Below the pieces are notes generated by a model that was not told the origin of the DNA, did not search any database, and was given only the letters and a program-made list of their open reading frames with translations. Shown piece after piece: positions 1 through 64,000 of a stretch of DNA of 64,000 bases; position 1 is the stretch's first letter, and each line of letters begins with the position of its first letter. The DNA is from Hyphomicrobiales bacterium (lineage in GTDB: Bacteria; Pseudomonadota; Alphaproteobacteria; Rhizobiales; Aestuariivirgaceae). A program made the position numbers and the translations under genes. Location: assembly GCA_025359215.1 (NCBI GenBank), contig JANYHE010000066.1, positions 8,539 to 72,538 of the forward strand. The letters run 5' to 3'.

Positions 1-1
1 G

Positions 2-121
2 ACACTGGGTATTCCCAAACTGATTATCCCATCTCTTCAAGTGAATATGAAGGCCGGTGAACTGCCTAAGCCAGATGAGAGCGGTAAACGCTTCCTCAAA
101 GTTCCGTTGGATACGCTTTAA
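2..121 (+). CDS. 3' tail of an MBL-fold persulfide dioxygenase (PDO/Blh-like); gene starts before the window
   Basis: Frame from base 2 reads TLGIPKLIIPSLQVNMKAGELPKPDESGKRFLKVPLDTL*. This matches the 'P-L-I-x-P-S-L-Q-V-N-M-x-A-G-x-L-P...F-L-K-V-P-L' C-terminus typical of bacterial PDO/Blh proteins, and it lies directly upstream of sqr. Confidence 0.75.
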   Translation, partial: TLGIPKLIIPSLQVNMKAGELPKPDESGKRFLKVPLDTL

Positions 122-141
122 AAAATAAAGGGAGAAACGCC

Positions 142-1734
142 GTGCAATTCAAAAAAGTAAATAATCGCCTTTCGACGAGTGTGCAAATTTTACCCGCTGA
201 ATTAGTGGATGTAGCAGAGGCTGGTTTCAAATCTATTATTTGTAACCGGCCCGATGGTGAAGGCAGTGATCAACCGACATTTGCGGAACTCGCTGCGGCT
301 GCAAAAGCTGCGGGACTTGAAGCACGCTATGTTCCTGTCATTTCAGGTCGCGTGACGGAGAGAGATGCGGAACTTTTTACAAAAGCCATGGCAGAAATGC
401 CAAGCCCTGTGCTCGCCTTTTGTCGCTCCGGCGCGCGTTCCACAATGATGTGGGAAATGAGCCAACGCTTAGCTCCAACGCTTAAAGCTGAAGATCAGGC
501 TTCGGTGACATCTGCCGATGTTGTTATTGTGGGTGCAGGGGCTGCGGGCATTGCAGCTGCTTCAAGTTTGCTAGCGCGCCAACGGGATCTTGATATTGTT
601 ATCATAGATCCTGCAGACACGCATTATTACCAGCCCGGCTGGACTTTGGTTGGGGGTGGCGTGTTTGATGCTAAATCGACCGCCAGACCAACGGCTTCAC
701 TCATTCCACGTGGCGTACGCTGGATAAAAGCCGCAGTTGCAGCCTTTGAACCAGAAGACAATGCGGTGATTCTGGAAGGCTGTCCTAAGATAATTTATAA
801 GCGCCTCATCGTTTCACCGGGCCTGAAATTGAATTGGGCTGGCATTGAGGGTTTAAGTGAAACCTTGGGTAAAAACGGTGTCACGTCCAACTATCGCTAT
901 GATTTAGCTCCTTACACATGGGAGCTTGTCCAAAATCTTAAATCAGGCAAAGCTATTTTCACCCAACCGCCCATGCCGATCAAATGTGCGGGCGCACCGC
1001 AAAAGGCGCTTTATCTTTCGGCTGATCATTGGCTGCGCAATGGCGCACTAAAGAATATTGATGTTGAATTCTATAATTCAGGCGCAGTGTTATTCGGTGT
1101 TGCACACTACGTTCCGGCTCTAATGGATTATGTTAAAAAGTACAACACAAAGCTCAACTTTGGTCACACGCTCACCAAAATTGATGGTCCGGCCCACAAG
1201 GCTTGGTTTACGAAGGCCAATGCCGATGGCACAAAGGAAACGATCGAAACACAGTTCGATATGATCCACGTTGTGCCGCCACAACAGGCTCCCGATTTTA
1301 TTCGGTCAAGCCCTTTGGCTGATCAAGCGGGATGGGTGGATGTTGATCAGTCAACACTCAGCCATAAGAAATTCACCAACATCTGGGCATTGGGAGATGT
1401 GATGAACGCACCCAATGCAAAAACAGCTGCGGCTGCCCGAAAGCAAGCCCCCGTTGTTGCGAACAATATTTTGAAAGACATGGGCCTGTGCACAGGCACT
1501 GCATCATATGACGGATACGGCTCATGCCCACTGACTGTTGAGCGAGGAAAAATTATTTTTGCTGAATTTGGTTATGGCGGCAAGCTTTTGCCCACTTTCC
1601 CACCATGGATGATCGACAGCCAAAAGCCAAGCAAACTGGCATGGCTGCTGAAAGAGCGCTTGCTTCCGCCAATCTATTGGCACGCGATGCTTAAAGGCAA
1701 AGAATGGTACGCAAAACCTGAACTCATAGGCTAA
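142..1734 (+). CDS. sqr: DUF442/TIGR01244 sulfurtransferase domain fused to sulfide:quinone oxidoreductase
   Basis: N-term 'IICNRPDGE...QP' and 'FCRSGARS' (DUF442). Downstream are GAGAAG (FAD binding), YYQPGWTLVGGG, KCAGAPQK and YDGYGSCPL with the two SQR cysteines. Confidence 0.9.
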   Translation: MQFKKVNNRLSTSVQILPAELVDVAEAGFKSIICNRPDGEGSDQPTFAELAAAAKAAGLEARYVPVISGRVTERDAELFTKAMAEMPSPVLAFCRSGARSTMMWEMSQRLAPTLKAEDQASVTSADVVIVGAGAAGIAAASSLLARQRDLDIVIIDPADTHYYQPGWTLVGGGVFDAKSTARPTASLIPRGVRWIKAAVAAFEPEDNAVILEGCPKIIYKRLIVSPGLKLNWAGIEGLSETLGKNGVTSNYRYDLAPYTWELVQNLKSGKAIFTQPPMPIKCAGAPQKALYLSADHWLRNGALKNIDVEFYNSGAVLFGVAHYVPALMDYVKKYNTKLNFGHTLTKIDGPAHKAWFTKANADGTKETIETQFDMIHVVPPQQAPDFIRSSPLADQAGWVDVDQSTLSHKKFTNIWALGDVMNAPNAKTAAAARKQAPVVANNILKDMGLCTGTASYDGYGSCPLTVERGKIIFAEFGYGGKLLPTFPPWMIDSQKPSKLAWLLKERLLPPIYWHAMLKGKEWYAKPELIG

Positions 1735-1741
1735 TCAAAAT

Positions 1742-3448
1742 ATGAATCGCTATTTTCCGATCCTCGGCTGGGGCCGCGTCTACACGCGTGATCAGCTGGT
1801 CAGTGACTTTGTTGCTGCAGCAATTGTTACTATCATGCTGGTGCCACAGTCGCTGGCCTATGCGTTGTTGGCTGGCCTTCCTGCTGAAGTGGGGCTCTAT
1901 GCTTCGATGTTGCCCCTGATCGCCTATGCCATTTTCGGCACCAGCCGCACACTAGCTGTGGGCCCTGTCGCGGTTGTCTCACTCATGACGGCAGCGGCTC
2001 TCAGCAAACTAGGCCTTTCAAGCCCAGCAGAATATGCGGCCGCGGCCATAACACTGGCGGCCCTTTCAGGTTTTATACTATTGGCACTTGGCGTTTTTAG
2101 ATTGGGTTTCCTTGCCAATTTTCTCTCGCACCCTGTTATCGCAGGCTTCATCACGGCTTCAGGTCTTTTGATTGCAGCGGGGCAAATTAAAAATATTCTC
2201 GGTGTGAAAGCCAGCGGAGAGAATTTGATTGAGTTGGGAAAATCTCTCGTCCCCAATCTTGGCGGCACCAATCTGATCACTGCTGCGATTGGTCTGGGTG
2301 CAACACTCTTTTTGTTTTGGGTGCGCAAAGGATTAAGACCACTTTTGTTGTTATCAGGTTTTCGGCCTCGTATGGCTGATCTTTTTGCTAGAACCGGACC
2401 TATATTTGCGTTGGCCGCCACTGCCTTTATTGCTTGGTATTTCGATCTTGGTGCGCATGGGGTGAAACTTGTTGGTGCAGTTCCACGTGGGTTGCCAAAT
2501 TTGTCCTTACCAAATTTCTCTCTATCGCTCGTGCAAAATCTTGCGCTGCCTGCTTTGCTGATTTCAATTGTTGGATTTGTCGAATCCGTTTCAGTGGGTC
2601 AAACCTTGGCCGCCAAGCGCCGCCAACGCATTGAACCTGATCAAGAATTAATTGGTCTTGGTGTTTCAAATCTCGCCGCTTCAATTTCAGGAGGCTTTCC
2701 AGTGACGGGTGGATTTGCGCGTTCGGTAGTTAATTTTGATGCGGGTGCTGAAACGCCAGCGGCTGGCGCGTTCACAGCGGTGGGGCTTGCAGGAGCAACA
2801 CTTTTTCTCACGCCACTATTGGCTTATTTGCCACAAGCAACGCTGGCAGCCACCATTATCGTGGCTGTGCTCTCATTGGTCGATCTTTCCATTCTCAAGC
2901 GCACTTGGAATTATGCAAAGTCGGATTTTGCAGCCGTGGCTGCCACAATTGTTTTGACATTAAGTGTGGGTGTTGAGGCCGGGATTGTGGCTGGTGTTGT
3001 GCTTTCCATTTTGATCCAACTTTATAAAACTTCTCGACCCCATATTGCAGTGATCGGCCGTGTTCCGGGAACCGAGCATTTCCGTAATATCAAGCGGCAC
3101 GACGTTGAGACACATAACTCTTTGTTATCGCTGCGCGTCGATGAAAGCCTCTTTTTTGCAAATGCGCGTTTTTTGGAAGATGAAATCAATGCCGAACTCT
3201 CCAGACGCTCAGAAATTAAAGACATTATCCTTGTTTGCAGTGCTGTGAATGATATTGATCTCAGCGCGTTAGAAAGCCTCGAGAGCATCAATAATCGACT
3301 GCACGACGGCGGTGTCAGGTTTCATCTTTCTGAGGTTAAAGGCCCTGTTATGGATAAGCTCCAGAAATCAGGCTTTTTGCCACACCTCACCGGAAAAGTG
3401 TTCCTGAGCCAACATCTAGGCGTAGAAGAGTTACAAGCAAAAAGTTAG
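1742..3448 (+). CDS. SulP/SLC26 anion permease with STAS domain
   Basis: PQSLAYALLAGLP, GTSRTLAVGP and GGFARSVVNFDAGA motifs; C-terminal STAS (LRVDESLFFANA, DIDLSAL). Confidence 0.92.
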   Translation: MNRYFPILGWGRVYTRDQLVSDFVAAAIVTIMLVPQSLAYALLAGLPAEVGLYASMLPLIAYAIFGTSRTLAVGPVAVVSLMTAAALSKLGLSSPAEYAAAAITLAALSGFILLALGVFRLGFLANFLSHPVIAGFITASGLLIAAGQIKNILGVKASGENLIELGKSLVPNLGGTNLITAAIGLGATLFLFWVRKGLRPLLLLSGFRPRMADLFARTGPIFALAATAFIAWYFDLGAHGVKLVGAVPRGLPNLSLPNFSLSLVQNLALPALLISIVGFVESVSVGQTLAAKRRQRIEPDQELIGLGVSNLAASISGGFPVTGGFARSVVNFDAGAETPAAGAFTAVGLAGATLFLTPLLAYLPQATLAATIIVAVLSLVDLSILKRTWNYAKSDFAAVAATIVLTLSVGVEAGIVAGVVLSILIQLYKTSRPHIAVIGRVPGTEHFRNIKRHDVETHNSLLSLRVDESLFFANARFLEDEINAELSRRSEIKDIILVCSAVNDIDLSALESLESINNRLHDGGVRFHLSEVKGPVMDKLQKSGFLPHLTGKVFLSQHLGVEELQAKS

Positions 3449-3455
3449 GTCTGTC

Positions 3456-4856
3456 ATGTTTGATCATTTGGATGCTGTTTTGTTAGCCAGAATGCAGTTT
3501 GGCTTCACGATTACGTTTCACTTTATTTTTCCGTCGTTCTCAATCGGCCTTGCAAGCTATCTCGGCGTTTTGAACGGCTTGTGGTTGTGGACCAAAGACC
3601 GCGTTTATCTCGATCTCTTCAACTATTGGAAAAAAATTTTTGCTGTGGCTTTTGGCATGGGCGTGGTGTCTGGCATTGTGATGTCTTACCAATTTGGCAC
3701 TAATTGGAGTGTGTTCTCCGATAAGGCAGGGCCAATCATTGGGCCCTTAATGGGCTATGAAGTTTTAACGGCGTTTTTTCTTGAGGCAGGCTTCTTGGGT
3801 GTAATGTTGTTTGGTCTGACACGCGTTGGGCCAAAGCTTCATTTCTTAGCGACTTTGATGGTTGCCATTGGCACATTAATTTCTGCCACGTGGATAATTG
3901 CTGTGAACAGTTGGATGCAAACGCCGCAAGGGTTTGCTATAGCTGCCAATGGTCAGTTTGTTCCGGTTGATTGGTGGGCTATCGTTTTCACACCCTCATT
4001 TCCGTATCGTCTCACGCATACAGTTTTGGCGGCTTACTTGACTACGGCATTTTTTATTGGCGCGGTGGGGGCCTTACATCTATTGCGTGATAACACCCAG
4101 AGGGCAGCGCGCAAAATGTTCTCAATGGCCATGTGGATGGCCACAATAGTTGCCCCTTTGCAAATTTTTGCTGGCGACATGCATGGGCTGAACACATTGG
4201 AATATCAACCTGCAAAAATTGCGGCCATGGAAGGCCATTACGACACTGAAGCGGGAGCATCGCTCATTCTGTTTGGTGTGCCTGACGATAAGGCCGAGGT
4301 GACCCGTTATCAGATTGCTATTCCAAAACTTGGATCGCTCATTCTTACCCACCACAGCGATGGTGTGATCAAGGGGCTGAAAGAATTTCCTCCTGACGAG
4401 CGGCCACCGGCACAAATTGTGTTTTGGTCTTTCCGCGTGATGGTGGGTTTGGGCTTTGCTATGCTCGGGCTAGGCGTTTGGAGTTTGGCACGCCGGTTTC
4501 AGCGCGATGGGCTATTCAAAGACCGGTGGTTGCACCGAGCCAGCCTTGCCATGGCACCCGCTGGCTTTATTGCTGTGATTGCAGGCTGGATCACAACGGA
4601 AGTAGGACGGCAGCCCTTCACTATTTATAACCAACTCCGCACGGCGCAATCAGTTGCACCCATCGATGCGGCTGCTGTTGGCACTTCGTTGCTAATTTTT
4701 ATCGTCGTCTATTTCTTTGTGTTTGGCGCCGGTGTTTTTTACATCTTGCGGCTTTGCAACGTGCTGCCCAAGCCGTTTGATGATATTTCTCATGCACCCA
4801 TCCGGAGCGCTGGCATTACGCCCGCCATAGCTATCGCAACAGAGGGAAAGGCTTGA
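3456..4856 (+). CDS. cydA: cytochrome bd ubiquinol oxidase subunit I (CioA-like, short Q-loop)
   Basis: LARMQFGFTITFHFIFP, SYQFGTNW, EAGFLG, QPAKIAAMEG, GWITTEVGRQP. Confidence 0.95.
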   Translation: MFDHLDAVLLARMQFGFTITFHFIFPSFSIGLASYLGVLNGLWLWTKDRVYLDLFNYWKKIFAVAFGMGVVSGIVMSYQFGTNWSVFSDKAGPIIGPLMGYEVLTAFFLEAGFLGVMLFGLTRVGPKLHFLATLMVAIGTLISATWIIAVNSWMQTPQGFAIAANGQFVPVDWWAIVFTPSFPYRLTHTVLAAYLTTAFFIGAVGALHLLRDNTQRAARKMFSMAMWMATIVAPLQIFAGDMHGLNTLEYQPAKIAAMEGHYDTEAGASLILFGVPDDKAEVTRYQIAIPKLGSLILTHHSDGVIKGLKEFPPDERPPAQIVFWSFRVMVGLGFAMLGLGVWSLARRFQRDGLFKDRWLHRASLAMAPAGFIAVIAGWITTEVGRQPFTIYNQLRTAQSVAPIDAAAVGTSLLIFIVVYFFVFGAGVFYILRLCNVLPKPFDDISHAPIRSAGITPAIAIATEGKA

Positions 4857-5863
4857 TGTTTACATTCGATCTTCAAAACTTGTGGGCTGGTATCGTTGCA
4901 TTTGCTGTGTTGGCCTATGTGATCCTTGACGGATTTGATCTGGGGGTCGGGATTCTTTTTCCAACTGCAAAGTCAACTTCCGAGCGCGATCTCATGATGA
5001 ACAGTGTTGCTCCAATTTGGGATGGCAATGAAACGTGGCTGGTGCTAGGTGGCGGCGGTTTGCTCGCGGCATTTCCCTTGGCCTATTCTGTCGTTCTTCC
5101 AGCACTTTATGCGCCGATCATTGCAATGTTGGTTGGGCTCATATTGCGCGGCGTTGCGTTTGAGTTTCGGTGGCGCACGGAGCGTGGAAAGTTTCTATGG
5201 GACTGCTCATTCTTTTTAGGTTCATTGGTGGCGGCAACAGCACAAGGAGTCGCCCTTGGCGCATTGGTCCAAGGTATTCCGGTTGCCAACCGAGCCTATG
5301 CTGGTGGCTGGTGGAATTGGCTCACGCCCTTCTCGCTTTTGACGGGTGTTGCAGTTGTAATTGGCTATGTGCTTCTGGGCTCGACATGGCTTAACATGAA
5401 AACCACTAATGCCTTACAAGCCCGTATGCGGCAGTTTGCAAAATGGGCGACACTGGGCCTGTTGGTTCTCATTGGCCTTGTCAGCCTGTGGACCCCCTTT
5501 TTGCAACCGGTCTATTACGCGCGCTGGCTCACCTGGCCTGCGATGATCTATACAATGCTTGTGCCTGTGCTTGTCTTATTCTGCGCGTGGTCAATTCTTG
5601 GCGGATTGAAATTGGAAAGAGATGCAAAACCGTTCATCGCGGCACTTGGGCTTTTTGTTTTTACATTCGTAGGGCTTGGCATTAGTTTCTACCCTTATAT
5701 CGTGCCACCATTTCTCACTATTCACGAAGCCGCAGCGCCTCCCGAAAGCTTAAAATTCTTACTGCCGGGGGTTCTCGTGCTTGTGCCAATTATCATAGCC
5801 TACACGGCCTATTCTTACTGGGTGTTTCGCGGCAAGATCGACAGCGCGCATGGTTATCACTGA
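4856..5863 (+). CDS. cydB: cytochrome bd ubiquinol oxidase subunit II
   Basis: YVILDGFDLGVGIL, PIWDGNETWLV, LRGVAFEFR. The ATG overlaps the cydA stop (TGATG). Confidence 0.95.
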   Translation: MFTFDLQNLWAGIVAFAVLAYVILDGFDLGVGILFPTAKSTSERDLMMNSVAPIWDGNETWLVLGGGGLLAAFPLAYSVVLPALYAPIIAMLVGLILRGVAFEFRWRTERGKFLWDCSFFLGSLVAATAQGVALGALVQGIPVANRAYAGGWWNWLTPFSLLTGVAVVIGYVLLGSTWLNMKTTNALQARMRQFAKWATLGLLVLIGLVSLWTPFLQPVYYARWLTWPAMIYTMLVPVLVLFCAWSILGGLKLERDAKPFIAALGLFVFTFVGLGISFYPYIVPPFLTIHEAAAPPESLKFLLPGVLVLVPIIIAYTAYSYWVFRGKIDSAHGYH

Positions 5864-5970
5864 TGGAAAAAAGACGCTTCATCCAGCTGGCTTGGTTCAT
5901 AGCCTATTGGTTTATGGGTGTTGCCGCCGTGGGCATTGTGGCGATGGCCATTCGTTTTGTTTTGCGGTGA
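5863..5970 (+). CDS. 35-aa single-TM protein, DUF2474-like (probable small bd-oxidase accessory subunit); not in ORF track
   Basis: MEKRRFIQLAWFIAYWFMGVAAVGIVAMAIRFVLR*. The ATG overlaps the cydB stop (TGATG). The basic-N/W-x-x-x-W/hydrophobic/R pattern resembles DUF2474 genes that follow cydB. Confidence 0.75.
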   Translation: MEKRRFIQLAWFIAYWFMGVAAVGIVAMAIRFVLR

Positions 5971-6128
5971 CGAAGCAACTTTAAATAGCTGGAGTGATTG
6001 ACTCGAAGGTCATTTTGGCTGACCCACCTAGATACTCAATCGCAGGAAGAGTGCAGAGATTTGGCTTTAAGACACCTCGTCGGCATCCGGCCGCCAGATC
6101 AAACTGCATCATTTAGAGTTGCTGATCA

Positions 6129-7421
6129 TCAAACAATGCCCCCGCTGCCGCCTGCCACAGTTGGTCGAACTTCAGAAATCATTTTGCGATAGCCACTAGC
6201 GCGGTACGCGGTCACCGGATCAATTGCCCCGCCAGAATTAAACCGCGCCATGGCCAAAATGGGTTCCACATCGGTGCGGTACGCTACTTTCAGTGTTTGC
6301 GTGGCCATTAAAGCATCATTGCTTTCTTGATAAGCTGTGAGAGCTTTGCGGTCCACCAATAGGGCCGCCGCATAGGCACGCTGCACCTCAATGGCGGAAA
6401 GCATGAGGCTTTCAATTGGATCGGTCACGTTATGGCTTTGGTCCAGCATATGGGCGGGATTGAAGCCTTTGGCTTTGTTCAATTCAGCATCCACCAATTC
6501 ATTGAACACAAGGAACAAGCGATAAGGATCGACTGAACCCGCATCCAAATCATCATCGCCATATTTTGAATCGTTGAAATGAAAGCCGCCGAGTTTGCCA
6601 AATTGAATGAGTCGCGAAACGATCATTTCAATATTTACATTGGGCGCATGGTGGCCAAGGTCCACCAAGCAGGAAGCTTTGTCGCCCAGTTCTTTGGCGA
6701 TAATATAATTGGTGCCCCAATCTTGAACCACGGTAGAATAGAAAGCGGGCTCATACATTTTATGCTCAGTGAACAAACGCCAATCAGCAGGCAAGCTTGC
6801 GTAAATTGCTTTGGCGGAGTCGAGATAACGCTCAAATGATTTTGCAAAATTCACTTGGCCCGGAAAGTTGGATCCATCACCCACCCAAATTGTGAGCGCT
6901 TTGGAGCCCAGTGTTTTACCGATTTCGATGCACTCTAAATTGTGCTCCACGGCTTGGTTTCGTACAGCAGCATCGGCGTGTGTGAGTGAGCCGAATTTAT
7001 AGGAGTGGGCTTGGCCAAGCTGATCAGAAAACGTGTTTGAATTCATGGCATCAAAGCCCAAACCAAAGCGGCTTGCAGCTTGCTTCAATTGACGTGGATC
7101 AGCTTTGTCCCACGGAATGTGCAAAGACACCGTTGGAGTGGCCCTGGTGAGTTGTTGAATAACGGCGCAATCTTCGATCTTGTCAAAAATATTGCGCGGC
7201 TCGCCACCGCCGGGAAAGCGTGCAAATCGCGTGCCGCCTGTGCCCACACCCCATGACGGGACGGCGACAGCAAAGGCCGAAACTTTTTGTAAAATATCAG
7301 AAATCGCTATGCCGCGGCGGGCAAGTTTTTCGCCAAGGTTTTCGTAATCGTTTTTCAAGTTTGCAAGGCGTGCCGCATTGTCTTTTTCAACAATACTGGT
7401 TTCGATCATTGTGTCAGCCAT
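6129..7421 (-). CDS. rhaI: L-rhamnose isomerase (RhaI type)
   Basis: VAVPSWGVGTGGTRFARFPG, SLHIPWD, EHKMYEPAFY, LVDLGHH, FHFNDSKYGDDDLD; in a rhamnose cluster. Confidence 0.92.
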   Translation of the reverse strand: MADTMIETSIVEKDNAARLANLKNDYENLGEKLARRGIAISDILQKVSAFAVAVPSWGVGTGGTRFARFPGGGEPRNIFDKIEDCAVIQQLTRATPTVSLHIPWDKADPRQLKQAASRFGLGFDAMNSNTFSDQLGQAHSYKFGSLTHADAAVRNQAVEHNLECIEIGKTLGSKALTIWVGDGSNFPGQVNFAKSFERYLDSAKAIYASLPADWRLFTEHKMYEPAFYSTVVQDWGTNYIIAKELGDKASCLVDLGHHAPNVNIEMIVSRLIQFGKLGGFHFNDSKYGDDDLDAGSVDPYRLFLVFNELVDAELNKAKGFNPAHMLDQSHNVTDPIESLMLSAIEVQRAYAAALLVDRKALTAYQESNDALMATQTLKVAYRTDVEPILAMARFNSGGAIDPVTAYRASGYRKMISEVRPTVAGGSGGIV

Positions 7422-7433
7422 AACTCACTCTCC

Positions 7434-9530
7434 TTAGCGCGTGAACGCCTGGGCATTGCCCGCATCGACGTTGATAATGTTACCTGTGGATTTGGCTGAA
7501 GCATCGGACGCTAAAAAGTAAATCGCTTCGGCAATATCTTCAGGATAAACCGAACGCTTCAACATAGAACGCTGGCGATACATATCTTCCAAGCCTGACT
7601 TGTCGGTTTGATAAGTGCTGGCGCGTTGTTCCAGCCATTCGCCTTGCCAAATTTTCGAGCCACGCAGAACAGCATCAGGGTTCACCACATTCACACGAAT
7701 TTGCTTCTCAGCACCTTCAAGTGCCAAGCAACGCGCGAGGTGAATTTCTGCGGCCTTTGCCGTGCAATAAGCACTGGCATTGGGTGAAGCGGCCAGACCA
7801 TTTTTCGATGCCACAAACACAACATTGCCTCCAATATCTTGTGCATTAAACACTTTGAAGGCTTCGCGCGAGACGAGGAAATAGCCCGTAGACAGAATAT
7901 CCATATTCTTGTTCCACAACGCCAATGTGGTTTCCGCAATGGGGGCAGATGAGGCCAGCCCCGCGTTAGACACCAGAATATCCAAGCCACCAAATTCAAC
8001 AGCGGTTTCTGCAAAGCCTTTGATCACTTGCTCTTCTTGGGTCACATTGATCAAAACGCCGCGAATGAAATCTCTTCCGAACGCGGCACTGAGTTCAACT
8101 TGTGCAGCAACTAATGCAGTCTCATCGATATCGGCCAGCATCACGCAAGCGCCTTCGCGCAGCAATCTTGCTGCTGTCGCTTTGCCAATGCCACCTGCAC
8201 CACCCGTCACCAAGGCAACGCGACCTGCGAGCGATTTCGGCTTTGGCATGCGCGATAGTTTTGCTTCTTCCAGCAACCAATATTCAATGTTGAAAGCTTC
8301 TTGTTCTGGAAGCCCCACATAAGTGGACACCGCTGAAGCACCGCGCATCACATTAATAGCATTCACATAGAATTCAGCAGAAATGCGCGCTGTAGCTTTG
8401 TCCTTGGCAAAGGTGAACATGCCAACGCCGGGCATGAGATAAACTACAGCATTAGGGTCACGCACCGCTGGTGAATTGGCGTGCTTGCAGCGGTCATAAT
8501 AGGCTTGGTAACCTTCACGATATGTGGCGATGTCTGCGCTTAAACGCTGTTCAACAATCGGCAAATCTGGCCTTGCTGGATCAAACTCAATGACCAGCGG
8601 GCAGATTTTGGTGCGCAGAAAATGATCTGGGCAAGATGTGCCAAGCGCAGCGAGTGATTTTAAGTTTTTCGAATTTACAAATTCAAGAACTACCGCCCCA
8701 TCATCAAAATGCCCCACCATGTGTTGCGCGCCCGAAATGAGCCCGCGAATGCGCGGCATTAATTTTGCGGCAATGGCGCGGCGTTCCGCAGCGCTCAATG
8801 ATTTTGTATGTGCGCCACCAAAAGCAGCAACACCTTTTGATTTCTTTTCAAACCAGCTTGCTGCCTCATTGATGATAGCCAGCGTGGTTTCGTAACACTC
8901 CTTGGGTGTAACCCCCCAAGTGAACAGGCCATGGCTTTCTAATATTACGCCGATGGCTTTCGGATTTTCGAGGCAGAATTTTTCCAGCCACAGGCCCAAT
9001 TCAAAACCAGGCTTTTTCCATGGCAACCAACCAATGCGCTCGCCGAATATTTCATTGGTCAATTCTTTTGAATTGTTTGAGGCGGCAATGGCGATAATGG
9101 AATCAGGGTGCATATGATCGACAAAAGGTTTCGGCACATAGGCATGGAGTGGTGTATCAATGGATGCCGCGCGGGGATTTAATTTGAAAGTACAATGGGG
9201 AAGATAATCCACCATTTCATCTTCAAAGTTTACACCACGATAAAGCCCTTTCAAGGCCCGCAGCTTTTCCATGTAGAGTGTTGCAAAGCCATCAAGCTTG
9301 ATTGAAGCGCTGTCGCCGCCCGAACCCTTCACCCATAGCACCTCGACCTTTTGGCCGGTAAGAAGATCTATTTCTATAGTTTTAGACGACGTGTTACCGC
9401 CACCATAATTGGTTACGCGCTTGTCGGACCCTAAAAGATTGGAACGATAAACCAAGCGTTCAGCCTCAGTCATTGCTGCCGCCTTAGCGTCATCCCATAG
9501 GCTGGGGATTGTGATAGATGGTGTGGACAT
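7434..9530 (-). CDS. rhaD: bifunctional rhamnulose-1-phosphate aldolase / short-chain dehydrogenase
   Basis: Class II aldolase N-domain (GGGNTSSK, SIDTPLH, DHMHPD, CPDHFLRTK) fused to an SDR (TGGAGGIG, NAG, YCTAK). Confidence 0.92.
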   Translation of the reverse strand: MSTPSITIPSLWDDAKAAAMTEAERLVYRSNLLGSDKRVTNYGGGNTSSKTIEIDLLTGQKVEVLWVKGSGGDSASIKLDGFATLYMEKLRALKGLYRGVNFEDEMVDYLPHCTFKLNPRAASIDTPLHAYVPKPFVDHMHPDSIIAIAASNNSKELTNEIFGERIGWLPWKKPGFELGLWLEKFCLENPKAIGVILESHGLFTWGVTPKECYETTLAIINEAASWFEKKSKGVAAFGGAHTKSLSAAERRAIAAKLMPRIRGLISGAQHMVGHFDDGAVVLEFVNSKNLKSLAALGTSCPDHFLRTKICPLVIEFDPARPDLPIVEQRLSADIATYREGYQAYYDRCKHANSPAVRDPNAVVYLMPGVGMFTFAKDKATARISAEFYVNAINVMRGASAVSTYVGLPEQEAFNIEYWLLEEAKLSRMPKPKSLAGRVALVTGGAGGIGKATAARLLREGACVMLADIDETALVAAQVELSAAFGRDFIRGVLINVTQEEQVIKGFAETAVEFGGLDILVSNAGLASSAPIAETTLALWNKNMDILSTGYFLVSREAFKVFNAQDIGGNVVFVASKNGLAASPNASAYCTAKAAEIHLARCLALEGAEKQIRVNVVNPDAVLRGSKIWQGEWLEQRASTYQTDKSGLEDMYRQRSMLKRSVYPEDIAEAIYFLASDASAKSTGNIINVDAGNAQAFTR

Positions 9531-9584
9531 GGCTGAACCTCCCGAATTCTTTTTTCAAGATTTCTCACGAACCCCACTCCAAGT

Positions 9585-9677
9585 CAATCACAAACACGCA
9601 AAAACGATCAGACTTTAACAAAAATGATTCTTTGATGATCATTCATGATTGACAATGCGCGAATTCGTGCTTATCAA
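9585..9677. promoter_or_regulatory. divergent rhaD/rhaR promoter region with repeated TGAT(T/C) half-sites (putative RhaR operator) and TTGACA -35
   Basis: CAATCA 9585, CGATCA 9605, TGATTC 9625, TGATCA 9636, TGATTG 9646; TTGACA 9649-9654 with TATCAA 17 bp downstream. Confidence 0.45.
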
Positions 9678-9697
9678 TTTGCTCATGGGAGATTACT

Positions 9698-10537
9698 ATG
9701 CATGAGAAAGAGCGTCATAACGCCATCCTCAGCGCGGTTCGGGAGAAGCCAGTCGTCACGGTCAAAGAGATCGTAGACTTAACTGGCGCATCCGAAGCCA
9801 CGATACGGCGAGATATTGCGGACCTTGAGCACCGCAAACTTTTAAAGCGCGTTCATGGTGGCGCTGAAGCGTTGAACCCTCCACAAGTGAGCGGTTTGAT
9901 TGGCAGACCTTTCAATGTAAATGCCACTCTGAACACCAACAAGAAGCGCGCCATTGCCAAACTTGCAGTTGAAATGTGCGTGGATGGCGAGCCGATCATC
10001 ATCAATGGTGGCACCACGACTTTTCAAATGGTGCATTTTCTCGGCGCCAAGCGGCTTCCGGTTTTCACAAATTCATTTCCTATTGCTGAGCATTTATTGA
10101 AGCATTCCAAGAACACCGTCACCCTTCCCGGGGGCACGATTTACCGCGAACAAAACATCGTACTTTCGCCTTTTGAAAATGATGTGAGCCGCAATTTTTA
10201 TGCGCGCCGCATGTTTATGGGTGCGCAAGGACTGGGGCCTATGGGTTTGATGGAGTCTGATCCACTGCTCATTCAAGCTGAACACAAGTTGATTGATCAG
10301 GCCGAAGAACTCGTCGTGTTGGTTGACTCGTCAAAGTTTGACCAACGTTCCAGCCTTATTCTGTGTGGCCTGAAGCGCATCGCTACAGTGATCACCGATG
10401 ATGGTGTTGGTGAAACTGAAATTAAAATGCTCGAAGATGCAGGAGTTGCAGTCAAAATAGCCACCCTGCCCGCTTCGAGAAAAGAAGAATCTTCGCTGAA
10501 GACAGAGGATCAAACCTCGTCAAACGCGCTGATATAA
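9698..10537 (+). CDS. rhaR: DeoR/GlpR family regulator of the rhamnose cluster
   Basis: HTH ASEATIRRD, RVHGGA; DeoR-C IINGGTTT, LVDSSKF. Confidence 0.9.
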   Translation: MHEKERHNAILSAVREKPVVTVKEIVDLTGASEATIRRDIADLEHRKLLKRVHGGAEALNPPQVSGLIGRPFNVNATLNTNKKRAIAKLAVEMCVDGEPIIINGGTTTFQMVHFLGAKRLPVFTNSFPIAEHLLKHSKNTVTLPGGTIYREQNIVLSPFENDVSRNFYARRMFMGAQGLGPMGLMESDPLLIQAEHKLIDQAEELVVLVDSSKFDQRSSLILCGLKRIATVITDDGVGETEIKMLEDAGVAVKIATLPASRKEESSLKTEDQTSSNALI

Positions 10538-10562
10538 TGAACTGAAAACAACGGAGGATCCT

Positions 10563-11558
10563 ATGAAACTTTCTAGAAGACTTATGATGGCTGCAGCGCT
10601 TTCAACCGCTCTGTTTGCCGGAAATGCTTATGCCGCCAATGTGAAAATTGCTTTGGTGGTTAAATCTCTCGGCAACGGCTTTTTTGATGCTGCCGCTAAG
10701 GGAGCCGAAAAGGCTGCAAAAGAATTGGGCGATGTGGATGTGATCTACACAGGCCCAACTAAAGCGACTGCTGAAGCACAAATTGAAGTGATCAATACTT
10801 TGATTGCACAAAAAGTGGATGCAATTGCTATTTCAGCAAATGATGGCGATGCACTTGTTCCGGTTTTGAAAAAAGCCATGGAACGCGGTATTACTGTTAT
10901 CTCTTGGGATTCAGGTGTGGCTGCCGCTGGCCGCCAAATGCATCTTAACCCATCCGACACTGGCTTGATTGGTGAAACCATTATTAAGCTTGCTGCTGAT
11001 TATCTGCCAGATGGTGGCGAAGTGGCCATTCTCTCTGCTGCATCAACTGCAACAAACCAAAATGCTTGGATTGAAGCAGCCAAGAAGATTCTTCCAGAAA
11101 AATTCCCGAAGATCAAATTGGTTGCCACAGTTTATGGCGATGATGACTCAGCAAAAAGCACTGACGAAGCAAAAGGCTTGCTCAAGACCTATCCTAACTT
11201 GAAGGCCATCATTGCTCCAACAACAGTTGGTGTTGTGGCTGCTGCTCAAGTGGTGACGGATGCTGGACTGATTGGCAAAGTGAACGTAACTGGTTTGGCT
11301 CTGCCGTCTGAATTCAAGAAGTTCATCGACAATGGCTCATCGCAGGCTGTTGCTTTGTGGAACCCGATTGATCTTGGATATTCTGCCATTTACCTCGCAC
11401 ACGATATTGCCGTGAAGAAAATGGAAGCCAAGCCAGGTGCAAAACTTTCCATTGGTTCAGTTGGCGAAGTGACTTTGGATGACACGAACTCAGCCGCTAT
11501 GGCTCCTCCATTCACCTTCGACAAGAAGAACATCGAAGAATTCTCTAAGATCTATTGA
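10563..11558 (+). CDS. rhaS: rhamnose ABC transporter substrate-binding protein
   Basis: Signal peptide, then VVKSLGNGFFDAA, ISANDGDAL, SWDSGVA, LWNPIDLGY. Confidence 0.9.
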   Translation: MKLSRRLMMAAALSTALFAGNAYAANVKIALVVKSLGNGFFDAAAKGAEKAAKELGDVDVIYTGPTKATAEAQIEVINTLIAQKVDAIAISANDGDALVPVLKKAMERGITVISWDSGVAAAGRQMHLNPSDTGLIGETIIKLAADYLPDGGEVAILSAASTATNQNAWIEAAKKILPEKFPKIKLVATVYGDDDSAKSTDEAKGLLKTYPNLKAIIAPTTVGVVAAAQVVTDAGLIGKVNVTGLALPSEFKKFIDNGSSQAVALWNPIDLGYSAIYLAHDIAVKKMEAKPGAKLSIGSVGEVTLDDTNSAAMAPPFTFDKKNIEEFSKIY

Positions 11559-11570
11559 TCTTGTGAGGTT

Positions 11571-11603
11571 TGCGGCGGAGCATTGTCTCCGCCGCATTTT
11601 TTA
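11571..11603 (+). terminator. intrinsic terminator/stabilising hairpin after rhaS
   Basis: TGCGGCGGAG-cattgt-CTCCGCCGCA followed by T7. Confidence 0.75.
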
Positions 11604-11624
11604 TAATCCAACACAGCGTTTCGC

Positions 11625-13163
11625 GTGGGTGAAATGAACAAACCTGTCCAACCGTCATCCGCAGTCACTACCGAACACTGCTTCACATTAAGCGGCATCA
11701 GCAAATCATTCCCCGGCGTGAAGGCTTTGAGCGATGTGAGCTTGGCGCTTTACCCTGGCCAAGTGACAGCATTGATCGGTGAAAATGGGGCTGGCAAATC
11801 CACACTCGTAAAAATACTCACCGGAATTTATCAACCCGATGCTGGCGAAATCAGCGTGAATGGCACGCCCGTAGTTTTATCTACAGCGCAAGAAGCTTTC
11901 AAACTCGGTATTGCTGCCATTCATCAAGAAACTGTGTTGTTTGATGATTTAACAGTTGGCGAAAATATTTATCTTGGCCATGCACCGCGTAACAAGGTGG
12001 GGCTGCTTGATTTAAAAGCTATGCATGGGGCAGCGCGTGTCGTTCTGGATAAAATGCACGCCAGCCACATTGATACTTATGCGCGATTGCGTGATCTCGG
12101 CATTGCCAACAAGCATTTGGTGGCTGTGGCGCGCGCCATGTCAATTGATTCAAAAATTGTGGTGATGGATGAACCCACAGCGGCCCTTTCCGCCAAAGAA
12201 ATTGGCGAGCTTTATGAGCTGATTGAATTTTTGAAATCAGAAGGCAAAGCCATTCTTTTCATCAGCCATAAATTTGATGAAATCTACCGTATTGCCGATC
12301 GCTACACAGTGTTTCGTGATGGGGCTTTGGTGGGTGCGGGCTTGTTGCGGGACACCACGCAGAACGAAATTATCAAACTGATGGTGGGTCGGCCCGTCGA
12401 CCATATTTTTCCAAGCCGCAAAGCCAATATTGGGATGAGTGTTTTAAGCGTTTCAGAGCTTTCTCACCCGACAGAGTTTGAAGACATTTCATTTGAATTG
12501 CACAAAGGCGAAATTCTTGGTTTTTATGGCTTGGTGGGTGCGGGGCGCAGTGAAGTGATGCACGCGCTGTTTGGCATTACCAAAACAAGTGGCGGAAAAA
12601 TATCATTGGAGGGTGTGCCGTTAAAAATCACATCTCCTGCAGAAGCGATCAATGCTGGTATTGTTTACGTGCCAGAAGAACGCGGCCGCCAAGGTGTTGT
12701 GATTGGACTTCCTATATTTATGAATGTGTCATTGCCATCACTCGATCGCACATCAAAATCAAACGTATTGCGATTGAAGGAAGAGTTCGATTTGGCCCGC
12801 ACTTACACCGAGCGCTTAGACTTACGGGCTTCGTCCCTTAGCCAAGACGTGGGCACGCTTTCGGGTGGCAACCAACAGAAAATTGTTATTGCGAAATGGC
12901 TGGCCACGTCACCCAAAGTGATCATCTTGGATGAACCCACCAAGGGCATCGACATTGGTTCCAAAGCTGCTGTTCATGAATTCATGGCAGAGCTGGTGGC
13001 TGAAGGACTATCGGTGATCATGGTATCATCGGAACTGCCGGAAGTTTTGGGCATGGCCGACCGCATTGTGGTGATGCGCTCTGGCAAGATTGAAGAGATA
13101 TTCGAAAACAAAAATCTATCGCCCGAAACTTTGGTGAAAGCCGCAGCAGGAATTCTGCAATGA
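11625..13163 (+). CDS. rhaT: sugar ABC transporter ATP-binding protein (two NBDs)
   Basis: GENGAGKST, DEPTAAL, LSGGNQQK, DEPTKGIDIG. Confidence 0.92.
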   Translation: MGEMNKPVQPSSAVTTEHCFTLSGISKSFPGVKALSDVSLALYPGQVTALIGENGAGKSTLVKILTGIYQPDAGEISVNGTPVVLSTAQEAFKLGIAAIHQETVLFDDLTVGENIYLGHAPRNKVGLLDLKAMHGAARVVLDKMHASHIDTYARLRDLGIANKHLVAVARAMSIDSKIVVMDEPTAALSAKEIGELYELIEFLKSEGKAILFISHKFDEIYRIADRYTVFRDGALVGAGLLRDTTQNEIIKLMVGRPVDHIFPSRKANIGMSVLSVSELSHPTEFEDISFELHKGEILGFYGLVGAGRSEVMHALFGITKTSGGKISLEGVPLKITSPAEAINAGIVYVPEERGRQGVVIGLPIFMNVSLPSLDRTSKSNVLRLKEEFDLARTYTERLDLRASSLSQDVGTLSGGNQQKIVIAKWLATSPKVIILDEPTKGIDIGSKAAVHEFMAELVAEGLSVIMVSSELPEVLGMADRIVVMRSGKIEEIFENKNLSPETLVKAAAGILQ

Positions 13164-14137
13164 AAGATATTTTCAAAATCCGCGAAGTGTGGCTGGCCAT
13201 CGTTATCGCTGCGATGATTGGTGCAATCACGCTGCGTTCGCCAAGCTTTGCATCGCCTATCAATTTGGGCCAGATTTTCAACGACACTTCAATTTTGATC
13301 ATTTTGGCGCTTGGCCAAATGTCGGTTATTCTCACACGCTCGATTGACCTATCCATGGCTGCAAACCTTTGCTTCACTGGCATGGTGGTTGCTATGTTGA
13401 ATGCCAGCCACCCCGGCATTCCAATTTTTGTGTTGATTATTGTTGCAATGTTTGTGGGGTTAATTCTCGGTGCCATCAATGGTGCACTCGTTTGGAAAGT
13501 GGGCATTCCGCCCATTGTTGTGACACTTGGCACGTTGACGATTTATCGCGGCTCTACCTTCGTCATATCTGGTGGCAAGTGGGTAAATGCCGATAAGATG
13601 AGCCCGGAGTTTATCAATTTCCAACGTGTAGATATTTTTGGAATTCCAGTGCTCTCGCTTACCGCCATTCTGGTGGTAATTGTGTTCCAAGTGTTTCTCA
13701 CCCGCACGCCCTTGGGGCGTTCTATATTTGCCATCGGTGTAAATCCCACGGCTGCTGTCTATACGGGGATCAATGGCGGTCGCACAAAGTTTGTGGCCTT
13801 CTGCATGTCGGGATTGCTGGCAGGGCTTGCGGGGTATTTATGGATTTCGCGTTATGTGATCGCATCGGTGGAAGTGGCCAATGGTTATGAACTGAACATC
13901 ATCGCTGCCTGTGTGATTGGTGGCATATCCATTGCGGGTGGCATTGGATCAGTGGGTGGTGCGGTGCTTGGCTCGTTGTTCCTGGGCATTATCTCGAATG
14001 CGCTGCCCGTGATTAACATCTCTCCGTTTTGGCAAATGGCGATTTCTGGCAGTGCAATCATTTTTGCCATCGTTTTAAATGCGCGGAGCGAACGCAAGCA
14101 AGGCCGCATCATTTTGAAAAAGGCTGAAACAGCATGA
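13160..14137 (+). CDS. rhaP: sugar ABC transporter permease
   Basis: IDLS, PPIVVTLGT, YELNIIAACVIGG; 4-bp overlap with rhaT. Confidence 0.88.
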   Translation: MKDIFKIREVWLAIVIAAMIGAITLRSPSFASPINLGQIFNDTSILIILALGQMSVILTRSIDLSMAANLCFTGMVVAMLNASHPGIPIFVLIIVAMFVGLILGAINGALVWKVGIPPIVVTLGTLTIYRGSTFVISGGKWVNADKMSPEFINFQRVDIFGIPVLSLTAILVVIVFQVFLTRTPLGRSIFAIGVNPTAAVYTGINGGRTKFVAFCMSGLLAGLAGYLWISRYVIASVEVANGYELNIIAACVIGGISIAGGIGSVGGAVLGSLFLGIISNALPVINISPFWQMAISGSAIIFAIVLNARSERKQGRIILKKAETA

Positions 14138-15135
14138 GCGCAGCGCCCACCGTTCGCCATATTCCTGATCGCTTAGATAAAGCCCTCACATCCATTTTGC
14201 TGTCATGGGAAAGCCTTTTGGTTTTGGTGGCGGTTGCCATTTTTATCGCCAACAGTTTGGCATCACCCTATTTTCTGGATGCCTATGCGCTTTCCGATCT
14301 CACGTTTAATTTCGCGGAAAAGGCGTTGATAGCACTGGCCATGGCGCTGCTGATTATTTCTGGCGAGATTGATTTGTCGGTTGCTGCCACCATGGCACTG
14401 ACCTCAACATTGATGGGCTTTGCTGCGCAATTTGGCGTGGGCACTTTTGGTTTGGTGATCATCGGTATTGCCGTGGGCTTAGCCTGCGGTGTGTTCAACG
14501 GCTTCCTGGTTACAGGTTTGGGTCTGCCCTCCATCGTGGTGACCATTGGCACCATGAGCCTGTTTCGCGGTGTGTCTTTCATTATCTTGGGCGACCAAGC
14601 CTATAAAGGCTATCCGGAAAGTTTTGCGTTTTTTGGCCAAGGCTATGTGTGGGGGGTGATTTCGTTTGAGTTTGCACTCTTTCTTGTCGCCGCAGTCATC
14701 TACTGGTTTCTGCTTCATCGCACTAATTTTGGACGACGCATTTTTGCCATCGGCAACAATCAAGTCACCGCACAGTTCTCTGGGGTACGCGTGAAACGCA
14801 TCAAATTTATTTTGTTTTGTTTGACAGGTTTAATGGCAGGCATTGCATCGATATTGCTCACTTCGCGCCTTGGTTCCACACGCCCTTCCATTGCGCAAGG
14901 TTATGAGCTCGAAGCCATCACCATGGTGGTGCTGGGTGGGGTTAGCATTCTGGGCGGTGCTGGCAGCATTATTGGTGTGGTGTTGGCGGCATTCATTATG
15001 GGGTTGGTGACGTTTGGGTTGGGCCTGCTCAATGTGCCGGGCATTGTAATGTCAATTTTTATTGGCCTGCTTCTGATCATCATCATTGCCCTTCCTATTT
15101 TATGGCGTCGATTTGGATGGTTGATCAAAGCATGA
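14134..15135 (+). CDS. rhaQ: sugar ABC transporter permease
   Basis: [29 protein letters not shown]. Confidence 0.88.
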
Positions 15136-15452
15136 CCCAAGAAAAATATGCCTTCAAAATGAAACTCAACCCCGGCATGAAAGCCGAATACATCAAACGC
15201 CATGATGAGATTTGGCGAGAATTGGTTGTTCTGTTGAAGGAAGCTGGTGTTTCGGACTATTCTATTCATCTTGATGAAGAGACCAATATTTTGTTTGGTG
15301 TTTTGTGGCGCATTAAAGATCATAAAATGGATGCGTCGCCTCATCATGACGTGATGAAAAAATGGTGGACACATATGGCTGATATTATGGAATGCAAGCC
15401 TAACAACGAGCCTGTTTCAGAACCCCTCGAAACTGTTTTCCATATGATGTAA
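15132..15452 (+). CDS. rhaU: L-rhamnose mutarotase
   Basis: FKMKLNPG...[27 protein letters not shown]. Start taken at ATG 15132, which overlaps the rhaQ stop. Confidence 0.92.
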
Positions 15453-15455
15453 CCG

Positions 15456-16826
15456 ATGAAACATGTTGCTGTCATCGATATTGGGAAAACCAATGCCAAA
15501 CTCGCTATTGTTGATCTTACAACTTTAACCGAAGTTGCCATTCGCAAAACTCCAAACGTGGTTTTGAAATTGGGGCTGTATCCCCATGCCGATGTCGATG
15601 GCCTGTGGAATTTCATTCTTGAAAGTTTGAGAGACCTTAATCGCGCCTTCAAGGTTGATGCTGTTGTTGTAACCACCCACGGGGCCACTGCAGCTTTGGT
15701 GGATGATCACGGGGATTTGGTATTGCCAATATTGGACTATGAGTTTCATGGGCCCGACGAAATTGCCGAAGGTTACAATTCAATTCGCCCTGATTTTTCA
15801 GAAACGGGATCGCCGCGCTTGCCGATAGGCCTGAATTTGGGAGCGCAAATCTATTGGCAACAGCAAAAATTTCCGGATGCCTTTAGTTTGGCCACTCGAT
15901 TGCTGCTCTATCCACAATACTGGAGCTGCCGCCTCACCGGTGTTGCAACATCTGAAGTCACTTCACTGGGTTGCCACACGGATTTATGGGCACCGCAAGC
16001 CGCCACATATTCTTCATTGGTTGAGACTTGCAACTGGACTTCACTGATGCCACCAATGCGCCAAGCATCTGACGTGCTGGGGCCATTGCTGCCAGAAATC
16101 GCCAAACTCACTGGGCTTGATCCAAATACGCCGGTCTATTGCGGCATTCATGATTCAAACGCGTCGCTGGTGCCGCATCTTTTACAACACAAAGCGCCGT
16201 GTTCGGTTGTCTCAACCGGAACATGGGTGATCGCTATGGCGTTGGGAACCGCAGTGCCGACTTTAGACCCACGCCGCGATACTCTTCTGAATGTGAGTGC
16301 ATACGGCCACCCTATCCCTTCGGCACGATTTATGGGTGGGCGGGAATATCAGATTTTAATGGAAGGGCGCACTAGAGAGGCACGAGACGAAGATGTTCTA
16401 GACGTTCTCAAATCTGGCTCCATGCTTCTGCCATCTGTCGTTGGAGGAAGTGGACCCTTCCCTGATCAAAAATTCCGATGGATAAATGCTGATAAATTTA
16501 CACCAGAAAAGTGCCATGTTGCAGTGTCCTTCTATCTCGCAATGATGATGGCCACTTGTCTGGGACTAATTGGTGCAGAAGGTGACATCATTATCGAAGG
16601 GCCGCTTGCGTCAAATATGGTTTTGCTCGACATGCTCTCAGCGGCAACCCATAGAAATGTGCTCGTTGGCTCAAGCGCGTCGACAGGTACCACGACTGGG
16701 GCCGCTTTGCTTGTGGCGGCGAAGTCACCTCAACCGCTAGGTTTACATCACACCAATCTCGAGCTTGTTCATCTCCTTACGTCATATAGCGAGGTTTGGC
16801 GCAAAATGGTGAATTACGACACGTGA
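15456..16826 (+). CDS. rhaK: FGGY-family carbohydrate kinase (rhamnulokinase)
   Basis: IDIGKTNAK, TTHGAT, SLGCHTDLW, GIHDSNAS, STGTW. Confidence 0.88.
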   Translation: MKHVAVIDIGKTNAKLAIVDLTTLTEVAIRKTPNVVLKLGLYPHADVDGLWNFILESLRDLNRAFKVDAVVVTTHGATAALVDDHGDLVLPILDYEFHGPDEIAEGYNSIRPDFSETGSPRLPIGLNLGAQIYWQQQKFPDAFSLATRLLLYPQYWSCRLTGVATSEVTSLGCHTDLWAPQAATYSSLVETCNWTSLMPPMRQASDVLGPLLPEIAKLTGLDPNTPVYCGIHDSNASLVPHLLQHKAPCSVVSTGTWVIAMALGTAVPTLDPRRDTLLNVSAYGHPIPSARFMGGREYQILMEGRTREARDEDVLDVLKSGSMLLPSVVGGSGPFPDQKFRWINADKFTPEKCHVAVSFYLAMMMATCLGLIGAEGDIIIEGPLASNMVLLDMLSAATHRNVLVGSSASTGTTTGAALLVAAKSPQPLGLHHTNLELVHLLTSYSEVWRKMVNYDT

Positions 16827-16858
16827 GTGGCGAAAGGCTTTTTCTTGAAATCATTCAT

Positions 16859-17566
16859 TCATTCATTCATCGAAAGCTTGTGCACCAGTGGCACCGTTTC
16901 AGTCACATTCTTCACTTCAAAGAACCGCTCGTGCTGATGAGGCGTTTCTTCGTGCTCATAATCCCATATCAATTCATGTGGAACATGAATGCCAAATCCC
17001 CCCGCTTGCAACATGGGGATGACATCTGACTTCAAACTATTACCGGCCATCAGCCCACGCTCAGGAGTTGAGCCATGCTTCTTGAAAATCGAAATGTAGG
17101 TTTCAGGGGTTTTATCGGCTACAATTTCAACGCTGTGAAACAAATGACTCAAAGTCGAGCTCGCAACTTTTCGCTGCTGATCAACGAGGTCTCCTTTGGT
17201 GATGAGTAGAATTTTATAGTCTTTGTGGAGAAGTTCCAGCGTTTCGCGGGCCCCAGGCAAAAGCTCAACAGGATGATTAAGCATCTCACGGCCTTGATCG
17301 AGAAGTTTTGCGATTGTCCTTCCTTCAACTTTTCCATCAGTTAGTTCGATGGCTGTTTCAATCATCGACAATGTGAAGCCTTTAATACCAAAACCATAGA
17401 ATTTTAAGTTCTTGCGTTCAGCTGCTTGCAAGCGCGCATGAATGTGATCGTGTCCTGCATAGTTTCCTAATAATTCCACGAACATTTTTTGCGTGAATTT
17501 GAAATGCCGCTCATTGTGCCAGAGTGTGTCATCGGCATCAAAAGCAATGAAGTCGAGCTTGCTCAA
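16859..17566 (-). CDS. HAD-superfamily hydrolase
   Basis: [24 protein letters not shown]. Confidence 0.85.
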
Positions 17567-18504
17567 CGCTTCGCCTCAATGGCATCGATAATAAGAGCAG
17601 CAATATCGGCTCCACCAAAGCGCTTCACTTGGCGAATTCCGGTTGGCGACGTGACATTGATTTCGGTCATAAAATCGCCAATCACATCGATGCCTGTGAA
17701 AATGAGTCCGCGCTTCTTCAAATCTGGGCCTATGGCTTCACAAATTTCATATTCACGCTTTGTCATGGTGGTTGGTGCCGCAACGCCGCCCACATGCATG
17801 TTCGAGCGATTGTCATGTTCGGCTGGAATGCGATTAATTGCACCGGCCACTTTGCCATCGACCAAAATAATACGCTTATCACCTTTGCGAACGTCTGGTA
17901 AATATTGTTGGGCAATAAAAGGCTCGGTGCCATAAAGCTGTGCGAACATTTCTAAAACTGACGAGAAGTTTTGATCGGCTTTATTGGTTCGAAAAACACC
18001 CGCTCCACCATTGCCATAAAGAGGTTTTAAAATCACATCATTGTGATGCTGGCGGAATTTCTCCAATTCCTTGACATCCCGCGTGATCAGCGTGGGCGGC
18101 ATAAGGTTTGGAAATTTCAGAATGAATAGCTTCTCAGGCGCATTGCGCACTTCAGTTGGGTCATTCACCACTAGTGTTTTTGGATGGATCATATCAAGCA
18201 AATGTGTGGCCGTGATATAGCCCATATCAAAGGGCGGGTCTTGGCGCATGAGGATTGAGTCTTGCGTTGAAAGATCAATGCGCTTGCGAGGGCCGAGCTC
18301 AAAATGGGCCCCCTTCACATCTTGCACCTTCACATCATGGCCTTCGGCTGACAAAGTACTATTTTCAAAGGCCAGTGATTTCACATGATAGATGAAAAGC
18401 GAATGGCCACGACCCTGTGCCGCCAACATCATGGCAAATGTGGAATCGCCGGATATATCAAAAAGCTCAATCGGGTCTGATTGCACTGCAATTTTAAGGC
18501 TCAT
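17563..18504 (-). CDS. gshB: glutathione synthetase
   Basis: [43 protein letters not shown]. Confidence 0.96.
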
Positions 18505-18507
18505 GGT

Positions 18508-18867
18508 TCAGCGATCTCCCGAAAAGGCATTTTCAATATGTTTAGGCCAGAGATAAACATTCACCGCAACAATATCAAATCTGCAATAACTCTGCGCGGC
18601 CGCTGCATCTTTGGCCATCCACAAAGCAGCGGCAGCAGCGATGCGTTTCGATTGATAAACGGTAACGGCGGTTATGGCTTCGTCGTGGGTTTTGCGGGCT
18701 TTGACTTCAACAAAAGCCGTGGTTTTGCCGCGCCTCACAATCAAATCAATTTCACCATGGTGCGATTTGAAGCGACGCGCGAGAAGGCGGTAACCTTTTA
18801 GACGCAAAGCCATAAGAGCTGCCGTTTCAGCCCAGTGCCCACGCTTTTCCGCCTGTTGGCGTTTCAC
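18508..18867 (-). CDS. yraN: YraN family PD-(D/E)XK protein
   Basis: RGHWAE, GEIDLI, FVEVKAR, RFDIV. Confidence 0.9.
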   Translation of the reverse strand: MKRQQAEKRGHWAETAALMALRLKGYRLLARRFKSHHGEIDLIVRRGKTTAFVEVKARKTHDEAITAVTVYQSKRIAAAAALWMAKDAAAAQSYCRFDIVAVNVYLWPKHIENAFSGDR

Positions 18868-19754
18868 TCGCTTTGGCCTTTAAGTTTGAGAATGCGCGCG
18901 TATATTTCATCTTTGGTCAGGCCTAAAGCTTTAGCAACCAGATTGGCAGCCTTGCTGGGTGCGTGCTCTATGAGGGCCGCGTCTATCGCATCAGATATTT
19001 CATCATTGGAAATTTCCACTCGCTCATCTTGTGGAGGCGCAATCACCAAACAGATTTCACCTTTGACAGATTCACGCGCCTGCAAAATTTCCCGCACTTC
19101 AGCGGCTGTGCCACGCAAAACCTCTTCATGAAGTTTGGTGAGTTCGCGCGCCATGGCCACAGGTCGTTCACCCAATGCTGTGGTGACATCTGCCAATGCA
19201 TCAATAATGCGGTGCGGGCTTTCAAAGGCGATCAGTGTCGATGGCACTTTCTTGAACGCGGTGAGAATATCAATTCGCGCTTTAGACTTTTGTGGTAAAA
19301 ACCCAATAAAAGTGAAGCAATCCGTTGGCAAGCCAGAGAGTGCTAATGCTGTCAGCACCGCCGAAGCACCGGGCACTCCAGTAACAACGAGGCCTTCTGC
19401 GATGCAAGATTGTACCAATCGATAGCCCGGGTCAGACACGAGGGGCACACCTGCATCACTGACAAGTGCAAATGATTTTCCCTCATGAAGTGCAGCAATA
19501 ATGGCTGGGCGCACTTTTTCAGCATTGTGTTCATGATAGGGTTTCATGGTGTTACGAATGCCATAACGCTCCAACAAGCGCGAGGTCACACGCGTGTCTT
19601 CGCACAGAATATAGTCAGCCGCTGCCAAAACATTGAGGGCGCGAATGGTTATGTCACCGAGGTTTCCAATGGGTGTTGCCACCACATGGAGGCCTGCATC
19701 AATACTCGTCGCTTCATAACGATGAGGACCGATATGATAGATGCGCTCAACCAT
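18864..19754 (-). CDS. rsmI: 16S rRNA (C1402-2'-O)-methyltransferase
   Basis: VATPIGNLGDIT, CEDTR, VSDAGVPLVSDPG, FESPHR, RELTKLHEE. Confidence 0.95.
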   Translation of the reverse strand: MVERIYHIGPHRYEATSIDAGLHVVATPIGNLGDITIRALNVLAAADYILCEDTRVTSRLLERYGIRNTMKPYHEHNAEKVRPAIIAALHEGKSFALVSDAGVPLVSDPGYRLVQSCIAEGLVVTGVPGASAVLTALALSGLPTDCFTFIGFLPQKSKARIDILTAFKKVPSTLIAFESPHRIIDALADVTTALGERPVAMARELTKLHEEVLRGTAAEVREILQARESVKGEICLVIAPPQDERVEISNDEISDAIDAALIEHAPSKAANLVAKALGLTKDEIYARILKLKGQSE

Positions 19755-20892
19755 TCAGTTCACGGATGATTGCGTTGAGTATCGGGCGGCCACGCGGCGT
19801 TGCCATCAGGCGACCTTGCGCTTGAGTGACAAAACCCAAACCTTCAAGCCCCGCAATCTTAAACCGGTCGAGCGGTGCACCTGCCAGCTCTTCATAGCGC
19901 GCCAATTCTATGCCTTCTGTGATGCGCAGCCCCATGAGCAGATATTCAGGCGCTTGCTCACTTTCTGCTAATGGCGTCTGCTCTATAAAGCCATGCCCTT
20001 GCGTGTTCACCAATTGCCGCCACGTTTCCGGATGCTTTTCCGTGCTAAGGGCCAAACGATGCTTTCCATCACTCAGGCGACTGTGAGCTCCTGGGCCCGC
20101 CCCTGCATAATCGCCGTAGCGCCAATAGGTTAAATTATGAAGGCTCTCGTGGCCAGCAGCAGCATGATTAGAAATTTCATAAGCCGCAAGGCCGTGTTTG
20201 TCAGTCAGCTCTTGGGTGATGTCATAAAGAGCTGCTGCCGTATCGTCATCGGGGATCACCAATGAACCTGCTGCTTGGAGATCAAAATACCGTGTCTCTG
20301 GTTCAATGGTCAATTGATAAAGCGACATGTGGCCTTCTTGCTCCGATAGTGCTTGAGACAATTCCTTGATCCACATTTTATAATCTTGGCGCGGCCTTGC
20401 GTAAATTAAATCAAATGACACACGCGGAAAAATTTTGGTCGCAAGGCGAAAAGCTTTCAGTGCTTCATCTGGCGTGTGCTGACGGCCCAGTGCTTTTAAA
20501 TCTTCTTCGACCAGCGACTGCACACCAACTGAAACGCGGTTAACGCCTGCCGCGCGGTATCCTCTGAAATTTTCAGCTTCAACACTTGTAGGATTGGCTT
20601 CAAGGGTTATTTCTGCGGTTTCGGAAACGGTCCACAAAGAAGCAATGCTTTGCAAAACCATATCTACAGCAGCAGGCGGCATCAATGAGGGTGTGCCGCC
20701 GCCAAAGAAAATGCTGGTGACTTGTTTGCCTTTGGATTTTAGCTGAAGCCATTTCAACTCTTGCACAATCGCACCAGCAAAGCTCATGTGATCCACAACA
20801 TCATGGCGCACATGGCTATTGAAATCACAATAGGGGCATTTGGCTTTGCAGAAGGGCCAATGAATGTAGATGCCGAAATCAGAAGAGGTCAC
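19747..20892 (-). CDS. hemW: radical SAM heme chaperone
   Basis: YIHWPFCKAKCPYCDFNS, FFGGGTPS, EANP, YEISN. Start placed at the GTG at 20892 inside the rdgB 3' end. Confidence 0.93.
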   Translation of the reverse strand: MTSSDFGIYIHWPFCKAKCPYCDFNSHVRHDVVDHMSFAGAIVQELKWLQLKSKGKQVTSIFFGGGTPSLMPPAAVDMVLQSIASLWTVSETAEITLEANPTSVEAENFRGYRAAGVNRVSVGVQSLVEEDLKALGRQHTPDEALKAFRLATKIFPRVSFDLIYARPRQDYKMWIKELSQALSEQEGHMSLYQLTIEPETRYFDLQAAGSLVIPDDDTAAALYDITQELTDKHGLAAYEISNHAAAGHESLHNLTYWRYGDYAGAGPGAHSRLSDGKHRLALSTEKHPETWRQLVNTQGHGFIEQTPLAESEQAPEYLLMGLRITEGIELARYEELAGAPLDRFKIAGLEGLGFVTQAQGRLMATPRGRPILNAIIRELNG

Positions 20893-21487
20893 TGAGCAAC
20901 TTCTCCAGCGCACGGCCACGGTGCGAAAGTGTGTTCTTTTTTTCGTGGGTCATTTCTGCAAATGTTTGCAACTGGCCATCAGGCATAAACACAGGGTCAT
21001 AGCCGTGACCAAGCGCTCCGCGTGGCGGCCACACCAAAGTGCCGGGGGCCACACCTTCGTAATAACGCTCAACGCCATCGGGCCACATCACACACAGTGT
21101 GCATTTGAATTGGCCTTTGCGCTGCTCTGGCTTGGAAGCCCCTGCGGCTTGCAGTTTTTCTTCCACCAGCCGCATTGCCAAGTTCCAATCCCGTGTGGGA
21201 CCAGCCCAGTCGGCAGTGTAAACACCGGGGTCACCGTTGAGTGCATCCACGCACAGGCCTGAATCATCTGAGATTGAAATCAACCCAGAATGGGTCATTG
21301 CCGAAAGCGCTTTGATTTTTGCATTGCCCCTAAAATTATCTTCTGTTTCTTCGGGTTCAGGCAATCCCAATCCACCAGCCGAAAATGTGGTCACACCGTG
21401 GGGCTTGAACAGCTCGGTAAACTCTTCAAGCTTGCCTTTGTTATGCGTGGCGATGATAATTTTCTGGCCAGTGAGACTACGGTTCAT
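20879..21487 (-). CDS. rdgB: non-canonical purine NTP pyrophosphatase
   Basis: ATHNKGK, DDSGL, PGVYTA, GYDPVF, SHR. Confidence 0.95.
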
Positions 21488-22197
21488 TTCAATGCGGCTT
21501 TCTGCATTGCGACCAAAGTTTCAATGCCGCCATTGGCGAGACCCAAGAGTTTAAGCAGCATATCTTGACTGAACGGTGCACCTTCGGCCGTGCCTTGCAC
21601 TTCGATTATGCCGCCGGAACCTGTCATCACAAAATTTGCATCAGTCTCGGCAGTTGAGTCTTCAGCATAATCCAAATCCAAAATCGCCTCACCACTATGA
21701 ATACCACAAGAGATAGCTGCGACATGATCTTTAATCGGAGAGACCTTAAACATGTCCCGCGCCATCATCCAAGTGATGCAATCTTGCAAAGCAATAAAAC
21801 TTCCGGTGATGGCTGCTGTGCGCGTGCCACCATCGGCTTGGATCACATCGCAGTCCAAGCTGATTTGGCGTTCACCCAGAGCCCGCATATCAACAACTGC
21901 GCGAAGGGAACGACCGATGAGGCGTTGAATTTCTTGGGTGCGGCCTGATTGTTTGCCGGCCGCTGCTTCACGCTTCATGCGGTCACCCGTGGCGCGGGGC
22001 AGCATGCCATATTCCGCTGTCACCCAGCCCTTGCCGCCGCCTTTAAGCCATGGTGGCACACGCTCTTCAAGAGAGGCCGTGCACAATACATGCGTATCGC
22101 CAAACTTCACAAGGCAAGAGCCTTCAGCATGTTTGCTAACACCGCGTTCAAAGCTAACAGCACGCAGTTCATTATTCTGACGACCCGATGGGCGCAT
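21484..22197 (-). CDS. rph: ribonuclease PH
   Basis: [39 protein letters not shown]. Confidence 0.97.
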
Positions 22198-22254
22198 GGT
22201 ATTCCCTTTCAAATTAGAGCTGCGTTCTAGCTGGGAAATGAGACGGGGGAAAGC

Positions 22255-22764
22255 TTAAAGCTTCTTATAAAACAAGGCCGTGTCTTCCATCTCGCCCGTT
22301 CCAGAATAAGCAAAGCCAGGGTAGTGACCCACACAGGTGTAGCCCAAGGATTTATAGAATGTTTCCACAGGCCCATGGGCAGAGGCGTCAAAGGTGAGAA
22401 GCGTTTGATTAAGTGCTTTAGCCTTGGATTCCACTGCATTCATCAATTCTGTCGCAATCCCTCGCCTCCGGAAATGACGATGGACGAGAAGTTTTGAAAT
22501 ATCACTGTGGTGGGGCTGATTTGGAGCCCAAGCCCTGATCAAAAGCACCACACCAGCAATCACGCCATTCACTTCAGCAACAAGTGGATAAATTTCTCCG
22601 CTAGAAACGCCACTAATTTTGCCTCGCCAAAAATGTTCGGCATCATTTTGTGAAAGGGGTGCGAGAAACGAAACCCCTGCACCAGAGGCCACGGCATCTA
22701 TCAAGATTTCAGCGAAGCGAGGAATGTGTGTTTCAAACTCCGCATCGCTGAAAATTCTAATCAT
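22255..22764 (-). CDS. GNAT N-acetyltransferase (Ttr-like)
   Basis: GAGVSFLAP, NQPH, KLLVH, RRRGIA, FYKSLGY. Confidence 0.85.
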   Translation of the reverse strand: MIRIFSDAEFETHIPRFAEILIDAVASGAGVSFLAPLSQNDAEHFWRGKISGVSSGEIYPLVAEVNGVIAGVVLLIRAWAPNQPHHSDISKLLVHRHFRRRGIATELMNAVESKAKALNQTLLTFDASAHGPVETFYKSLGYTCVGHYPGFAYSGTGEMEDTALFYKKL

Positions 22765-23385
22765 TCAGGCACTCAGAACTTCTATTTTTTCAGGAAGGGA
22801 ATTGGCTTTGAGTTTGTAATAAACTGGAACGCCTGTTTCCAATTCGCGCTTTAAAATCTGCTCCGGTGTCAGGCCTTCAATCGCCATAATAAGCGAACGC
22901 AGCGAATTGCCGTGAGCAGCGACTAAAACGGTTTTGCCTTCCAGCACATGCGGCTGAATCATGTGCATATAATAGGGAAGCGAACGGGCCAACGTGTCTT
23001 TCAACGACTCACCACCGGGAGGCGGCACATCATAAGACCTGCGCCAAATCAACACTTGTTCTTCGCCCCACTTGGCGCGGGCATCATCTTTGTTGAGGCC
23101 TGTGAGCTCACCATAGTCGCGCTCATTCAATGCTTGGTCGCGGGTTTCGGGCAGGCCGGTTTGACCGAGTTCTGCGAGAATAAGCTTTAATGTGTGCTGA
23201 GCGCGGGTGAGTGCAGAAGTAAAGCACATATCAAATTTGAGGCCCTTGGCTTTCAAGCGTTGGCCAGCGGCTTTGGCTTCTTCCACACCTTTGGGGGAGA
23301 GATCAGGGTCTTTCCAACCGGTGAATAGGTTTTTCAAATTCCAATCGCTCTGGCCATGACGGACCAGCACCAAAGTTCCACTCAT
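22765..23385 (-). CDS. gpmA: 2,3-bisphosphoglycerate-dependent phosphoglycerate mutase
   Basis: LVRHGQS, LNERDYG, WRRSY, AHGNSLR. Confidence 0.96.
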
Positions 23386-23387
23386 TC

Positions 23388-24194
23388 TCAATCCAATCCT
23401 AAAACATCATTCATATTGTATAGTCCGGGCTTTTGCCCCTTGCACCACAGGGCTGCTTTCACGGCGCCATAGGCAAATATATCGCGGCTTTCTGCTTTGT
23501 GCGAAAGTTCGATGCGCTCGGCAGCACCGGCAAACATAACAGTGTGGTCACCCACCACTGAACCACCACGCAATGTAGCAAAACCAATGTCGCCAGCAAC
23601 CCGAGCGCCCGTGTGACCATCACGCGAACGCACCGAATGCTGCTTCAAATTAATCTGCCTGCCATCTGCAGCAGCTTGGCCTAATAGAAGAGCGGTGCCC
23701 GATGGTGCATCAATTTTGTGTTTGTGGTGCATTTCCAAAACTTCGATATCGAAGTCATCACCCAAAGCCGCCGCAACTTTCTTGACGATGTTTTCAAGAA
23801 TATTCACACCAAGCGAATAATTACCCGTCTTCATGATTACAGTCGATTTCGCAGCGCTACGGATTATATCCATGCCAGCTTCGTCAATACCTGTTGTTCC
23901 AATCACATGAATTTTTTTCAGAGCCGCAGAATGCGCGACCAAAGCCAATGTGGCGGTAGGCACTGTGAAGTCAATAATGCCATCGACGTTTTCCAACACT
24001 GTTTTGGCATCATGGCTAATTAATATATTTAATGCCCCAATACCTGCGAGCACACCCATATCAACGCCAATATTGGGAGATCCCTTGGCTTCAAGACCGC
24101 CCGCAATTTCGCAGCCCTTGGTTTCATGAACAATGCGCGTCAGCACACGTCCCATCCGGCCGCCAGCTCCGGCTATAGCGAGTTTCATAGTCAT
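23388..24194 (-). CDS. dapB: 4-hydroxy-tetrahydrodipicolinate reductase
   Basis: [26 protein letters not shown]. Confidence 0.97.
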
Positions 24195-24239
24195 GTGTTC
24201 GGTTTAGCAATGAGAAATGAGAATTGGAAGTGTTGCTGT

Positions 24240-24268
24240 TATCCCTCCTCATAGGTTGAGGAGGGATA
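24240..24268. other. perfect 12-bp inverted repeat (hairpin) between the DUF1508 gene and dapB
   Basis: TATCCCTCCTCA-taggt-TGAGGAGGGATA. There is no clear U-tract on the minus strand. Confidence 0.7.
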
Positions 24269-24275
24269 TGAAAAA

Positions 24276-24581
24276 TTAACCTGTATATCCATTCATCTTA
24301 GCGTTGTTCTTGGAGCCTGATGGTGAAGCAAAACCTTCGGTGGCTTTACCCACTTGTTTGCCATTGGCTTTAGAAAAACAGCGCCAACGGCTTTCGCCTC
24401 TAACGTCTTTGTAGAATTCCCATTTGTCACCACTGGTGTCGCGGTTGGCATTGGCTTCACAATCTTTCTTGGCTTTATAGCTTTCGGAAGATGCGCCTAC
24501 AATTTCACCATTCGAGGCGGTGCGGCGCCAACGAAATTCGCCGCGCTTGTCTTTGTAAACGACCAGTTCATAATCTGCCAT
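24276..24581 (-). CDS. tandem DUF1508/YegP-like small protein
   Basis: Two repeats: YKDKRGEFRWRRTASNGEIVGASSESY and YKDVRGESRWRCFSKANGKQVGKATEGF. ATG 24581 has a CAGGGGA RBS. Confidence 0.8.
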   Translation of the reverse strand: MADYELVVYKDKRGEFRWRRTASNGEIVGASSESYKAKKDCEANANRDTSGDKWEFYKDVRGESRWRCFSKANGKQVGKATEGFASPSGSKNNAKMNGYTG

Positions 24582-24661
24582 CTTGAAGTCCCCTGTTTGA
24601 TCCGTCTGATATGCGGATTCAGGGTGCAAACATGATACGAGTTTAAGAAATTGTCTAGAGG

Positions 24662-25237
24662 TTAGGCTTCAGCTTTTGAAACGCCAACCATGGCCGGACG
24701 CAGGCAACGATCACCTACAGCGTAACCAGGCTGTAACTCCTGCATCACAATTCCGGGAGGTTTTTCTGAGGTTGGAACTTCAAAAATCGCTTGATGATAA
24801 TTAGGGTCAAATTTCTGGCCCACAGTTTCCAGTTTGCGAATGCCGTGGCGTTGGAACACTTGCAACAACTCGCGCTCGGTGACTTCCACACCGGAGATTA
24901 AATTTTGCTCGGCTTCTCCAGCGCGGTCACGCTCTTCAGCGGGCAAAGCTTGCAATGCACGGCCCAGATTATCCGACACGCTCAGCAAATCACGGGCAAA
25001 ATTTGTGGCCGCATAAAGTGTGGCTTCCGCCTTTTCGCGCTCCGTGCGCTTGCGCAAGTTTTCCATTTCAGCGGCAAGCCGTAATAGGCGATCTTTGGAG
25101 GCCGCTACTTCCTCTTTGAGAGCAGCAATTTCAGTATCGCGTGGATCGGCTGCTTCTGTTTCTAATGCTTGGTTCAGAGCGTCAGCCGCCAAGATTTCGT
25201 CGGCGCTTGCTTCAGCTTTATTTTGGTCATCAGTCAT
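24662..25237 (-). CDS. grpE: nucleotide exchange factor GrpE
   Basis: [33 protein letters not shown]. Start at ATG 25237. Confidence 0.96.
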
Positions 25238-25271
25238 GAGGGTATCCGGTTCAAAGTGATTTATAAATGCG

Positions 25272-25300
25272 ATATCGGCGGAAAGGTTGCAAAAATCAAG
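25272..25300 (-). promoter_or_regulatory. RpoH (sigma32)-type promoter for grpE
   Basis: Minus strand CTTGAT-N16-CCGATAT, close to the alphaproteobacterial RpoH consensus CTTGAA-N15/16-CCTATAT. It overlaps the hrcA stop codon. Confidence 0.6.
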
Positions 25301-26387
25301 AGAGCAATCGTCCAACTACCTTGGCGGTGTAATCCACCATTGGAATAATGCGGGCATAATTCAGCCGGGTGGGGCCAATGATGCCGAGCACGCCAACGAT
25401 TTTTTCCTCATCATTTTTGAATGGCGCTACTATCAACGACGAGCCGGACATGGAAAAAAGCTTGTTTTCGGAGCCTATAAAAATCCGAACCCCTTCCGCT
25501 TTTTCGGCAAGGCCTAGAATATCCACAAGGTCGCGCTTGTTTTCAATATCATCAAACAGTTTGCGAATGCGCTCAAGATCAGCCAGCGCACCCGGTTGTT
25601 CCAAAAGATTAGCTTGGCCTTTGACAATGAGATTTTTGGAATCAGGATCATTGCTGCCAGACCACACAGCCATTCCCGTTTCCACCAATCGGGCTGAAAG
25701 ATCATCCAACTCAGTACGCAATCCCAGCATTTCAGCAGCAACTAACTTTTGCACTTCATCAATGCTGCGGCCCTGGCCTTTGGCAGAGAGATAGTTGGTG
25801 GCTCGGATAAAGACTGAAGCTGGAAGCCCCGCTGGAACCTCAATCACCCGGTTTTCAACCGAACCATCTTCACTCACCAAAATCACCAGCGCTCGACCCG
25901 GAGCAAGATTGACAAATTCGATATGCTTCAATTTGCTGTTGAACTTTGGCGACATCACAACGCCTGCACATTGAGATAGCCCTGAGAGCATGGTCGATGC
26001 TTCACCCAACACATCTTCATAACGGCGGTTACGATTAGAAGCTTTTACCTGGGCGTCGATATTGGCGCGTTCCACGGAGTTGATCGCACCCACTTCGAGC
26101 AGCGCATCCACAAAAAAGCGTAGCCCCGCTTCCGTGGGCATGCGACCAGCGGAAGTGTGAGGGGAATAGATGAGGCCTGAATCTTCCAAATCCATCATCA
26201 CGTTTCTGATGGAGGCGGGAGACAGGCCCGATGGCAAGGCCTTGGAAATGGAGCGTGAACCCACAGGTTCGCCCGTTTCCAAATAAGTATCGACAAGTTT
26301 ACGGAAAATTTCACGGCTCCGCTGGTCAAGACCAGCGATGCCGGAGAGTTTTTCGTCAAGAAACGGTTTGGGCGGAATAATGGACAT
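25296..26387 (-). CDS. hrcA: heat-inducible transcription repressor
   Basis: [41 protein letters not shown]. Confidence 0.96.
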
Positions 26388-26411
26388 GCAGTCTATATAG
26401 TGTGGAAACCA

Positions 26412-27260
26412 CTATCCCGCCAGTTGCCCGGCTTCCCAGCCCAAAATGGCCCGTTTGCGAGTGAGGCCCCAATGATAGCCGGTAATATCACCTGATTTTC
26501 CCATCACGCGGTGGCAAGGCACAACGAATGAAATGGGGTTTCGTCCTACAGCAGCCCCCACGGCTCTGGCGGCTTTGGGCTTTTGAATTGAGGTGGCAAG
26601 ATCACCATAAGAAACCGCACGGCCCATGGGTATTTTCAGCAAAGATTCCCACACCCGAATTTCAAAATCGCTGCCAATAAAGGTGATGCGCAAAGGTTGA
26701 CCATCGCGCCACTTATCTGGAGCAAATATTCGCGCGGCATAGGGCGCTGTTTGTGCGGAATCTTCCATATAATGGGCGTTTGGCCACCGCCGCTGCAAAT
26801 CATAAAGGGCTGCTGCCTGCCCGCCTTCATCACAAAACCCCATGCCACAAAGCCCATGTGGTGTCACCATCACCACAGCCAAACCAAAAGGCGAGGGGTG
26901 AAAACCGTAGTTGATTGTGAGGCCTGAACCTTTGGATTTGTAAGCGCCTGGCGACATGCCTTCATGCGTGACAAAAAGATCGTGCAAGCGACCGGGGCCG
27001 GACATGCCAACCTCGTAGGATGTTTCCAAGATTGTCGCAGAATCTTTTAACATGGCGCGGGCATGATCAAGTGTTAGCGCTTGCAGAAAAGCTTTTGGTG
27101 TCAGCCCAGCCCAGCGGGTGAACAGGTGTTGGAGCTGATCAGCAGTCATGCCAACCGGTGCCGCCAAATCTTCAAGGGAAGGTTGATCACGCCAATTTTC
27201 GTAAAGATAAGCCAAAACGGCCTGCACTTTCTCATAGTCTTCAAGAGATGAATGTTTCAT
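26412..27260 (-). CDS. AraC-HTH / O6-methylguanine-DNA methyltransferase (Ada-like, lacking the N-terminal Zn domain)
   Basis: LFTRWAGLTPKAF, GRLHDLFV; C-terminal RAVG, NPISFVVPCHRV. Confidence 0.9.
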   Translation of the reverse strand: MKHSSLEDYEKVQAVLAYLYENWRDQPSLEDLAAPVGMTADQLQHLFTRWAGLTPKAFLQALTLDHARAMLKDSATILETSYEVGMSGPGRLHDLFVTHEGMSPGAYKSKGSGLTINYGFHPSPFGLAVVMVTPHGLCGMGFCDEGGQAAALYDLQRRWPNAHYMEDSAQTAPYAARIFAPDKWRDGQPLRITFIGSDFEIRVWESLLKIPMGRAVSYGDLATSIQKPKAARAVGAAVGRNPISFVVPCHRVMGKSGDITGYHWGLTRKRAILGWEAGQLAG

Positions 27261-27308
27261 GGTTTGAAACTAGAACAGAGCCCGCTTTCAATCCACCCGT
27301 TTTACGGA

Positions 27309-27785
27309 TCAGATTTTTGGACTGGCTATCGCACGTTTGAGCTCAATGGCGAGCGACTCACGCTCTTCGGCCCCCAAAAACGAAGCGATCTCCGTTGCCT
27401 TCCCACTCGACACCAAAAGCAACCGACCAACAATTTCGCGGGCCTGATCATATTCAAGAACAACACGCAACCATCGCCGGTTAAAACTCCTTTCAGTTGG
27501 GCGCTCTTGCCTCGTTTGCTTGAGCAAAGTGACTTCATCGCCATTAATGACAATGCGCTCTGAACACTGGGCTGCCCTGTTGTTGGCCTTAAAAGCCCAC
27601 CACACCATAGCGACATCCGAACCCAGAAAGCCAAACACGGGCCAAGCGCCAAGCTTATAAAAAAATGCGGCTATGATCAGGTTAAGAACAATCACCCATG
27701 CAAACAAAATTTTAAACGCTGGGCCGTTCAGCGAACGATGTGGCGTTAAAGTAACTGACCATGTTTTGGTGTCTTGTGCATTCAT
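27309..27785 (-). CDS. DUF2244 family membrane protein
   Basis: LTPHRSL, GAWPVFGFLG, EIASFL; typical divergent neighbour of nth. Confidence 0.8.
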   Translation of the reverse strand: MNAQDTKTWSVTLTPHRSLNGPAFKILFAWVIVLNLIIAAFFYKLGAWPVFGFLGSDVAMVWWAFKANNRAAQCSERIVINGDEVTLLKQTRQERPTERSFNRRWLRVVLEYDQAREIVGRLLLVSSGKATEIASFLGAEERESLAIELKRAIASPKI

Positions 27786-27836
27786 AGATAAACTCTACGA
27801 TAAGTGCTTCAATTCAGACCAGTGACAGAGTGAACC

Positions 27837-28490
27837 ATGCCCCGCCGCCTTAAAGCCCCTGACATCGAAGAAATTTTCAAACGCTTCCACGCCGCCAACC
27901 CCGAACCAAAAGGTGAGCTTCATTCAGTGAATGATTTTACGTTATTGGTGGCCGTGGTACTTTCGGCACAAGCAACAGACGAGAGCGTGAACAAAGCCAC
28001 CAAACCGCTTTTTGCCAAAGCTGACACACCTGAAAAGATAGTTACCTTGGGCGAAGAGAAACTGCGCGAGGCCATCAAAACCATCGGCCTTTATAAAATG
28101 AAAGCCAAAAATGTGATCGAGCTTTCGCAAGCGCTAATTACCAAACACGGCAGCAAGGTTCCTTCGACGCGTGAAGAACTGGAAGCCCTTTCAGGTGTGG
28201 GTCGCAAAACTGCAAATGTGGTTTTGAACACTATTTTCGGTGAGCCCACGATTGCTGTTGACACGCATTTGTATCGATTGGGAAATCGCATCAGTTTTGC
28301 GAGCGGCAAAACGCCAATGGAAGTTGAAACGAAACTTCTAAAAGTTATTCCAAAACATTATCTGCAGCACGCTCACCATTGGTTGATTTTGCACGGGCGT
28401 TATGTGTGCAAGGCGCGCAAACCGGAATGCTGGCGTTGCGCTATTAATGATATCTGCCAATTTAAGCCGAAGAGCGCTGCACCGCTTTAA
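27837..28490 (+). CDS. nth: endonuclease III
   Basis: LSAQATD, GVGRKTANVVL, AVDTH, CKARKPECWRC...C Fe-S motif. Confidence 0.96.
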   Translation: MPRRLKAPDIEEIFKRFHAANPEPKGELHSVNDFTLLVAVVLSAQATDESVNKATKPLFAKADTPEKIVTLGEEKLREAIKTIGLYKMKAKNVIELSQALITKHGSKVPSTREELEALSGVGRKTANVVLNTIFGEPTIAVDTHLYRLGNRISFASGKTPMEVETKLLKVIPKHYLQHAHHWLILHGRYVCKARKPECWRCAINDICQFKPKSAAPL

Positions 28491-29127
28491 AAATATGCAC
28501 AAAGAATGATGTGGCAAACAGGGGCACCATGAGATTGACAAGAGGGATCATGGCCAGCGCTGCTGGAATAACACCTGCCAAATAGATTTTAACAAAATTC
28601 TTTTTGCGAAGGGCACTGGCAGCCGATGGTGACATGAACCGCGTGGCGGCCATTTCAAAATATTCGCGGCTCAGCAAATAAGCATTGCTCGCCAGAATAA
28701 GAATGAGCCCAAACCCGGCAAAGAACACCAGCGGAAACACTGCAATATTCACAATGAGTGCAATAATCGCAAATTGAATGCCAAACAACAAAGCCTTGAA
28801 TGTGGACAGTGCCGAGCCCTTTTTGTCCTGCGGATAATGGCGCTGCTCAACACGGGAGGCTATCCAATCCAGAAATAATCCGGCAAATATCGCTGTGACA
28901 GGCGCCATAAGAAAGAAGAAGGCCGCGATCAATCCAATGCCAGTGCCCAGTGCGATCACTGTTTGCAGCCATGGCCAAGGCACCAGCGTGAGAAATGATA
29001 ATAGAGTTTCAACAGCCACGAACACAGCAATGAATAAACCCAAAGTGAGGCCAATTGATTTCCACAACACGCCGCGAAATTCGGGTGAAGTGACATCGTT
29101 CAGAGCTTTGAAAAACGCGTTGATCAT
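28462..29127 (-). CDS. EI24/CysZ-like membrane protein
   Basis: APVTAIFAGLFLD, YLLSREYFE. Confidence 0.75.
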   Translation of the reverse strand: MINAFFKALNDVTSPEFRGVLWKSIGLTLGLFIAVFVAVETLLSFLTLVPWPWLQTVIALGTGIGLIAAFFFLMAPVTAIFAGLFLDWIASRVEQRHYPQDKKGSALSTFKALLFGIQFAIIALIVNIAVFPLVFFAGFGLILILASNAYLLSREYFEMAATRFMSPSAASALRKKNFVKIYLAGVIPAALAMIPLVNLMVPLFATSFFVHIFKAVQRSSA

Positions 29128-29209
29128 GGTGGATTGAAGTAAGGGTCCTATCTTGTTTCTGCAAGGGTGTTGGGCTAGTGGGGCTCAAACAACTTTGGAA
29201 TTCGCGAAA

Positions 29210-30205
29210 ATGAATAGAGCACAATTTGACGTTTTGACGATTGGAAATGCCATTGTCGATGTAATTGCCCAAGTCGATGACACCTTTGTTGAGCGTGAAA
29301 AATTGGTGAAAGGTTCAATGAACCTGATTGATGAAGATCGAGCGGAACATCTTTATGGGGCCATGGGTCCTGCAACTGAAATTTCCGGTGGATCGGCTGG
29401 AAACACGGCAGCAGGTGTTGCTAATTTTGGCGGACGTGCTGCCTATTTCGGTAAAGTTAAAGACGATCAACTTGGCGGCATTTATCGCCACGACATGCGA
29501 GCGCAAGGTGTGGCATTCAATACCCCAGCAGCAAAAGAAGGGCCTGCAACTGCGCGTTCTTTTATTCTCGTGACCCCTGATGCCGAACGCACCATGAACA
29601 CATATTTGGGCGCATGCGTGAACCTCTCAACGGCTGACATCGACGCTGAAATTGTGAAATCATCTGCCGTAACTTACATGGAAGGTTATTTATGGGATAA
29701 GCCTGAAGCCAAGGAAGCTTTTCGCCTTGCGGCCCAAATTGCCCGCGCTTCTGGTCAATTAACCTCCATCACGCTCTCGGATTCTTTTTGTGTGGAACGC
29801 CACAGAGATAGTTTTCTTGATCTCATCCGCAGCCACATTGATATTGTGTTTGCCAATGAAAGCGAGATTAAGTCACTTTATAAAACGCAAAATTTTGATG
29901 GTGCGGTAGCCGCAATTCGGCGTGATTGCCCTATGGCGGCTTTAACGCGCTCAGAAAAGGGATCGCTCATCGTGCGTGGTGGTGAAACTGTTGAGTCTCA
30001 GGCGCTGCCGGTCTCAAAAGTGGTTGATGTGACCGGTGCTGGCGACCTTTATGCTGCTGGCTTTTTGTTTGGCTTTACCCAGAAACTGGCGCTGCAACAG
30101 TGTGCTGTTCTTGGTAGTTTGGCGGCGGCCGAAGTGATTTCTCACACAGGCGCCAGACCTGAAATTGATCTGGGCGCCCATGCAAAGAAGCTAGGTTTGA
30201 TTTAG
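29210..30205 (+). CDS. PfkB-family carbohydrate/adenosine kinase
   Basis: IGNAIVD, SGGSAGNT, ERTMNTYLG, DVTGAGDLYAAGF. Start at ATG 29210. Confidence 0.9.
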   Translation: MNRAQFDVLTIGNAIVDVIAQVDDTFVEREKLVKGSMNLIDEDRAEHLYGAMGPATEISGGSAGNTAAGVANFGGRAAYFGKVKDDQLGGIYRHDMRAQGVAFNTPAAKEGPATARSFILVTPDAERTMNTYLGACVNLSTADIDAEIVKSSAVTYMEGYLWDKPEAKEAFRLAAQIARASGQLTSITLSDSFCVERHRDSFLDLIRSHIDIVFANESEIKSLYKTQNFDGAVAAIRRDCPMAALTRSEKGSLIVRGGETVESQALPVSKVVDVTGAGDLYAAGFLFGFTQKLALQQCAVLGSLAAAEVISHTGARPEIDLGAHAKKLGLI

Positions 30206-30357
30206 ACCTTCAGGCTTGAACCAATTTTGTTGAATTTTGTGGTCATGGCCGTGGTGATGTAAGGCATGGCTAAAAGCAGGCAAACTGACATTGCAGCCGC
30301 AATCAATCCGTATTCAATCGCCGTTGCGCCAGAATCGTTTTTAAGAAATGATTTCAT
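30202..30357 (-). CDS. Flp/Fap type IVb pilin (51 aa); not in ORF track
   Basis: MKSFLKNDSG/ATAIEYGLIAAAMSVCLLLAMPYITTAMTTKFNKIGSSLKV*; GATAIEY Flp motif; GGAG RBS. Confidence 0.9.
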   Translation of the reverse strand: MKSFLKNDSGATAIEYGLIAAAMSVCLLLAMPYITTAMTTKFNKIGSSLKV

Positions 30358-30380
30358 AGCTTTAACTCCAGAAAATTGGA

Positions 30381-30536
30381 CTAGATTTTTAAACTCGAGC
30401 CAATCGAGCTAAACTTGGTTGATAAAGCTGTTGTGATATATGGTTCAAAAATTAGGATCGCGACTGCCATTGCGGCGGCAATCAATCCATATTCAATGGC
30501 AGTTGCGCCAGATTGGTCTTTAATAAATTTTTTCAT
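30381..30536 (-). CDS. Flp/Fap type IVb pilin (51 aa); not in ORF track
   Basis: MKKFIKDQSG/ATAIEYGLIAAAMAVAILIFEPYITTALSTKFSSIGSSLKI*; GGAG RBS. Confidence 0.9.
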   Translation of the reverse strand: MKKFIKDQSGATAIEYGLIAAAMAVAILIFEPYITTALSTKFSSIGSSLKI

Positions 30537-30589
30537 CTCACAAACTCCACTTACCATAAATTCAGCAGCCCTTAGTGACCCAACACAAG

Positions 30590-30698
30590 GTTACGGATAG
30601 TTTAGGTCGCATTAAAGAAAGGTAAATGACCGCGCGCTACAAATAAATTTGCACGTCTTGCGCGAGTTTATCCGCTTTTAGGTCAACATGAGGTTAAC
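30590..30698. promoter_or_regulatory. three degenerate CtrA-like boxes upstream of the pilins
   Basis: Against TTAA-N7-TTAA(C): GTTAC-GGATAGT-TTAG (30590-30605), TTAA-AGAAAGG-TAAA (30612-30626), TCAA-CATGAGG-TTAAC (30683-30698); 1-2 mismatches each. Confidence 0.45.
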
Positions 30699-30839
30699 AC
30701 TCATGCCCTTGCCAATAGACCACAATTCTGCTTTATCCAGCCATATCTCCGCTTCAATGCAGAGGTTTCACGTCGCCTGGCCTGTTAGGGCATGCCATGG
30801 CGACTATTTTAATGCTATAACTACAAGGACTTAAGCAAA

Positions 30840-31040
30840 ATGCCCAAAATGAAGACGAAGTCGTCTTGCAAGAAGCGGTTTAAAATGACTGCCTCCGGCA
30901 AGCTGCGCGCTGGTGCTGCTGGCAAACGCCACGGCATGATCAAGCGCTCGAACAAAACCATTCGCAACCAACGTGGCACAATGATTCTCGCTTCAGGTGA
31001 TGCAAACCTGCTCCGCGTTCACATGCCTTACGCTCGCTAA
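30840..31040 (+). CDS. rpmI: 50S ribosomal protein L35
   Basis: [19 protein letters not shown]. Confidence 0.97.
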
Positions 31041-31053
31041 GGGAGGGATATAA

Positions 31054-31413
31054 ATGTCTCGTACCAAAGGCGGCGTTGTTGCCCGCAAATCACACAAAAA
31101 AGTCATTAAGGCTGCGAAAGGTTATTTCAACCGTCGCAAAAACATTTTCCGCGTTGCCGTTCAGGCCGTGGAAAAAGCTGGCCAATATGCTTACCGCGAT
31201 CGCCGCACCAAGAAGCGCAACTTCCGCGCTTTGTGGATTCAGCGCATCAATGCGGCAACCCGTGAACTCGGCATGACTTATGGCCGATTTATTTATGGCC
31301 TGGACAAGGCCGGGATCGAAGTGGACCGCAAGGTTCTGGCTGATCTTGCTGTGCATGATGCAGCGTCTTTCGCTGTTCTGGTTGAAAAAGCCAAGGCTGC
31401 GCAAGCAGCTTAA
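31054..31413 (+). CDS. rplT: 50S ribosomal protein L20
   Basis: [33 protein letters not shown]. Confidence 0.98.
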
Positions 31414-31437
31414 TTAAGTACAGTCTTTCGGACTCTT

Positions 31438-31487
31438 GACCGGGCATTTTTAGCGTTTACACGCTAGGTGTCCGGTCTTTTCATTTT
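31438..31487 (+). terminator. hairpin with T-rich tail between rplT and pheS
   Basis: GACCGGGCA..TAGCGT-ttac-ACGCTA..TGTCCGGTC followed by TTTTCATTTT. Confidence 0.45.
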
Positions 31488-31497
31488 CAGGAATAGC

Positions 31498-32559
31498 ATG
31501 TCTTTAGAACAAGAAATTCTTTCGCAAATTTCCGCCGCCGCCGATGAGGCAGGCGTTGAAGCCATTCGCGTTTCCGCACTCGGCAAAAAAGGCTCGATTT
31601 CCGAGCAGATGTCAGGCCTTGGTAAAATGGCACCGGATGAGCGCAAAGCCGCGGGCGCTGCACTGAATGTTCTCAAAGATAAAGTGTCGGAAGCCTTGGC
31701 CTCCCGCAAAGCGGTTTTGGGAGAAGCGGCTTTAGAAGCACGCCTACTCACGGAAAAAATTGACGTGACGCTTCCTATCCGCCCACAAAATTCCGGCACC
31801 ATTCATCCGGTCTCTCAAGTGTGGGAAGAGGTGGTGCAGATATTCGGTGACCTCGGATTCTCAGTGGCTGAAGGCCCGCATATTGAAGATGATTTTCATA
31901 ATTTTGATGCGCTCAACATGCCGCCCGATCATCCGGCCCGCCAAGAACATGATACATTCTATTTCAATGAAAAACCTGATGGCAGCCGAATGGTTTTGCG
32001 CACGCATACGTCGCCCGTGCAAATCCGAACCATGTTGTCGAGCAAACCGCCAATTAGAATTATCGCACCGGGCCGCACGTTTCGCTCTGACTCAGACATG
32101 ACCCACACGCCGATGTTCAATCAAGTTGAAGCCTTGGTGATCGATGAGAAAACCCATCTCGGAAACCTCAAATGGATTCTTGAAGAGTTTTGCAAAGCGT
32201 TTTTCGAGATTGATAATGTGAACATGCGTTTCCGCGCTTCGCATTTTCCCTTCACCGAGCCTTCGATGGAAGTGGACATTCAATATAGCCGCGAAGGTGG
32301 TGTGTTGAAGCTGGGCACCGGCGATAAGTGGATGGAGATTTTAGGCAGCGGCATGGTGCATCCCAATGTGATTAAAGCTGGCGGGCTTGACCCTGATAAA
32401 TACCAAGGCTTCGCCTTCGGCATGGGCATCGACCGTATCGCCATGCTGAAATATGGAATACCGGATTTGCGTGCGTTTTTTGAATCAGATTTGCGCTGGC
32501 TGAAGCATTACGGTTTCCGTTCACTGCAAGTGCCAACGCTAGCAGGGGGCCTTTCCTAA
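31498..32559 (+). CDS. pheS: phenylalanyl-tRNA synthetase alpha subunit
   Basis: [36 protein letters not shown]. Confidence 0.97.
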
Positions 32560-32590
32560 TGTCCTCGCCCACTCTCACCTCCTCAACTCC

Positions 32591-32689
32591 GTCATCCCGA
32601 CGAAAGTCGGGACCCAGCTTAGCCACGCGTTGCAAACTTCAAACATTTCTCCAAACCCAAGTCTGGGTCCCGACTTTCGTCGGGATGAC
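32591..32689. repeat. REP-like doublet: perfect 27-bp inverted repeats, each a GAAA/TTTC-loop palindrome, around a 45-bp spacer
   Basis: GTCATCCCGACGAAAGTCGGGACCCAG (32591-32617) and its exact reverse complement CTGGGTCCCGACTTTCGTCGGGATGAC (32663-32689). Confidence 0.85.
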
Positions 32690-32715
32690 AGATATTATGA
32701 GAATTGGGGTTGAAA

Positions 32716-33126
32716 ATGGCTGAAGCGAGTGCATGGTGGCCAGCAATAGCAATATTACTTACGGCAATTTCAGCTGCGATTGTATATTGGGCACAGAAAG
32801 CAGCAGATAGGAAATCCGCGCTTATTGAATTGCGCCGGACTGCATATCGCGACTATCTGGTACATTTGACAAAATTGGCTGACAGCACAACTTCGCAAAC
32901 AGCATATAACTCACTAGTTGCCGAGTTGAATGTGATTGGTACTGATGATGTCTTATTTGCGATTGGCGAATTCAATCAATACATGAATGGGATTGACTCA
33001 GCAAAAAGACAACCTGAAATCTACAAGAAGCTAATTGCAAAAATTGTTTTGAGAATGCGCAAAGACTGTTTTAGCGAAAGCACACTTGACATTCATACTG
33101 CAGCTATGTTGTTACCTTTCAAATGA
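32716..33126 (+). CDS. hypothetical protein with N-terminal TM anchor inserted between pheS and pheT
   Basis: 136 aa from ATG 32716; hydrophobic WWPAIAILLTAISAAIVYW; AT-richer than its flanks. No family recognised. Confidence 0.7.
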   Translation: MAEASAWWPAIAILLTAISAAIVYWAQKAADRKSALIELRRTAYRDYLVHLTKLADSTTSQTAYNSLVAELNVIGTDDVLFAIGEFNQYMNGIDSAKRQPEIYKKLIAKIVLRMRKDCFSESTLDIHTAAMLLPFK

Positions 33127-33134
33127 GATAATAA

Positions 33135-35498
33135 ATGAAATTCACTTTCTCTTGGCTCAAAGAGCATCTCGAAACTTCTGCTACTCTCGAACAAATCCTT
33201 GATGGACTGGTGGGCGTGGGGCTTGAGGTTGAAGAGGTTGCGGACCGCACGCAAGAATTGGCCGCTTTCAAAGTAGCCTATGTTCAATCAGCGGAAAAAC
33301 ACCCCAATGCCGATAAGCTTCGGCTTTGCAAAGTTGAAACTGATCAAGGCATCAAGCAAGTTGTTTGCGGTGCGCCCAATGCGCGGGCGGGCATGAAGGC
33401 TATTATCGCATTGCCGGGTGCGGTGATCCCCGCCACTAAAGATGTTTTGCAACTGGGAAGTATTCGTGGCGAAGAAAGCCAAGCTATGATGTGTTCCGAG
33501 CGTGAGCTTCTGCTTTCGGAAGAACATGACGGCATTATTGAAGTGCAGGGCGATTGGCCGGTGGGCACATCTGCTGTGGTGGCGCTGGGTCTTGATGATC
33601 CGATGATTTATATCAAGGTGACTGCGAACCGCCCTGATGCTTTGGGCATTCATGGTTTGGCGCGTGATCTTGCCGCCAAGGGCCTTGGCACGTTGAAGCC
33701 TGTGAATGCTGCACCTGTGAAAGGCACATTCAAATCTCCAATATCCGTTTCACTTCAAACTGAAAATTGCCCGCTCTTTGTGGGTCGCTATTTCAAGGGC
33801 GTGAAAAACGGGCCATCGCCTGCATGGTTGCAGCGGCAACTCAAAGCTATTGGCCTTCGTCCCATTTCAACCTTGGTTGATATCACCAATTATATCACCT
33901 TTACTTATGCGCGGCCTTTGCATGTATTCGACGCCGACAAAACCCATGGCAACATTTCGGCGCGTGCTGCCAAAGATGGCGAAAGCATTTTAGCACTTGA
34001 TGGCAAGACCTATGCTCTGAGCGCTGGCATGACGGTGATTGCCGACGAACAAGGCCCTGAAGGTATCGCCGGCATTATGGGTGGTGAGGCTTCTGGCTGT
34101 TCGGAAACAACCACAAATGTGTTCCTCGAATCCGCGTGGTTTAATCCGCAATCAACGGCTGCCAGCGGCCGCAAGCTTTCAATCAATTCTGATGCGCGCT
34201 ATCGCTTTGAACGTGGCGTTGATCCGGCCTTCACGCAAACGGGCGCTGAAATTGCCACGCGCATGATTTTGGAATTGTGCGGCGGTGAGGCTTCGGAGCT
34301 TGTGATCGGTGGTTCTGTTCCTGATACAACACGCTCTTACACTCTTCGCAAAGACCGTGTGCAGTTACTCGGTGGCGTAATTATTCCGTGGACGGAGCAA
34401 TTGCGCATTTTGTGTGATCTTGGCTTCACCGTGACTGATGATGGCGTGTGCAATCCCCCCAGCTGGCGGCCTGATGTGAAGGGCGAAGCTGATTTGGTGG
34501 AAGAAATCTGCCGCATTTACGGTCTCGATAAAATTGCCTCAGCGCCAATGGATCGACCAAACGCCATTGCGCGACCAGTTTTAAATCCGCTGCAGAAACG
34601 CATGTTAACTTCGCGGCGCACATTGGCCACGCGGGGCTTCAATGAGGCTGTGACTTGGGCCTTCATTCCTGAAGCCCATGCCAAGCTCTTTGGTGGTGGT
34701 CAGAATGAATTAAAACTCAGCAATGCCATATCATCAGAACTCACTGACATGCGGCCTTCATTGTTGCCCAATCTCATTGCCGCTGCTGGTCGCAATGTGG
34801 CACGGGGGGTTGCTGATCTGATGCTCGCCGAAGTGGGCCATGCTTATGCGGGTGACAGGCCTGAAAACGAGACCTTACGCGCTGCGGGTATTCGCCGTGG
34901 TGCAGTTACACCGCGCAATGTACATGGCGGCACTCGCGCTGTGGATACATTTGATGTGAAGGCTGACGTGTTGGCGGTGCTTGAAGCATGTGGCGTTGCC
35001 GCCCCTCAAATTGTATCGGGTGCGCCAGCATGGTTCCATCCGGGCCGTAGTGGCACCGTGCAAATGGGTCCAAAAAATCAGCTCGCCTATTTTGGTGAAA
35101 TTCATCCACGCGTTCTGAATGCGATGGATGTGAAAGGGCCATTAGTTGCGTTTGAAATTATTTTAAATGCGCTACCTTCGTCTAAATCAAAAAACTTGAC
35201 GCGTTCGGCATTGACCAGTTTTGATCTTTTACCCGTGTCGCGTGATTTTGCATTCGTTGTTGATGACAAAGTTCAAGCCGCTGAACTCATCAAAGCTGTC
35301 AAAGTCGTTAATAAGGTTCTGATCAGTGATGCAACTGTGTTTGATCTTTATAAGCTTGAAGGTGGTAAAACGTCTCTCGCTGTCGAAGTGACCTTACAGC
35401 CCCGTGACAAGACTTTGACAGATGTTGAAATTGAGGCATTATCAGCCAAGATCGTCGGCACCGCTGAGAAAGCGGTTGGCGCTACATTGCGGAGCTAA
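33135..35498 (+). CDS. pheT: phenylalanyl-tRNA synthetase beta subunit
   Basis: [44 protein letters not shown]. Confidence 0.97.
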
Positions 35499-35500
35499 AT

Positions 35501-37108
35501 ATGACAACAGCAATCGCCTTCAAAAATCTGAAAGCTCACCGTAAAGTATCAGCGCCGGATATGCGCAAGGCCTTTGCCAAAGATGCTAAGCGCTTTGAAA
35601 ATTTCTCGGCGCGGGCTGATGATCTGCTGCTCGATTATTCCAAGTGTGCGGTGAATTCCAAAACCATGAAGCTGCTGGCTTCATTGCTCAAGGCTGCAAA
35701 AGTTGAAGCCGCACGCGACCACATGATGCGCGGTGACATCATCAACACCACTGAAAAACGCGCCGTGTTACATACGGCATTGCGTCGTCCCAAATCGGAA
35801 ATGGTTTTCGTTGATGGCCATAATGTTGTGCACGATGTGCATGACGTGCTGGAAGCCATGGCTCGCTTTGCCACAGATATTCGCAAGAGCAATATTACAG
35901 ATATTGTGAATATCGGTATTGGCGGCTCCGATCTTGGCCCTGCGATGGTAACACTGGCACTGGCGCCTTATCACGATGGCCCTAAAACGCATTATGTGTC
36001 GAACGTTGATGGCGCACATATTGCTGACACCTTGAAAACTTTGAACCCAGCGACAACCTTATTTTTGATTGCATCTAAAACTTTTACCACCATCGAAACC
36101 ATGACCAACGCCAAAACGGCGCGGAAATGGATTTCAGCTGCCTTGGGCGAAGACAAAGTGGGGGAACATTTTGCTGCCATCTCCACCGCCATTGATAAAG
36201 TAAAGGCCTTTGGCATTTCTGAAAAGCGCATATTTGGATTCTGGGATTGGGTGGGTGGGCGTTTCTCTATCTGGTCAGCCATAGGGTTGCCTGTGATGAT
36301 CGCCGTTGGTCCTAAAAACTTCATGGATTTCCTGAGCGGTGGCCATGCCATGGACACGCATTTCAGCAAAGCCAAGCCGCACGAAAACTTACCCATGCTC
36401 ATGGGCCTGCTGGGTGTGTGGCATCGTAACATTTGCAATCATCCGTCCCGCGCGATCATTCCCTATGATCAGCGCCTGTCACGCTTTGCAGCTTATCTGC
36501 AACAGCTTGATATGGAATCCAATGGCAAGCGCGTGGGCAAGGATGGCAAACCCTTAAAAAATGCATCCGGCCCGATTGTGTGGGGCGAACCCGGCACCAA
36601 TGGTCAACACGCGTTTTTCCAATTGCTGCACCAAGGCACGGATATTATTCCAGTAGAGTTTCTCATCGCCGCTGAGCCCCATGAAACGGGCATGGCCGAA
36701 CATCACACTTTGCTGGTGTCAAATTGCTTGGCGCAATCTCAGGCTTTGATGAAAGGCCGCACGCAAAAAGAAGCGGAAGCACAGCTGAAATCCATGGGGA
36801 AGTCAGCTGCCGAGATCAAAGCGCTGGCTCCTCACCGGGTATTCGCTGGCAATCGCCCGTCGATCACTCTGGTTTATAAGAAACTCGATCCCTTCACCCT
36901 TGGTCGTCTCATAGCGCTTTACGAACACCGTGTTTTTGTGGAAGGTGTGATCTGGGGCCTGAATTCGTTTGACCAATGGGGTGTGGAGCTGGGCAAAGAA
37001 CTGGCCACCGCCCTGCAGCCCGTCGTGGAGGGCAAGGCTGATGCCTCCGCACTTGATAGTTCCACAGCGGGACAATTGGCCCATATGAAGGCGTTGCTGA
37101 AAGCTTGA
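35501..37108 (+). CDS. pgi: glucose-6-phosphate isomerase
   Basis: [45 protein letters not shown]. Confidence 0.97.
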
Positions 37109-37142
37109 CCATTGCGGCGCGGAATGCCAAACACCGCGCCAA

Positions 37143-38945
37143 ATGACCGAAACATCACAAATCCGCAATTTCTCCATCATCGCCCATATTGATCATGGCA
37201 AATCCACTTTGGCTGATCGGTTGATCCAGCTGTGTGGGGCCGTTACCGATCGCGAGATGGTGGACCAAATTCTCGACTCGATGGATATTGAGCGCGAGCG
37301 TGGCATCACCATCAAGGCCAATACCGTGCGTCTTGATTATAAAGCCAAGGACGGCAAGGATTATGTGCTGAATTTAATCGACACGCCTGGACACGTGGAT
37401 TTCGCCTATGAGGTGTCGCGCTCACTTGCGGCCTGTGAAGGTTCGCTGCTGGTGGTGGACGCCAGCCAAGGTGTGGAAGCGCAGACGCTGGCCAATGTGT
37501 ATCAGGCCATCAACAACAACCACGAAATTATTCCTGTGCTCAATAAGGTGGATTTGCCCGCAGCGGAACCGGAGCGTATTCAACAACAAATTGAAGATGT
37601 GATCGGCATTGATGCTTCTGATGCTGTGATGATTTCGGCCAAGACGGGGCTTGGTGTTCCTGATGTTCTCGAAGCCATTGTGACCCGCCTGCCTGCTCCT
37701 AAGGGCAACCGTGATGCACCACTCAAGGCGTTGCTGGTTGATAGCTGGTATGACGCTTATCTTGGCGTCGTTGTTTTGGTGCGTATCATTGATGGAGTGC
37801 TGAAAAAAGGCATGCGCGTGCGCATGATGGGCACAGGCGGGCTTTATCCGGTTGAACGCGTTGGCGTGTCTCGCCCGAAGAAAGTGGTCGTTGACGAGCT
37901 GGGCCCAGGTGAAATCGGTTTCTTCACCGGCGCTATTAAAGAAGTGGCGGATACGCGCGTTGGCGATACGGTGACTGAAGATAAGAACCCCACTTCCCAA
38001 GCTTTGCCAGACTTTAAAGAGGCGCAATCGGTGGTGTTTGCGGGCTTCTTCCCTGTGGACGCTTCCGAATTTGAAGATTTGCGCGATGCTATGGGTAAAT
38101 TGCGTTTGAACGATGCCAGCTTCTCTTATGAAATGGAAACGTCTGCCGCCTTGGGCTTTGGTTTCCGTTGCGGCTTCCTCGGGTTGCTGCACCTTGAAAT
38201 TGTGCGCGAGCGCATTGAACGTGAGTTTAACGTTGAAATTATCACCACGGCACCATCGGTTATTTATAAGATTGATCTGCGTGATGGCACCCATGTTGAT
38301 ATGCATAATCCAGCCGATATGCCAGATGTCTCCACTATCACAGCCATGAATGAGCCGTGGATTGAAGCGACAATTTTGGTCCCGGATGAATATTTAGGCT
38401 CCGTGTTGAAGCTCTGCGAAGATCGCCGTGGCCGCCAAAAGCAACTCACTTATGCGGGCAGCCGTGCAATGGTGGTTTACGATTTGCCGCTGAACGAAGT
38501 GGTGTTTGATTTTTATGATCGCTTGAAATCAGTGTCTAAAGGCTATGCCTCATTCGACTATAAAATGACTGAATATGTCGCCGCCGATCTTGTAAAGCTT
38601 TCAATTTTGGTGAACGAAGAGCCCGTGGATGCACTGTCCATGGTAGTTCACAGAACGCGAGCCGAGCAGCGCGGACGGGTGATGTGCGAAAAGTTGAAAG
38701 ACTTGATCCCGCGCCACATGTTTAAGATTCCAATCCAAGCCTCAATCGGTGGCAAGGTTGTGGCGCGTGAGACTTTATCTGCGATGCGCAAAGATGTGAC
38801 GGCCAAGTGTTATGGTGGTGATATTTCTCGTAAGCGCAAACTTCTGGATAAACAAAAGGAAGGCAAAAAGAAAATGCGCCAATTCGGCAAAGTTGAAATT
38901 CCACAGGAAGCCTTTATTGCGGCACTGAAGATGGATGAGAATTGA
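37143..38945 (+). CDS. lepA: elongation factor 4
   Basis: [43 protein letters not shown]. Confidence 0.98.
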
Positions 38946-38961
38946 GTAGGGCCAAAGCCCC

Positions 38962-40035
38962 ATGATCCTGCTTGCCATCGACACAGCGCTGGCCAGTTGC
39001 TCGGCCTGTGTTTACGATTCTACACAAGGCAAAATCCTCGCAGAGGAGCGCGAATTGATGGAGCGCGGTCACGCCGAAGCGCTGCCCCCCATGGTGGCCC
39101 GCGTGATGGCTACTGCTGGAATATCTTACGCTAACCTGAATCGCATTGCTGTGACAACTGGCCCGGGAACTTTCACCGGAATTCGTATTGGCCTCAGTTT
39201 TGCGCGGGCTTTGGGCCTCGCGTGCAACATTAAGGTGTTCGGAATTAACTCGTTAATGGCCTGCCAAGTGGCTGTAATTCAGACAAAATTTCCAATTTTT
39301 GTTGCTCATAAAGCAGGTCAAAGTGGCTTCATCTATTTTATGAACTTTAATATTTCTAATAATATAGAAATATCAAATTCGGTCGATTTACCTGTTGGGC
39401 CAACTCTTGTCATCGGAACGGCTGCGCATGATTTGGTGGCGGCCTCTGGTCGAACAGACTTAGAAACTCAACCGGAATTTGATCTGCCCTTGGCTTCGGG
39501 ATTTGCAGCTTATGCTGCTGGCCTGCCTGATCCCATTGGTATGCCCGAACCTGTTTATCTTCGTGAAGCAGATGCCAAACCGCAGAGTGCAGCCCTTCGT
39601 GGCTTGCCTGATTTGCAGATAAACATCGCCGATAGTGCCGCCATACCTGCGCTGGCCAAACTTCATGCCGCTTGCTTTGATGAAGCATGGACTGAAGTGG
39701 CACTGGCCAGCGTGATGGCAAGCCTTGGTGTGGGCGCGTTAATGGCGTCAAGTGCAGAAGGTCCGGTAGGGCTGCTGCTTTACCGCGTTGTGGCCGATGA
39801 AGCTGAGATTTTGACACTCGGCGTGGACCCAAACTTGCGAAGGCGTGGAGCTGGTAAAGCTTTAATTGAAAGTCTGCTCGCGCTCAAAATTCCACAGGTG
39901 TTTCTGGAAGTGGCAAGCAGCAACGAAGATGCGATCAAACTTTACACTAAAGCGGGTTTCAAACAGGTGGGTTTACGCAAAGCCTACTATGCTGCAACGG
40001 GCGATGATGCGTTGATTTTAAAATGGGCCGTCTAA
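38962..40035 (+). CDS. tsaB: TsaB (t6A biosynthesis) - RimI-like GNAT acetyltransferase fusion
   Basis: N-half: LAIDT, GHAE, GPGTFTGIRIG, EPVYLR. C-half: EAEILTLGV, RRRGAG, FLEVASSN, LYTKAGF, RKAYY. One uninterrupted frame. Confidence 0.88.
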   Translation: MILLAIDTALASCSACVYDSTQGKILAEERELMERGHAEALPPMVARVMATAGISYANLNRIAVTTGPGTFTGIRIGLSFARALGLACNIKVFGINSLMACQVAVIQTKFPIFVAHKAGQSGFIYFMNFNISNNIEISNSVDLPVGPTLVIGTAAHDLVAASGRTDLETQPEFDLPLASGFAAYAAGLPDPIGMPEPVYLREADAKPQSAALRGLPDLQINIADSAAIPALAKLHAACFDEAWTEVALASVMASLGVGALMASSAEGPVGLLLYRVVADEAEILTLGVDPNLRRRGAGKALIESLLALKIPQVFLEVASSNEDAIKLYTKAGFKQVGLRKAYYAATGDDALILKWAV

Positions 40036-40748
40036 GAGCCAACTTCATTCTGTCGGGATTCATTGCGCTCACTTTGCCGCTAATGCCAGTACAATTTGTT
40101 CTCACCAAACTTAGTCGCCGTGCTGCCCGCTGGCTGCCATGGGCCTATCATCGTCTTTTATGTCAACTTCTGGGTATGGCCATTAAAGTTGAAGGAGCCC
40201 TACCGCAGGCTCCTGCCTTACTGGTGGCCAATCACGTTTCATGGCTCGATATTCCAGTGCTCAGCGCCATCGCTCCTGTGTCTTTTATTGCCAAACGCGA
40301 AGTGGGCACATGGCCGTTGTTTGGCGCCATGGCGAAACTGCAACGCACAATTTTTATTGACCGCGAGCGTCGCCACAGAACTGGAACGTCATCCAACGAG
40401 ATTGGCGAACGACTTTTAGCCGGAGATATGCTGGTGTTGTTCCCAGAAGGCACTTCCAGCGACGGCACTCAGGTTCTGCCTTTCAAGTCATCCTATTTTG
40501 GCGCGGTGGAAAGCATGAATGTTCCGGTTGTGCCCATCACAATTTCCTACCTTGGCGTGCCCAAATTCTATGCTTGGTATGGAGATATGGATTTGTTGCC
40601 GCATCTTTGGGCTGTGGTTAAATCTGGGCCGTTTAAGGTGCAGATCACAATTCACCCGTTTCTTGCCAAGGCGGATCGTAAAGCCATGGCACGAGAAGCT
40701 GAAAGCATCATTCGAAGCACACTTGGAGAAAAACCTGAAATCCGCTAG
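40023..40748 (+). CDS. PlsC-family acyltransferase (OlsA-like by position)
   Basis: NHVSWLD, FIAKREV, LFPEGT. It sits just upstream of miaB. Confidence 0.85.
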
Positions 40749-40758
40749 GGGTGCGCCC

Positions 40759-42108
40759 ATGAGTAAATCTGTTTTCGTCAAAACCTATGGCTGCCAAATG
40801 AATGTTTATGACAGCCAGCGCATGCAGGATGTGTTGGCCCCACTTGGCTATGGCGTTGTGGATCGACCAGAAGACGCGGATCTTGTTATCCTCAACACGT
40901 GCCATATTCGTGAAAAGGCTGTTGAAAAAGTCTATTCAGAGCTGGGCCGTTACCGCGATATGAAATTGGCGCGCGGCGGCAATATGACCATCGCTGTTGC
41001 AGGCTGTGTGGGCCAGGCTGAGGCGCACGAAATTACGCGCCGTATGAAATCGGTTGATTTGGTGTTTGGGCCGCAAACTTACCACCGCCTGCCAGAGCTT
41101 TTGAAACAGAGAGAAACAACTGGTCTTGCCGTTGTTGAAACCGAATTTGCGGTTGATGATAAATTCAAAGGCTTGGCCACCGAACAGGTGCGCAATCCAA
41201 CGTCGCGAAGTGTAACAGCCTTTCTCACCATTCAAGAAGGCTGCGATAAGTTCTGTACTTTCTGCGTGGTGCCTTACACGCGGGGTGCTGAATTTTCGCG
41301 TGAGCCAGCGCAAATTGTTGAGGAAGCCAAAAAGCTTGCAGATCAAGGCGTTCGAGAACTAACCCTGCTCGGCCAGAATGTGAATGCCTATCACAGCGGT
41401 TCAGCGACGCTTGCCAGCCTCATCACCGAACTGTCACACATCTCTGGCATTCAGCGCATTAGATACATGACCAGCCACCCCCGCGATATGTCTGATGATT
41501 TGATTGAAGCTCATGGGGCCAACCCAAAGCTGATGCCTTACCTCCACTTGCCCATTCAATCTGGTTCAGACCGTGTTTTGAAAGCCATGAACCGTGGCCA
41601 CACTGCCGCAGACTATTTAAAACTGATTGAACGCATTCGCGCCGCCCAACCGCGAATGGCGCTCACTTCGGATTTCATTGTTGGCTTTCCCGGCGAGAAC
41701 GATTCAGAATTTGAAGATACACTGCAACTGGTGCGTGATGTTCGCTACGCGGCGGCTTACTCGTTTAAATATTCTCCGCGTCCGGGAACGCCAGCCGCCG
41801 AGCGCGATGATCAAGTTCCTGAAGACGTGAAGAATGAACGCTTGGCAAGGTTGCAGACTCTGATCACCCAGCAACAAGCAGCGTTCAACCACTCTTGTGT
41901 GGGCCAAACGCTCAGTGTGCTTTTGGAAAAACCCGGTCGCCAAAATGGCCAATTGATTGGCCGCTCTCCTTATTTGCAATCGGTTCATTTAGAGGCCCCC
42001 GACCACCTTTTAGGATCCTTTGTGGACGCCTATATATTGGGTGTTGGCCCCAACTCACTTTCGGGGCAATATACTGAGTCTGAACCAACTGGAGGTCACT
42101 GCATTTGA
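40759..42108 (+). CDS. miaB: tRNA-2-methylthio-N6-dimethylallyladenosine synthase
   Basis: [37 protein letters not shown] domain. Start at ATG 40759. Confidence 0.97.
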
Positions 42109-43106
42109 GCCCATCTGCCAATGTTCTGAAACAGCAAGACTCTGAAGACGGCGTTCTTGCTCTCGCATTTGATGATAACCGCGTTCTTGCCCTTTTGATG
42201 GGCCAACATGATGCGCATCTTGCTGTGATAGAGCAGCGCTTGGGTGTGGCAATCACTCCCCGCGGAAATCGGCTTTCCATTCGAGGTGACCGAACGACAT
42301 CAGAATTGGCTCGCTCAGTGTTGCTACATCTCTACACAAAAGCGTCACGTGGTGATGAAATCAATCGTGGTGAAATTGATGGTGCCATTCGGATGGTCAA
42401 AGTTGCTGAAGAAAAAGAAGTGCAAGGGGGCGGCGTTCGCACACGGCGAAAAACGGTTTCTGCTCGCACTGCCAATCAACAAGTTTATATCGAACAAATT
42501 CGCAAAAATGAATTGTGTTTTGGAATTGGCCCAGCAGGCACAGGCAAAACTTATCTGGCAGTGGCTTGTGCTGCCGAAGCTTTAATGAATGGCGAGGTGG
42601 ACCGAATTATTCTTTCGCGCCCAGCTGTGGAAGCAGGTGAGCGCCTTGGTTTCTTACCGGGTGACATGAAAGAAAAAGTCGATCCCTATTTGCGCCCGCT
42701 TTACGATGCACTTTATGACATGATGCCACAAAGTTTGGTGGCCAAGGCCATGGCTGAAAACCAAATTGAAATTGCACCCTTAGCTTTCATGCGTGGCCGC
42801 ACATTGGCCTCATCCTTTATCATTCTCGATGAAGCCCAGAACACAACGCCGCAACAAATGAAAATGTTTTTGACGCGTCTCGGCGAAGGAAGCCGCATGG
42901 TGATCACCGGTGATCCCACGCAGGTGGATTTACCTTATGGCGTGGTTTCAGGTTTAGATGACGCACTTTCAGTTTTGGAGGGCGTCAACGGCATTGGAGT
43001 GACAGCTTTTCAAACCACTGACATCGTGCGGCATGCTTTGGTGGGCCGTATCGTGGCAGCCTACGATAAAAAAGGCAGCGCCATGATGCGCAAGGTGCGC
43101 GGCTAA
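42105..43106 (+). CDS. phoH: PhoH-like ATPase (KH + PhoH domains)
   Basis: [36 protein letters not shown]. Confidence 0.95.
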
Positions 43107-43107
43107 T

Positions 43108-43566
43108 ATGCCTCTGAATATTGTTATTGAGGACGAGGTGTGGAAGACCGTGCGCGGCCTTAAATCGTTGACTGAAAAAGCAGTAGATGCCGCACTGACC
43201 GCCGCTGCAAAAAACAAAGAAATTTCCATTCTCTTTGCTGATAATGCAACGTTGAAAAACTTGAACAAGGATTGGCGAGGAAAAAATAAGCCAACGAATG
43301 TTTTATCGTTTCCGTCTTCAAAGGAATTAAAATTGCCTCGTGGGCAAATAAAGCCACTGGGTGATATTGCATTGGCTTTTGAAACTGTCGCAAAGGAAGC
43401 TGAAGCTTCTGGAAAATCCCTCAAGGATCACACCACTCATTTGATCGTGCATGGTGTTTTGCATCTTTTAGGCTATGATCATATTGATGATGCAGACGCT
43501 GCCAAAATGGAAGCCAAAGAAATCCGCATCTTGAAAAAACTTGGGCTTGCCGATCCCTATCAATAA
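43108..43566 (+). CDS. ybeY: rRNA maturation endoribonuclease
   Basis: KPTNVLSFP, LGDI, HGVLHLLGYDH. Confidence 0.96.
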   Translation: MPLNIVIEDEVWKTVRGLKSLTEKAVDAALTAAAKNKEISILFADNATLKNLNKDWRGKNKPTNVLSFPSSKELKLPRGQIKPLGDIALAFETVAKEAEASGKSLKDHTTHLIVHGVLHLLGYDHIDDADAAKMEAKEIRILKKLGLADPYQ

Positions 43567-43575
43567 GAGAACTCT

Positions 43576-44529
43576 ATGCTAACGCCGAAACGCCCTACGT
43601 TTATTTCAAAAATCCGACGCTCGATGGGGCGCAATAAAATTGATCTGCGCGAAAGTTTAGAAGGCGTCATTGCCAGCCATGACAATGAAGAAGGGGCGAC
43701 CTCTTCAATACCTGATGATGCCCGCTCGATGATGAAAAATCTTTTGGGCTTTGCTGATTTGCGCGTTGATGATGTGATGGTGCCACGCGCCAATATAATT
43801 GCCACTGAAGAAACGGATAATATGCGGGATCTTTTGGCGCAATTTATCGAGGCCAACCACTCGCGCGTTCCGATTTATCGTGAGTCACTTGATGATATAG
43901 TTGGCATGATCCATGTCAAAGATTATTTGCGCTGGATGGCAACCAAGGGCACCAAGAAGAAATCCAAGGGTGCTGTTGAAGCCGGCATCGCCTTGGCGGC
44001 AACAGAACTATCATCAACCATTAAACAACATTCCAGCATGATCCGCGATGTGCTTTATGTGCCGCCTTCCATGCCTGCGCCTGATTTACTGATTAAAATG
44101 AAAGCCTCTCACATTCATTTGGCTGTTGTTGTTGATGAATATGGCGGCACCGATGGGCTCATTTCACTAGAAGATTTGGTGGAAGAAATTATCGGCGATA
44201 TTGCTGATGAGCATGACACCGATGCCGAAGAGGGCATGATCAGAAAGCAGGCTGATAATATCTATGTGGCGAGTGCCTTAATCAGCATTTCTACATTGGA
44301 TGATATGTTCAGTGTGGATCTTCTCTCTGATGATCAGGAAGATGAGGCCGATACGTTAGGGGGCCTCATATTCGAAATGGCTGGGCGGGTGCCCACGCGC
44401 GGCGAGATTATTCGGCATCCTTCAGGTCTGGAATTTGAAATTCTCGAGTCTGATCCTCGCCGGGTCAAACGCGTTCGAATTCATGTGAAGCCCGTGGGAT
44501 CACCTCAGGATGAAACCGCAAGCGGTTAA
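43576..44529 (+). CDS. corC: CBS/CorC (TlyC-like) Mg/Co transport-associated protein
   Basis: DVMVPR, HSRVPIY, VVDEYGGTDG, EDLVEEIIGDI. Confidence 0.88.
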   Translation: MLTPKRPTFISKIRRSMGRNKIDLRESLEGVIASHDNEEGATSSIPDDARSMMKNLLGFADLRVDDVMVPRANIIATEETDNMRDLLAQFIEANHSRVPIYRESLDDIVGMIHVKDYLRWMATKGTKKKSKGAVEAGIALAATELSSTIKQHSSMIRDVLYVPPSMPAPDLLIKMKASHIHLAVVVDEYGGTDGLISLEDLVEEIIGDIADEHDTDAEEGMIRKQADNIYVASALISISTLDDMFSVDLLSDDQEDEADTLGGLIFEMAGRVPTRGEIIRHPSGLEFEILESDPRRVKRVRIHVKPVGSPQDETASG

Positions 44530-44532
44530 ACT

Positions 44533-44874
44533 TTAAGTGCGGTTATAGGCATCATCGTATCGAATGATATCATCTTCGCCGAGGTAATCTCCAAACTGAA
44601 CTTCGATGATTTCAACTTCACCATCATGCATGTTTTCTAAGCGGTGCTTTTCACCAAGCGCAATATCAACAGCTTCGCCCCGCTTCATCGTCAGAACCCT
44701 GTCACCTACGGTGACTGTGGCCGTGCCATTAACCACGGTCCAGTGTTCAGCCCGGTGTTTATGGCTTTGCAAGGAAAGACGCCCGCCCTTGACCACAACA
44801 ATGCGCTTAACCTTGAAGCCGGGCTTTTCGTCGAGGACATGGAAGCTTCCCCAAGGACGGTTTTCGCTATACAT
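44533..44874 (-). CDS. stand-alone type II mannose-6-phosphate isomerase cupin domain
   Basis: RPWG, LSLQSHKHRAEHW, HRLEN, IEVQFGDYLGEDDIIRYDD. Confidence 0.85.
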   Translation of the reverse strand: MYSENRPWGSFHVLDEKPGFKVKRIVVVKGGRLSLQSHKHRAEHWTVVNGTATVTVGDRVLTMKRGEAVDIALGEKHRLENMHDGEVEIIEVQFGDYLGEDDIIRYDDAYNRT

Positions 44875-44914
44875 TGACTATTGCTCCGCTCTTAAAACAA
44901 TTAAATTGGGGCAA

Positions 44915-44943
44915 TTGACGTCCGGGCCCACTCCGACTATAAG
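44915..44943 (+). promoter_or_regulatory. sigma70-type promoter of rpsT
   Basis: TTGACG-N17-TATAAG. Confidence 0.7.
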
Positions 44944-45041
44944 CCCGCCATCGTAGGAGGTGCAGGGTTGATTTCGCAATAGATAATTATGCGAAAATGA
45001 TCTAGGTGCACCTTTGTTTTGTTTTTAACTTAGGAACCATA

Positions 45042-45308
45042 ATGGCCAATACCTCGTCAGCCAAGAAAGCTACTCGCGCCTCTGCACGCCGTGCAGAAGT
45101 GAACCAAAATCGCACCAGCCGTGTGCGCACCACTGTGCGCAAGGTTGAAGAAGCTATTATTTCTGGCGCAAAGCCAGCCGCTGAAGCCGCTTTGGCTGCA
45201 GCAGTTCCTGAAGTGATGCGCGGCGCCCAGAAGGGCATCATGCACAAGAATGCTGCTTCTCGCAAAGTTTCTCGCCTCACATTGCGCGTACGGGCCATGC
45301 AAAGCTAA
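45042..45308 (+). CDS. rpsT: 30S ribosomal protein S20
   Basis: [17 protein letters not shown]. Confidence 0.97.
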
Positions 45309-45342
45309 ACCTGACTGAATTTTATTCAGTTAGATTAATTTG

Positions 45343-45376
45343 AACGCCGCAGACATTGTTTGCGGCGTTTTTATTT
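45343..45376 (+). terminator. intrinsic terminator after rpsT
   Basis: AACGCCGCAGAC-att-GTTTGCGGCGTT then TTTATTT. Confidence 0.75.
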
Positions 45377-45976
45377 GTCCGAATACGGAAAGTTATAAAC
45401 AGAAAAAATCATTTTGAATCATTCACTTGTGGGCAATAGGATTAATAACCGAAAAAAACTTCGCCGAAAATGTGAATCGGAAACTACAAAACGCACTTTT
45501 TTTGCCGCGACAGGTCCGAGCTCGCCCCCTAACCTGATAAATTTTAAGCCTTAACTTCATGAGCTTGCGACCTGCTTGTCATGTTAAAATTCTCGTCAAG
45601 GATTAACTGATCTGTTCCGTATACGGACTTTTTGTTGAATCTGGTTGCAGCGTTGCAAGAGATTTTTGTAGCTTGCGTCCAAGTTATCGCCCCCAGAAAT
45701 CTGGGGATAGAATAACACGGGGGCTGGTGTGTCTGCGGGCTGTGTAAAGTCTGTTGAGCTGGCATGTTTTAGACTGAATAAACGCGAAATCTTAGATTTT
45801 GTGGTTGGGGAATGTTGTTTTGGCAATGGTATATTAGGTTTGAAGTACAGCTTTGTTGGTTGACAAAGTGGGAAACACAAAAGTTCAATAATTTGCAGAA
45901 CAATATCGCTCGACGCGTGGCCGTGTCGGGGATGACATTGTGTTGTTCTGCGCTACATTAGGAAGCGGCTGAGATT

Positions 45977-47419
45977 ATGACTACAACTGTTGCAAATTCG
46001 ACAAATCACACCCTCAAAGACCAATGGCACCGGATTGCCCAAAGGTTGAAGGCGGAATTGGGTGATGATCTCTTTAACAGTTGGTTTGCGCGGATGGATG
46101 CTGAAGATGTGGGCCAGGGACAACTCACTGTTTCGGTTCCAACGCGTTTCTTGCGCAGCTGGATTGAAAACCACTATTTGTCGAAACTGCATAAGATCGC
46201 CGAAGCTGAAATTGGCGCGCTGGAAGGGGTTCAAGTGCGTGTGCGCATTCAAGGCGAAGCCTCGCGTGCCAATGGCCAAGGCCCATCAGAAGTGCAGCGG
46301 CCTGTTGCAGCGCCCGTGGAGCGCAATGCGGCTGTGGCTGCTCAGATTAACACATTCCTGACGGCTGAACGCGGTGGCATGGCCGATGAAAGTCAAACTT
46401 TTGATTCCTTTATAGTGGGGTCTTCCAATCAACTGGCCCACGCCGCAGCCATGCGCGTGGCCAATGCGGCTTCGGGCGCTGCCCTCACGTTTAATCCGCT
46501 GTTTATCCATTCAGCAGCCGGCCTTGGCAAAACTCATCTTCTCAATGCCGTGGCTCACCGGGTGCGCACGCAACAACCGGGTCGGAAGGTTTTGATGCTG
46601 ACGGCTGAACGCTTCATGTATGGCTTTATTCATGCCATCAGGCAGCGCGATACTCTGGCGTTCAAAGATCAATTTCAATCCATCGACGTCTTGTTGATTG
46701 ATGATTTTCAGTTCTTGCAAGGCAAGGCCATTCAGCAGGAATTCTGCCATGCCTTTAATTCGCTGGTCGACTCTAAACGCCAAGTCATTGTGGCCGCTGA
46801 TGTGCCGCCAGCTCAACTTGATTCCATTGATCAACGCATGCGCTCACGCCTGATGGGCGGGTTGGTGATCGACATTGAAACACCAGATTTAGAGCAGCGC
46901 CGCATGATCATCGATGTTCGCCACAATGCCATGCTGAATGGCGATCTTGCGGGAGCGATTGCGCCCGACGTTTTGGAATTGATTTCAAACCGCATTACAG
47001 GCGGTGGGCGTGAACTTGAGGGAGCCCTCAACCGGGTTATGGCCTACCAACAATTCAATAAATCAGCGATCACACTTGATCTTGCCTCGATGGTGCTGCG
47101 CGATGCTGCAGGCACAGCAGATTTGGGCCGTATCAAAATTGATGATATTTTAAAAATCGTGGGCCGCCATTACAACGTGGGCCGGACGGATCTCTTGTCG
47201 CCGCGCCGCGCCAGAGCTGTAGTGGTTCCGCGCCAGATTGGCATGTATTTGGCCAAGAAACTCACAGCGCGCTCTCTGCCTGAAATTGGCCGCCGGTTTG
47301 GTGGGCGTGATCACTCTACGGTGCTGCATGCTGTGCGGAAAATTGATGAGCAAATTAAAGGTGACGAAAAAATGGCCCGTGAAGTGGCTTTGCTCATTAG
47401 GTTGGTAGAGCAGCAATAG
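45977..47419 (+). CDS. dnaA: chromosomal replication initiator
   Basis: FNPLFIH, GLGKTHLL, LLIDDFQFL, RELEGAL, SLPEIGRRFGGRDHSTVLHA. Confidence 0.98.
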   Translation: MTTTVANSTNHTLKDQWHRIAQRLKAELGDDLFNSWFARMDAEDVGQGQLTVSVPTRFLRSWIENHYLSKLHKIAEAEIGALEGVQVRVRIQGEASRANGQGPSEVQRPVAAPVERNAAVAAQINTFLTAERGGMADESQTFDSFIVGSSNQLAHAAAMRVANAASGAALTFNPLFIHSAAGLGKTHLLNAVAHRVRTQQPGRKVLMLTAERFMYGFIHAIRQRDTLAFKDQFQSIDVLLIDDFQFLQGKAIQQEFCHAFNSLVDSKRQVIVAADVPPAQLDSIDQRMRSRLMGGLVIDIETPDLEQRRMIIDVRHNAMLNGDLAGAIAPDVLELISNRITGGGRELEGALNRVMAYQQFNKSAITLDLASMVLRDAAGTADLGRIKIDDILKIVGRHYNVGRTDLLSPRRARAVVVPRQIGMYLAKKLTARSLPEIGRRFGGRDHSTVLHAVRKIDEQIKGDEKMAREVALLIRLVEQQ

Positions 47420-47552
47420 TCTTGGTTGGGTGAAGAGCGTTCCTCATTTTATGATATGTCGCATTAGTGTGGTGTGACGGCGATCTCGTACATGCGGACG
47501 GCTCATCTTCGCGGCCTTGTGGTAATTGTAAAACCCACAAGGATGAGACGCT

Positions 47553-50264
47553 ATGATGATCGTCGATGTGATGCTGGCTCAACGTCAGAAGGCTTTGGAC
47601 ATTACCCTAGCGGGGCCTCCGCAACGCACTTCCAATCCATTCTTTGGTGTGGGCCCTATCACTGATGGTGCGCTTAACGAAACTGATAGTAAAAATATCC
47701 GGCGTGATTTTGAGCGTTGGATTGGCCAAACCTATCGTAAGTTTGATGATCTGGGTCATGATATAGGCCCCTTCACGGTTGCGGAGCTTGGCCGCTCCAT
47801 GCACCGCGGATATCCCGCTGATAAGGTCATCCTCGATATGATGCGCGAAATTCATCGCTATTTTGGCTTTGCCAAATCCAATCGCATGGCTGTGGGTTTG
47901 GGAGGGGGGCATTCCGGCTTTACAGTTTGCGCCCTGCATCTGATCACCGCGTCAGATTCTAATCAGCATATATTCATTGATACGCCAGAACCAGAATCAG
48001 AAACTGCCAAATCAGGTGGGTTTTTCAGACAGTCGTGGGGTGCACAACTTGTTGAGCTGATGCGCCTAAGCAAAGCAGGCAATGAATCGCGCCTTCATTT
48101 TGCAAACGAAGAGGGCCACATTCCCAGTGCCAAAACGCTTGCGGAAAAGGGGATCAAGCTTTTCTTTGGTGTGGGGCATGAAACAACTGGCGCTACCACC
48201 TATTGCCAATCCGACATTACAAACCTGCTTGAATGGCTGGACTTGAACCCAATGGAACATCATGCCGTTTTGGACGCGACATCAATGTTAGGTGCCATGC
48301 CTTGGGATGACGACACGATTAAAGCGGTTATGGAAAAATGCTGCCTTTTCTCGCCATTCCAAAAAGCCATTGGCGGAATTTCAGGTTATTATATCGCAAA
48401 CTTCACGCCCGCTGCACTCGCCTTGATTGAGGCCAATCAACAGTTTCCCTGCTTTGCGATTCCTCGACAATTAAAATTAGCAACGCCCCTTGATGCCAAG
48501 AAACCCCTTACAGGACAGCGCAGCATCAATATTGGTCCGTTCTATGATCCATTGAAAGACAAGATGTTGGGCGGGGTGATCAACACGTTTTCCACTTTGG
48601 CTTTTGCTGAAACCACTTTCGGCTTGTTGCGCATGGAGCGCATTCTCGGCGACATAAAAACTCTCAATCAACGCTCGCGTGAAAACCGACAGGTGATCGA
48701 CGGTTGGATTGCGCAGAACGATCTTCTAGCGCTGGGTGTGGCCGACGCCTCGCGCCGTGGCACAGCTGTAACACTGCTAAAAATAAATGATCCTGATATT
48801 CAAAGTGTTGAGATCCACGCCCGCATTTTGCAACGCTCTAAGCAGCTGCTTTCTTATGAGGGTATCACTCACCCCAGTGGGGAGCGTGAGGAGGGCTTGG
48901 ATGTGGCGCGTTATGTGAATGCTTTTCCAGGGACACCGGGAGACTACCGGGCTTGGATTGGTGGCATTCGTTCGCCATCAGATGTCATCGCATTGCTCGA
49001 GAATTTAAGATATGCCTATTTGCGCGCCAAGATCGTGGTTCTCGAAGAAGAGCTCTCAAAGCATGACGTGACCTTCAAAGTGCCAGCATTGGAGCGCGCC
49101 GTTAAAGTTCTCATTTGTGATTTGATTGGACTTAAATTTTCTACGGATGGCAAACCAGACCCTTCAGAAGTGAAGACGTATATTGAAGCCAAAGGCGGCG
49201 TATTTCATTTTGAGCCTGCATCTGAAACGGGCGATTACGCCGCTGGCAAAATTCACTTCTTCTATGTTCCCGATCTTTCAACCGAAGCCGAAATTCTGCC
49301 GATTACCAATCGCGGCCAATATGATGCCGTGATTGCAGCAGCAACCGCTTTGCCCAAAGCTTCACTTTTTCAATTGGGGGGCGTGCGAATTGGAGCAGGC
49401 ACTGGTAACATGGGCTCTGCTTCATGGGGAGGCGGCAACGGGGTGGGTGGCGTTGCACCCTTGATGAACACACCCGGATTTAACAGCCGGGCAACTGCGC
49501 AAATGGCTTTCAAAGCCCTGTTGCGCGCGTGGCCTGATTTGCCTGTGCAGGAATTACACAGGCGCAGCATCGCAGGTGAATTTGATACGGGCCGAGATTT
49601 AAAATTGTTTCCGACTGAAAAGCTGGAAGGCAAAGTGATGGCCATTTTGGGTTATGGCAATATCGGTCGCGAGGTGGCGAAGCTGGCACAGGCTTTTGGA
49701 TTGAAAGTCAAAATCTATGCTAGAGCGCACCACCAGTCTCGCATTGAAGGTGACGGTTTTGCCTATGCCGCAACAGCCCAAGCCGCGGCGCAAGATGCAA
49801 ATATTTTGAGTGTTCACACCGGTCTTGGCACGCGCGATAGTTCAAGCCATGTCTTTGCCAATGCAGGAATTGTGAATGCGGATGTTTTAAATGTGATGGC
49901 GGAGAATTCAGTGTTGCTCAATTATGACCGCGGTGAATGTGTCGATACGGAAGGTCTTGATGCGGCCATGGCATCTGGAAAAATTTTGCGCACCGCAATT
50001 GATGCTGATATTTTTAAATCCAGCGATGGCCAATTATCTGGGCCACTGGTTCCCTATTTGCCGCTTGCAGAAAAATATCCGGGTCGCATTGAACTTCTGC
50101 CCCATGCCGCAGCTGATACGGACCATCCCTCACGGGTGGCTGGTGCCAAACAGGCTGTGGACCAGATTATGGATTGCATTCTGAATAACCGTGTCACCAA
50201 TTTAAAAGGTGATCTGCCTCACGGTTATGTGAATGCCGGAGTAAAACTAGGCACCGCCGATTAG
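47553..50264 (+). CDS. 903-aa fusion: SerC-like PLP aminotransferase (aa ~22-495) + D-2-hydroxyacid dehydrogenase (aa ~517-903)
   Basis: N-half: LGRSMHR, LDATS, SPFQK(271)AIGG, INTFS, YRAWIG. C-half: [32 protein letters not shown]. Confidence 0.8.
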
Positions 50265-51203
50265 CACCCCCGTCATAAACACCAGCGCCCCTCCAACAGC
50301 AATTTGCAGTGCTGCTTTAACAAAGGGCGTATCCATATATTTCCAGCGAATCCAAGAAATCACACCCAGCTCAACAATGACTACGGCCACGGCGAGGATA
50401 AAGGCGGCATGAAAATCACTCAGTAAGAACGGGAGCGTGTGGCCGATACCGCCCACCGCTGTCATGATGCCTGATGCAAGACCACGAATAAGAGGATGAC
50501 CACGGCCTGTGAGTTCGCCATCGTCAGAAAGGCCTTCAGCAAGCCCCATTGAAATGCCCGCACCCACCGATGCTGCGACTCCGACGAGAAATGTCTGCCA
50601 CGTGTTGCTGGTGGCAAATGCGGCGGCGAAAATTGGTGCTAAAGTGGAGACGGATCCATCCATCAAACCAACAAGACCGGGCTGCACCACCTGCAACAGA
50701 AACAAGCGGCGCTGGGTTTCATTCTCGTCGATTTTTGCATCTGTTGTTAGGTGTTCAAGACCCAGTTTTGAAGCCAAAGATTCGTGGCCTTTTTCTGCCT
50801 CGGCCAAATCTGTGAGTAGCTTTTTAACCTGAGGATCATCTGAGCGTTCTGCTGCTTGGGTGTAAAATCGATAGTTCTCAAGCTCAATCACCTCAGCGCG
50901 TCTGCGCATAGCATCAATGCCCAGTTTGTTAAGCATCCAAGCAGGTTTATGTTTCACAAAGCCATTAATATCGGCCCGCCTGATCAGCGGAATGTATTCG
51001 CCAAACTTCTTTGCATAGAGCTCCGTCAGGCTGCGGCGGTGTTCATGCTCTTCTTCGGCCATTTCAAAAAACACTTTGGCCGAAGCAGGATAATCGCCAA
51101 TCAAGGCGTGGGCAAAGCCAGCATAGGACCGCGCATCATCGTCTTCACTCGAAATGGCAAGCGCTATAATTTCTTGTTCAGTTAAATCAGAAAACGTTTT
51201 CAA
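50247..51203 (-). CDS. mbfA: membrane-bound ferritin-like iron exporter (erythrin + VIT1/CCC1)
   Basis: [48 protein letters not shown] start at 51203 with GAGG RBS. Confidence 0.93.
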
Positions 51204-51229
51204 GTGGACCTCATGCTGTAAAATCACAC

Positions 51230-51246
51230 ATTAGAACGATTCTAAA
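51230..51246. promoter_or_regulatory. Irr iron control element (ICE) upstream of mbfA
   Basis: ATTAGAACGATTCTAAA matches TTTRGAAYNRTTCYAAA at 16/17 positions, 27 bp upstream of the mbfA start. Confidence 0.85.
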
Positions 51247-51257
51247 AACGTTCAAGA

Positions 51258-51689
51258 TCACTTTGGATGGATAACGCCTTTTCTCAGAATAATATTGCCA
51301 TAGAGCCGCGCCTCGCTGGTGGCGACAATGGCATAGCAACTTTTGACGCGGCTATAGAATTCAGCGCCGATCAAAACTGCGAGGTGCCGCTTTGGTTCGT
51401 ATTGCTTAACAACATTTTCAAAATCAACGAATACGGGCTCCATCCGCCTAGGATCATTCTGAGCTGCGGGGCGAAACGCACAATCAGGAACCATTTCATC
51501 CAGTGGCATTACGGATAAGATTGCATCCAGAATATCTGTGGCACTGTGGCCATCCATGCGCACGAGGCGCTTTGCATCGGTGTCAGCCGGGTAATTGCCA
51601 TCGACAATGGCAATTTCATCGCCGTGCCCCATGGCTCTCAAGACTTTGAGAAGCTCGGGTCCGAGCAGCGGGTTAATTCCTTTAAGCAT
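51258..51689 (-). CDS. RbsD/FucU family sugar mutarotase/pyranase
   Basis: MLKGINPLLGPELL, MGHGDEI, FYSRVK, YGNIILRKGV. Confidence 0.9.
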   Translation of the reverse strand: MLKGINPLLGPELLKVLRAMGHGDEIAIVDGNYPADTDAKRLVRMDGHSATDILDAILSVMPLDEMVPDCAFRPAAQNDPRRMEPVFVDFENVVKQYEPKRHLAVLIGAEFYSRVKSCYAIVATSEARLYGNIILRKGVIHPK

Positions 51690-52914
51690 GGGCGGCCTCT
51701 TTAAATAAAACGTCACGATCAATGATGAAATTTGCAAATAAGGGCAGGCTTGCTGCCCCCATTGCTCTGGCGTCGGTGCCCATTAGCCCTTCTGCAATTT
51801 GAAGCGGAGCGATACCGCGTTGGTCAAGCTCTGCCATTTTAGCCTGTGTGCCAGCAATGATGCGGCGGCGCACATCAGAAGGAATGGCCCCATCAATGAT
51901 AATGGCTTCAAACTCAACAACGGAGGCTGCAACGAGGCAAGCATAGGCCAAGCTGCGGGATGTTCCCTCAATCCACTTTTCCAGTGCGGGGCCAACCATG
52001 CTCCAGTCGTCAAGATTATTAGACAAGATCAAAGGGTCACGACCCTCAGCCACGAGCATGCGTTCTAACTGATAAGTTGAGGCGTGGCGGATGAGCTGCT
52101 CTGGACCATTTGCGCCGGGCACGGGGATGGGCCCCATGGCGCCCGCATATCCCGTGCGCCCTTGAAACAAAGCGCCATTAAGAACGATACCGCCGCCGAT
52201 AAAAAAGCCGATGTAAAAATAGGCAAAATCACGGTAGGAATGACCTTTGCCAAAAAATAATTCAGCAGCACAGGCCGCCGTAGCATCGTTGCAGGGAAAG
52301 ACAGGAAAATCGCAGAGTTTGGAAAGTTCCCCATCCAGATCAAAGCCGCGCCACGCTTCCAAAACATCATGCGGTGCGCCCACTTCTTCTTCCCAATTCC
52401 AAAGTTCAAAAGGTGCTGCAATGCCTAAGCCAGAAATACGCGAACGCAACTCTGGTGCCAAAGCTGCTACCAACTTTGCGATGCCATTGTTTGCAAAAGT
52501 CATGAATTCACTGGGTGAAGGAAAATGATAATGTTGGCGCACCGTGGCTCGCACATTTCCGGCAAGATCCAGCAACATCAAATCGCCAGACCGCCTGCCC
52601 ACTTTGAGCCCGATTGAAAAGGCACCATCAGGGTTTAATGTGAAAGGCGTCAATGGTTGGCCCACTTTGCCGCGCTGTGGTTTGCCTTTGATCACGAGGT
52701 TGTCTTTTTCCAGCAGGCGAACAATGACAGAAACTGTTTGGGCTGAAAGCCCTGTCAAGCGCGCCAATTCAGCTTTGGGCACCGCGCCATGTTTGCGGAT
52801 CAGTGAAAGAACCAAACGCTCATTATAAAGCCTCACCCCGGTTTGGGTTGTGCCACGCGCCAAGGTTGGCCCGTTGAGTGTGCCTTTTTCAGCCAAATTG
52901 CGTTCAATATTCAC
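51682..52914 (-). CDS. frcR: ROK-family transcriptional regulator (FrcR-like)
   Basis: YNERLVL, LSAQTVS, NDATAACAAE, GGGIVLNG; divergent from frcB. Confidence 0.8.
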   Translation of the reverse strand: MNIERNLAEKGTLNGPTLARGTTQTGVRLYNERLVLSLIRKHGAVPKAELARLTGLSAQTVSVIVRLLEKDNLVIKGKPQRGKVGQPLTPFTLNPDGAFSIGLKVGRRSGDLMLLDLAGNVRATVRQHYHFPSPSEFMTFANNGIAKLVAALAPELRSRISGLGIAAPFELWNWEEEVGAPHDVLEAWRGFDLDGELSKLCDFPVFPCNDATAACAAELFFGKGHSYRDFAYFYIGFFIGGGIVLNGALFQGRTGYAGAMGPIPVPGANGPEQLIRHASTYQLERMLVAEGRDPLILSNNLDDWSMVGPALEKWIEGTSRSLAYACLVAASVVEFEAIIIDGAIPSDVRRRIIAGTQAKMAELDQRGIAPLQIAEGLMGTDARAMGAASLPLFANFIIDRDVLFKEAAHA

Positions 52915-52996
52915 TTTAACTTCCTGTCTTGCCTGTTAATCCGGCAAGTTAGCACCTTTGGGAAGACTTTCTCGCATGATGGTTTAACTGTCAAAC

Positions 52997-53025
52997 AATA
53001 AATCATTTGGATTTACTTATTGACA
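52997..53025. promoter_or_regulatory. putative FrcR operator abutting the frcB -35
   Basis: Palindrome AATAAATC-N5-GATTTACT (one mismatch) at 52997-53017; TTGACA at 53020-53025. Confidence 0.6.
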
Positions 53026-53152
53026 GGTTCGCATTTTTCCGTCCATGATGTGGAATGAAGGCAGGGCAAGCGGGAAACGCATGCCCTTCAATCATAAGAT
53101 AGTCAGTTGATACTTTTGGCCCTGCATGGGCCGTTCCATGGGAGGAATTCTA

Positions 53153-54166
53153 ATGAAGTCTATTCTTAAAGCTGCCCTCGTTGGCGTAGCACTCACAGGC
53201 TTTGCATCAGCAGCGTTTGCTGGCACACCAGCTTGCTTGATCACAAAGAACAACACAAACCCCTTCTTCGTAAAGATGAAGGAAGGTGCAACTGCTGCAG
53301 CTACTGCTGCTGGCATTGACCTGCAAGCTTTCGCTGGCGAAAAAGACGGCGATGCTGCTCCACAAATCACAGCTATTGAAAACTGCATGGCTGCAGGCGC
53401 CAAGGGCATTTTGATCACTGCATCGAACGATTCAGTTGTTCCATCACTCAAAAAGGCCCGTGCTGCAGGCGTTCTTGTTATTGCGCTCGACACGCCACTT
53501 GCTGATGCTGAAGCTCAAGACATGACTTTTGCAACTGACAACTTTGAAGCTGGCATGTTGATCGGCGCATGGGCGAAGGCAACTCTTGGTGACAAAGCCA
53601 AGGATGCAAAGATCGCTATGCTCGACATCAACAAAGACAATATCTCGGTTGACGTTGCTCGTGACACTGGATTCCTCAAGGGCTTCGGCGTTGATGTTCC
53701 AGATCTGAAAGTTATGGGTTCGGAAAAAGATGCCCGCGTGATCGGTCATGAATCTTCAGGTGCAAACCCAGAAGGCGGCCAAAAATCGATGGAAACATTG
53801 CTTGCGAAAGATCCTGCAATCAACGTTGTTTACACCATTAACGAACCAGCTGCTGAAGGCGCATTTGCTGCTCTCAAAGCTGCAGGTAAAGAAAAAGACG
53901 TGCTCATCGTTTCAGTTGACGGTGGCTGCCCCGGCGTGAAGAACGTAACAGCTGGTGTTATTGGCGCAACTTCGCAACAATATCCATTGTTGATGGCATC
54001 CAAGGGCATTGAAGCCATTGCTGCTTTCGCAAAAGACGGTTCGAAGCCAAAAGCTTCCGATGGTCTGTCATTCTTCAACACAGGCGTTAACCTGATCACC
54101 GACAAGCCAGCCGACGGCGTCAAGTCAATTGACTCCAAGGAAGGCACTGCAAAGTGCTGGGGCTAA
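53153..54166 (+). CDS. frcB: fructose/mannose/ribose-type ABC substrate-binding protein
   Basis: [46 protein letters not shown]. Confidence 0.85.
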
Positions 54167-54191
54167 TATTAGCCTGATCTCTTGATCATTG

Positions 54192-54224
54192 CGAAAGGCG
54201 GCGGTAACGTCGCCTTTCGTTTAT
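54192..54224 (+). terminator. hairpin after frcB
   Basis: CGAAAGGCGGCG-gtaa-CGTCGCCTTTCG then TTTAT. Confidence 0.65.
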
Positions 54225-54286
54225 GAAGTGCCCACTAAGTGGCACGTGTAAGAAAAATTTGGGAACGCAAGTGAAAAGAGGGCAAC

Positions 54287-55450
54287 ATGGCCACGAAGCC
54301 AAAACCTGCGAAAAAAGTCGCGGTTAAAATTACTGCTGCGAAAGCCACACCGGCTATAAGCGAAAAGCTTGCCGCCGTGGCCACAGCACCGACTAAAACA
54401 ATTTCAGATTTTGAAGCAAAGCTTGACCAAGCCGATAAGGCCGTCGCCTCATTTGCCGAAGATGATAAGAGTTTTGTGGCGCGCGTCCGGGGATTCTTGC
54501 GCAACTATCCTACAGCCATTCCAATTATCATTCTCATTGCGAGCATTTTAGCCTTTGGCTTGATCGCTCATAATTTTCTGCTCCCTAGCACGCTATCAAC
54601 CATTCTCAAGCAAGTCACCGTTATTGGTATTGTGGCTATTGCTCAAACCATTATCATTTTAACTGCAGGCATTGATTTGTCGGTGGGGCTTATATTGGTT
54701 CTCTCCGCGATGGTCATGGGCCGTTTTTCAACGCTTTACGGTATGCCAACATTCCTCGCTATTCCCTTAGGTGTTGCAATCGGCACGCTGATGGGGACAT
54801 TCAATGGCCTACTTGTCACCAAGGCCCGTATCCCGCCCTTCATTGTAACATTGGGAACGCTCTATATCTTTAAAGCCATCAATCTTTGGTACACGGGTTC
54901 TGAATCTGTGCGCAACGCTGATCTTGAAGAAAAAGCTCCAAGTCTTTTGTGGTTTGGCACACCTTTGAATATCGGCAGTGCTGCCATCATTTATGGTACT
55001 TTCGCCATGCTGCTCATGGCTTTCTTCGCCTGGTATTTGTTAAACCGAACTGCTTGGGGCCGCCATGTTCATGCCATTGGTGACGATCCGGATTCCGCGA
55101 TGTTGTCAGGCATTCAAAATGATAAAACCTTGATTTCGGTCTATGCTTTGGCCGGTTTGATCTGCGGCTTTGGCGCGTGGATCGCTATTGGCCGTGTTCA
55201 ATCCATTTCACCAATTGCATTTGAAACTGTCAATTTGGATTCAATCACTGCCGTGGTGATTGGTGGAACCTCGCTCTTTGGGGGCAGGGCTTCGATCGTG
55301 GGCTCCGTTCTGGGTGCGATAATCGTCGGTGTGTTCACCACTGGCCTTTCACTGGCGGGTGTTGATAGCTATTGGCAAACCTTTGCCCAAGGCTGTTTGG
55401 TGATTATCGCCGTTGCAATTGACCAATGGTTGCGGAGGGCTTCACAATGA
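54287..55450 (+). CDS. frcC: sugar ABC permease
   Basis: LTAGIDLSVG, PPFIVTLGT, SITAVVIGG. Confidence 0.85.
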   Translation: MATKPKPAKKVAVKITAAKATPAISEKLAAVATAPTKTISDFEAKLDQADKAVASFAEDDKSFVARVRGFLRNYPTAIPIIILIASILAFGLIAHNFLLPSTLSTILKQVTVIGIVAIAQTIIILTAGIDLSVGLILVLSAMVMGRFSTLYGMPTFLAIPLGVAIGTLMGTFNGLLVTKARIPPFIVTLGTLYIFKAINLWYTGSESVRNADLEEKAPSLLWFGTPLNIGSAAIIYGTFAMLLMAFFAWYLLNRTAWGRHVHAIGDDPDSAMLSGIQNDKTLISVYALAGLICGFGAWIAIGRVQSISPIAFETVNLDSITAVVIGGTSLFGGRASIVGSVLGAIIVGVFTTGLSLAGVDSYWQTFAQGCLVIIAVAIDQWLRRASQ

Positions 55451-56229
55451 CACGTCAACCTATCCTTCAGGCCCGCGGCCTCACCAAACGTTACGGCACA
55501 GTTGTGGCCCTCAACGGTGCGGACTTCGATCTCTACCCCGATGAAATTCTGGGTGTGATCGGCGATAACGGTGCTGGCAAATCCAGTTTGATCAAAGCTT
55601 TGGCGGGTGCAGTCACACCTGACCATGGTGAGATTAAGCTGGATGGCAAGCCGGTTAATTTCCGCTCACCGCAAGATGGCCGCGATGCGGGCATCGAAAC
55701 GGTTTATCAAAACTTGGCTCTTTCGCCTGCACTTTCGATTGCTGACAATATGTTCTTAGGTCGGGAAATTCGAAAGCCAGGCCCACTTGGCAGCATCTTC
55801 AGGATGATGGACCGCACAGCGATGCAAAAATTCGCGCGCGAGAAATTATCTGAGCTGGGGTTGATGACCATTCAAAACATCAGCCAGCCTGTGGAAACAC
55901 TCTCAGGTGGTCAACGCCAAGGTGTTGCTGTTGCGCGTGCTGCTGCATTCGGTTCCAAAGTTGTGATCATGGATGAACCTACTGCAGCACTCGGTGTGAA
56001 AGAATCGCGCCGTGTGTTGGAGTTGATCCGCGATGTTAAAAAACGCGGGATGCCCATCATCTTGATTTCGCATAACATGCCGCATGTTTTTGAAGTGTGT
56101 GACCGCATTCACATCCACCGTCTGGGTCGTCGTTTGTGCACTATCAACTCGAAGGATTTTTCGATGTCAGATGCTGTGGCCTTGATGACGGGTGCTAAAG
56201 AGCCACCGCCCGAACTCTTGGGAACCTGA
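55447..56229 (+). CDS. frcA: sugar ABC ATP-binding protein (single NBD)
   Basis: GDNGAGKS, LSGGQRQ, MDEPTAALGV. Confidence 0.87.
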   Translation: MTRQPILQARGLTKRYGTVVALNGADFDLYPDEILGVIGDNGAGKSSLIKALAGAVTPDHGEIKLDGKPVNFRSPQDGRDAGIETVYQNLALSPALSIADNMFLGREIRKPGPLGSIFRMMDRTAMQKFAREKLSELGLMTIQNISQPVETLSGGQRQGVAVARAAAFGSKVVIMDEPTAALGVKESRRVLELIRDVKKRGMPIILISHNMPHVFEVCDRIHIHRLGRRLCTINSKDFSMSDAVALMTGAKEPPPELLGT

Positions 56230-56843
56230 TGCCGAACCCAAATGAACTCGCAAGCCTTCTCCGTGAAAAATCGGGGAAGGCTTTGCGCTATATGGTGGGC
56301 ATTGCCGGCGCACCTGCATCGGGAAAATCCACACTCGCAAAAAATGTGTGCGATGCGCTCCTTAGCCAAGGCGAAACAGCAATAGTAGTTCCCATGGATG
56401 GCTTTCATTTTGATGATGCTGTTTTGAATGCACGCGGCCACCGTGCTAGGAAGGGTGCCCCGCACACCTATGATGTGCGCGGATTTGAAGTGCTTTTAAA
56501 GCGGATCAAATCACGCGAGACTGAAATTGCTATTCCGGTTTTTGATCGCAGCATGGAGCTTTCACGTGCGGCTGCCGATATTGTCACCGATGAAGCCAAA
56601 TTTATTTTGGTTGAAGGCAATTATCTGCTTCTCAAGCAAAGCCCATGGGACCAGTTAAAACCGCTGTTTGATTTTTCAATTTTTGTCAGCGAACCCATTG
56701 AAGAATTAGAGCAGCGGCTCATCAAGCGTTGGCTCGATCATGGCTTTGACATGGCTTACGCGAAAAACTGGATCGCCAGTAATGATTTGTTGAACATCAA
56801 GACAGTAATCGCCGAAAGTGCCGAGGCGGATATGACGGTCTAG
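56229..56843 (+). CDS. frcK: P-loop kinase, FrcK-like (uridine/pantothenate kinase fold)
   Basis: GAPASGKST, PMDGFH, KGAPHTYD, VEGNYLL. Confidence 0.75.
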   Translation: MPNPNELASLLREKSGKALRYMVGIAGAPASGKSTLAKNVCDALLSQGETAIVVPMDGFHFDDAVLNARGHRARKGAPHTYDVRGFEVLLKRIKSRETEIAIPVFDRSMELSRAAADIVTDEAKFILVEGNYLLLKQSPWDQLKPLFDFSIFVSEPIEELEQRLIKRWLDHGFDMAYAKNWIASNDLLNIKTVIAESAEADMTV

Positions 56844-57268
56844 GCCGCTATCTCTTCCCACGTAAAACTCTGTATCCGCCCAAATCCGGCAACCACATAA
56901 ACCATTTTTGGCGTCATCTGCCAAAATGCAAAATCACCAAAGCCTGCATAAAGTTCAGCATAAGGGTGCTGTGCAATGTAACGGGAACCATCCATTGTTA
57001 TTTGAGACATCACCCCCACGACCGTGGCGCGAAAGCCTGTTAGTGGATCACCTTCATTTGGCAGCTCAGCCACCAATAGGCTTGCCTGCGGATTGGCCAA
57101 CAGCGATTTCGTGTGCCTCGCCAGCGTTGAAAATAAAAACAGCGGCAAACCTGCCTCGTCAGTCGCCACGTTCACAAGTGCTCCAAAGGGCGCACCTGTC
57201 TCAAAATCCAAAACACTCAATGTTCCCGTTTTAGCTCCCGCTAAAACCGTTTTGACCATCTCTTTCAT
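56840..57268 (-). CDS. HugZ/pyridoxamine 5'-phosphate oxidase-like FMN-binding protein
   Basis: GAPFGALV, STLARHT, NPQASLL, GFGDF, VAGFGRI. Confidence 0.8.
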   Translation of the reverse strand: MKEMVKTVLAGAKTGTLSVLDFETGAPFGALVNVATDEAGLPLFLFSTLARHTKSLLANPQASLLVAELPNEGDPLTGFRATVVGVMSQITMDGSRYIAQHPYAELYAGFGDFAFWQMTPKMVYVVAGFGRIQSFTWEEIAA

Positions 57269-57358
57269 TTTTCAACTTTCGGTTCTAAAGTGTCTGCCAC
57301 AATTTGTTCCAGTTTTATACCTATCGAGCTGGCACGACAATAACAGGGATGACGTGAT

Positions 57359-58057
57359 ATGCCGACAGTGGCTTTAGTTGACGATGACCGCAATATTTTA
57401 ACGTCCGTAGGCATGGTTTTGGAAGCCGAAGGCTACACCGTTCAGAAATACAATGATGGGGCGGCAGCGCTTCAGGGCTTGCAAGACAACCCACCTGACA
57501 TGGCAATTTTTGATATTAAAATGCCTCGCATGGACGGCATGGAACTGCTGCGCCGCATTCGCCAGAAAACTGATATGCCTGTGATTTTTCTCACCTCAAA
57601 AGATGATGAGATTGATGAGCTGTTTGGCCTCAAAATGGGTGCCGATGATTTTATCAAGAAGCCATTTTCGCAGCGCCTTTTGGTTGAGCGCGTCAAAGCT
57701 GTGATGCGCCGGGCTGTGCCGCGCGATGGCACACCGATCGTAACCGATGCCACGAAAATCATTGAGCGCGGTAAACTCGTGATGGATTCAGATCGTCACG
57801 CCTGCACATGGGTTGGCCAAAACGTGACTTTAACTGTCACCGAATTTCTGATTTTACAGGCCCTGGCTTTACGCCCCGGCATCGTCAAAAGCCGCGATGC
57901 CTTGATGGATGCCGCCTATGATGACCAAGTGTATGTCGATGACCGCACCATCGACAGCCATATCAAGCGCCTGCGCAAGAAGTTCAATCAAGTTGATGAA
58001 GCATTTGATGGCATTGAGACGCTTTATGGCGTGGGCTACCGCTTCAAGGAACAATAA
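57359..58057 (+). CDS. chvI: OmpR-family response regulator ChvI
   Basis: [37 protein letters not shown]. Confidence 0.95.
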
Positions 58058-59851
58058 TTGCCGACCAGCGACAACACCGAGCGTCATGATTCTGAAGAGT
58101 TGCATGACGCTGATGATCTCCATGCCGCGCCCAAAGCAAAGCGAGGCCTTTGGCGACGCCTTGCACTGCCGAGCCTAACAGCGCGCATTGCCGTCATTAA
58201 TATTCTAGGTCTCGTTGTTCTGGCGCTGGGTATTTTATACTTCAATCAGTTTCGCCAAGGCTTGATCAATGCCCGCGTACAAAGTTTGATGGTGCAGGGG
58301 CAAATTATTGCGGCAGCCGTTGCTGGTTCTGCCACTGCAGACACCAGCTCCATCGTCATTAATCCTGAATCTCTTGATGATTCAAATAAGAATGCTGATG
58401 CCGATCAAAGTAACCTTGATTTTCCGATCAGTCCCGATACGGCGGGCCCCGTGCTGAAACGCTTGCTGGCTAACACAACCATTCGTGCCCAGATTATCGA
58501 TTCCGGCGGCAGCATGGTGGTGGATTCAAGCTACCTTTATGGCAACAACGATATTATTGAGACCAATATTTCGCCCAAAGATGCCTCTGATAATGTTTTT
58601 TATCGCGCCATCAATAAGGGTTTCGACTGGTTCTTTGCGAATGACTATCCGGTGCATGTTGATTATGGGCTCGACAATAATCGCGGCGTGCCGGAAGTGG
58701 CAGCAGCCCTCAATGGTGCTTCCGTTAGCGTGGTGCGCCTTAATGAAAATAATGAAATCATTGTTTTGGTTTCGGTCCCTGTTCAGCGTTTTCGGGCCGT
58801 CCTAGGCGCTTTGATACTATCAACGCAAGGTGGCGAGATTGATGGCGTTTTGCGCGCCGAACGCCGCATTGTGCTTTACACATTTGGCTTTGCAGCACTA
58901 GTGGCCTTGTTGCTTTCAACACTGCTTGCAGGCACCATTGCATCACCCATCCGCAGGCTTTCAGCCGCTGCCGACCGGGTGCGCCGCGGCATTAACAAGC
59001 GCGTTGAAATTCCGGATTTCACTTCACGTTCGGATGAAATTGGCCAACTCTCTGGATCTCTGCGCGACATGACCAATGCCCTCTACAAACGCATTGATGC
59101 CATTGAAGCCTTCGCGGCGGATGTGAGTCATGAACTTAAAAACCCACTCACATCGTTGCGCAGTGCGGTTGAAACTTTGAGCTTCGTTAAAACCGATGAG
59201 CAGCGTGCCCGCTTGATTGAAATTGTGGTGCATGATGTCAAACGGATGGACAGGTTGATCACGGATATTTCTGATGCATCGCGTCTTGATGCGGAGTTGG
59301 CGCGGGCTGATATTCATCCTGTTGATGTCGCTAAATTGTTGGGCAGCATCGTAAGCTTGGCCAACGAAACAGCCAAAGCAGGGCAAGCTGAAATTCTGCT
59401 TGTGGTGCAGCCCATCACGACAAAGTCAAAAGCCGAGCTGAAATATACCGTGCTTGGCAATGACTCCAGGCTTGGCCAAGTATTTCGAAACTTGATTGAT
59501 AATGCACGCTCCTTCACGGCGACTGGCACCAAACTTCATGTGCGTATCAGGCGCGTGGGCGATGATGTTGAAGTGCGCGTCGAGGATCATGGCCCGGGCA
59601 TTCGTCCTGAGAATTTGGAACGCGTGTTTGAGCGGTTTTACACAGATCGCCCCAGCCAAAGTTTCGGGCGCAACTCTGGCTTAGGTTTGGCTATTTCCCG
59701 CCAAGTGGTGGAAGCTCACAAGGGCCGTATTTGGGCTGAGAATCGCCTAGGCAAAGCTGAGGGTGAAGCTGAGCGACCCATTCTTGGCGCGCGGTTCATT
59801 GTGCGCATTCCGGCCCTGCCTGAAGGCTGGACTGCGGCTGACCAACAATGA
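58058..59851 (+). CDS. chvG: sensor histidine kinase ChvG/ExoS
   Basis: LYFNQFRQGLI, HAMP, DVSHELKNPLTS, NLIDNA, GLGLAIS. Confidence 0.93.
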   Translation: MPTSDNTERHDSEELHDADDLHAAPKAKRGLWRRLALPSLTARIAVINILGLVVLALGILYFNQFRQGLINARVQSLMVQGQIIAAAVAGSATADTSSIVINPESLDDSNKNADADQSNLDFPISPDTAGPVLKRLLANTTIRAQIIDSGGSMVVDSSYLYGNNDIIETNISPKDASDNVFYRAINKGFDWFFANDYPVHVDYGLDNNRGVPEVAAALNGASVSVVRLNENNEIIVLVSVPVQRFRAVLGALILSTQGGEIDGVLRAERRIVLYTFGFAALVALLLSTLLAGTIASPIRRLSAAADRVRRGINKRVEIPDFTSRSDEIGQLSGSLRDMTNALYKRIDAIEAFAADVSHELKNPLTSLRSAVETLSFVKTDEQRARLIEIVVHDVKRMDRLITDISDASRLDAELARADIHPVDVAKLLGSIVSLANETAKAGQAEILLVVQPITTKSKAELKYTVLGNDSRLGQVFRNLIDNARSFTATGTKLHVRIRRVGDDVEVRVEDHGPGIRPENLERVFERFYTDRPSQSFGRNSGLGLAISRQVVEAHKGRIWAENRLGKAEGEAERPILGARFIVRIPALPEGWTAADQQ

Positions 59852-60315
59852 CAACGCTGCAAATTCATGCCAGCTGTGTGGCCTTTGGCAATCAAGGCGT
59901 GTTGATCCGTGGGCCCTCTGGCAGTGGTAAATCTGAATTGGTTTTGCGCTTGATCGATGCTGAAGGCTATGGCCTTGGCGACAATCCGCACCGCGCAACA
60001 CTGGTGGCTGATGATCAAGTGGTGCTGACGCTGATTAATGCTCAAATTTATGCAAAACCGGCACCCGCCCTTGCTGGGCTTTTGGAAATTCGCGGCCAAG
60101 GCATTGTGAATGTGGACTATGTTCAAGATATTGCTGTAGTGTTGGTGGTCGATTTAATGCCTGCGGGCGACATTGCGCGAATGCCTGAAACAAAAGACCA
60201 GAGAACCGAGCTTTTAAGCCTAACACTGCCCCGTCTAGCATTAGATGGCCATTCTGCCGCAGCACCTGCTAAACTTCGCAGCAAATGCTTTTCATCACAG
60301 GTGAAAACGCGCTAG
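59848..60315 (+). CDS. hprK: short alphaproteobacterial HPr kinase/phosphorylase
   Basis: HASCV, GPSGSGKS, VADD, LEIRGQGI. Confidence 0.88.
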   Translation: MTTLQIHASCVAFGNQGVLIRGPSGSGKSELVLRLIDAEGYGLGDNPHRATLVADDQVVLTLINAQIYAKPAPALAGLLEIRGQGIVNVDYVQDIAVVLVVDLMPAGDIARMPETKDQRTELLSLTLPRLALDGHSAAAPAKLRSKCFSSQVKTR

Positions 60316-60372
60316 TAAGACGGTTACGAAAAACGGGGCGACAAAGTTTATGGGTAATGGAGTGGTTTTGCG

Positions 60373-60771
60373 ATGATTGGCTTGGTGCTGGTTACGCACG
60401 GTCGGTTGGCAGAAGAATTCATCCACGCACTTGAACACGTGGTGGGCAAGCAAACCCATATGGAAGCCATTTGCATTGGGCCTGATGACCGGATGGACGT
60501 GCGGCGAGCCGATATTGCGGCCAGCATTGCGCGGGTTGAAACTGGCGAAGGCACGATGGTGCTCACCGATATGTTTGGGGGAACCCCCTCAAACCTTGCA
60601 ATATCATTATTGGAAGAGGGCCGCGTTGAAGTGGTGGCGGGATTGAATTTGCCGATGCTGGTGAAACTGGCCCGCGTGCGCAAAGACTGTAATTTACACA
60701 AAGCCGCAGCTGCTGCTCAAGATGCCGGTCGCAAATATATCAATATCGCCAGCCAAGTCTTGGGTGATTGA
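60373..60771 (+). CDS. manX: PTS EIIA (mannose family, ManX-like)
   Basis: VTHGRLA, TDMFGGTPSN, GLNLPML. Confidence 0.9.
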   Translation: MIGLVLVTHGRLAEEFIHALEHVVGKQTHMEAICIGPDDRMDVRRADIAASIARVETGEGTMVLTDMFGGTPSNLAISLLEEGRVEVVAGLNLPMLVKLARVRKDCNLHKAAAAAQDAGRKYINIASQVLGD

Positions 60772-61043
60772 TGTCCACAATCATCCGTGAACTTGCTATT
60801 GTTAATCAGCGTGGGCTTCATGCCAGGGCTTCTGCCAAATTTGTGAAATGTGCTGAAGGCTTTGATGCCAATGTGACTGTGAGCAAAGATGGCCAGACAG
60901 TGCCCGGCACCTCGATCATGGGGTTGATGATGCTGGCCGCCAGTATTGGATCTTCCGTTATAGTGGAGGCTTCTGGACCACAGGCCGACCAAGCGATGCA
61001 AGCTTTGGAAAAACTAGTGGCCGATAAATTCGACGAGGAATAG
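60768..61043 (+). CDS. ptsH: phosphocarrier protein HPr/NPr
   Basis: GLHARASAKFV, SIMGLMML. Confidence 0.92.
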   Translation: MMSTIIRELAIVNQRGLHARASAKFVKCAEGFDANVTVSKDGQTVPGTSIMGLMMLAASIGSSVIVEASGPQADQAMQALEKLVADKFDEE

Positions 61044-61045
61044 TT

Positions 61046-61501
61046 TTGGATATTCCAGCTTCTGCACTCAAGCCCGATGGTCGGCAGTCTGAAACGGCAG
61101 CCGCCATTCAGCGCGGGGTGGGGCGTTTATTGCGTGCGCATAATTTTTCAATTCTCACCGAATTTACGTTAGCTTCAGGCAGGCGTGCCGATGTGATTGG
61201 TTTGAAGCCTGATGGCACATTGTGGATTATCGAAATCAAATCTTCGCCCGAAGATTTCAGGGCCGATAATAAATGGCCAGAATACCGCGATTATTGCGAC
61301 CGCTTTTCTTTTGCAATTCCCCAAACCATGGATGCTGATTTGATCCCGCTGGAAGCAGGCCTGATCGTGGCTGATCAGTGGGGTGCGGAAATTATGCGTG
61401 ATGCCTCAATCCATCCGCTGCATGCTTCAAGACGGCGGGCGGTGCTGATTGCTTTTGGCCAAGTGGGTGCCCAACGCTTGCACGGATTGTGGGACCCTTA
61501 A
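61046..61501 (+). CDS. mmcB: MmcB family PD-(D/E)XK DNA repair protein
   Basis: GRRADV, IEIKSS, DNKWPEYRDYCD, AARR-like LHASRR. Confidence 0.85.
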   Translation: MDIPASALKPDGRQSETAAAIQRGVGRLLRAHNFSILTEFTLASGRRADVIGLKPDGTLWIIEIKSSPEDFRADNKWPEYRDYCDRFSFAIPQTMDADLIPLEAGLIVADQWGAEIMRDASIHPLHASRRRAVLIAFGQVGAQRLHGLWDP

Positions 61502-63939
61502 TAGAGCCCCTTCAAAAGCCGCTCAATATAGCTGCGCTCCGTCTCGCCCACAGTCTGGTCGTTAGAGCGATTGCGCAATTGCTCTAAAATTTCGCGCGCC
61601 CGGCGCATGGCAAGCTCTGAAGGAACAGTATTTTTATCAGGTCCGGTCTCAGGATTTTTGGAGGCACGTGGTCTCCCTAGCGGATCATCATTATTGCCAC
61701 CGGCTTCACCATCTTTGCCCTGTTCGCCTGTTTTGCCTTGTCCCTGCTCTGCCAGCTTCTTTCCTATTTTCTTAGCGCCATCTTGCATTTGCTTCATAGC
61801 CTCGCCCTGTTGGCGCAACGCTTCATCTCTTGCACCATCATTGAGCGAGCCTTGGGCGTCTTTCATGCTTTTTGAACCCTGCCCTAACGCGTCACCGGGA
61901 TCTTTGCCCATTTGGCGGCCCAAGCGATCAAGCCGATCTGAAAGCTTACCCTGTTTATCTGAAAGACCTTGGCCGGGTTTATCGCCATTGCCATTGGGGT
62001 CTAGCTTTTGAGTCTCATCCATCAGCTGTTGTTGGCGCTTCATCAAATCAGAAAGTTCATCCATTTGCTGCTGCAATTCTGGATTTCCATTTTGGCTTTG
62101 TTCAGTTCCACCGGGTTGCAAGTTTTGCAACAGCTTATCGAGCTGTGACAGCATTTGTTCAGCTGCATCTTTTGAACCACTTTTGGAAAGCTTCTCAATT
62201 TGATCGAGCATTTTTTGCAAATCATCTTTTGAAATGCTTTTGCCGTTTGGTTGCTTGCCGCCTTCAGCCTGACGCTTTTCAGCTTCCTTTTGCATTTGGC
62301 TCAAAAGCTTATCCATGGCTTTGCGCATCTTATCCATCAGCTCAGCAATTTTTTCAGGCGGTGCACCATCGCGCAAGGCCTGCTCCAACTGTTGTTTTAA
62401 GGATTTGAGTTCGGCGCGGGCGTCTGCCAGCTCACCATCTTCAATGGCCACGATCAGGGGCCACAAATCAGTGACAGTACTGACAACTGTATCTGTGTCG
62501 CCAGCACCTGCCAACTCAGACTTGATGTAGGCAAGATTGAGGATGAGCTTGCTTTGCGCTGCTATGCTGTAGGGATAGGCCAATATGGCATCAAGCATAG
62601 TGGCCACATTGGGTGATTCATCAGGGTTCAGAATAAGCGTTTTGCGCTGCTCGATGAGCGCCTTGCTGAGAAATTTGAAAAACCCACGCTCCGGCATTTT
62701 AAACCGTGTGGGCGCAGTTGTTGTGGTGTGGCCTGCAGCATCTGTTGCTGTCAGTGTCATTTCAACATAAAGGCCCGCCCAGGGGTGAGAGGCAAGTTCT
62801 TGGGTGGTGGTGCCAGCGTCTGATTTAGCATTGGGTTTGAAGTTAGAAATTTTGAAAACGGGAGCGTCATAAAGAAACACACCATTATTTTCAAAACCAA
62901 CACCGGTTTCCTGCTGATCGGCGAGTGCAATTTCTGCGCTAATCGATTTTACACCATAATCATCGCCGATTTCCCACCCTACAGTCAGGCCACCCAATTT
63001 TTCTGAATGGGGTTCACCCACCAATTTGATTTTTGGAGCTTCATCAGGAATTAAAGTGATGGGCCAAGAGGCAAGTTCACTTGTGCCATCCATCAGCTTA
63101 ACAATTGCGGGGCGATCCAATTTTAGATCGGCGGTGAACCCGGTGTCGGTCGTCGTCGTCTTTGCTGTGATTGATTTCAATTCAGTTTCAGCGCTGGGTG
63201 TGAGACCCACCGAATAAAAGGCAAGCTTAGGATGGGCGGCACCTTGAACACGCAAGTTTAAAGCGGCATTCTCGGGAACCAGAATGTCGCCACCCGCTGC
63301 AAGTTTTTCTTTCATTGCCTCACTGCTCAACAATACTGGAGCTTTGCCAGTGTAGGCCGGTGGCTTCAACCATGCGTCAATTGTGAGGGGCTGGACGATT
63401 GCAGGATTTGTAAACGTTGCAGCATTTTTAACATTGGCGATCAAATCGCCGGGCCCTAAAAATAGCGCAGAAAGGGCCCCTAACGCTACCGGCACACGCA
63501 AAGCGGCGGGATCAAAACTTCGCCAGTTTGATTTGGGTGGGTCAATTTTCACATCAGCAAGTGCGGCCAGTTTGCGGCGCTCATGTTCTTCCCACAAGGC
63601 AGTGCTTGCTGGGTTTTGCGCTTCAACTACCAAATCATCATCCACGCTGGAAAGACCACGATGTTCAATGCGCGATGAATTTTCCATACGGCGCATCGCA
63701 GCGAGACGCTGGGGCTGGCGCAATTTGATGATATCTTTGAGGGTGTAGATAAATCCCAAGCCTAAAATTATCAGCACAGCGGGAGCCAGATATTGGGGCA
63801 GTTCCGCCAACAGGCCAGAGGCAACAACAATAACAGCAAGACCTAAAATCAGCAGTGGTTTTTGCGCGGTCTGCCACAGGCGCTCCCAAAACAGGGCGGC
63901 CTGTTGTAACCTGATCTTGGTATTCAGATTCGTGCTCAT
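61498..63939 (-). CDS. TIGR02302/DUF4175 family membrane-anchored protein
   Basis: N-terminal TMs, DPAALR, DAWLKPPAYTG, HPWAG, LIEQRK, DPLGR, RAREILEQLRNR, ERSYIERLLK. Confidence 0.85.
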   Translation of the reverse strand: MSTNLNTKIRLQQAALFWERLWQTAQKPLLILGLAVIVVASGLLAELPQYLAPAVLIILGLGFIYTLKDIIKLRQPQRLAAMRRMENSSRIEHRGLSSVDDDLVVEAQNPASTALWEEHERRKLAALADVKIDPPKSNWRSFDPAALRVPVALGALSALFLGPGDLIANVKNAATFTNPAIVQPLTIDAWLKPPAYTGKAPVLLSSEAMKEKLAAGGDILVPENAALNLRVQGAAHPKLAFYSVGLTPSAETELKSITAKTTTTDTGFTADLKLDRPAIVKLMDGTSELASWPITLIPDEAPKIKLVGEPHSEKLGGLTVGWEIGDDYGVKSISAEIALADQQETGVGFENNGVFLYDAPVFKISNFKPNAKSDAGTTTQELASHPWAGLYVEMTLTATDAAGHTTTTAPTRFKMPERGFFKFLSKALIEQRKTLILNPDESPNVATMLDAILAYPYSIAAQSKLILNLAYIKSELAGAGDTDTVVSTVTDLWPLIVAIEDGELADARAELKSLKQQLEQALRDGAPPEKIAELMDKMRKAMDKLLSQMQKEAEKRQAEGGKQPNGKSISKDDLQKMLDQIEKLSKSGSKDAAEQMLSQLDKLLQNLQPGGTEQSQNGNPELQQQMDELSDLMKRQQQLMDETQKLDPNGNGDKPGQGLSDKQGKLSDRLDRLGRQMGKDPGDALGQGSKSMKDAQGSLNDGARDEALRQQGEAMKQMQDGAKKIGKKLAEQGQGKTGEQGKDGEAGGNNDDPLGRPRASKNPETGPDKNTVPSELAMRRAREILEQLRNRSNDQTVGETERSYIERLLKGLY

Positions 63940-64000
63940 GGGATCATTCTATACCATAAGCAGGCAAAAGTTGGACAGGCTATTGCCAAGGGGCAGTTGC

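Follow-up and report, generated by a model that had tools for sequence, protein, structure and literature searches.

The window analyzed here is a stretch of 64,000 nucleotides from a Hyphomicrobiales bacterium. It carries an uninterrupted reading frame, starting 133 nt after dnaA, whose product joins a class V aminotransferase to a D-2-hydroxyacid dehydrogenase (2HADH). The features on which our analysis relies are the following.

47553-50264, + strand: fusion ORF (aminotransferase + 2HADH), 903 aa
47610-49037, + strand: SerC_2-like class V PLP aminotransferase domain, aa 20-495 (hhalign against the genome's own SerC)
47802-47807, + strand: H84-R85, first substrate His-Arg pair of SerC, retained in 120/120 homologs
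48363-48365, + strand: K271, PLP lysine, invariant and aligned with the SerC lysine
48924-48929, + strand: F458-P459, in place of the second His/Tyr-Arg phosphate pair of SerC (120/120; aligned to Y-R of the genome's own SerC)
49095-50246, + strand: 2HADH domain, aa 515-898 (PF02826, E 4e-21)
49335-49346, + strand: A595-T598, in place of the SerA R-S-x-T phosphate motif according to the alignments (Arg in 0/120 homologs)
49581-49589, + strand: F677-D678-T679, partner-subunit loop (SerA: W-E-R/K; second phosphate Arg gone)
49650-49667, + strand: GYGNIG dinucleotide-binding motif, aa 700-705
49710-49724, + strand: KIYAR, aa 720-724, end of the second beta strand
49719-49724, + strand: A723-R724, NADP-compatible pocket (198/203 close-clade proteins)
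49926-49937, + strand: D792-R793-G794-E795, catalytic Arg with clade-specific acids (D, R and E each 120/120)
50001-50015, + strand: D817-A-D819-I-F821, standing in for D-x-F-x-x-E-P (D817 57/57, D819 56/57)
50103-50117, + strand: H851, catalytic His, and D855 at His+4 (57/57 each)

The fold predicted for the whole protein has a pLDDT of 87, and that of the 2HADH domain one of 94. The N-terminal domain aligns end-to-end with the genome's own SerC (hhalign, 370 columns, 24% identity, E 1e-18). The C-terminal domain displays the two-domain fold with a Rossmann GxGxxG motif that characterizes the 2HADH superfamily, and many solved 2HADHs match its model (Z 26-29, rmsd about 3 Å over about 310 residues); fold searches did not separate the 2HADH subfamilies. 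GYGNIG, KIYAR, Arg793 (in NYDRG), His851 (in LPH) and the loop DIFKSSDG (aa 819-826) lie where the first-pass annotation had placed them.

A C-terminal tail of about 85 residues, found in 990-aa homologs and in stand-alone dehydrogenases, without a Pfam match and not an ACT domain, is absent from the window protein (end at 50247-50264) and from six close relatives. Truncation by a frameshift was rejected, since these six relatives also lack the tail and it is not encoded elsewhere in the genome. A rubrerythrin-VIT1 (MbfA-like) gene (50247-51227) converges on the fusion with an 18-nt overlap, and recurs beside it in several relatives. Our scan for promoters and terminators gave matches at chance level only.

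Cofactor pocket and catalytic residues

Conservation was followed at three depths: the nearest homologs (at least 119 full-length proteins with 64-89% identity to the window protein), a close-clade census of 203 proteins, and a wider alignment of 57 rows with identities as low as 25%. Position 723 is Ala and position 724 is Arg in 119 of 120 homologs each, Ala-Arg closes the second strand in 198 of the 203 census proteins, and none of the 57 rows has Asp at 723. In 2HADHs, the Asp at this strand end accompanies the use of NAD, and its loss that of NADP or of both cofactors (PMC6303947). The closest parallel is the engineered phosphite dehydrogenase E175A/A176R (4E5M), in which Ala-Arg at the same strand end opened the site to NADP and gave dual NAD/NADP use (PMC7238262); unlike the fusion, it is man-made and acts on another substrate. 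The family consensus is A-R-P-R-H, which does not fit the GHRA motif [ST]R[ST]X[RK], and distant members carry G/S-R-S. To judge from these residues, the 2HADH domain very likely accepts NADP(H). The first-pass annotation had gone further and seen here the mark of an NADPH-preferring reductase: compatibility with NADP(H) stands, but preference is not established, because Ala-Arg is not the GHRA fingerprint and the engineered Ala-Arg pocket is dual-specific.

That annotation also deduced that the fusion runs reductively, opposite to serine biosynthesis. Cofactor type alone does not fix the direction of a reaction. However, wild-type 2HADHs that work oxidatively are nearly all NAD+-only (PMC6303947), which favors a reductive role, and we regard this direction as likely. 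The opposite use would be a non-phosphorylated synthesis of serine, from D-glycerate through hydroxypyruvate with NADP+: both steps are reversible in principle, the fused aminotransferase could pull the unfavorable oxidation, and the domain order copies the serC-serA gene order. Besides the cofactor argument, the glycerate kinases described below would pull the other way and canonical SerA and SerC are present, so that we hold this use to be improbable.

Around the active site, the catalytic R793 and H851, the carboxylate-binding Gly loop (G616), N790 (Arg-3) and D817 (Arg+24) are all present. R793 and H851 are kept in 120/120 homologs, and R793, D817, H851 and D855 are invariant in the 57 rows, where D819 occurs in 56. 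The reference 2HADH numbering Arg230/Asp254 sets the canonical Asp at Arg+24 (PMC6303947). By this spacing it corresponds to D817, and not to D819 as the earlier reading of DIFKSSDG had it; D819 is an extra acid, within a two-residue insert (A818-D819) that HMMER and hhalign both place right after D817. The position of the Glu (Arg+29) is then the variable K822 without a gap or the variable S824 with the insert. The other part of the earlier claim holds: judged from the alignments, the catalytic Glu is missing in either register, D-x-D-x-F occurs in 200/203 close-clade proteins, and Glu-Pro appears in the equivalent loop of none of the 203.

A sequencing error or lineage drift was rejected as the cause of the missing Glu, since the same state is found across the 120 homologs and the census. 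Judged on sequence conservation, A723-R724, R793, H851 and the loss of Glu are thus family traits and not drift. The controls were 28 ordinary 2HADH paralogs of related genomes. Glu stands at Arg+29 in 27 of them and Gln in the other, so that loss of Glu with His retained is rare (1/28); the adenosine Asp is absent in 11 of 26 scorable paralogs. Thus the NADP-type pocket is ordinary, and the loss of Glu is the unusual part. In a quick tree, the family forms one side of a branch (support 99) with all 28 controls on the other.

The first-pass annotation had envisaged that another acidic residue might pair with His851. Profile alignments and a dimer model point to Asp819, with D855 as an alternative. 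The model scored 0.87 (best control 0.01; 98% of contacts shared between runs; pLDDT 92), at a mark reached by 20/30 solved pairs and 1/23 single chains, but like dimers are already solved and the pass may merely reproduce known structures. In this model both D819 and H851 are in contact, at low expected error, with T679 from the other chain. D819 and H851 would thus share one neighborhood, indirectly, as a shared contact gives no distance. The equivalent partner loop sits under the catalytic site in PGDH (PMC8081924). It is fairly probable that Asp819 takes over the support of His851 from Glu. PdxB positions its phosphate with a Tyr in the loop after the catalytic His (PMC6303947), and by this analogy D855 would be a substrate-pocket residue that disfavors phosphate. 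The comparison assumes that the PdxB Tyr has the His+4 spacing, equating it with D855. D792 and E795 are further clade-specific acids around R793. The genome's GhrA-like enzyme (L002 2424-3368) also has Asp at His+4, with Glu kept.

Active enzymes with the 2HADH fold and without the catalytic Glu are known, namely SerA type IIIK (Entamoeba, 4NJO) and formate dehydrogenases (PMC6303947). The former has Lys in place of His and the latter has Gln, whereas the fusion keeps His and has its new Asp three to five residues before the Glu position. In the incompletely covered literature, we found neither an active 2HADH that keeps His and substitutes Asp for Glu nor a paper on Glu mutants of D-LDH. One could read the domain as catalytically crippled, or the fusion as a redundant NAD-dependent SerA-SerC: Glu is absent, the best profile matches are PHGDH, and some homologs are named phosphoglycerate dehydrogenase in databases. 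However, the catalytic Arg, His and new Asp residues are kept down to 25% identity (D819 56/57), Glu is dispensable in the two types just cited, the NAD-pocket Asp and the phosphate arginines are lost, and the SerA score is far below its cut-off (60 against 454 bits). We consider this reading highly improbable.

Substrate pockets and family membership

In PGDH the substrate phosphate is bound by two arginines, which PMC6300728 describes as a feature of every PGDH site. Both (human R54 and R135') are absent from the fusion, which has A595/A596 and T679 instead: the SerA R-S-x-T loop has become A-A-A-T and the partner W-E-R/K loop F-D-T. In the aminotransferase half, of the His/Tyr-Arg pairs that bind phosphate in SerC (PMC10049462), the second is replaced by F458-P459 and the first, H84-R85, is retained. 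In plant AGT1, a Tyr-Arg pair at the place of H84-R85 binds plain serine (PMC6797613), so the retained pair is compatible with serine as substrate. R/K681 and R861 are further basic positions of the dehydrogenase domain, and Lys/Arg persists in the SerA phosphate loop of several distant members.

These residues bear on a reversed phosphorylated route, which would lead, after a serine kinase, from phosphoserine through phosphohydroxypyruvate to 3-phosphoglycerate with NADPH. H84-R85 is kept, R/K681 and R861 could supply new cations, the distant members just mentioned retain the basic loop, and downstream of one distant fusion (P0145, 34%) come a small ORF and a gene resembling APH/homoserine kinase. 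On the other hand, the close clade lacks both PGDH phosphate arginines and has Asp at His+4, and glycerate rather than serine is the substrate of the linked kinase. We think it quite unlikely. Conserved ORFs of 93-102 aa directly follow three distant homologs (L032 4069-4350, L031 4285-4575, L215 2177-2485); they resemble one another, have no Pfam match and are unrelated to the C-terminal tail, and in L032 an APH/homoserine-kinase-like gene comes next.

None of the curated family cut-offs was approached, the best score being 60 of 454 bits. The dehydrogenase scored 60.5 of 454 bits with TIGR01327 (SerA), 31-60 bits against cut-offs of 400-490 with the NCBIfam GHRA, GHRB and GHRC models, and 45 of 434 bits with PdxB, from which it differs by A723, A-A-A-T and D855 instead of the NAD Asp, the Arg-Ser motif and the loop Tyr (PMC6303947); it also lacks the PdxB dimerisation domain. 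The aminotransferase scored 41.6 of 448 bits with TIGR01365 (serC_2), of which it has the PLP Lys K271, D241, the carboxylate Arg R466 and the first His-Arg pair but not the second pair. The best sequence-profile matches of the 2HADH domain are PHGDH, and by profile it lies nearer SerA than GhrA/B; the quick tree gives it a long, separate branch of ambiguous placement relative to the SerA clade.

With SerA type I (TIGR01327; human 6CWA/2G76, M. tuberculosis 1YGY), the fusion shares the fold, N-T-P-x-x-N, the catalytic Arg and His, the dimer mode, these best profile matches and the serC-serA order, but not the NAD-selecting Asp, the Glu, the phosphate arginines or the ASB/ACT domains. With GhrA, GhrB and GHRC (HprA) it shares the lack of the adenosine-pocket Asp, the adjoining Arg and probably the reaction. 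By contrast, these enzymes all keep Glu and are not fused to an aminotransferase, and the fusion fits the GHRA motif only in part. Altogether, fold and Arg/His make the domain a member of the superfamily, but it fits none of the described subfamilies against which it was compared; its probable function is that of a hydroxypyruvate reductase.

Genomic context

The host genome keeps a normal serC-serA operon besides the fusion, and canonical SerA is found in 33/35 and SerC_2 in 32/35 carrier genomes. The fusion is thus an extra and not the housekeeping route. This, with the loss of the phosphate ligands, bears out the earlier proposal of a metabolic role other than that of SerAC. The host has three 2HADHs in all. 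No Sga-type aminotransferase is among its top class V matches, the others being PhnW, kynureninase, SerC and probable cysteine desulfurases.

A conserved operon around the fusion was sought and rejected, as neighbors vary between loci; only the nearest relative also has dnaA and the fructose-type ABC genes beside the fusion. The link to glycerate kinase recurs in two forms. P0131 and nine related clusters carry the same dehydrogenase domain (57% identity, same motifs) fused to glycerate 2-kinase; these ten 90%-clusters are one lineage, including Pseudochrobactrum-like sequences. P0131 itself (L089 6001-8460) is an 819-aa dehydrogenase-glycerate 2-kinase fusion upstream of thiM-thiE-thiD-like genes. 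At L057, L141, L143/L157 and L163, a different glycerate kinase, 27-36% identical to the fused one, lies 13-265 nt downstream of the fusion on the same strand. The quick tree requires at least two origins of the kinase-dehydrogenase link.

This adjacency is rare (1/35 genomes, 4/55 metagenome loci) and does not occur in the window. Glycerate kinase is present in 35/35 carriers, but its base rate is 260/301 and co-presence was dismissed as uninformative. The host's own glycerate kinase gene is on another contig (L213 1298-5579), just upstream of genes that are presumably glxB-glxC-glxD-like (N-methylglutamate synthase-like), and that contig also carries a gene for sarcosine oxidase alpha. SHMT and three sets of sarcosine oxidase are encoded in the genome. 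The genome tallies depend in part on kinship and genome size, which confound the count of SoxB (sarcosine oxidase) in 34/35 carriers against 196/301 genomes of the order. Serine dehydratase is found in 25/35 carriers and 143/301 genomes overall, and its presence in these carriers led us to reject the fusion as its replacement. GlxA/GbdR-like regulators, a creatinase-like gene and folate/corrinoid methyltransferase or purU genes lie beside the fusion at L070, L081, L100, L018 and L015.

A possible route from serine to glycerate

The serine cycle and photorespiration use serine:glyoxylate aminotransferase, hydroxypyruvate reductase and glycerate kinase. We propose the same overall route for the fusion, in one chain of SerC_2-like and SerA-like parts, whereas the known enzymes are separate proteins of other subfamilies. 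The protein would work as a dimer, an active 2-oxo-acid reductase that accepts NADP(H) and is joined to the aminotransferase producing its substrate. The PLP domain would pass the amino group of a non-phosphorylated amino acid, most likely L-serine, on to an oxo acid, and the 2HADH domain would reduce the resulting hydroxypyruvate with NADPH to D-glycerate. Arg724 would bind the 2'-phosphate of the cofactor, Arg793 would hold the substrate and His851 give the proton, with Asp819 replacing Glu in supporting His851 and Asp855 lining the distal substrate pocket; the dimer and the nearness of D819 to H851 are modeled. Glycerate 2-kinase would then deliver 2-phosphoglycerate to central metabolism, and the route would drain serine made from glycine and methylated amines.

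We infer substrate and direction, and give this conversion of L-serine through hydroxypyruvate to D-glycerate with NADPH, our best reading, a probability of about 0.5; L-serine/hydroxypyruvate as the substrate is, taken by itself, an even bet. The reading is supported by the catalytic parts conserved over 203 proteins, the coexistence with SerA/SerC, the loss of both PGDH phosphate arginines, the fused and adjacent glycerate 2-kinase, the reverse-order fusion P0260, the small 2HADH complement without Sga-type aminotransferase, and the SoxB count. It is weakened by the rarity of kinase adjacency, the kinase base rate, the dehydratase count, the retained H84-R85 and the varied operons.

The last point concerns stand-alone copies, which sit in varied catabolic operons and so suggest other substrates. 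The same chemistry and direction could serve another unphosphorylated pair, such as 4-hydroxythreonine/erythronate or an oxo acid whose amino group is bound by Asp855; alternatively, the specificity could be broad. Narrow specificity is exceptional in 2HADHs (PMC6303947), and with its four clade-specific acids and R861 the pocket looks tailored. Stand-alone copies have proline racemase/oxidase/aldolase or sugar-acid genes as neighbors, and the MOFRL kinases here are not proven glycerate-only. Against this, glycerate 2-kinase is the only enzyme neighbor recurring both fused and adjacent, and both halves resemble serine-pathway enzymes; we see another pair as possible but rather unlikely. A role with cysteate/sulfolactate seems to deserve little weight, as there is an acid at His+4 and no sulfonate gene was noticed among the recurring neighbors.

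We tentatively suggest, as a bolder reading somewhat less likely than not, that the fusion represents an undescribed 2HADH subfamily of rhizobia and marine bacteria, with His-Asp for His-Glu, and that both halves lost phosphate binding and came to run in reverse, taking serine to glycerate on one chain with NADPH. If so, His-Asp would be a new catalytic arrangement in a well-studied enzyme family, and the fusion a natural example of how changes at the cofactor and substrate sites can reverse a biosynthetic pair of enzymes; hundreds of "phosphoglycerate dehydrogenase" annotations would be corrected, and serine or C1 assimilation would gain a compact candidate module. The proposed chemistry itself is already known. 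What this analysis adds is the corrected register of the Asp, Asp819 as a candidate substitute, the loss of phosphate ligands in both halves, and controls for base rates; in the literature, as incompletely covered, we found no paper describing an aminotransferase-2HADH fusion.

The family also includes stand-alone dehydrogenases of about 470 aa. P0260 is a 1051-aa fusion in reverse order, dehydrogenase first and SerC-like domain second, recognized by motif only. One fusion copy (L080 / G003:C2:52218-54872) has three in-frame stops and is probably a pseudogene. Cultured carriers of the fusion are Labrys, Rhizobium, Mesorhizobium and Gellertiella.
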